Shown here piece by piece: positions 1 to 30,450 of a stretch of 30,450 bases of DNA (the first letter of the stretch is position 1; each line of letters starts with the position of its first letter). The translations under genes were made by a program, and so were the position numbers. Source of the stretch: Candidatus Kapaibacterium sp. (GTDB lineage: Bacteria > Bacteroidota > Ignavibacteria > Kapaibacteriales > UBA2268). The notes under the pieces were generated by a model. It worked only from the letters and a program-made list of their open reading frames with translations. It searched no databases and was not told the origin of the DNA. The stretch covers positions 1 to 30,450 of the forward strand of contig CALHRB010000339.1 of assembly GCA_938038165.1 (NCBI GenBank), given 5' to 3'.

Positions 1-822
1 GCAATTATCGCACCTTTTTTAATTTTTGGTTTGGGTCCTTTTCCCAGAATGGAAATTTACGGAGCAGGTTTTGCGGCAGCTTTAGCTCAAAATTTAGGAT
101 TTTTGATTGCATTGTTTTTTATATTAAAAAAATACGCTCCTATTGAGCTTGAGCTAAAATCGTTCAAAATTGATATTACAATTTTCAAAAAGATATTAAA
201 AGTTGGCATTCCTGCAACTCTTCAATTGATTGCAGTCAGCGTTAACAGAATTATGCTTACCTATATTGCAAACATATTTGGAGTTACAGTCCTAACCACA
301 TATATGTTTGGTTTAGGGGTTGATTTGTTTGTGTTTATGTCAATCTTTGCGGTTGGTGCTGCTATAGAGATAATAACTGGACAGAATCTTGGAGCAAATC
401 AAATAGACAGGATTTTCAAGTATCACAAATCAGCAATCAAACAATTATCAGTTCTTATGATATTATTAATTATTCTTGTTTTTGTTGCAGGGGAGTATTT
501 CACAGCTTTTTTTATCAATGATCCAATTTTAATTAATGAAATTGTAATTTATTTGCGAATAACTGTCTTTACCTACATTCCATTTGCTGTTGGGATTGTC
601 TCGTTAAGAGTTATAAGCGGCTCAGGTGATTACAACAGAAGTTTAAGAATTGTACTATTTATTTTTTTCGGAGTGCAATTGCCGTTGTGCTTTGTTTTAT
701 CAATTTTTTCTCCGCTTAACTATTTAGGTATCTGGTATGGTATTTTGGTAAGTCAGATTGTCTTTGCACTTGTAAGCTTGAGAATCCTATATAAGAGAAA
801 ATGGATTGAGACAAAAGTTTAA
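1..822 (+). CDS. MATE family efflux transporter, C-terminal part (5' truncated by window edge)
   Basis: The frame is open from base 1 (AIIAPFLIFGLGPFPRMEIYGAGFA...). It carries MATE motifs FGLGPFP-x-M-x-I-x-GAG-x-A, ILKVGIPATLQ and GQNLGA, with multiple TM helices. Confidence 0.9.
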   Translation, partial: AIIAPFLIFGLGPFPRMEIYGAGFAAALAQNLGFLIALFFILKKYAPIELELKSFKIDITIFKKILKVGIPATLQLIAVSVNRIMLTYIANIFGVTVLTTYMFGLGVDLFVFMSIFAVGAAIEIITGQNLGANQIDRIFKYHKSAIKQLSVLMILLIILVFVAGEYFTAFFINDPILINEIVIYLRITVFTYIPFAVGIVSLRVISGSGDYNRSLRIVLFIFFGVQLPLCFVLSIFSPLNYLGIWYGILVSQIVFALVSLRILYKRKWIETKV

Positions 823-837
823 GAATGATTATTTTTG
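806..837 (+). promoter_or_regulatory. Possible Bacteroidota-type housekeeping promoter (-33/-7)
   Basis: TTG(806-808)-N21-TATTTTTG(830-837) lies upstream of the 865 CDS. The AT-rich context makes chance matches likely. Confidence 0.35.
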
Positions 838-864
838 TGTTGAATTATAAATCTTTAATTTTAA

Positions 865-2169
865 TTGATGAAAGAAGTAATATTTCATCGTTTGATTTCA
901 ATATCGTTTAAATCATTTAGCTTGATATTCGGGATAATTTTTTTTCTTGTTAATTCAAACCTAAAATCGGAATGGATTGATGTTTCCCCAAAATCATTAA
1001 ACCTGAAAGAGACAATTTACGACATTAGCTTCATTGATAGCGATACTTCCTACGCTGTTGGTTGGAGTTCGTCTCGCTCCATAATCTTAAAAACAACTGA
1101 CGGCGGAATGAACTGGAACCTAAAAGAATTTGTAGGGTTTTATTTATTTTCAGTTGAAGCCACTAATTCAAAAATTTTTGTTGTTGGATATTCAGCCAGA
1201 TGTATGTGTGGTGTTTTGTTTTATTCAACAGACCACGGTGAAAATTGGGATTTCTATGAATTTGATGGTGAAAACAAGCCTCTAACATACGGAGCAATGA
1301 AAATTAGAAAAGACCATAATGGTTTATATTTTGTAACCGGTTTTAATGGGTTTATTAATTATTCTGTTGATGATTGTGAAAGCTGGCTCTATTCTGATAC
1401 GGATAATAATACTGAAATTTTCAGAGACATCAAGTTTATTGATAACGACTATTATCTGGCTTTAACAGGTAAAAATTCGAGTGTTTCTGACAAAATCTAC
1501 ATTTCTAAAGATGCCGGCAGAAAATGGGAATTATTAGCTGATTTTTCAGAGCAGCAAATTTTAATTAGCGGAGTTCATTTCTTTAATCCAAAGGCAGGAT
1601 TTGTTTTTGGAATTAAAAATGCAAAGGAGTCAATATTGCAAACAACCGACGGTGGTAAAATTTGGACGGATGTCTTTGAAGGTGAAATTGGGAATATGTT
1701 CACCGATGGACTTTTCCTGGACAATAAAATTGGATTTGCGGCAAAGCGTAAGGGTATGATTTTGCAAACAACCGACGGTGGTAATAATTGGTTCCCGGTT
1801 CAGTTTAAATCAAATAATGATATCAGAGGATTCAGATTTTTTGCCGAGGGTGGGCTCCAGAATGTTTATGCATTTGGTAATAATGGAACAATCTTGAAGT
1901 TTTCCAAAGTTACGGCAGTGGAACAAACTTTAAAAGATGTTATTCTATCTCCAAATACTTCGGATTCTAATCTTAAGCTTGAATTAGATGAATCATTGAA
2001 GTTTATTAAAGCAGAAATTTTTAATTTACTCGGACAAAAAATAATGGAAATTACCGAGTCGAAAGAAAACAACTTTTTGAATATCGAAAACCTACCCAAA
2101 GGTTTATATTTACTTTTATTACACAGAACAAATGGTGGTTTAATTTCACTAAAATTTCAAAAAAAATAA
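865..2169 (+). CDS. Secreted YCF48/BNR (Asp-box) beta-propeller protein with T9SS type-A-like C-terminal domain
   Basis: N-terminal signal-like segment; six Asp-box motifs (KTTDGGMNW, YSTDHGENW, YSVDDCESW, SKDAGRKW, QTTDGGKIW, QTTDGGNNW); C-terminal SPN...IFNLLGQKI...LPKGLYLL..KFQKK. Confidence 0.8.
   Translation: MMKEVIFHRLISISFKSFSLIFGIIFFLVNSNLKSEWIDVSPKSLNLKETIYDISFIDSDTSYAVGWSSSRSIILKTTDGGMNWNLKEFVGFYLFSVEATNSKIFVVGYSARCMCGVLFYSTDHGENWDFYEFDGENKPLTYGAMKIRKDHNGLYFVTGFNGFINYSVDDCESWLYSDTDNNTEIFRDIKFIDNDYYLALTGKNSSVSDKIYISKDAGRKWELLADFSEQQILISGVHFFNPKAGFVFGIKNAKESILQTTDGGKIWTDVFEGEIGNMFTDGLFLDNKIGFAAKRKGMILQTTDGGNNWFPVQFKSNNDIRGFRFFAEGGLQNVYAFGNNGTILKFSKVTAVEQTLKDVILSPNTSDSNLKLELDESLKFIKAEIFNLLGQKIMEITESKENNFLNIENLPKGLYLLLLHRTNGGLISLKFQKK
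1636..1784 (+). repeat. Exact 23-nt direct repeat within Asp-box coding units
   Basis: TTGCAAACAACCGACGGTGGTAA occurs at 1636-1658 and 1762-1784, 126 nt (42 codons) apart. Confidence 0.85.
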
Positions 2170-2373
2170 AAAAAGTTAAAAAAATTTGAGACCTTTTTAC
2201 TTTTTATGTGTTTAATATAAATGAAACTAACAAATTATTAAAAAAGTTATTTGAAAATTGGGAGAATTAATCAGCAGAAAAAAAGCTCGATTTTTGTTGG
2301 CAATATTGAAAGAATTTAGTAAATTAAAATCTTGTTAACTTATTTGTTGTAAATATTAATTTTAAATCTATTT

Positions 2374-4065
2374 ATGGAAATCAGAGATAAGAAAATCTTG
2401 GTATTGGGTGGATGGGGGCTTGTAGGTTCAGCGATTTGCCATAAACTTATGGAGCATAATCCCACGGAAATTATCATTTCATCTTTACGAGAAAACGAAG
2501 CCAAAGAAGCAGTTGAAGCACTTCGCAAAGAGTATAGCGATAAAAATCCTGATATGTTTGTTCCTAAATGGGGCAACATTTTTACCCGCACTGAATTAAA
2601 AGATGCCAACTGGGCTGATGTTCTGGCTAACCGAGATTGGCGACAACTTGTTATTAGGGATATATACGATGAACTTGATGACGAAATTTTGAAAGGCTCA
2701 GCCATTTATAACTTGGTTACCGAAACAAAACCGGATATAGTTATTGATTGCATAAATACTGCCACAGCAATTGCTTATCAGGATGTTTATAACACAACCC
2801 GGACAGTTCGCAATGATTTGAAAAATAACAATCTAAACGAAGATTCAGTTGAGCGATTATTAGCAAGTATTTATATGCCACAACTTATAAGGCATGTCCA
2901 GCTTGTTTACAGGAGCCTTCTGGATAATAATGTTAGAATGTATTTGAAAATTGGAACAAGTGGAACTGGCGGAATGGGACTAAATATTCCTTATACCCAC
3001 AGCGAAGAAAGTCCATCAAGAGTCCTTCTGGCAAAATCGGGTGTAGCCGGCGCTCAAACTTTATTACTCTTCTTAATGGCACGAACTCCAAACGCTCCAT
3101 TAGTCAAAGAAATTAAACCAACTGCTGCTATTGCCTGGAAAAGAATTGCTTATGACAAAGTATATCGAAAGGGACAGCCAATAAGATTAGTTGATATGGA
3201 TATAAGCGATGCAAGACCAATATCGGAGCCATTTCGTAAAAATGATTTTAGGGGTGTTCAGGATTTAAACAAAGATTATGAATCTGTTTTTATTGATACG
3301 GGAGAAAATGGAATTTTTTCGAAAGGTGAATTTCAGGCTATCAGTTCCTTAGGCCAAATGGAAGTTGTTACCCCCGAAGATATTGCGGTTTATTCAATTT
3401 TTGAGATTCTTGGAGGTAACACTGGGCACGACGTAATTCAAGGTCTGGATAGCTTTACTCTGGGTCCAACTTACAGAGGTGGTATGCTTCACAACCAGGC
3501 TATAAAGAAACTTAATGAATTAGAGAAGAAACATAATAATCGCAGTATTGCCTTTGAAGCATTAGGACCACCAAGACTTTCAAAATTACTTTACGAGGCT
3601 CATATAATAAATCTGGTTGTTGGAAAAATAAAAAATATTAGAAATTTTTCATCTGAAAAGCTTTCTGATGAAGCTTTTGAGCAAGTCAGCAAAAATAGTG
3701 TTCTAAGAAGCGAGATGCTGTCAATTGGTCTTGGTATCCTTTTGCCCGACGGGAAAAAATATCTAAGAGGAAAAAATCTAATCGTTCCCAATATTGGAGA
3801 TGAAGAGTTTGCAGAAATAAATAAAGAATTATTGAATTATTGGTGCAAAAAAGGTTGGATTGACTTAAGACCAACAAATATGCAAGTTTGGATAGACAGA
3901 TTAAAAAATATTATCGAACAGGCTGAACAAATTTCTGCTGATGAGACAAGTTCCCGATTTACATATAATTTGGATTACTGGAACAATTTTGAAGATATTG
4001 ACGAAGGTAAAGTCGTCGGGTGGATATTTGAATTCGAAGACAAAGGCTGGAGATTTAAAAGATAG
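2374..4065 (+). CDS. Atypical extended-SDR / NAD(P)-binding Rossmann-fold protein, function unknown
   Basis: N-terminal KKILVLGGWGLVG (GxxGxxG), DIVIDCINTA strand, KIGTSGTGG motif, and VLLAK at the position of the SDR YxxxK motif; 563 aa. Confidence 0.65.
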   Translation: MEIRDKKILVLGGWGLVGSAICHKLMEHNPTEIIISSLRENEAKEAVEALRKEYSDKNPDMFVPKWGNIFTRTELKDANWADVLANRDWRQLVIRDIYDELDDEILKGSAIYNLVTETKPDIVIDCINTATAIAYQDVYNTTRTVRNDLKNNNLNEDSVERLLASIYMPQLIRHVQLVYRSLLDNNVRMYLKIGTSGTGGMGLNIPYTHSEESPSRVLLAKSGVAGAQTLLLFLMARTPNAPLVKEIKPTAAIAWKRIAYDKVYRKGQPIRLVDMDISDARPISEPFRKNDFRGVQDLNKDYESVFIDTGENGIFSKGEFQAISSLGQMEVVTPEDIAVYSIFEILGGNTGHDVIQGLDSFTLGPTYRGGMLHNQAIKKLNELEKKHNNRSIAFEALGPPRLSKLLYEAHIINLVVGKIKNIRNFSSEKLSDEAFEQVSKNSVLRSEMLSIGLGILLPDGKKYLRGKNLIVPNIGDEEFAEINKELLNYWCKKGWIDLRPTNMQVWIDRLKNIIEQAEQISADETSSRFTYNLDYWNNFEDIDEGKVVGWIFEFEDKGWRFKR

Positions 4066-4156
4066 AAAATTAAAATTAATTGAAATTAGACTATATAATT
4101 TATTTCTTTAATTAACAAATGTAAAATTAATTGTTTTTAACACACAAGGAGTGCTT

Positions 4157-7100
4157 ATGAAAAAGACATTACTACTTATTGCTGCACTTTGCGGATTGTT
4201 GTTCTATACAAGCACAACATTTGCAACTGATAGCAAACAAGTAGGCGACGAACTACAAAGAAGAAGTCTCCTCTTTGAAGTTCCGGGCTTCTATCAGGGA
4301 ACAAGCTATCCAATGCCATTTCAGGAAATTGGAAACCCTGTAAACCGACCCCCTGTCTCCACAGGTTACTATTTTGTTGACAGCGATGATGAAGCTCCAG
4401 ATTACTGGAGACCCATCCCAGAAATAGTGGATACAACAATCGAACCAAATCTGTGGCGAAGGATTTTGCCGGGTCCAAGACTTATCGACCCACAATACTG
4501 GATTGACAATCCACAAGAAGGACTCAGATTTTTCAGAAATCCAGCTTATCCAGCATCAGATGGGAATTTTTTCACTGGTCCAACTGACTCAACAGATGAT
4601 GCTATTGCTGGTCCTATTCCGATCGGGTTCAGCTTTATATTCAACGGTTTGAGATATGACAGCTTTTATGTATCCACAAATGGCTTGATAGCTTTGACCA
4701 ATAGAAGATATACCTATGATGCGACAGGTCAAAAAGCTATTTTACCCGGTGCAACTTCTTGCTATGATCCTATGAGTATGGATTGGTTCACACGAGGAAG
4801 AACAGGTGATGGATTAGCTGACAATACTCCAGATAATTGGGGCTATCAATTTTCAGTGTTAGCAAATTCGCCCAATTCACCAACAGCTGGTATCAGAACA
4901 AGAGGCGGTGCCCTCGATCAGGCAACATTTCAGACCTACAGGTCAGCATTGATTGCTCCATTCTTTGGTGATATGCATTTATCGCAGTTCAACCCTGACT
5001 TGAACCAAGCTGAAGATTTTGGTAAAGTTTACTTTAAAAGATCAAATTCAGCTGATAAACTGATTATTTACTTTATCAATATTGCACCACATAGAACTTT
5101 AGCTACTCCATTTGGGAACTATACAGGTCCAACCGATGCCCGACCCGGAATTCCACAATATATTTCCGGATCTGCTCAGGTGGTTTTAAACCGTAAAGAC
5201 AGTAGTGTTACTATTATTTACGAAACATTTCAAGGTGTTGCAGTTGTTAGTGGCAGAGGTGTCCCTGCAAATACAGTTTTCAGATATAACACTTCTGCAG
5301 GAGTGTTTGGATTTGCCAGACACGTCAATTATGGTCAGTCCACAGCACCTGTTTATCCATGGGCAGCTGAATACTATCAGTCAACACATTATTTTATGAA
5401 ATTTGCGAATCCTCAGGCAACATATCCTCATAACTATCTGGCAGTTAAATTCAAACAATGGAAGAATACAGTCAGAGTTGTTGACATTCAGTATCGTGTC
5501 AGAAAATCTGACCCCAATGCTGATCTTGATTTTACAGAACAAGTTCCATCCTCACAAGTTAATAACTATGAATTACTTGCTGGCGAAGAAAGAATTGGTG
5601 CAATTCAACCAGTTGCTTTAATTCAAAACTTGACAAATAATATTCAGGGTCCACAAGGTAAAAATTATCAACCACAGCAATTAAGGTTCAGAGCCCGATT
5701 CAGAATTATCAATGAAGCCTCCGGAAGAATCATTTATAACCGTTTGGTTCCTATTGATAGTACCTGCTTGGCTCTTCCAGACTCATTAGCTCAAGAATGT
5801 ACAGGAGATCCTTTCGTTAGAGTCAGATATGTTAATGTTACAAAATCAGGTTCTAACTATAGTGCCTCTCCATTAGCATTCCCGGGAACATCAAGATTTA
5901 ATGGTATTCCTCCTTATGGTTATGTACAGATATTATTCCCGCCATTCGAGGCAAATGAGTTCGTAGCCAATCAGATTGGTCGAATGAGGGCTTATATCAT
6001 AGCAGATCCAACAAACCCAATCACAAACGAAGGTCTGGGCGATGAATGGCCCTTTGACGATACAACTTTTGTCAGACTTTTCGTGATGAAGAGGCTGGAT
6101 GACTTTAGCGATGACGTAACATCATTCCATATTGTCAATAGAGTGCCAATGCCTTCAACTTTGAAATGGGTAAATATTAATGCAGAAGTACAGGCTGGAG
6201 ATGAGGTCTCGAAATATCCACTTCCTCCAAGAGGTGAATATGCTGCCACAAACAACAGAGACTTTACCTTCCTTGATCCAGATTTTTCGACATTTAAGTT
6301 GCAATCGCCTGTTATTAGGATGAACAGAGATCCGGAACCACCTCCAAACAGTGATGGTGGAGATGAATTGCGTTCATTCCCAATTAATTTAACTGGAAGA
6401 TACAAATCAGTATTGTCTCTGTCAGTGCAGCGTTCGCTTTATCAACCAGACTGGCCCCGTGGGTGGAGTGACCAACAGTTAATAGCTTGCGAGCCAAGAA
6501 CTGTCGTCAACGGTGATCCCTTTACAGTTTGGACCAACTATGGAGGATCGGCGGCTTCATTCCCTGATCAATTTGCAGTTGAATTAATGCAACCAAGTCC
6601 GAACGGAATTCAATACATAACAAATGTTGAAGACAAGCGATGGAGATATCATCCAAGGCGTGGCGGAGCTAAACCTGTAACTAATATGGCAGCTTATATT
6701 CTCTATGGAGCTGGAGGTGCAATGAGAGGCTTCCTAGAAGGAGATAAAGACTCTGCTTTATCACCACCAACTGCAGGTTTCCTGAATGGTTTGAGACCCG
6801 ATATCTATGATGATGGTATTGATTATGAATATAAGAAAATCTTTGTTCCAATTCCTGATACATTTATTTCAGCCGAAAAAGATGGAGCAAAGAATTTCAG
6901 ATTCAGACTTAAACTTTATTCAAGGAATCAAGGATTTGGTGGTAATAAAAAATGTATCTCTTGTATTCCTGATGACGATGATCCATTCTTCGTTGATAAC
7001 GTAAGAATTCTGTTCCCGTCAGAAATCACAGATCTTGAAATTTCTGTTGTTAAAGCACAATGGCCATATACTATCGCTCCGGCTTCACAAGCTGACAAGA

Positions 7101-8845
7101 TCCCAATCAGAGTAAAAATGAGCAATAATACAAGCGTTTATGCACCTTCATTCTTAGTAAAAGTTATGATTTATCGTAATGCCGGTGATCCCTATCCAAT
7201 CTATTGTCGTGTTCAACCTCTGCCTGGTCTTCCTCCCGGAACAGTTCTTGATTATGCTATGCCTGATTGGAACGCAAGAAAAACCGGACCTGGAAAATAT
7301 TTCATGCTCGCAAATATAATTGTTCCCGGTGGTGATATCGAACCATTGAACGATACTACATTCACATTCTTCGAGTTAAGATTCGGGGATGTATTTGCCT
7401 ATGATCCGGCACAAAGTCCAAGAAACGATGTTCCAGATAACTCCTTTACCGGTATTGCTGGACGTGGTTTGAACCTTTATGGTTTTGCCGCAGGTGGTAA
7501 TGGTTCGATTTATGGTCCATCCGGCGGTTATGATAACAACACTTTAGGTGCTGGCTATGTTGGTGGTAGCGGTTCAGGTCAAATTGCTGTTAAATTTACT
7601 TTAACAAGACCAGACACAATTAAAGGTTACAAGGCATACTTTGGTGAATTAAACCAAGCTGGTGATGATATCTCGTTCGAAATTTACACTGATCAGGGAC
7701 AACCCGGTTCGCCTGTCCCAGGAACGTTAATTTACAGACAACGTGGTTATGATGAAGATAGAAGAGAATTTTACTTTGCTGAATATGTCCAGTTTAATTT
7801 GCCAAGACCTGTTGTGCTAAATGCTGGAAGTTACTGGATGGCTATCGGTCAGATGGGTGAAACAGGTCTTGAGCTTGGTGCTTCCAAGTCAAGAGTCGGT
7901 ATGAGAACTACGAGTATTTACATTCCACCTCCAGTAACCGCCGTTGGTCCTGTTGGTGGTAGTGGTTACCATCTTGTCATTGAAAAAGATTTCAGAAGAA
8001 CTAACCCAAGTCAAAACTTAATTAATAATAACTTCTTCGCCTTTGAAAATACAAGAAAGAGTGGTCAGTGGATACAGTTTATGCCTACTATCGGTAACCC
8101 TGCTTATGCTCACTTGCATCACTATGGTATTTCACCTGCTGACAATTATACAGCGACGCTATCAAGAGGTACATGGATTCCAATGATTAGACCATATTTT
8201 GGAAACAGAACTCACAGCTCAAATCCCGAATACGAAATTTGCCCCGACATTCCTGTTGAACTTACCAGTTTTGATGGTCAGGTTAGAAGTGGTGGTATCG
8301 ACTTATTCTGGGAAACTGCTTCAGAGCATAATAACTATGGTTTTTATGTTGAAAGAAGAATCGGAACAAAAGAAGAAACTGATTGGAATTCAATTGGCTT
8401 TGTTAAAGGAGTCGGAAACTCAGCTGTAGTCAATAGATATAACTACCTCGATAAAGAAGTTGTTCCGTTTACTACTTATCAATATCGTTTAAGGCAGGTT
8501 GACAGAGACGGTATCGAAAATTGCGAAACCTTCTCCAAGATTATCACCTTGACCTATGACAATGTTGAAGAGCTGACATTAGCTCCTAACTCTCCCAATC
8601 CATTTACAACAAGTACTCAAATTACATTCAATCTGCCATCAGATGAAAATGTTAAACTTGAGATCCTTGATGTATTTGGAAATGTTGTTAAGACATTATT
8701 CAATGGTAATCTACCTGCAAAACAACATATTTATAACTGGGACGGAAGAAACGAAGCTGGTGCCTTTGTATCAAGTGGTACATATATTACAAGGCTTACA
8801 GCAGGTGATCAGGTTAAAACAAGCAAAATGACATTAGTAAGATAA
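4157..8845 (+). CDS. Large secreted surface protein (1562 aa): NIDO-like N-terminus, Ig/CARDB-like modules, PVELTSF linker, FlgD-Ig/T9SS-like C-terminal domain
   Basis: SD AAGGAG at 4146-4151 favours ATG 4157 over GTG 4151. Signal peptide MKKTLLLIAALCGLLF...TFA. Motifs IPIGFSFIFNGLRYDSFYVSTNGLI and LIAPFFGDM, PVELTSF near 8252, and PNSPNPF...YNWDGRNEAGAFVSSGTYITRL. Confidence 0.75.
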   Translation: MKKTLLLIAALCGLLFYTSTTFATDSKQVGDELQRRSLLFEVPGFYQGTSYPMPFQEIGNPVNRPPVSTGYYFVDSDDEAPDYWRPIPEIVDTTIEPNLWRRILPGPRLIDPQYWIDNPQEGLRFFRNPAYPASDGNFFTGPTDSTDDAIAGPIPIGFSFIFNGLRYDSFYVSTNGLIALTNRRYTYDATGQKAILPGATSCYDPMSMDWFTRGRTGDGLADNTPDNWGYQFSVLANSPNSPTAGIRTRGGALDQATFQTYRSALIAPFFGDMHLSQFNPDLNQAEDFGKVYFKRSNSADKLIIYFINIAPHRTLATPFGNYTGPTDARPGIPQYISGSAQVVLNRKDSSVTIIYETFQGVAVVSGRGVPANTVFRYNTSAGVFGFARHVNYGQSTAPVYPWAAEYYQSTHYFMKFANPQATYPHNYLAVKFKQWKNTVRVVDIQYRVRKSDPNADLDFTEQVPSSQVNNYELLAGEERIGAIQPVALIQNLTNNIQGPQGKNYQPQQLRFRARFRIINEASGRIIYNRLVPIDSTCLALPDSLAQECTGDPFVRVRYVNVTKSGSNYSASPLAFPGTSRFNGIPPYGYVQILFPPFEANEFVANQIGRMRAYIIADPTNPITNEGLGDEWPFDDTTFVRLFVMKRLDDFSDDVTSFHIVNRVPMPSTLKWVNINAEVQAGDEVSKYPLPPRGEYAATNNRDFTFLDPDFSTFKLQSPVIRMNRDPEPPPNSDGGDELRSFPINLTGRYKSVLSLSVQRSLYQPDWPRGWSDQQLIACEPRTVVNGDPFTVWTNYGGSAASFPDQFAVELMQPSPNGIQYITNVEDKRWRYHPRRGGAKPVTNMAAYILYGAGGAMRGFLEGDKDSALSPPTAGFLNGLRPDIYDDGIDYEYKKIFVPIPDTFISAEKDGAKNFRFRLKLYSRNQGFGGNKKCISCIPDDDDPFFVDNVRILFPSEITDLEISVVKAQWPYTIAPASQADKIPIRVKMSNNTSVYAPSFLVKVMIYRNAGDPYPIYCRVQPLPGLPPGTVLDYAMPDWNARKTGPGKYFMLANIIVPGGDIEPLNDTTFTFFELRFGDVFAYDPAQSPRNDVPDNSFTGIAGRGLNLYGFAAGGNGSIYGPSGGYDNNTLGAGYVGGSGSGQIAVKFTLTRPDTIKGYKAYFGELNQAGDDISFEIYTDQGQPGSPVPGTLIYRQRGYDEDRREFYFAEYVQFNLPRPVVLNAGSYWMAIGQMGETGLELGASKSRVGMRTTSIYIPPPVTAVGPVGGSGYHLVIEKDFRRTNPSQNLINNNFFAFENTRKSGQWIQFMPTIGNPAYAHLHHYGISPADNYTATLSRGTWIPMIRPYFGNRTHSSNPEYEICPDIPVELTSFDGQVRSGGIDLFWETASEHNNYGFYVERRIGTKEETDWNSIGFVKGVGNSAVVNRYNYLDKEVVPFTTYQYRLRQVDRDGIENCETFSKIITLTYDNVEELTLAPNSPNPFTTSTQITFNLPSDENVKLEILDVFGNVVKTLFNGNLPAKQHIYNWDGRNEAGAFVSSGTYITRLTAGDQVKTSKMTLVR

Positions 8846-8867
8846 AACTTACTGATAGACTAATAAT

Positions 8868-8905
8868 AAAGCCCTTCGCTCGTTTATGAGGAGGGGCTTT
8901 TTTTT
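8868..8905 (+). terminator. Rho-independent terminator after the large surface-protein gene
   Basis: AAAGCCCTTC-GCTC-GTTTAT-GAG-GAGGGGCTTT followed by a T-run, 23 nt after the stop codon. Confidence 0.8.
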
Positions 8906-8924
8906 ATTTGATTCTTTTGTTTTT

Positions 8925-9569
8925 ATGTTTACAGGTCTGATTGAAGAAGTTGGTGAAATTAATAACATAACTTCAATAGGTGGTGGTTATAAAATTTCAA
9001 TAAAAGCAAATCATATAATTGATGACTTAGCTGTAGATGATTCTGTCTCAATCAATGGTGCTTGTCAAACTGTTGTTCAGGTTAAAGGAAATATTTTCGA
9101 GGTCGAAGCGGTCGAGGAAACATTAAGAAAAACAACACTGGGAAATTTTAGGAGCGGTAAAAAAGTTAATCTTGAAAGAGCTCTTACATTAAACAAAAGG
9201 TTAGGTGGTCATCTTGTTCTTGGTCATGTTGATTGCGTAGGGACTGTTCAATCAATTCAACCCGAAAGAACTGGAGTCCTTATCAAAATAAAATATCCTC
9301 CAGAATTCAGCAGATATGTCATCAATTCTGGGTCAATTTGCTTGGATGGTGTTAGTCTCACAACCGCCCGGAATGGTAATGATTGGTTCCTGGTATCAAT
9401 TATTCCTCATACCTGGAACAAAACCACTCTTTATTCATTAAAAATAGGTGAAAAAGTCAATCTTGAGTTTGATGTGCTGGGTAAATATATTGAGAAACTT
9501 ATCCATAGCAATCAGATCTCTCAGCAAAAAAACGAAGATCTATGGAAGGAGTTTCTTTCAGATTACTAA
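8925..9569 (+). CDS. ribE: Riboflavin synthase (alpha chain; ribC in E. coli nomenclature)
   Basis: The diagnostic N-terminus MFTGLIEEVG starts at ATG 8925, with SVSINGACQTV, VNLERAL, RLGGHLVLGHVD, ICLDGVSLT and VNLEFDVLGKY. Confidence 0.97.
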   Translation: MFTGLIEEVGEINNITSIGGGYKISIKANHIIDDLAVDDSVSINGACQTVVQVKGNIFEVEAVEETLRKTTLGNFRSGKKVNLERALTLNKRLGGHLVLGHVDCVGTVQSIQPERTGVLIKIKYPPEFSRYVINSGSICLDGVSLTTARNGNDWFLVSIIPHTWNKTTLYSLKIGEKVNLEFDVLGKYIEKLIHSNQISQQKNEDLWKEFLSDY

Positions 9570-9610
9570 TTTTTTTATAAATTTTCTTCTTTATTTTTTT
9601 TACCTAATTA

Positions 9611-9647
9611 TAAAAGCCCTGAAGAAACATCCTCGGGGCTTTTTTTA
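9611..9647. terminator. Bidirectional Rho-independent terminator between convergent genes
   Basis: TAAAAGCCCTGAAGA-AACA-TCCTCGGGGCTTTTTTT, with an A-tract on one side and a T-tract on the other. Confidence 0.8.
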
Positions 9648-9668
9648 TTTTATAGATTTTGTTGTTAA

Positions 9669-11510
9669 TCAGTGAATTGAAATCAAAGGAATAACAATTC
9701 TTTGGTCTTTATATTTAGCCACCAAAAAATAAAGACCCTGTATTGAGTTGAAATCAATCTTAATTGAACCTTCGCCTTCGGATATTAATCTATTTGTTTT
9801 ATAGTTCTGATTACCAAGTGCATCATAGACAGAAAATTCAACGATTTCAGATAGATCGCTTTTAGCAGAGTAATGAACGTTTAAATAGTTTATGAAAGGA
9901 TTTGGTGATATCCAAAGATTTAGAAGTTCATCCTTGCTTGAAAATTTATTATCATATACGGAAAGGCTCGAAACAACTTCTCCTACGAGTTCAACAAAGA
10001 AATCTTTTTCATTGAAAGCATCACTCGAAATTTTTATCAATCCTTTATAAACTCTTTCCTTAGGACGATAAGAAAATCTGACTATGAGCTTGACGGAATC
10101 TTTTGGTTTGATTGTTATAGGAACCTTAACAACCTGATGGAAATTGAAAGCATCATCATCGTTTTCTTCGATTTTCAGGTAGTTGATATTGAGATCCATA
10201 TCTCCGTCATTGCGAATATAAAAATCAATATCTTTTTTCAAATCAATTTGTTTGATTTTTCCGAAATCAACCTTTTTACCATAATTAGTTGCTATAATAG
10301 GACCTTGATTGCCTTTTCCGGCTGTACCGACGACATCAACATATCTGTAATCGGGGTTGGCATTTGTAAAAATTGATAGCTGGGCATTATAAAATTGCTT
10401 ATCCACTTTTGGGATGAAACGAACAATTACTTTATGAGATTGCCCTTTTTTCAAAGTTACTGGTTTATTGGGTTTTACCTCGCCACCTACTATCTGGAAG
10501 ACAGTATCTTCTTCCCACCAGGAAGTTTCTTTTATTATAAGATTTTCGGTTCCTATGCTTTTTAATTCCAATTCAATATCACGGGTTGAGTCAACCGGAA
10601 CGTGACCAAAATCAATTCTTAGTGGTTCAATGGAAAGAACAGGACCGTCGGGTGGAATATTTCCAAGAAGCCAAACCATAGCACGGTAAAGCAAAGATCC
10701 TCTGGGAATATCACCTGCAAAACCTTCGAAGCCCATACTCCAGGCTGCTATTCGTGACTTACCCCATTCAGCTTTAATTCCAACCAGGGTATCTGTTGCA
10801 TAAGCATTGTTCTTTCTGATTACATGATCAACAGGCTGGAAGATATTTCGATCCCGGGTTTGAAAGACATTAACACTCAAGTAATTTGCGAGAGGCCACC
10901 AAACCTCCGTTCCTGTATTGAATCCAATATTGCACCATTTAACTATGTTTTTTCCGATAGGACATTCCAAATCACCACGAATCCAAAAAGACCACCACAT
11001 CAGAGTATTGCCCTGAATGTGATGGAATGGAAGAACTCCGATATAGTTAATTCCGAGTGTATCCGTCAAAAACTTTTGAACTTCAGTGTTTTTTTCGCTA
11101 CTTCCAGCGTCAAAAGCATACCAAAGGAATTTTCTACCTGTTATCATAACATTTTTTCCTGCAACAATCATTTCCCTGATTTTCTGCAGAATGTTCAAAC
11201 CTCCAACGCTTGCGTTCAAAGGTAAATCCCCAAGAGGAAAAATGGCTAAATCATAATCTGTAATTTTATATTGACTGAATGTTGAAGTAGAAAAACTTGC
11301 CACCCTGGCATATTTTGCGTAAGTGTCTGTGTGTGCTTCGTCAGTGAAGTATTTGCCATAGGCTTCATCAGCAAATTCAGTATCGAAATTATTAAACAGT
11401 ATATACTTATATGGATTAACCTGTATCTTATCATTTCTCCCATCTCCTTTTGCTGAAAAGAAAGGAGATATCATAGTTAAACAAATAAGTAAAGGTAATA
11501 GCTTTTTCAT
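9669..11510 (-). CDS. Secreted protein: shared alpha/beta domain + 2 ASH/choice-of-anchor-D Ig domains + T9SS-like CTD (paralog 3)
   Basis: SD GAGGAGG upstream; signal peptide; IDFGHVPV...SIGTENLII and VDFGKI...RNDGDMDLNI Ig repeats; WISPNPF...YDALG...QGLYFL CTD. Confidence 0.75.
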   Translation of the reverse strand: MKKLLPLLICLTMISPFFSAKGDGRNDKIQVNPYKYILFNNFDTEFADEAYGKYFTDEAHTDTYAKYARVASFSTSTFSQYKITDYDLAIFPLGDLPLNASVGGLNILQKIREMIVAGKNVMITGRKFLWYAFDAGSSEKNTEVQKFLTDTLGINYIGVLPFHHIQGNTLMWWSFWIRGDLECPIGKNIVKWCNIGFNTGTEVWWPLANYLSVNVFQTRDRNIFQPVDHVIRKNNAYATDTLVGIKAEWGKSRIAAWSMGFEGFAGDIPRGSLLYRAMVWLLGNIPPDGPVLSIEPLRIDFGHVPVDSTRDIELELKSIGTENLIIKETSWWEEDTVFQIVGGEVKPNKPVTLKKGQSHKVIVRFIPKVDKQFYNAQLSIFTNANPDYRYVDVVGTAGKGNQGPIIATNYGKKVDFGKIKQIDLKKDIDFYIRNDGDMDLNINYLKIEENDDDAFNFHQVVKVPITIKPKDSVKLIVRFSYRPKERVYKGLIKISSDAFNEKDFFVELVGEVVSSLSVYDNKFSSKDELLNLWISPNPFINYLNVHYSAKSDLSEIVEFSVYDALGNQNYKTNRLISEGEGSIKIDFNSIQGLYFLVAKYKDQRIVIPLISIH

Positions 11511-11526
11511 TCCCTCCTCATGATTT

Positions 11527-13299
11527 TTATTTGATATAAATTATGGGTTTTGAATATCTTTGATTTTTGTTTTCTAATATTAAATAATACAATCCAGAGC
11601 TTAAATCTTTATTAATTTCATGTTTGAATTCCATTTGATAAAATGATTCAATAATATTTTCATAAACCAACTTTCCGTCTGCGGAAACTAAACTTATTTT
11701 TACTGGGGAGTTAATCGGATTTACTGAACTGATATAAATTTGAATTTTCTCGGTTACTGGATTTGATAAAACACCAAAATCGAACTCATTAAAATTGGCT
11801 GTGGTTACGTTACTCGGTGAAATTCCTTCGCCAGTGAGTTTAATTTGTAGGATGGGTGCATTCAAGGCATCTGAGTATATCATTAGTGTTCCATCATATA
11901 ACTTTTCTTCTTTTGGCTGGAAATAAACTTCTTTGATTTTTTTACTACCAGAAGGTATCTTTGCACTTCTGGTGCCGTCTCCAAAGAAAATTCCTGAACC
12001 TTCATCCAGTGCAAAAATACTGTCAATGATTAAAGTTGTATTACCACTGTTAATAATATCGAAAGACCTGGTGATTTTTTCGCCAACGGGAACTCTACCA
12101 AAATCTAATTTATTATCAGACAAGCTAATACTGATAATTCCGCCTGATCTTAATTCACCATTGCCAGTTAAATTTATAGCCTTTTCGGATTCTAATTGAG
12201 AATTTGATTTAATTATCAAAAAATCAGAGTAATATGCTTTTTCTTTTGGCTTAAAACTAATTGTTACGGTGTGGAGTTCTCCTGATTTAAGCGTAACTGG
12301 TTTGCCACCGTCTGTTATTGAAAAAGCATTTTTACCGCTGAAATTTTCGATCTCGATGGAAGAAACAATTAAAGGTTCGCTTCCTATATTCCGAAAGGTA
12401 ACTGTTGATTCGGAACTATCTCCAACGTAAACATAGCCAAAATTTACGTTTTCGTCTAAAGATTCAATTTGTGCGCCAGGCTGTGGTTCACCTTCAATGA
12501 ACCAGTTCAAAGCTCTTTCAATCAGGGAATAACGGAACGGGTTGCCCGCAATATTTTCAAAGCCATAGCTCCAAAAAACAATCTTTGAGTTTCCGATTTG
12601 AGTTCTTATACCAAGTAAAGTGTCAGTTAAAGGTGCTGGGTGAGACCTAGTAAAAATATCAACTGGAAAATATTTGTTTGGATCTTTGGTTTTGAAAACA
12701 TCAACATAAAATATTGTATCAAGAGGATAATAAGTTCTTGCTCCCTGAGTATATCCCTGATTACAGAATCTAACATCAGCCCTGCCGATGGGGTCTTTTG
12801 GGGCACCTCTGACAACGTAACCCTGAAAATAAATTGTGTTTCCACTTACGTAATGAACAGGCAACCTTTTTATGAAATCTATTCCAAGAGTATTAGTAAG
12901 AAAATTATTGACATCAGGATGTTTAACTTTGGAGTTTGGATCGAATTCGCCCCATAGTCCATTCTTTGAGATTATCATAACACTTTTGCCCGAATCTATC
13001 ATTTGTTTGATCTTATCAATGACATAATGCTTGCCTGTTGGAGTTCTTACGCTCAAAGGATACTCACCGAGAGCAAAGATTGCTACTTCATAATCAGTGA
13101 TGTTTATTAGGTCAAAAGTTTCATCGGAAAAAGGCAGGGATTCTAATTCTCTTCCGCAATAATACCTAAGGTTATTTTCGTATGCATCTGCATTGTATTT
13201 TGGGTCGAAATTGTTGAAATAAACATAATAACATGATTTTGTGTTGACAGATGGAATAAGAATTATAATCAGCGATAAGATCATAAATTTTATTTTCAT
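11527..13299 (-). CDS. Secreted protein: shared alpha/beta domain + 2 ASH/choice-of-anchor-D Ig domains + T9SS-like CTD (paralog 2)
   Basis: SD AAGGAG upstream; signal peptide; VNFGYVYV...RNIGSEPLIVS and LDFGRVPVG...NSGNTTLII repeats; SNPV...LSSGLYYL CTD. Confidence 0.75.
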   Translation of the reverse strand: MKIKFMILSLIIILIPSVNTKSCYYVYFNNFDPKYNADAYENNLRYYCGRELESLPFSDETFDLINITDYEVAIFALGEYPLSVRTPTGKHYVIDKIKQMIDSGKSVMIISKNGLWGEFDPNSKVKHPDVNNFLTNTLGIDFIKRLPVHYVSGNTIYFQGYVVRGAPKDPIGRADVRFCNQGYTQGARTYYPLDTIFYVDVFKTKDPNKYFPVDIFTRSHPAPLTDTLLGIRTQIGNSKIVFWSYGFENIAGNPFRYSLIERALNWFIEGEPQPGAQIESLDENVNFGYVYVGDSSESTVTFRNIGSEPLIVSSIEIENFSGKNAFSITDGGKPVTLKSGELHTVTISFKPKEKAYYSDFLIIKSNSQLESEKAINLTGNGELRSGGIISISLSDNKLDFGRVPVGEKITRSFDIINSGNTTLIIDSIFALDEGSGIFFGDGTRSAKIPSGSKKIKEVYFQPKEEKLYDGTLMIYSDALNAPILQIKLTGEGISPSNVTTANFNEFDFGVLSNPVTEKIQIYISSVNPINSPVKISLVSADGKLVYENIIESFYQMEFKHEINKDLSSGLYYLILENKNQRYSKPIIYIK

Positions 13300-13367
13300 T
13301 TCTGTCTCCTTTGTTAATAATTGAGACTTGCTTTAATTTAAATTTAGTATAAGTTTTTGATTATAAG

Positions 13368-13411
13368 TTGGGATGAATCCACCTGTTAATTTTCGATGGA
13401 TTCATTCCCAA
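13368..13411. other. Intergenic inverted repeat (stem-loop without U-tract)
   Basis: TTGGGATGAATCCA-N15-TGGATTCATTCCCAA forms a 14-bp stem with a 1-nt bulge between paralogs 1 and 2. Confidence 0.7.
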
Positions 13412-13444
13412 AGCTTCAATTATCTGCTAACAATAATTTTAAAA

Positions 13445-16204
13445 TTATTTGTTTATTATTACAGGCAAATTAACCTTTGCACCTTCAATATTTGCAATAA
13501 TGAAATAAACACCAGAGCTTAAATTTTCAATGTTAAAATCAATTCGGTAATATCCGGGATTTGTGGTTTGTTCAAATAGATTACTAATGAATCTGCCACT
13601 TATATCAATCAGCTGAATATTAAGATTTTTCGGGGTATTACCACCGAGGGAGAATTCTATTATACCATTAATGGATATTGGATTTGGAGTTGCCTTGATT
13701 TTAAACAAACCATCTTCGGAAATAGCTTCGGTAACAGAAGAGGCTACATCAGACTCACCAACTAACTGAATTTCGAAAACCGGGAAATTTTTAGCATTTG
13801 AACTAACTGATATAGTTCCTTCATAGGTTTTATTTTCTTCAGCAGGGCTGAATTTAATTGTAATAGACCGGCTGTCATCTTTTGGAACTGTACCGGGTTC
13901 GTTGCCATCAACAAATGAAAAAACTCCGTTATCATTTTTTGTGAATTTGATTTCGCTGATAACCAAATCGTCACTACCGGTATTAAAAAGCACAACATCT
14001 TTATTCATTGATTTACCAGGTTTGACCTTCGGGTTAATCCATTCAATTTTTTGTTTGTTGGCTGTGATTTGAGCACCGGCACCCGGAGCACCTTCGGCAA
14101 TAAGGTTTACGACTTCATCTTTTGCATTTTCAGCATTAGAAGTAATAAATATAGAACCATCATATTTCTTTGCAGCTTTTGGTGTAAATTTGACTGTAAC
14201 GGCTATCTGATTGCCCGGTTTAATGGTAATGGGGGTTGTTCCTCCTGCAGTTATTACGAAAACACCATCGGGGTCATAGTCCGGATCGTTATAAAGTTGA
14301 GAAATGATTAAGTCCTTGTCTCCGTCATTTTTAATCGAGAAAGACATTTCTTTTGAGCTGCCGACTTGAACTTTATCAAAATTCAATGTGGAGTTGGACA
14401 AAGTAATTTTCGGTCCACCGGAGGATGTGGTTGATGTGAGCCATTTCATAGCCTGAGATAGTAATTTAGCTCTTGCACCTTGATCATCAAAGGCTCCTAA
14501 TTCAAAACCACAATATATAACTTTAGAGAAACCATTATCAACTTTGAAACCTGCGATATCTGATGCTTTGTTATTGTAAGTGAAACAGGCTGTTGCCTTA
14601 CTGTTCGAAGGTATTGAAAATACGTCGGAAAAGAAGTTATAACCATTCTGAGGATTTGCATTACTCGGGGCGATGATATTCATACCCACAGGATCACTAT
14701 CAATTCCATTAACGTTATATCTGTTAATGCTAATATTATTACCACTGATAGTATATCTTTGATCGGCTCGAGTCCAATTTACTCCCAATTGGTCAGTAAA
14801 GAAAGACCTGTACTGAGCTGGGGCGTTGAATTGTGCGGTATAAGCATAAAATCCGTTGCAGTCAGAAAAGATAAGAACATTTTTTCTCATACTAATCATT
14901 GAACTTATAGTATTCAGCATTGAAATTGTCAGGGGATTAATTCCTATACTGCTGCCAGTAAAATATGAAGACGTGCTGAAGATAGCTACATCAAAATTTG
15001 TTGGAGGATAAGCCTGAATAGTCTCGTCGGCATATGGAATAACAGCCAGATCTTTGTTGTAAACTGATAACTGTGCAAAAGCGTTTATATAATGAGTTAT
15101 CCACGGATTATAACCGGAATATAGAGCATATTTTGTATTGTCAGTTAGTATATAAAAATCTGCGGTTGTGGGAGAACTTGCAGATGTTGTAATAGGAGTA
15201 GCTTTTACAACAATAGCAGCAAAACCGGCGTTATCTTTTGTTTTGACAGTTACAGTAACTTCGGTTGATGCATTTGCTGCAAGTGTTGTTGAAGTGGGGC
15301 TGACGGTTGCTGTCCAACCTGTTGGCAAAAAGCTTGACTGGTCAATAACAATATCGAATTTATAGCTTGACTTGTTGGGATTTGTTAATGTGATTTTTTT
15401 TGTTAATGTGTTATTTCTGGCTGAGGTAAGGAATCTGTCAGCAATTGTTTCAAATTTACCAGTAATCATACTTTGAGCAGCCTGATAAACTTCCTTGGTC
15501 CCATCATCCTGAATGAAAGCAACTATGTAAACCTTTGACTTATCCCAACTTGATTGTAGTGTGTAGTTTTGAGTGAATTTCTTTGTCTCGTTTGCGGCAA
15601 TAGAAATTGTTGTTCCATTGTGATCGGGAAGCATTCTTCTGACCACCCAGGGAAATTCTTTCTCTCCGTTTGATCCCGGTGGGGTGGTAAATACTACATT
15701 TTGTTCAACAACCGCAATTCTTAGCTTCTTGTTTGTTAATTCCTGTGAGGAGTGAACCTCAACTTCAACTGTTGCAGAGGAACCTGTTCTCGTTTCGGTC
15801 ACATTTATTGTGATTGGAGACATTTGACTCCTCAAAGCATTAACAGAAGATCCAATATTGGCGACACTGGCTGGATGACCGCGTACAGTTCCAAGGAAAA
15901 CATAATGTGGAACACCTGTAACATTGTAATACTGAGTCCTTCCGTTATGCATTGTTGGATTTTCAGCATTAAATGGATCGTACCCGGGGAAATTTGGGTG
16001 AAATGCTATTGGAATTAAAACATCCAAGTTATTTTTTACATAGCTATGGAAAGTTGGATTTGAAGCCGCACAAGGTCCGCAAGAGGCGTTAGTAAAATGT
16101 TCAATTAGACCTTTTTTAGGTGAGTCCGAAAAGCTTAAATGTGTGCAGAGAAAAAAAGCCAATGCAATCACTAATAAACTTGTAATGAGTTTGAAATTGT
16201 TCAT
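13445..16204 (-). CDS. Secreted Omp28-related protein (thioredoxin-like CGPC) + Ig linker + shared alpha/beta domain + 2 ASH/choice-of-anchor-D domains + T9SS-like CTD (paralog 1)
   Basis: KKGLIEHFTNASCGPC, YYNVTGVP, WVVRRMLPD and IVAFIQDDGTKEVYQA are Omp28-like. LNFDKVQVG...KNDGDKDLII and FNTGSDDLVISEI are ASH-like. CTD: TPNP...LIDISGR...LSSGVYFI. Confidence 0.8.
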   Translation of the reverse strand: MNNFKLITSLLVIALAFFLCTHLSFSDSPKKGLIEHFTNASCGPCAASNPTFHSYVKNNLDVLIPIAFHPNFPGYDPFNAENPTMHNGRTQYYNVTGVPHYVFLGTVRGHPASVANIGSSVNALRSQMSPITINVTETRTGSSATVEVEVHSSQELTNKKLRIAVVEQNVVFTTPPGSNGEKEFPWVVRRMLPDHNGTTISIAANETKKFTQNYTLQSSWDKSKVYIVAFIQDDGTKEVYQAAQSMITGKFETIADRFLTSARNNTLTKKITLTNPNKSSYKFDIVIDQSSFLPTGWTATVSPTSTTLAANASTEVTVTVKTKDNAGFAAIVVKATPITTSASSPTTADFYILTDNTKYALYSGYNPWITHYINAFAQLSVYNKDLAVIPYADETIQAYPPTNFDVAIFSTSSYFTGSSIGINPLTISMLNTISSMISMRKNVLIFSDCNGFYAYTAQFNAPAQYRSFFTDQLGVNWTRADQRYTISGNNISINRYNVNGIDSDPVGMNIIAPSNANPQNGYNFFSDVFSIPSNSKATACFTYNNKASDIAGFKVDNGFSKVIYCGFELGAFDDQGARAKLLSQAMKWLTSTTSSGGPKITLSNSTLNFDKVQVGSSKEMSFSIKNDGDKDLIISQLYNDPDYDPDGVFVITAGGTTPITIKPGNQIAVTVKFTPKAAKKYDGSIFITSNAENAKDEVVNLIAEGAPGAGAQITANKQKIEWINPKVKPGKSMNKDVVLFNTGSDDLVISEIKFTKNDNGVFSFVDGNEPGTVPKDDSRSITIKFSPAEENKTYEGTISVSSNAKNFPVFEIQLVGESDVASSVTEAISEDGLFKIKATPNPISINGIIEFSLGGNTPKNLNIQLIDISGRFISNLFEQTTNPGYYRIDFNIENLSSGVYFIIANIEGAKVNLPVIINK

Positions 16205-16324
16205 AGTTTATCCTACAATAAAATAAAAAAAATGATAATTTTTTTTATAACACAAATATAGTCAATAAAGTTACAAGAATTTTGTTATTTTTCAAAAAAA
16301 ATTAATATTAGATAATATATATTT

Positions 16325-17518
16325 CTAAGGAATTGCCATTACTCCAAGAATGGCTTTGCGAGATGCTCCGGTTGCCGACATAATATTTCCGTGCAAATTG
16401 CCAAGAGTTCTCCAAGCCAAATAAGCAAAACATAACGCTTCTTTTGCATCATAGGGGATACCAAAATCATCTGATAAAAACAATTCAACTTCAGGGAGTA
16501 ATGTTTTGATTCTATCAATAATGAATAAATTCTGAGAGCCACCACCAGATACAATTAATTTCCCTCTAGGCTTTGCATTTTTTCTGATATTTTCGCAAAT
16601 ACTCCAGGCGGTAAACTCTGACAAAGTACAAACAAAGTCGTTATAATCAAATTTATCAAGTCTAGCCCAGTTGATGATTGAGGAAATATAATCTTCATTG
16701 AAAAATTCTCTTCCCGTTGATTTAGGTGGGGATTTATGAACGAATTCATTTTGTTTCAAAACCTCGAATAAAGATTCAATTATTTTTCCACTCCTTGCAT
16801 GAAATCCTAAATCATCATAAGGTTGATTGAAGTATTTTTGCATAAAAATGTCAATCAAAACATTGCCGGGACCGGTATCGAAAGCAACAACGTCATCTTC
16901 TGAAGCATTGGCAGGTATGTATGTTATATTTGATATACCCCCGATATTTAGCATGGTAACATCTTCAGTTTGGCTTCTGAAAAAATAGTAGTCAAAAATA
17001 GGGACTAATGGTGCTCCTTGACCACCAAGTGCTATGTCAGCTGATCTAAAGTCGCCAACAACGGGAACATTTATAAGATTTGCAAGGTACGAGGCAGAGC
17101 CTAACTGCAAAGTATGTCCAATTTTTTCCTGATTCTTAACATCATTTGTTTTTGGTTCGTGCCAAACAGTTTGACCGTGAATGCTGATGGCATCCAAATC
17201 CAGTGCTGATAATGCGGCAGATTTGAGAATTGCTTTCACTGATATGGAATATAGTCTGGATAGTTCAGAATTCACAAAAGATAATTCAGAAATGCTTGAA
17301 TCTGATCTTATTATTTTGTGGATTAGTTGAGTTATTTTATCGGGTATTTCTGATTTATGCTGTTCGATTATTTCAAATTGATGTCTTCCGGAATTATCAA
17401 CTGAAAATGAGGCTAATACCGCATCCATTGAATCAACGGAAGTCCCGGTCATCAAGCCACAGATAATCCTTGGCTTCGAAAGCCATTGTTTTGAATTTAA
17501 TAAACTAAAATCTGACAT
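16325..17518 (-). CDS. anmK: Anhydro-N-acetylmuramic acid kinase
   Basis: GLMTGTSVDSMD, HGQTVWHEP, TLQLG, DFRSADIALGGQGAPLVP, LNIGGISNIT, FDTGPGN, PPKSTGREFF, SGGGSQN, KEALCFAYLA. Confidence 0.96.
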   Translation of the reverse strand: MSDFSLLNSKQWLSKPRIICGLMTGTSVDSMDAVLASFSVDNSGRHQFEIIEQHKSEIPDKITQLIHKIIRSDSSISELSFVNSELSRLYSISVKAILKSAALSALDLDAISIHGQTVWHEPKTNDVKNQEKIGHTLQLGSASYLANLINVPVVGDFRSADIALGGQGAPLVPIFDYYFFRSQTEDVTMLNIGGISNITYIPANASEDDVVAFDTGPGNVLIDIFMQKYFNQPYDDLGFHARSGKIIESLFEVLKQNEFVHKSPPKSTGREFFNEDYISSIINWARLDKFDYNDFVCTLSEFTAWSICENIRKNAKPRGKLIVSGGGSQNLFIIDRIKTLLPEVELFLSDDFGIPYDAKEALCFAYLAWRTLGNLHGNIMSATGASRKAILGVMAIP

Positions 17519-17532
17519 TTGAGCAAATCGAA

Positions 17533-17558
17533 AGCAAGGGGTTAAACAACCCCTTGCT
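17533..17558 (-). terminator. Perfect 11-bp hairpin between OPT stop and anmK start (weak terminator or mRNA-stabilising stem)
   Basis: AGCAAGGGGTT-AAAC-AACCCCTTGCT. On the minus strand only a short U run (UUU) follows. Confidence 0.55.
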
Positions 17559-17583
17559 ATTATCGTGAAAATGTAAAGAACAA

Positions 17584-19881
17584 TTAAACCATAGCTGCTG
17601 GTGGTGCAGGTTCGTCAGGACTTCCGGCATTCTTAACAGGGGTTCTGACAAGTATCCAGCCAACAACCAGGAAAACAAGCAGACTGATGAAAAACGTTGG
17701 ATTATCAAACAGAGTAGGTATTTTCCATTCCAAAACAGCGAAAAGAGCAAATAGTAAACCTATTAGAGCCTCGCCGGCTATTAAACCTGCCGCCAACAAA
17801 ACACCAGTGTTGCCAACTCTTGCTTGCTGAGCCTCGTTGAATTTTTTCTTTTCAGCAACTTTATCCAGAATACCTTTTATCAAGCCACCGATAAAGATTG
17901 CGAATGAAGTTTCAAGAGGAAGATACATACCAACGCAAACTAACATCGGGCTTTTTACTTTTACCAGAATGAAACCAATAGCCATAAGAATTCCAACAAT
18001 GATCAAGCCCCATTCCATATTTCCACCGAGTATTCCCTGGGAAAGAATAGCCATCAAAGAAGCTTGAGGAGCGGGGTATTCCTTACCTCCAAGACCGGTT
18101 ACTCCGGGAGTATATGTTCCATTTCCATTTTCCTGGATATCACCTTGATGGAGAACTAAAAGGGGAAAGAACATTACAGCTGCTGCCAATATAATACCAA
18201 GTATGTCGCCGAATTGCATTTTCCAGGGTGTTCCACCTATGATATGACCTACTTTTAAATCCTGAAGCATTTCTCCTGCAACAGCTGCTGCAACGCAAAC
18301 TACTGCTGCTACCCCGAGAACAGCCGGAACACCTGCTTCTCCTTTTGTGCCAAGAATAACCATTAATACGGCAGCAATTAAAAGGGTAGAAATAGTTAAA
18401 CCGCTGATCGGATTGTTGCTTGAACCAATCAAGCCGACCAAATAACCTGACACAGCAGCAAAAAAGAATCCAGCTATGACCATTACTATGGTTGCAATCA
18501 GAGCTGGAACTAATGTACCCGAAAACCAGTAGTAGATGAAGAATGTTGCTATGGAAGCAAGTAAAATTAGAATAAATACCCATTTAAAATTCATATCCTG
18601 TTGAGTTCTGTCCTCAGCAACAGTTCCGCCTGCTGCTTTTTTTGTATCACGAACAGCCCTTCCAATACCTTGAATAAGGCTTTTCCTCATTCTCCATAAT
18701 GTGAAAGCAGCACTCATCAACATTCCGCCAATAGCGATTTTTCTGACAACGTTTTTCCAGGTTGATTCACCGACCTCAACCCAGGATTCATTATTCATTT
18801 CATAATAATTATTTGCCAGATCAGATTTTGTGCCTCTGTCATATTCAGATTTAGCCTTTTGGAACCTACTTTCTGCTTCTGCCTGTGCAGACGAAAATAT
18901 CATGATTTCTTCTTCGGTAGCTTTATTGCTTTCTAAATGAACTAAGATTTTGTTCTTTTCTTTTTGAGCATAATCATATAATTCACCGTCTGAAAGCTGG
19001 GGACTTTTAGCTTTTTGATTTTCAATAATTTTTTCAATAAAAACAGAATTAAAGTATTTGTCCCTGTTGATGTTGTCAATGTTTATACTTGGAGCGATAA
19101 AAAACATCAGAACGGGAACAAATAAGCCCCAGGCAAGCAAACCACCGGTAAAGTTTAGTGCTGCGAGGTTAGGACCGATAATATAACCAACGCCCATATA
19201 TGCAGGGCTAACGCCCGGAGTGCTGATGATTGATCCACCACCGGTCGCAATTGAAGTGCCTCCTATTTTGATATTTCCAATTGCAAAAGGGAAATAATGA
19301 GACCAGCTTGCGGCAAATAGTTTAATTTGTTTTAATACTTGAATCAAGGCACCAATTCCCATAGCTGTGAATAGAAACTTAGCACCGCTTGAACCAGTTC
19401 TACCGGCTTTATGAATTTCAGCTGCAGCCACTGATTCAGGGAATGGAAGTTCTCTATCCTCGACCATTACTCTTCTGATTATTGTTATAAATAATATTCC
19501 AAACAAACCACCCACAAGAAGCACTGCTGAGGTTTGTAAGTAATTTGAAACCGACCAGAAATTCTGTCCGTCCCATACTCCGGCAATAATGAACGCAGGT
19601 ATTGTAAATATAGCTCCTGCAGCGACAGATTCACCAATTGAACCAACTGTTCTTGCTATATTTTCTTCGAGGATAGATCCTTTGAAAATTTTTAGAAATG
19701 CCATTCCTATGACTGCCGCAGGATATGTAGCGGCTATTGTCATACCTGCTTTTAAACCAAGATAGGCATTAGCTGCGCCAAGGACGACTGACATTATTAA
19801 TCCGATTATTAATGCTCGTATTGTCATTTCTGCCATTGGCATATCAGGGGGGACAAATGGGACGTATTTCTTTTCTTCCAT
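17584..19881 (-). CDS. OPT family oligopeptide transporter
   Basis: ELT-like MTIRALIIG, AANAYLGLKAGMTIAATYPAAVI, ENIARTVGSIGES, LPFPESVAAAE, GSSNNPISG, QDLKVGHIIGGTPWKMQ, APQASLM; SD AAGGAG upstream. Confidence 0.95.
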   Translation of the reverse strand: MEEKKYVPFVPPDMPMAEMTIRALIIGLIMSVVLGAANAYLGLKAGMTIAATYPAAVIGMAFLKIFKGSILEENIARTVGSIGESVAAGAIFTIPAFIIAGVWDGQNFWSVSNYLQTSAVLLVGGLFGILFITIIRRVMVEDRELPFPESVAAAEIHKAGRTGSSGAKFLFTAMGIGALIQVLKQIKLFAASWSHYFPFAIGNIKIGGTSIATGGGSIISTPGVSPAYMGVGYIIGPNLAALNFTGGLLAWGLFVPVLMFFIAPSINIDNINRDKYFNSVFIEKIIENQKAKSPQLSDGELYDYAQKEKNKILVHLESNKATEEEIMIFSSAQAEAESRFQKAKSEYDRGTKSDLANNYYEMNNESWVEVGESTWKNVVRKIAIGGMLMSAAFTLWRMRKSLIQGIGRAVRDTKKAAGGTVAEDRTQQDMNFKWVFILILLASIATFFIYYWFSGTLVPALIATIVMVIAGFFFAAVSGYLVGLIGSSNNPISGLTISTLLIAAVLMVILGTKGEAGVPAVLGVAAVVCVAAAVAGEMLQDLKVGHIIGGTPWKMQFGDILGIILAAAVMFFPLLVLHQGDIQENGNGTYTPGVTGLGGKEYPAPQASLMAILSQGILGGNMEWGLIIVGILMAIGFILVKVKSPMLVCVGMYLPLETSFAIFIGGLIKGILDKVAEKKKFNEAQQARVGNTGVLLAAGLIAGEALIGLLFALFAVLEWKIPTLFDNPTFFISLLVFLVVGWILVRTPVKNAGSPDEPAPPAAMV

Positions 19882-19945
19882 AAACTCTCCTTTTTTACTG
19901 CTGATTAATATTTAAATAAAAAAACAACAATTGTTTATTTTATTG

Positions 19946-21313
19946 TTATTTACTAAATTCTTCAAGGAATAATGCTGATACTTTGATGCCTCCGTAAAAA
20001 TTCTCTAAGCTAAAATTCTCGTTTGGAGAATGAATATTATCTCCGGGAAGACCCATTCCCATAAGCACAGATGGTGCATTTAGCACTTCGAGGAATGTCG
20101 AAACTATTGGTATTGAACCGCCTTCTCTTGTAAATAAAACTTCTTTGCCAAAAGCATTTTGGAATGCTTTGACTGCTGATTTAATACCTTTGCTGTCTAA
20201 TGGAACTAAGACCGGATTGCCTCCGTGTAATCTTGCTATTTCAATCTTTACTGTTGGTGGGGCAATGTTTTTTAGGTAGTTTTCAACTTTACTGATGATA
20301 TCGTCAGGTTTTTGGTCGGGGACTAACCTCATCGAGATTTTTGCAGTGGCTTTTGAAGGAATAATTGTCTTTGCCCCTTCGCCGATGTAGCCACCATATA
20401 TGCCATTGAGATCGAGCGTTGGTCTTGCTGATACTCTTTCGAGGGTGGTGTAACCAATTTCTCCGTTGACCATTGATATGCCCAGATCCTTGCAATATTC
20501 ATCTTCGTCAAAAGGAAGTTTTTTGAAATTTTCTCTTTCATCCTTTGAAAGAGGTCTGACATCATCATAAAAGCCAGGGATTGTTATTCTGCCGTAATCA
20601 TCTTTCAATCTGGAAATCATCCAGCAAAGAACATTCAAAGGATTATCAATCCCACCTCCATAAGTTCCGGAATGAAGATCACGGTTTGGACCTGTAATTG
20701 TCAGTTCTACAAAGGCAATTCCTCGAAGTGAATAACAAATTGAAGGTATGCCTTCTGCAAACCACTCAGTATCTGATATAAGCACAGTATCACACTTTAA
20801 CAATTCACGATTGTTTTCTATGAATTCATCAAGATGGTTGCTACCGGCTTCTTCCTCGCCTTCGATCAAAAATTTGATATTAACGGGGAGCCTTCCAACT
20901 GTTTTCAAATATGATTCGACAGATTTGACGTGAATCAATAGCTGACCTTTGTCGTCTGCACTACCTCGGGCATAAATCCTGCCATTTTTGATTACCGGAT
21001 CAAATGGTGGAGAGTCCCATAGATTCAATGGGTCAACAGGTTGAACGTCATAATGCCCGTAAACAAGTACGGTTGGAGCCTCTTTGCCTGCGTCGAGCCA
21101 TTCTCCATAAACGATTGAATGTCCTTTGGTTGGGAAAATTTTAACGTTATTCAAGCCTGAGTTTTTCATATTTTCAGAAAGCCATTCCGCAGCCTGTATC
21201 ATATATTCCTTGTAGGATGATATGCTGCTTATGCTTGGGATTTTTAAGAATTCAACTAATTCTTTAAGGAATTTTTCCTTGTTGTTTGAAATGTAAGTTA
21301 ATATATCATTCAT
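19946..21313 (-). CDS. M20 family dipeptidase (cytosolic nonspecific dipeptidase / ArgE-DapE-like)
   Basis: YGHYDVQP, YARGSADDKGQ, IEGEEEAGS, DLHSG, REGGSIP, DNIHSPNENF. Confidence 0.93.
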   Translation of the reverse strand: MNDILTYISNNKEKFLKELVEFLKIPSISSISSYKEYMIQAAEWLSENMKNSGLNNVKIFPTKGHSIVYGEWLDAGKEAPTVLVYGHYDVQPVDPLNLWDSPPFDPVIKNGRIYARGSADDKGQLLIHVKSVESYLKTVGRLPVNIKFLIEGEEEAGSNHLDEFIENNRELLKCDTVLISDTEWFAEGIPSICYSLRGIAFVELTITGPNRDLHSGTYGGGIDNPLNVLCWMISRLKDDYGRITIPGFYDDVRPLSKDERENFKKLPFDEDEYCKDLGISMVNGEIGYTTLERVSARPTLDLNGIYGGYIGEGAKTIIPSKATAKISMRLVPDQKPDDIISKVENYLKNIAPPTVKIEIARLHGGNPVLVPLDSKGIKSAVKAFQNAFGKEVLFTREGGSIPIVSTFLEVLNAPSVLMGMGLPGDNIHSPNENFSLENFYGGIKVSALFLEEFSK

Positions 21314-21458
21314 AACTATTTGAGTAAATCATAAAAAAATAAAAATATAAAAAAATAATGAATTATTATTAATAGATATTTTTTAATTAATGAAAAAAGT
21401 GAAAGGACTAAAAAGTCTTTTCACTCTTAAATTTTTGAAATTGACTATTTATTTTCTA

Positions 21459-21971
21459 CTAAGGCTCAGGTTGAATTGGTTTGCCAGTTCTTGCTATACT
21501 AACAATACCACTTACAATAACCCATTTTCCTCCCTCTTTTTTCAGGGTGCGGTTGACTCGGAAAAAGTAATTTTCAGGTTCTTGTGAACCTGTCATTTTG
21601 TATGTAGTTGGGATTCCGTAAATAATTGAAGCGAGTGTGCCCCGACTATCCATTTGAATTGAAACATCACTCATTTCACCATAAGTCAAATTTTCAACGG
21701 CATTAAACTGTTCGGTAATAGCTTTTTTGAAATCACTCAAAGATTTAATGATTTCACTTGAGTCAGTTCCAAAAAATATAACATCTTCGGATAAATAAGG
21801 AACTAAACCTTCGAATCTTTCCTGCTCCATAGCTTTGTTGAAAGCTTTAATAGTGGCAATAATTTCTTCTTTTTCTTTTGCCATTTCGGCAGTAGTAAGT
21901 TCATCAGGTCTAGGTCCGCAATTATAAACTAAGAAAAGAGATATGGAAATAAAAAGTAAATATTTAAGCAT
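21459..21971 (-). CDS. NTF2/SnoaL-like family protein, possible lipoprotein
   Basis: Hydrophobic N-terminus ending in Cys18 (non-canonical lipobox). The body has the SnoaL-like pattern AFNKAME...YLSEDVIFFGT...RVNRTLKKEGGKWVIV. Confidence 0.7.
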   Translation of the reverse strand: MLKYLLFISISLFLVYNCGPRPDELTTAEMAKEKEEIIATIKAFNKAMEQERFEGLVPYLSEDVIFFGTDSSEIIKSLSDFKKAITEQFNAVENLTYGEMSDVSIQMDSRGTLASIIYGIPTTYKMTGSQEPENYFFRVNRTLKKEGGKWVIVSGIVSIARTGKPIQPEP

Positions 21972-22100
21972 AAGCTCACCTACTAAAAATTGTAAATTTA
22001 TATTTTTATAAATTATTTAAAATTACTTAAACTTAATATAAACATTTTTAACAAAAAACAGTAATTTTTTTTTAAAAAACAGGATTTTATATTTTAAAAG

Positions 22101-22117
22101 TTGGTATGTTAATTGCA
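22101..22117 (+). promoter_or_regulatory. Sigma54 (RpoN) -24/-12 promoter
   Basis: TTGGTATG-TTAA-TTGCA matches TGGCAC-N5-TTGCW with exact GG/GC spacing (GG 22103-04, GC 22115-16). It lies 35 nt upstream of the ATG, which has an AAGGA SD. Confidence 0.7.
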
Positions 22118-22151
22118 AAATTTATTAGTGTATTCAATATGAAAGGATTAT

Positions 22152-22493
22152 ATGAAAGTTCAAAAAATTGCAAATAACCAGGTTAACGAGATTGATTATC
22201 ATAGCTTTATATTAGAGAAGCCACACTCTCAAAAAAAGAATAAAGCGCTTGAACAAAAAAGAGAAATAACAGAATTTAAGCCCGAAGAATTGCTACAAAC
22301 ACTCGAGAAGCTGGAGAATAATAAACAAATGGATAATAGTCATCCACTTAAAAAATCTGAGAATGCCCCAATAGAATCTTTTCAAGAAGCAATGATTGAG
22401 CTTGGTTATTTTAAGTCTCCTTTCTTCAAAGTTAATGCTTCGGCTGCTCAAGCAAATTTGAGAAATGAAGATGTTCTCTATCTTTTCAAATAA
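22152..22493 (+). CDS. Hypothetical 113-aa protein ending in a flagellin-C-terminus-like motif
   Basis: SD AAGGA at 22143-22147; charged helical body; C-terminus AAQANLRNEDVLYLFK. Confidence 0.7.
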   Translation: MKVQKIANNQVNEIDYHSFILEKPHSQKKNKALEQKREITEFKPEELLQTLEKLENNKQMDNSHPLKKSENAPIESFQEAMIELGYFKSPFFKVNASAAQANLRNEDVLYLFK

Positions 22494-22495
22494 AT

Positions 22496-22526
22496 TTTGT
22501 TATTTATGAAATTATTGCTAATTTTG
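22496..22526 (+). promoter_or_regulatory. Bacteroidota-type housekeeping promoter (-33/-7) for rpmG
   Basis: TTTG(22496-99)-N19-TAATTTTG(22519-26) is an exact consensus match, 25 nt before the rpmG ATG. Confidence 0.65.
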
Positions 22527-22551
22527 TAATCTTAATTTTTTTAGGATTAAC

Positions 22552-22731
22552 ATGGCAAAGAAAGAAACAAGAATTATTATTACTCTTGAGTGTACCGAGG
22601 CAAAAAAAGAAGGTAAGCCAGCCTCTCGTTATACTACAACAAAGAACAAAAATAATACTCAGGAAAGATTGGAAATAAAAAAATATAATCCTTTTTTAAG
22701 AAGGCACACAGTCCACAAAGAAGTCAGATAA
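22552..22731 (+). CDS. rpmG: 50S ribosomal protein L33 (Zn-free, Bacteroidota-type); absent from the ORF track
   Basis: Hand translation gives [59 protein letters not shown] (59 aa); AGGA SD upstream. Confidence 0.97.
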
Positions 22732-22763
22732 GAAAAAAATTGTTAAAAGCATCTTCAAATGTT

Positions 22764-22794
22764 AAAGGTCTTGTTGTTGCAAGACCTTTTTTTT
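22764..22794. terminator. Rho-independent terminator after rpmG (probably bidirectional)
   Basis: Perfect 10-bp stem AAAGGTCTTG-TTGTTG-CAAGACCTTT plus T-run, abutting the stop codon of the convergent gene. Confidence 0.85.
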
Positions 22795-23137
22795 AATAAT
22801 CCAAACCATGTTCTTTCCGAATAAGCCTTATTTCTTCAATTTTCTTTAGTTTGTTTGACAGAGCGACAGCTAAATCTATCTTTCTTGAATTGCAATAATT
22901 CATTAAAGCAATGAAAACGTCCGAAGCCTCTTCTGCTAAATCATCTAAGTGGATATCCCTGCCCTTCCAAATCTTTTTTTCTAAATTTGCTAATTCACCC
23001 GCTTCACCGTTGAGTTCGAGGCAGAAAAATTCAGGAGGCTTTTTGGTGAAAAACTCATTCTGGTAATTATCAAAGTCATTCTGAATGATGGTTAAACTTT
23101 TGTCAATCTCAGTAATTAGGTGCTGAAGAATATCCAT
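22793..23137 (-). CDS. MazG-like nucleotide pyrophosphohydrolase (all-alpha NTP-PPase)
   Basis: LELNGEAGELANLEKK...LAEEASDVFIAL...IDL gives the ExxE...EExxD metal-binding pattern; single domain, 114 aa. Confidence 0.85.
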   Translation of the reverse strand: MDILQHLITEIDKSLTIIQNDFDNYQNEFFTKKPPEFFCLELNGEAGELANLEKKIWKGRDIHLDDLAEEASDVFIALMNYCNSRKIDLAVALSNKLKKIEEIRLIRKEHGLDY

Positions 23138-23138
23138 A

Positions 23139-23843
23139 TTAAATATCTACTGTTGATTCATCATCTTGGGGCAAATCTCTCATTCTGTAACCGACACCTC
23201 TAATGCTTTGGATTAAAGGTTTTGTTCCGTCTTCCCGTTCAATTTTGGCTCTTAACCTTTTAATATAAACGTCAATAATGTTCGACTCGGGATCGAAATT
23301 ATGTTTCCAAACGTGCTGAGTAATAGTGCTTCTGCTTAAAATTCTGTTTTTGTTTCTAATTAAATATTCGAGAAGAGCATATTCTTTTGTGGTAAGTTCA
23401 ATTTCTTTTCCAAAGCGATAAGCAACGTGAGAAATTGTATCCAAAACGAGATCACCGCATTTAAGTTTAGTTGATTTTTCAGTGCTCGAACGTCTCAATA
23501 TTGAACGTAGGCGAGCTGCAAGTTCCTCAAAGCTGAATGGTTTTGGCAAATAGTCATCAGCCCCAAGATCCAGACCTTGAACTCTATCTTCAGTTGTTCC
23601 TCTTGCAGTAAGCATCATTATAGGAGTTGATATACCAGCATTTCTTAATTCATTAAGCACTTTGAATCCATCCATCCCCGGGAGCATAACGTCGAGCAAA
23701 ATAGCATCAAATTGGTTGTTCATAGCCATTTCGAGACCTGTCTTGCCGTCCGAAGCTGTTTCAACGATATATCTTTCCTCTTCCAGTCCGTTTTTTATGA
23801 AACTGGCTACTTTACGTTCATCCTCAACAACTAAAATTCTCAT
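23139..23843 (-). CDS. OmpR/PhoB-family (CusR/CzcR-like) DNA-binding response regulator
   Basis: MRILVVEDE, LLDVMLPGMDG, MLTARG, LGADDYLPKPF, LTTKEYALLEYL, NIIDVYIKRLRAKI, IQSIRGVGY. Confidence 0.95.
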   Translation of the reverse strand: MRILVVEDERKVASFIKNGLEEERYIVETASDGKTGLEMAMNNQFDAILLDVMLPGMDGFKVLNELRNAGISTPIMMLTARGTTEDRVQGLDLGADDYLPKPFSFEELAARLRSILRRSSTEKSTKLKCGDLVLDTISHVAYRFGKEIELTTKEYALLEYLIRNKNRILSRSTITQHVWKHNFDPESNIIDVYIKRLRAKIEREDGTKPLIQSIRGVGYRMRDLPQDDESTVDI

Positions 23844-23928
23844 AATTATTTTCTCCCAGATGGAATAATAATAAAACCTAAATTTAATAATTAATTGTTA
23901 ATTAATCAATGTTAATTTTTTTTTACTT

Positions 23929-26878
23929 TTATTTTCCTACAAAAACAGGATAGATTTCTCTGGTTCCATTTGATAATTCAAGACTGAGGTAATACAAACC
24001 GTTAGCAACTAATTTTCCGTTCAGATTTTCGCCGTTCCATCTGTCGCAATAGGTTATATTGGGCAATCTGGAAATGCTTTTTACAGGTTCAGCAACCAAT
24101 CTGTTGTTTTGATCATAAATTTTGATGCTGACGTTGCTCTCGTTTTTCAGAACGTAAACAATTTCCAGCTCTTCTACTGGAGGTTTGAAAGGATTTGGTG
24201 CGACAAGGGTAATAAATTTAGGTTTTGAATTCAATATTGTTGTGTCTTTTTGCATACAAGAATTTTCACAACAAAATCTAAACATTAAATCATCCGGGTA
24301 ATCGCTACGAGCTTGCCAAACATATCTCTCTTCGGATATATCAATTTTAGCAATTTTCCTAAAGCTTGCTCCATAATCATCTGAAACAAGAATGGTCAAG
24401 CTGTCACAAGGGTGATTAATTGACTCTGTGTCCCAATAAAATGTGAAATTACAACACGCTGAATTATTTTGCTCCAATTTAATAGGAAACTGTGAAGGTA
24501 GAATTAATGAGGCAATAGTATCAGAGAATATCGTAAATTTATAACTGCTTGCTTTAATTCTAATGTATATGTTATTATTTTTACCATTTGCAACAATCAA
24601 AGATATTGAGGCAGGGAATAGTTATTACATTTTGAAATAAACCGTCGGATTCAAATGATAAACTTTGTAACTCAATCCAATTAACATTATCTATTGAATA
24701 TTCAATTTTTGCTGAGTCCAAACACTTGTGTGTTCCATTGAGCATCAGAGACTGTCCTGAAATCAATGGCTTCCCATCAAGGTTGTTTAAATTTACATAG
24801 GGTTGTGAGAATTTTAACAAAGCTGATGAATCATTAATAATTGCAGGATGATCTGTCCTGAAGACAATAAATTTTCCCTCTTTACCGATAACTTTTTCAT
24901 CAATGGTATAATTAAACGTTTTGAAATCATCTGAATTTGAAATATTTTCTGCAATTCTTATCAAATCATTAATTGGTTGTTTATTTTTGTACTCTTGGAA
25001 CCCAATGCTGACATTACCATAATTTCTAAATATATTTTTCCATTTAATTTGAATTGTTTCACCGGGGCAATATTCTTTTGGAGGATCAGATTGAATCTTA
25101 GGATCAATTAATTCAATAGTGTTGAAATTGATAGAACCTATTAAGTATATTTTATTGAATGTTGTAACAATCAAATCGTTCAATCCATCGCCTTCAAGGT
25201 CTGCAATTGCCACATCTGAAATTGTTTCGTTTGGAAATGTATGAGAGAATAGAATTGAAAATGGCTTTCCAGAACGGAAATCATTGCTGAAATAATCATT
25301 CATCCTCAAAATTTTAAGATTTGAACCATCAACTATGACAATTTCATCCTTATTGTCGGGTGCTCCATCCAAATCGTTCACAACTGCCACCCAACCATTT
25401 ATTTTCTGAGTCGCAATTGTGTCGAATGGTAGTAGATACGAATCCGGAGGTGTTGTTTTTGGGATTTTATTCTGACTGTTATATCTCAGGACCATAAGTT
25501 TGTTTCCAGCTACTGAAAGCTTTTGAGAGCTATGGGTAACAATCAGTTCGTTACCGGGATTGTTAGGATAATAAGGCAACCAGCTATTATTTGATTTTCC
25601 GTCAACATTACCTGTGGCAACAGACCAATAATGATTTTTAAAACCCACGTAAGGCGGGTTTGTGTTTTGGGGTTTATAAGAATTTGTGATAATATTTCCA
25701 CGGGAGTCGCAAAGGTAAATTTTGGGGACTCCCACCGAGCCGTCGAGACCAGTGTATTCTTCAGCCAACAAAATAAAGCTGCTATCAGCATAATTTGCCT
25801 GGTCTTTAATATTAAGAAAATATGTTCTTATTTGAGGTCTTGATGATGAGGTATCTAATAAATAGCTAATGTCTTTTGGACCAATATCTCTGCCAATTTT
25901 TGCTCCAGAAATATCAGCCGAAATTATGTAGGGTTTATTGGTTGAGGTTGAATCATTCAATAATATCTTGTTGCCTACTTTTTCGATTATATCCTCCGAG
26001 GGAAAATTAGGGAACAATAATGAGGTTTTTATGTTTGCAATATTAGCCATCGAGGGTGATTCAAAATTTACTTCGGGACCAAGCAAAAACCTTGTTGTGG
26101 TATCATCGCCAACATCGGGCATGGGATAATTATATAACTCTAAACCGGTATTGAATTGAAGCAGTCCTCTCAGGAATTTATTTTCTGGAGGAGGAATAAA
26201 GTTTAAATCTGGTTTAGACATATTAACAATAGTGTAAACATTCAAATTGGAACCGATTTTTTTCCCGAAAATTGGCTTCAAGCTTGCAAATGTATTTGGT
26301 TTATATTTTCTTAAATCTACAGCCAGTCGTCTGATAATAGCTACTGAGTCGGCAAATTGATCAAAGCCAGCCACATAACAATACACAAGCGAATCCCTAG
26401 TGTTTTCAAATTCCATTGTTTCAATCCCAAGCACAATTGGAGCAGTTACTTCATAATTCAAGCCAAAGGAAAGAGTATCGAAAAGGACAGAGATGTCTTT
26501 GATATAAGGTATTGGAAATGAATTCTCAATTCTTTCGCGTCCAGTAGCATCAACAACAAAAATCTTTCCTGATACGACAGCAGTAATTTCATTTGGTGCG
26601 TAGAAAAATTTAGAATCTAATTTTGGATTATTAATAACATTGCCGATTAATGGTTTCACATTGCCGTGAATTTTTGAATTTGCCCACTTGATTTTGAATT
26701 GACTCAAATTCTGATTCTTTGAAGGGTAAATTTGTTGTTTTGTAGCTTGAGGATTATGTTCGGGATAAAGCCTGTTCGCAGGGCTTGAATGAAATATCTG
26801 AGCATATCCATTAAAGTTAAAAATAAACAATAAAATTCCCAAAATAAATTGATAGTATGGATTTATGTTTTTTGTCAT
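23929..26878 (-). pseudogene. Secreted FG-GAP/VCBS-repeat protein with FlgD-like CTD, split by one frameshift near 24581-24621 (track ORFs 24581-26926 and 23929-24600)
   Basis: The upstream ORF has a signal peptide from ATG 26878 (MTKNINPYYQFILGILLFIFNFNGYAQ) and FG-GAP motifs (ATGNVDG, VNDLDG...DEIVI, IADLEGDGLNDLIV) but no CTD. The downstream ORF has the CTD but no signal peptide or SD. Removing 1 nt fuses them into ~982 aa. May be a sequencing error rather than a true pseudogene. Confidence 0.7.
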
Positions 26879-27103
26879 ATTCGAATAAACACAATTATGA
26901 ACAAATTCAACTCTATAAATTAGCATAAATTATACCAAAAAAGGAAAATAATAGGCATTAAAATTTCTATTTCATTCAGCAGGAATGTCAGGCAATAAAA
27001 TAAATTTGAATTCTTTAAATTTAAGAGCTAATTTGGCGATAAATAAAACAATAAAAAATTGTAATTTGAAAAAAAATTCATTCATTATCTCAAAAAAAGA
27101 ATT

Positions 27104-28063
27104 ATGAAAAGAATTGCTGTATTAACGAGCGGTGGCGATGCACCTGGTATGAATGCAAACGTTAGAGCCGTTGTCAGAACAGGTAGGCACTTCGGCTTAG
27201 AAGTATTTGGTGTTATTGGCGGTTATGCAGGATTGATTGAAGGAAAATTTATCACACTCGACACACCTCAAACTGCAAACATAATCGCAAAAGGTGGCAC
27301 TATTCTGAAAACAAGTCGTTCCAAGGAGTTTATGCAACCCGGCGGAAGAATGGCTGCAATAAATAAGCTCAAAAATGCTGGAATCGAAGCTTTGGTTGCC
27401 TGTGGAGGTGACGGAACTTTTCGCGGGGCACACGCTCTTTGGCTTGAGCATAAATTTCCTATTGTTGGAACGCCGGGTACTATTGATAATGATTTATTCG
27501 GTACTGATTACACTATCGGATACGACACTGCCATAAATACTTGTGCCGAGGCTATTGATAAAATTCGGGATACAGCCGAATCACACGGCAGAGTTTTCAT
27601 TATTGAGGTTATGGGTCGCCATGCCGGTTTTATTGCCATGGATGTTGGTGTTTCTTGTGGAGCTGAGTTTATTGCTGTTCCTGAGACCGTAACCAATACA
27701 GATATTCTTTATCAAAGAATTTTGGAAAACGGAAAAAATAAAAGAACCATCGTAATTGTTGGAGAAGGCGATGAACTTGGGGATGCTCAACAATTAAGCC
27801 TTTTACTGAAAGAAAAGTATGATATTTCTTCGCATGTTACTATTCTTGGGCATATTCAGCGTGGGGGTAGTCCAACCGTAAGAGATAGAGTTCTGGCAAG
27901 CAGACTTGGTGTTGAAGCCGTCAAGGCTCTTTTAAACGGGAAAACCGATGTTATGGTTGGGGAAATAAATCATCAGATTGTATATACTCCATTCGAGGAA
28001 ACATGGATGCGAAGGAAACCACTAAGAGAATATCTGATTGAGCTTTCTGATATACTTGTTTGA
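27104..28063 (+). CDS. pfkA: ATP-dependent 6-phosphofructokinase
   Basis: LTSGGDAPGMNA, GGTILKTSR, GGDGTFRGA, PGTIDND, IGYDTA, EVMGRHAG, LGHIQRGG. Confidence 0.97.
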   Translation: MKRIAVLTSGGDAPGMNANVRAVVRTGRHFGLEVFGVIGGYAGLIEGKFITLDTPQTANIIAKGGTILKTSRSKEFMQPGGRMAAINKLKNAGIEALVACGGDGTFRGAHALWLEHKFPIVGTPGTIDNDLFGTDYTIGYDTAINTCAEAIDKIRDTAESHGRVFIIEVMGRHAGFIAMDVGVSCGAEFIAVPETVTNTDILYQRILENGKNKRTIVIVGEGDELGDAQQLSLLLKEKYDISSHVTILGHIQRGGSPTVRDRVLASRLGVEAVKALLNGKTDVMVGEINHQIVYTPFEETWMRRKPLREYLIELSDILV

Positions 28064-28232
28064 TTTAAATAATTCCAAATAAGTTAGAAAAATGAGGTTA
28101 AAATTCTGATTACAGTCGAAAGTCAAAAAGATTTGAGCAAACAGATATAATATCATATTTAATATATGTGGATCACTCAACCACCGCTAGGCGGGGTATC
28201 GATAAAAATATTTATTATTGAATAATTCAGAT

Positions 28233-30065
28233 TTATTCAACAGTAACGCTTTTAGCAAGATTTCTTGGCTGGTCAACATTACAACCAAGCTCAACAGCTA
28301 TATAATAGGCTAACAATTGAAGAGGAATAACAGACAAAATAGGCGTTAGCATAGGTATTGTTTCAGGAATATAAATAACATGGTTTGCGTATTGTTTTAT
28401 TTGTTCGTCGCCTTCGGTGGCAATAGCTATAACTTTGCCTTTTCTGGCTTTTACTTCTTCGATATTAGAAATAACTTTGTCATAGATTTCATCTTTGGTT
28501 GCAATAAATACAACTGGCATATTTTCATCAATAAGAGCTATCGGTCCGTGCTTCATTTCAGCAGCAGGATAGCCCTCGGCATGAATATATGAAATTTCTT
28601 TTAATTTAAGAGCACCCTCCAGAGCAACAGGGAAGTTATAACCACGTCCAAGATAAAGGAAATTTCTGGCATTGCAATATTCTTTTGCAATAGCTTTTAT
28701 ATCATCAGCAGTTTTAAGAACTTCTTCAATTTTTTTGGGTAACTCACTGAGTGCTTGAGTTAATTTCAATCCGTCCGGCAAAGAAATACCTCTCATCCTT
28801 CCAATATAAATAGCTATCAAAATGAGAACTGTCAGCTGAGAAGTAAAAGCTTTTGTTGAAGCAACTCCAATTTCAGGTCCAGCGTGTATATAGACACCAG
28901 CATCAGTATCTCGGGCAATTGAACTTCCAACTACATTGACAACACCAAGAACTGTTGCTGATTTCTTTTTTGCTTCTCTTAAAGCAGCAAGAGTGTCGGC
29001 TGTTTCACCACTTTGGGATATTGCAATTACAACATCATCAGGATAAATTACGGGATTTCGGTACCTGAATTCTGAGGCATATTCAACTTCTACTGAAATG
29101 TTACAAAGGTTTTCAATTATATATTCACCCACAAGAGCAGAGTGCCAAGAGGTTCCACAAGCAGTAAAAATGATTCTTTTTGCATTTTTTAAAACCTCAG
29201 CAACAGACCTAAGACCACCGAGTCTGACTGTACCCTCGTTGACCTGCAGTCGTCCCCTGAAAGCATCCTGAACTGTTTGAGCTTGTTCGAAAATCTCTTT
29301 CAGCATGAAATGTTCAAAACCGCCTTTTTCAATTTGACTGATTTCAAAATCAATGTGATGAATTTGGTTGTCAGTAATCTGATTGTCTATTGTTTTAGTT
29401 TGAATTCCGTTATAGGAAAGTGTTATCATTTCATTATCAGAGAGGTAAATAACGTTTCTGGTGTGCTTAATGATTGCAGATGTGTCAGAAGCAAGGATGT
29501 ATTCATTTTCACCAACGCCACAAACCATTGGACTTCCACGTCTTGCTGCAATCATTTTATCAGGCTCATAAGATGACAAAACGACAAGACCAAAAGTGCC
29601 GTCCACCTCCGAAAGAGCCAATCTGACAGCTTCTTCCAAATCTTTTACTTTATTATAAATATAGCCAATGAAAACTGCTAAAATTTCTGAATCAGTATCG
29701 GAGCGAAAAAAATATCCCTTATCCGTCAAAGTCTTTTTTATTGCTTTATAATTTTCGATGATACCGTTATGAACGATAACTATATTGCCTGAGTTATCAG
29801 AATGAGGATGGGCATTTTTGTCGTTAGGCTCACCATGTGTTGCCCATCTGGTATGTGCAATACCAATATTTGACTTTAATTCAATTCCATCAAGAATTTT
29901 TTTTAAGTCAGAAACCTTACCGGCTTTTTTTCTGGTGAATAATTGATTGTTTTCAATAACTGTTATTCCAGCTGAATCATACCCTCTGTATTCAAGTCGT
30001 TCAAGACCATCAATCAGAACGTTAATTGCTTTTTGTCTTCCAATGTATCCTACAATTCCACACAT
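28233..30065 (-). CDS. glmS: Glutamine--fructose-6-phosphate transaminase (isomerizing)
   Basis: MCGIVG, LEYRGYDSAG, HTRWATHG, ISQSGETADT, GVASTKAFTSQL, ALKLKEISYIHAE, VDQPRNLAKSVTVE. Confidence 0.99.
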   Translation of the reverse strand: MCGIVGYIGRQKAINVLIDGLERLEYRGYDSAGITVIENNQLFTRKKAGKVSDLKKILDGIELKSNIGIAHTRWATHGEPNDKNAHPHSDNSGNIVIVHNGIIENYKAIKKTLTDKGYFFRSDTDSEILAVFIGYIYNKVKDLEEAVRLALSEVDGTFGLVVLSSYEPDKMIAARRGSPMVCGVGENEYILASDTSAIIKHTRNVIYLSDNEMITLSYNGIQTKTIDNQITDNQIHHIDFEISQIEKGGFEHFMLKEIFEQAQTVQDAFRGRLQVNEGTVRLGGLRSVAEVLKNAKRIIFTACGTSWHSALVGEYIIENLCNISVEVEYASEFRYRNPVIYPDDVVIAISQSGETADTLAALREAKKKSATVLGVVNVVGSSIARDTDAGVYIHAGPEIGVASTKAFTSQLTVLILIAIYIGRMRGISLPDGLKLTQALSELPKKIEEVLKTADDIKAIAKEYCNARNFLYLGRGYNFPVALEGALKLKEISYIHAEGYPAAEMKHGPIALIDENMPVVFIATKDEIYDKVISNIEEVKARKGKVIAIATEGDEQIKQYANHVIYIPETIPMLTPILSVIPLQLLAYYIAVELGCNVDQPRNLAKSVTVE

Positions 30066-30133
30066 TTGTATTTTTATTTTAACGGAAATAAGTAAATTGA
30101 GTTTTACGAAATAGTAATTTTATTAGTTTAAAA

Positions 30134-30450
30134 ATGCTCAAATTGTCAAGTCATTTTCCGGCAGTCAGGATTCTACTTCTTTGTTCTTTTGGTTTTTTCT
30201 TGGCTTCAGTTTATGACATTCCTTCAAAAAACATTTTTTATTTTTTAATTGGCGGTATGATTTCCGGTTTAATCCTTTTTTATTATCGACAAAATTTTTT
30301 TGCTCTGTTAATCTTTTGTTTTTCAATTGGTTTATGGTTTTCTCACCAAACTGCAATTTTGAGATTAAATGTCCCAAATAAAATTATCGGAGAATTCCCT
30401 GCAATCTTTGAAGGTAGGATAACCCAGGTTTTAAAACTTGACAAAAATTT
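30134..30450 (+). CDS. Probable ComEC/Rec2 competence protein, N-terminal part (runs off window); absent from the ORF track
   Basis: Hand translation from ATG 30134 is open to the window end: MLKLSSHFPAVRILLLCSFGFFLASVYDIPSKNIFYFLIGGMISGLILFYYRQNFFALLIFCFSIGLWFSHQTAILRLNVPNKIIGEFPAIFEGRITQVLKLDKN. The three TM helices followed by a G-x-I/V OB-fold start resemble ComEC/DUF4131 N-termini. Confidence 0.6.
   Translation, partial: MLKLSSHFPAVRILLLCSFGFFLASVYDIPSKNIFYFLIGGMISGLILFYYRQNFFALLIFCFSIGLWFSHQTAILRLNVPNKIIGEFPAIFEGRITQVLKLDKN

Follow-up and report, generated by a model that had tools for sequence, protein, structure and literature searches.

A conserved 113-residue protein of Kapaibacteriales with a sigma54-type promoter and a flagellin-like C-terminal tail, a candidate ligand of the chaperone FliS

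A small gene in a Candidatus Kapaibacterium genome, located at positions 22152-22493 on the forward strand (stop codon included) of the window analysed here, a 30,450-nucleotide stretch of contig CALHRB010000339.1, codes for a 113-amino-acid protein (C-terminus AQANLRNEDVLYLFK) which is the founding member of an as yet unnamed family present in single copy. The gene is a genuine one, and it is conserved along with its flagellin-like tail and its promoter; the promoter is of a type common to flagellar operons of the same genome, and the gene is lost together with the flagella. We place the probability at roughly one half that the product is a sigma54-class flagellar protein which would bind FliS as a mimic of the C-terminal D0 segment (D0-C) of flagellin, a reading built on comparative and modelling evidence in which the protein would act as a competitor of flagellin and may itself be exported. 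The kind of system represented is probably chaperone-client mimicry in the control of flagellar export.

The open reading frame, first pointed out in the initial annotation of the window, has proved to be a genuine gene. Eleven close homologs and approximately 78 clusters (50% identity) belong to the family, nearly all members are 112-130 amino acids long, the gene is present in one copy per genome, and its pairwise dN/dS values of 0.07-0.32 indicate purifying selection. All of the family members are annotated as 'hypothetical protein' in every source. No Pfam or NCBIfam family matches the 113-aa protein, and its comparison with Pfam, even at E <= 10, returned nothing informative, with both Flagellin_N and Flagellin_C absent. 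Matches to FapA (E 0.71) and RcsB (E 0.088), as well as single-member matches to DUF327, ICAT and others, were taken as chance. A Shine-Dalgarno-like AAAGGA (22142-22147, forward strand) is found 4 nt upstream of the ATG start codon and is retained as AAGG(A/T) in near relatives; the ribosome binding site that had been called good is thus present, although its strength is fair rather than strong. The host organism is known from metagenomes only, and in a search of sequencing runs the gene was matched by DNA runs and by no RNA run.

Three parts can be distinguished in the protein. Residues 1-41 (22152-22274, forward strand) form a fast-evolving part rich in K, E, N and S, predicted to be disordered in the AF2 model and supported by column counts in the family alignment, which opens with a conserved M-x-(I/V)-x-x-I and is a candidate export signal. 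Residues 42-66 (22275-22349, forward strand) comprise a conserved helix (44-55 in the AF2 model) and a family-specific motif, LENNxQxDNSHPL, of which DNSHPL is the most invariant motif of the family (L66 in 74, P65 in 72 and H64 in 60 of 74 members) and lies outside the predicted FliS interface. Residues 71-113 (22362-22490, forward strand) constitute, by hhalign and BLASTP, a segment resembling the D1/D0 C-terminus of flagellin, with three short predicted helices, and are the predicted FliS-binding region in the complex model; within this segment, the likeness reaches statistical significance in the AQAN-LRNED-VLYLFK tail (residues 99-113; 22446-22490, forward strand). The AF2 model, built from 74 sequences, has a pLDDT of 72 and a pTM of 0.30; it shows helices at 44-55, 77-87, 90-99 and 105-112, while residues 1-43 are disordered and devoid of secondary structure (pLDDT 57-69). 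This agrees with the original observation that the N-terminal helices of flagellin are lacking, as there is no Flagellin_N match and the 43 N-terminal residues are fast-evolving. Since the model is not compact, a Foldseek search against the PDB was uninformative.

A sigma54-type -24/-12 element, TGGTAT-GTTAA-TTGCA, is located at 22102-22117 on the forward strand (GG at 22103-22104 and GC at 22115-22116, giving the spacing GG-N10-GC) within the sequence TTGGTATGTTAATTGCA at 22101-22117, and transcription from this element is predicted to start near position 22128. On both strands of the 2.86-Mb genome there are 19 occurrences of the strict pattern TGGYAY-N5-TTGCW, against approximately nine expected by our own estimate from base composition, so that a single site is by itself not proof of a promoter. 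The pattern TGG(C/T)A(T/C)-N5-TTG(C/T/A) is, however, found in 18 of 18 homologous loci, 49-93 nt upstream of the start codon, in at least seven genera and down to a protein identity of 37%. The intergenic sequence around the element diverges across these loci while the element itself stays, with the C of the -12 box often replaced by T or A in the relatives. No sigma70-type site was found upstream of the gene on the same strand. The -24/-12 site of the initial annotation has therefore held up, both in its spacing and in its conservation, and sites of the same type precede four flagellar operons of the genome.

Thirteen intergenic matches of the pattern in the genome have a downstream gene, four of which precede flagellar operons: flgB-like-flgC-x-fliE-fliF-fliG, x-flgF-flgG-flgA, fliP and a tandem flagellin pair. 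The -12 box reads TTGT at all four of these flagellar sites, and TTGA at a fifth site of the same type just downstream of a sigma54 activator gene, which indicates that a variable -12 C is normal in this lineage. RpoN is encoded both in this genome and in the genomes carrying homologs, as are, in this genome, about six sigma54 activator ATPases (six strong Sigma54_activat matches). Upstream of the five sigma54-type promoters, the search for a common activator site yielded AT-rich words only. The third flagellin gene is instead preceded by a sigma28-like TAAAGTTC-N11-ACCGAAAA, so that a sigma54/sigma28 hierarchy is apparent, in the sigma54 tier of which the small gene appears, from its promoter sequence, to be situated. 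These sites begin to outline a sigma54 flagellar regulon for the Kapabacteria, in which the -12 box is an unusual TTGT.

The distribution of the family was surveyed in 151 genomes of the order, 38 of which belong to the taxonomic family f1. Members are encoded in 32 of the 38 f1 genomes and in none of 112 genomes elsewhere, where many other families are flagellate, and a survey of 301 genomes of the phylum again confined the family to f1. Flagellin is encoded in 33 of the 38 f1 genomes, and in all five f1 genomes without it the small gene is missing or decayed, as would be expected from the co-occurrence with flagella suggested at the outset. Four of these (G076, G100, G103 and G131) have no match to the family and also lack CsrA, while the fifth (G133) retains a remnant in the syntenic place, interrupted by a stop, broken at the N-terminus and devoid of the tail, adjoining an intact SnoaL_3 gene. 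The losses are spread over five genera, although these genomes are related and cannot be counted as independent. The small gene is missing from two genomes that do have flagella, G106 and G118, which shows that it is dispensable for flagella as such. This phylogenetic pattern, taken with the promoter, ties the small gene to flagella: it is an accessory of the flagellar system, and its decay upon loss of the flagella makes it a clean example of a phylogenetic profile. Because it combines a promoter of the type common among the flagellar genes with loss alongside the flagella, the gene probably encodes a hitherto undescribed factor that assists or regulates the delivery of flagellin.

The gene is located away from any flagellar cluster, as had been noted initially. 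On one side it is flanked by a divergent gene for a SnoaL_3/NTF2-like lipoprotein (21459-21971, reverse strand), which is adjacent in all contexts seen. This adjacency is conserved without functional coupling, given that the lipoprotein gene is intact in flagellum-less relatives missing the small gene (G100, G131 and G103). On the other side, rpmG, coding for ribosomal protein L33 (22552-22731, forward strand; Pfam Ribosomal_L33 in syntenic loci), begins 58 nt downstream and is followed by an intrinsic terminator-like hairpin (22764-22789, forward strand). There is no terminator-like site between the small gene and rpmG, which is possibly transcribed by read-through from the upstream promoter; in a 49%-identical homolog, the adjacency to rpmG is not retained. 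The remaining neighbours are a response regulator gene and a run of M20, OPT and AnmK genes.

The flagellins of the genome terminate in AQANQQPQAFLQLFR, AQANANPQAFLQLIRQ and AQANQNGAAFLNLIRG. Eleven residues follow AQAN in the 113-aa protein and in the first of these flagellins (AQANQQPQAFLQLFR), and twelve in the other two; among all of the open reading frames of at least 40 amino acids in the genome, only one flagellin and the small gene product fit the C-terminal pattern [AS]Q[AS]N...L[LF]. The AQAN...VLxLF tail is conserved in the homologs (among 74 members, N102 in 71, Q100 and L111 in 68 each, A101 in 67 and F112 in 66), with a family consensus of AQANIxPEDVLSLF, comparable to AQANQxPQxFLQL(F/L/I)R in the flagellins and including the flagellin-type proline three residues past the asparagine. 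The spacing, which had been described as matching flagellin exactly, does so in this protein and one flagellin of its genome; more distant members carry 2-12 extra residues past LF, unlike the flagellins, and an exactly terminal position of the motif is accordingly not universal.

Aligned by hhalign with a profile of 17 flagellins of the order, the family obtains a score of 27.4 (P 0.0017), with the last approximately 55 residues of both aligned end to end, while 150 column shuffles yield 12.2 +/- 2.2 and reach 21.0 at most. When the AQAN tail is cut from both alignments the register remains the same, with a score of 15.1 that lies within the noise of the shuffles (11.3 +/- 2.2). The flagellin likeness is thus statistically secure only over the last 15-17 residues, and it is over this length that the proposed flagellin D0 tail stands. 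By BLASTP, residues 71-113 align end to end with residues 271-318 of a flagellin of the same genome (E 0.37), and over the two methods, hhalign and BLASTP, the matching stretch comprises the final 48-55 residues of the flagellins encoded in this genome. The family-conserved positions I74, A80, L84, Q100, A101, N102 and L111 coincide with conserved flagellin positions in the hhalign alignment. In the flagellate genomes that lack the gene, G106 and G118, the best six-frame matches to positions 75-115 of the family profile are flagellin C-termini (E 0.10 and 0.16), and 22 of 100 protein language-model neighbours are Flagellin_C clusters, the nearest ESM Atlas cluster being in Kapaibacteriota. The Flagellin_C profile (PF00700), proposed at the outset for checking the relationship, matches neither the 113-aa protein nor any of the 74 members, and a six-frame search of the genome with PF00700 at E <= 10 returns only the three flagellins and FlgL. 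A family HMM searched against all PDB sequences likewise found no flagellin and no relevant match. The sequence comparisons mark the tail as specifically mimicking the flagellin C-terminus, or else as a fragment of it of great age, and the 113-aa protein falls outside the Flagellin_C family.

The tail likeness could be coincidental: the gene might contribute to motile life in another way, or have a function linked to the ribosome beside rpmG, and be lost with the flagella only as lifestyles shift. We consider this improbable. The significant similarity does extend over only some 15 residues and no Pfam family is matched, rpmG is adjacent in near relatives with no terminator between, and the genomes compared are related; yet a coincidence would leave unexplained why the promoter type is common to four flagellar operons, why the gene decays in G133 beside an intact neighbour, why a family profile picks out flagellin genome-wide and why its conserved positions match those of flagellin, and the linkage to rpmG is missing in the 49%-identical homolog.

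The genome assembly (2.86 Mb in 396 contigs, 34% G+C, 94% complete) encodes three flagellins, FlgL, FliS, FliW, FliA, RpoN and its own FlgM and FlaG. The flagellar partners named when the gene was first described, namely flagellin, FliS and FliA, are therefore all present, and flagellins and FliS are also encoded in the genomes bearing homologs. One of the flagellar clusters has the order flagellin-fliS-fliD-flaG-x-flgM, the last gene of which is an 88-aa open reading frame with a FlgM C-terminal signature that is syntenic with a PF04316-positive gene in the related genome G062. This bears on the possibility that the 113-aa protein is itself the lineage's FlgM, the secreted anti-sigma28 factor. 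Such an identity would suit a small and disordered protein starting with M-K-V-Q-K-I, as do many FlgM proteins, in a genome with FliA and in a family, f1, in which no protein matches PF04316 above the cut-off. The 113-aa protein, however, has no PF04316 match either and shows no BLASTP similarity to the 88-aa open reading frame, which occupies the canonical cluster with the FlgM signature and the synteny to G062, and the reading is effectively refuted. With separate FlgM and FlaG genes in the genome, the 113-aa protein is neither of the two, and the FlgM/FlaG-like character attributed to its MKVQKI start denotes no homology.

The favoured partner, FliS, was assessed by prediction of the complex with the 113-aa protein. 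The ipSAE values were 0.45, 0.50 and 0.42, the best of three controls scoring 0.01, with a predicted interface formed by residues 71-113 wrapped over the FliS bundle. In the calibration of the tool, 58 of 80 solved complexes reach the mark, as do two of 110 mismatches. Scores of 0.60 or less account for seven of the 80 solved complexes and for both passing mismatches; by this calibration a pass in this range, such as the score of 0.45 obtained here, is wrong in more cases than not if the partner was not already a likely one. The verdict of the tool is 'weak support', and the prediction serves here as supporting evidence. The structural check proposed for the FliS interaction has thus passed its controls, but with a score below 0.60. 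The complex model may also be recognising the flagellin-like tail from solved structures of FliS with flagellin, among which is the complex of residues 478-518 of Aquifex FliC with FliS (PDB 1ORY). The predicted geometry is the same as that in which FliS wraps the D0-C of flagellin (PMC6070490), and FliS also binds a non-flagellin client, FlgM (PMC8527033).

Within the tail, V108, L109 and K113 are conspicuous. By our own alignment of the tails, they presumably correspond to V299, L300 and R304 of Hag, the flagellin of Bacillus subtilis. These three Hag residues are needed for secretion, at a FliS-dependent step at the FlhA export gate (PMC6070490). As the tail retains the valine, the leucine and a basic residue at these positions, the protein probably competes with flagellin for the chaperone and the gate.

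A different main partner is nevertheless conceivable for a member of the flagellar regulon, in that the flagellin-like segment or the DNSHPL motif might bind FliW, and so enter the FliW-CsrA-flagellin switch, or FlhA directly, or a sigma54 activator, the protein then acting as a feedback regulator instead of competing for the chaperone; we hold this possible but somewhat unlikely. The invariant DNSHPL motif is left unused in the FliS model, and hhalign sets its N62 opposite the asparagine of flagellin NYNAAISR, in a region where an asparagine is reported as crucial for FliW binding according to the account of Titz 2006 given in PMC5466977; FliW is encoded in the genome, and CsrA in the flagellate relatives. 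The alignment at N62 is, however, not significant, and two studies place FliW mainly on the N-terminus of flagellin (PMC6070490, PMC5466977), which is missing here. CsrA was not found in this assembly, but 33 of 38 relatives have it, and the five that do not are precisely those lacking flagellin, so its absence represents an assembly gap; the proposal that the 113-aa protein replaces CsrA as the FliW partner was dropped, as CsrA is present in all flagellin-bearing relatives.

If FliS is indeed the partner, the following sequence of events can be envisaged. Sigma54 RNA polymerase would transcribe the gene alongside the basal-body, rod and export-gate operons and one flagellin pair, giving a largely disordered protein whose last 43 residues would imitate the C-terminal D1/D0 part of flagellin which FliS wraps. 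The protein would occupy FliS as a client-like ligand, and it may itself leave the cell as a late substrate; either competition or export would tune the timing and the amount of flagellin delivered. Of these steps, FliS binding is predicted, and competition at the gate and export are proposed. A more elaborate version, which we regard as unlikely, would make the protein a secreted flagellin decoy acting as a checkpoint: produced in the sigma54 phase, it would load FliS before flagellin accumulates and be exported first once the gate turns to late substrates, thereby timing both the export of flagellin and the change from sigma54 to sigma28, and would be one instance of a recurrent, convergent class of tail-only mimics in the flagellar control circuits of different phyla.

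Were the protein exported, it could also be a minor or terminal component of the filament, its D0-C-like helix being inserted in the core or the cap so that growth is ended or modified. The inner D0 tube is built from the segment that the tail imitates, exported axial proteins likewise have a disordered N-terminus, and the gene appears from its promoter to be co-regulated with flagellar structural genes. This reading is nonetheless highly improbable: the coiled coil that anchors axial subunits needs an N-terminal D0/D1 helix, which the protein lacks, and for want of an N-terminal D0 helix filament capping is unlikely; Flagellin_N and Flagellin_C are both absent, most members extend past the tail, and the flagellate G106 and G118 manage without the gene.

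A ligand that competes for FliS would join a short list of known ligands through which FliS and FliW control flagellin delivery, namely flagellin, FlgM, CsrA and HP1076. In the literature searched, which was not covered exhaustively, no protein is described whose only flagellin part is the FliS-binding tail. If the favoured reading is true, a stand-alone chaperone-binding tail would offer a simple and genetically separate means of competition for the chaperone and the export gate, here in a tail-only protein linked to the sigma54 level of a sigma54/sigma28 hierarchy, within a part of the Bacteroidota/Chlorobi group that has received little study. Residues 71-113 represent a short peptide suited to FliS binding studies.

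One close parallel is the flagellin C-terminus in its complexes with FliS (1ORY and Hag), with which the 113-aa protein shares AQAN-x5-(V/I)LxL(F/L) in the last approximately 40 residues, short predicted helices and a predicted FliS interface spanning the 43 C-terminal residues. Unlike flagellin, it has neither the N-terminal D0/D1 nor the D1 core and cannot polymerise as flagellin does; a proline-containing YFKSPFFK stretch takes the place of the continuous helix, many family members extend past the tail, and Pfam Flagellin_C is not matched. With FlgM of Salmonella (PMC8527033) the protein would share its small size, intrinsic disorder, membership of the flagellar regulon and, as predicted, the role of a non-flagellin FliS ligand, and export could couple its activity to assembly in the same manner; it differs in showing no sequence similarity, in its sigma54-type promoter and in the separate FlgM of the genome. 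HP1076 of Helicobacter pylori is a FliS co-chaperone, a folded helical bundle binding a different face of FliS (PMC7248283). The two would be alike as lineage-restricted, small helical proteins binding FliS beside or instead of flagellin, a prediction in the case of the 113-aa protein, but the family-profile search of PDB sequences revealed no similarity, and Foldseek against the PDB, run with the non-compact 113-aa model (pTM 0.30), returned no HP1076-type fold. Finally, FlaC of Campylobacter jejuni is a non-structural, secreted flagellin that binds FliS and not FliW (PMC5466977), and the 113-aa protein is proposed to resemble it as a flagellin-like protein that acts outside the filament by the FliS route; FlaC, however, is a true Pfam flagellin of approximately 250 amino acids which keeps both the N- and C-terminal D0-D1, whereas the 113-aa protein contains a tail-like segment only.

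Two promoter types occur among the flagellin genes of the genome to which the window belongs. The flagellin gene on contig C197 (locus L001), which is the first gene of a fliS-fliD-flaG-x-flgM cluster, is preceded by a sigma28-like promoter (TAAAGTTC-N11-ACCGAAAA, upstream of position 2451 on the minus strand), while the tandem flagellin genes on contig C346 are preceded by a sigma54-like promoter (TGGCACACAACTTGT, upstream of position 10924, minus strand). Such a division of the flagellins between two promoter types is reminiscent of FlaA and FlaB in Campylobacter and Helicobacter. Each of the four flagellar promoters of the sigma54 type in this genome, located on contigs C256 (L047), C306 (L048), C4 (L041) and C346, carries TTGT in place of the canonical TTGC of the -12 element, and a site adjoining an activator gene on contig C81 carries TTGA. 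Judging from these sites, a base other than C at -12 may be tolerated or preferred in this lineage.

An A/T-rich block, AAACATTTTTA(A/T)CAAAAAACA(G/A)TAATTTTTTTTT, lies at positions 22058-22092 of the window, between about 10 and 45 nt upstream of the -24 element of the small gene coding for the protein with a flagellin-like C-terminal tail. It is near-invariant among near relatives and could be bound by an activator or by an IHF-type protein; a search of the other sigma54-type promoters revealed no counterpart. No terminator-like site was found in the 58 nt spacer (22494-22551) between the small gene and rpmG, and the sole hairpin (22764-22789) follows rpmG. Partial read-through of the L33 gene from the sigma54-type promoter could therefore occur, unless the spacer supplies rpmG with a promoter of its own.

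Two small open reading frames, located within or at the start of flagellar operons, are without a Pfam match. These are a 100-aa ORF flanked by flgC and fliE (L047:3538-3840, minus strand) and an 80-aa ORF preceding flgF (L048:2466-2708, minus strand). The gene that opens the flgB operon (140 aa) likewise had no match in the Pfam search, although the N-terminus of its product appears FlgB-like by eye. An 88-aa ORF on contig C197 (L008:1420-1686, minus strand), the product of which ends in RINSGYYDKPEVMRELALKISRAFPPEE, likely codes for FlgM. Its score against the Pfam FlgM model (E 0.76) is far under the cut-off, and among the 38 relatives sampled from taxonomic family f1, PF04316 missed FlgM in every one.

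The fliW gene on contig C87 (L067:1429-1854, plus strand) is preceded by a motB-like gene and followed by approximately 620 nt without an ORF of at least 50 aa on the fliW strand, and then by dnaA, with no csrA downstream. CsrA was likewise absent from a search of the whole 94%-complete assembly, whereas flagellate relatives do have it. In the relative G133, which lacks both flagellin and CsrA, the small gene is decayed (L072:940-1420 on contig C40, minus strand). This copy contains an internal TAA and has lost the tail, while the DNSHPL and AQAN motifs have changed to DNSMPL and VQAN, respectively.

Close homologs of the small gene, which is restricted to the Kapabacteria, occur on two contigs, L051 (CAYYPE010000011.1) and L053 (CAZBNQ010000205.1), with records titled 'uncultured Hyphomicrobiales bacterium'. 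The former represents the same locus as in the same-genus genome G115, with upstream sequence identical to that of locus L025, while the latter is near-identical to L054, a contig titled Candidatus Kapaibacterium. The Hyphomicrobiales titles are probably a labelling error.
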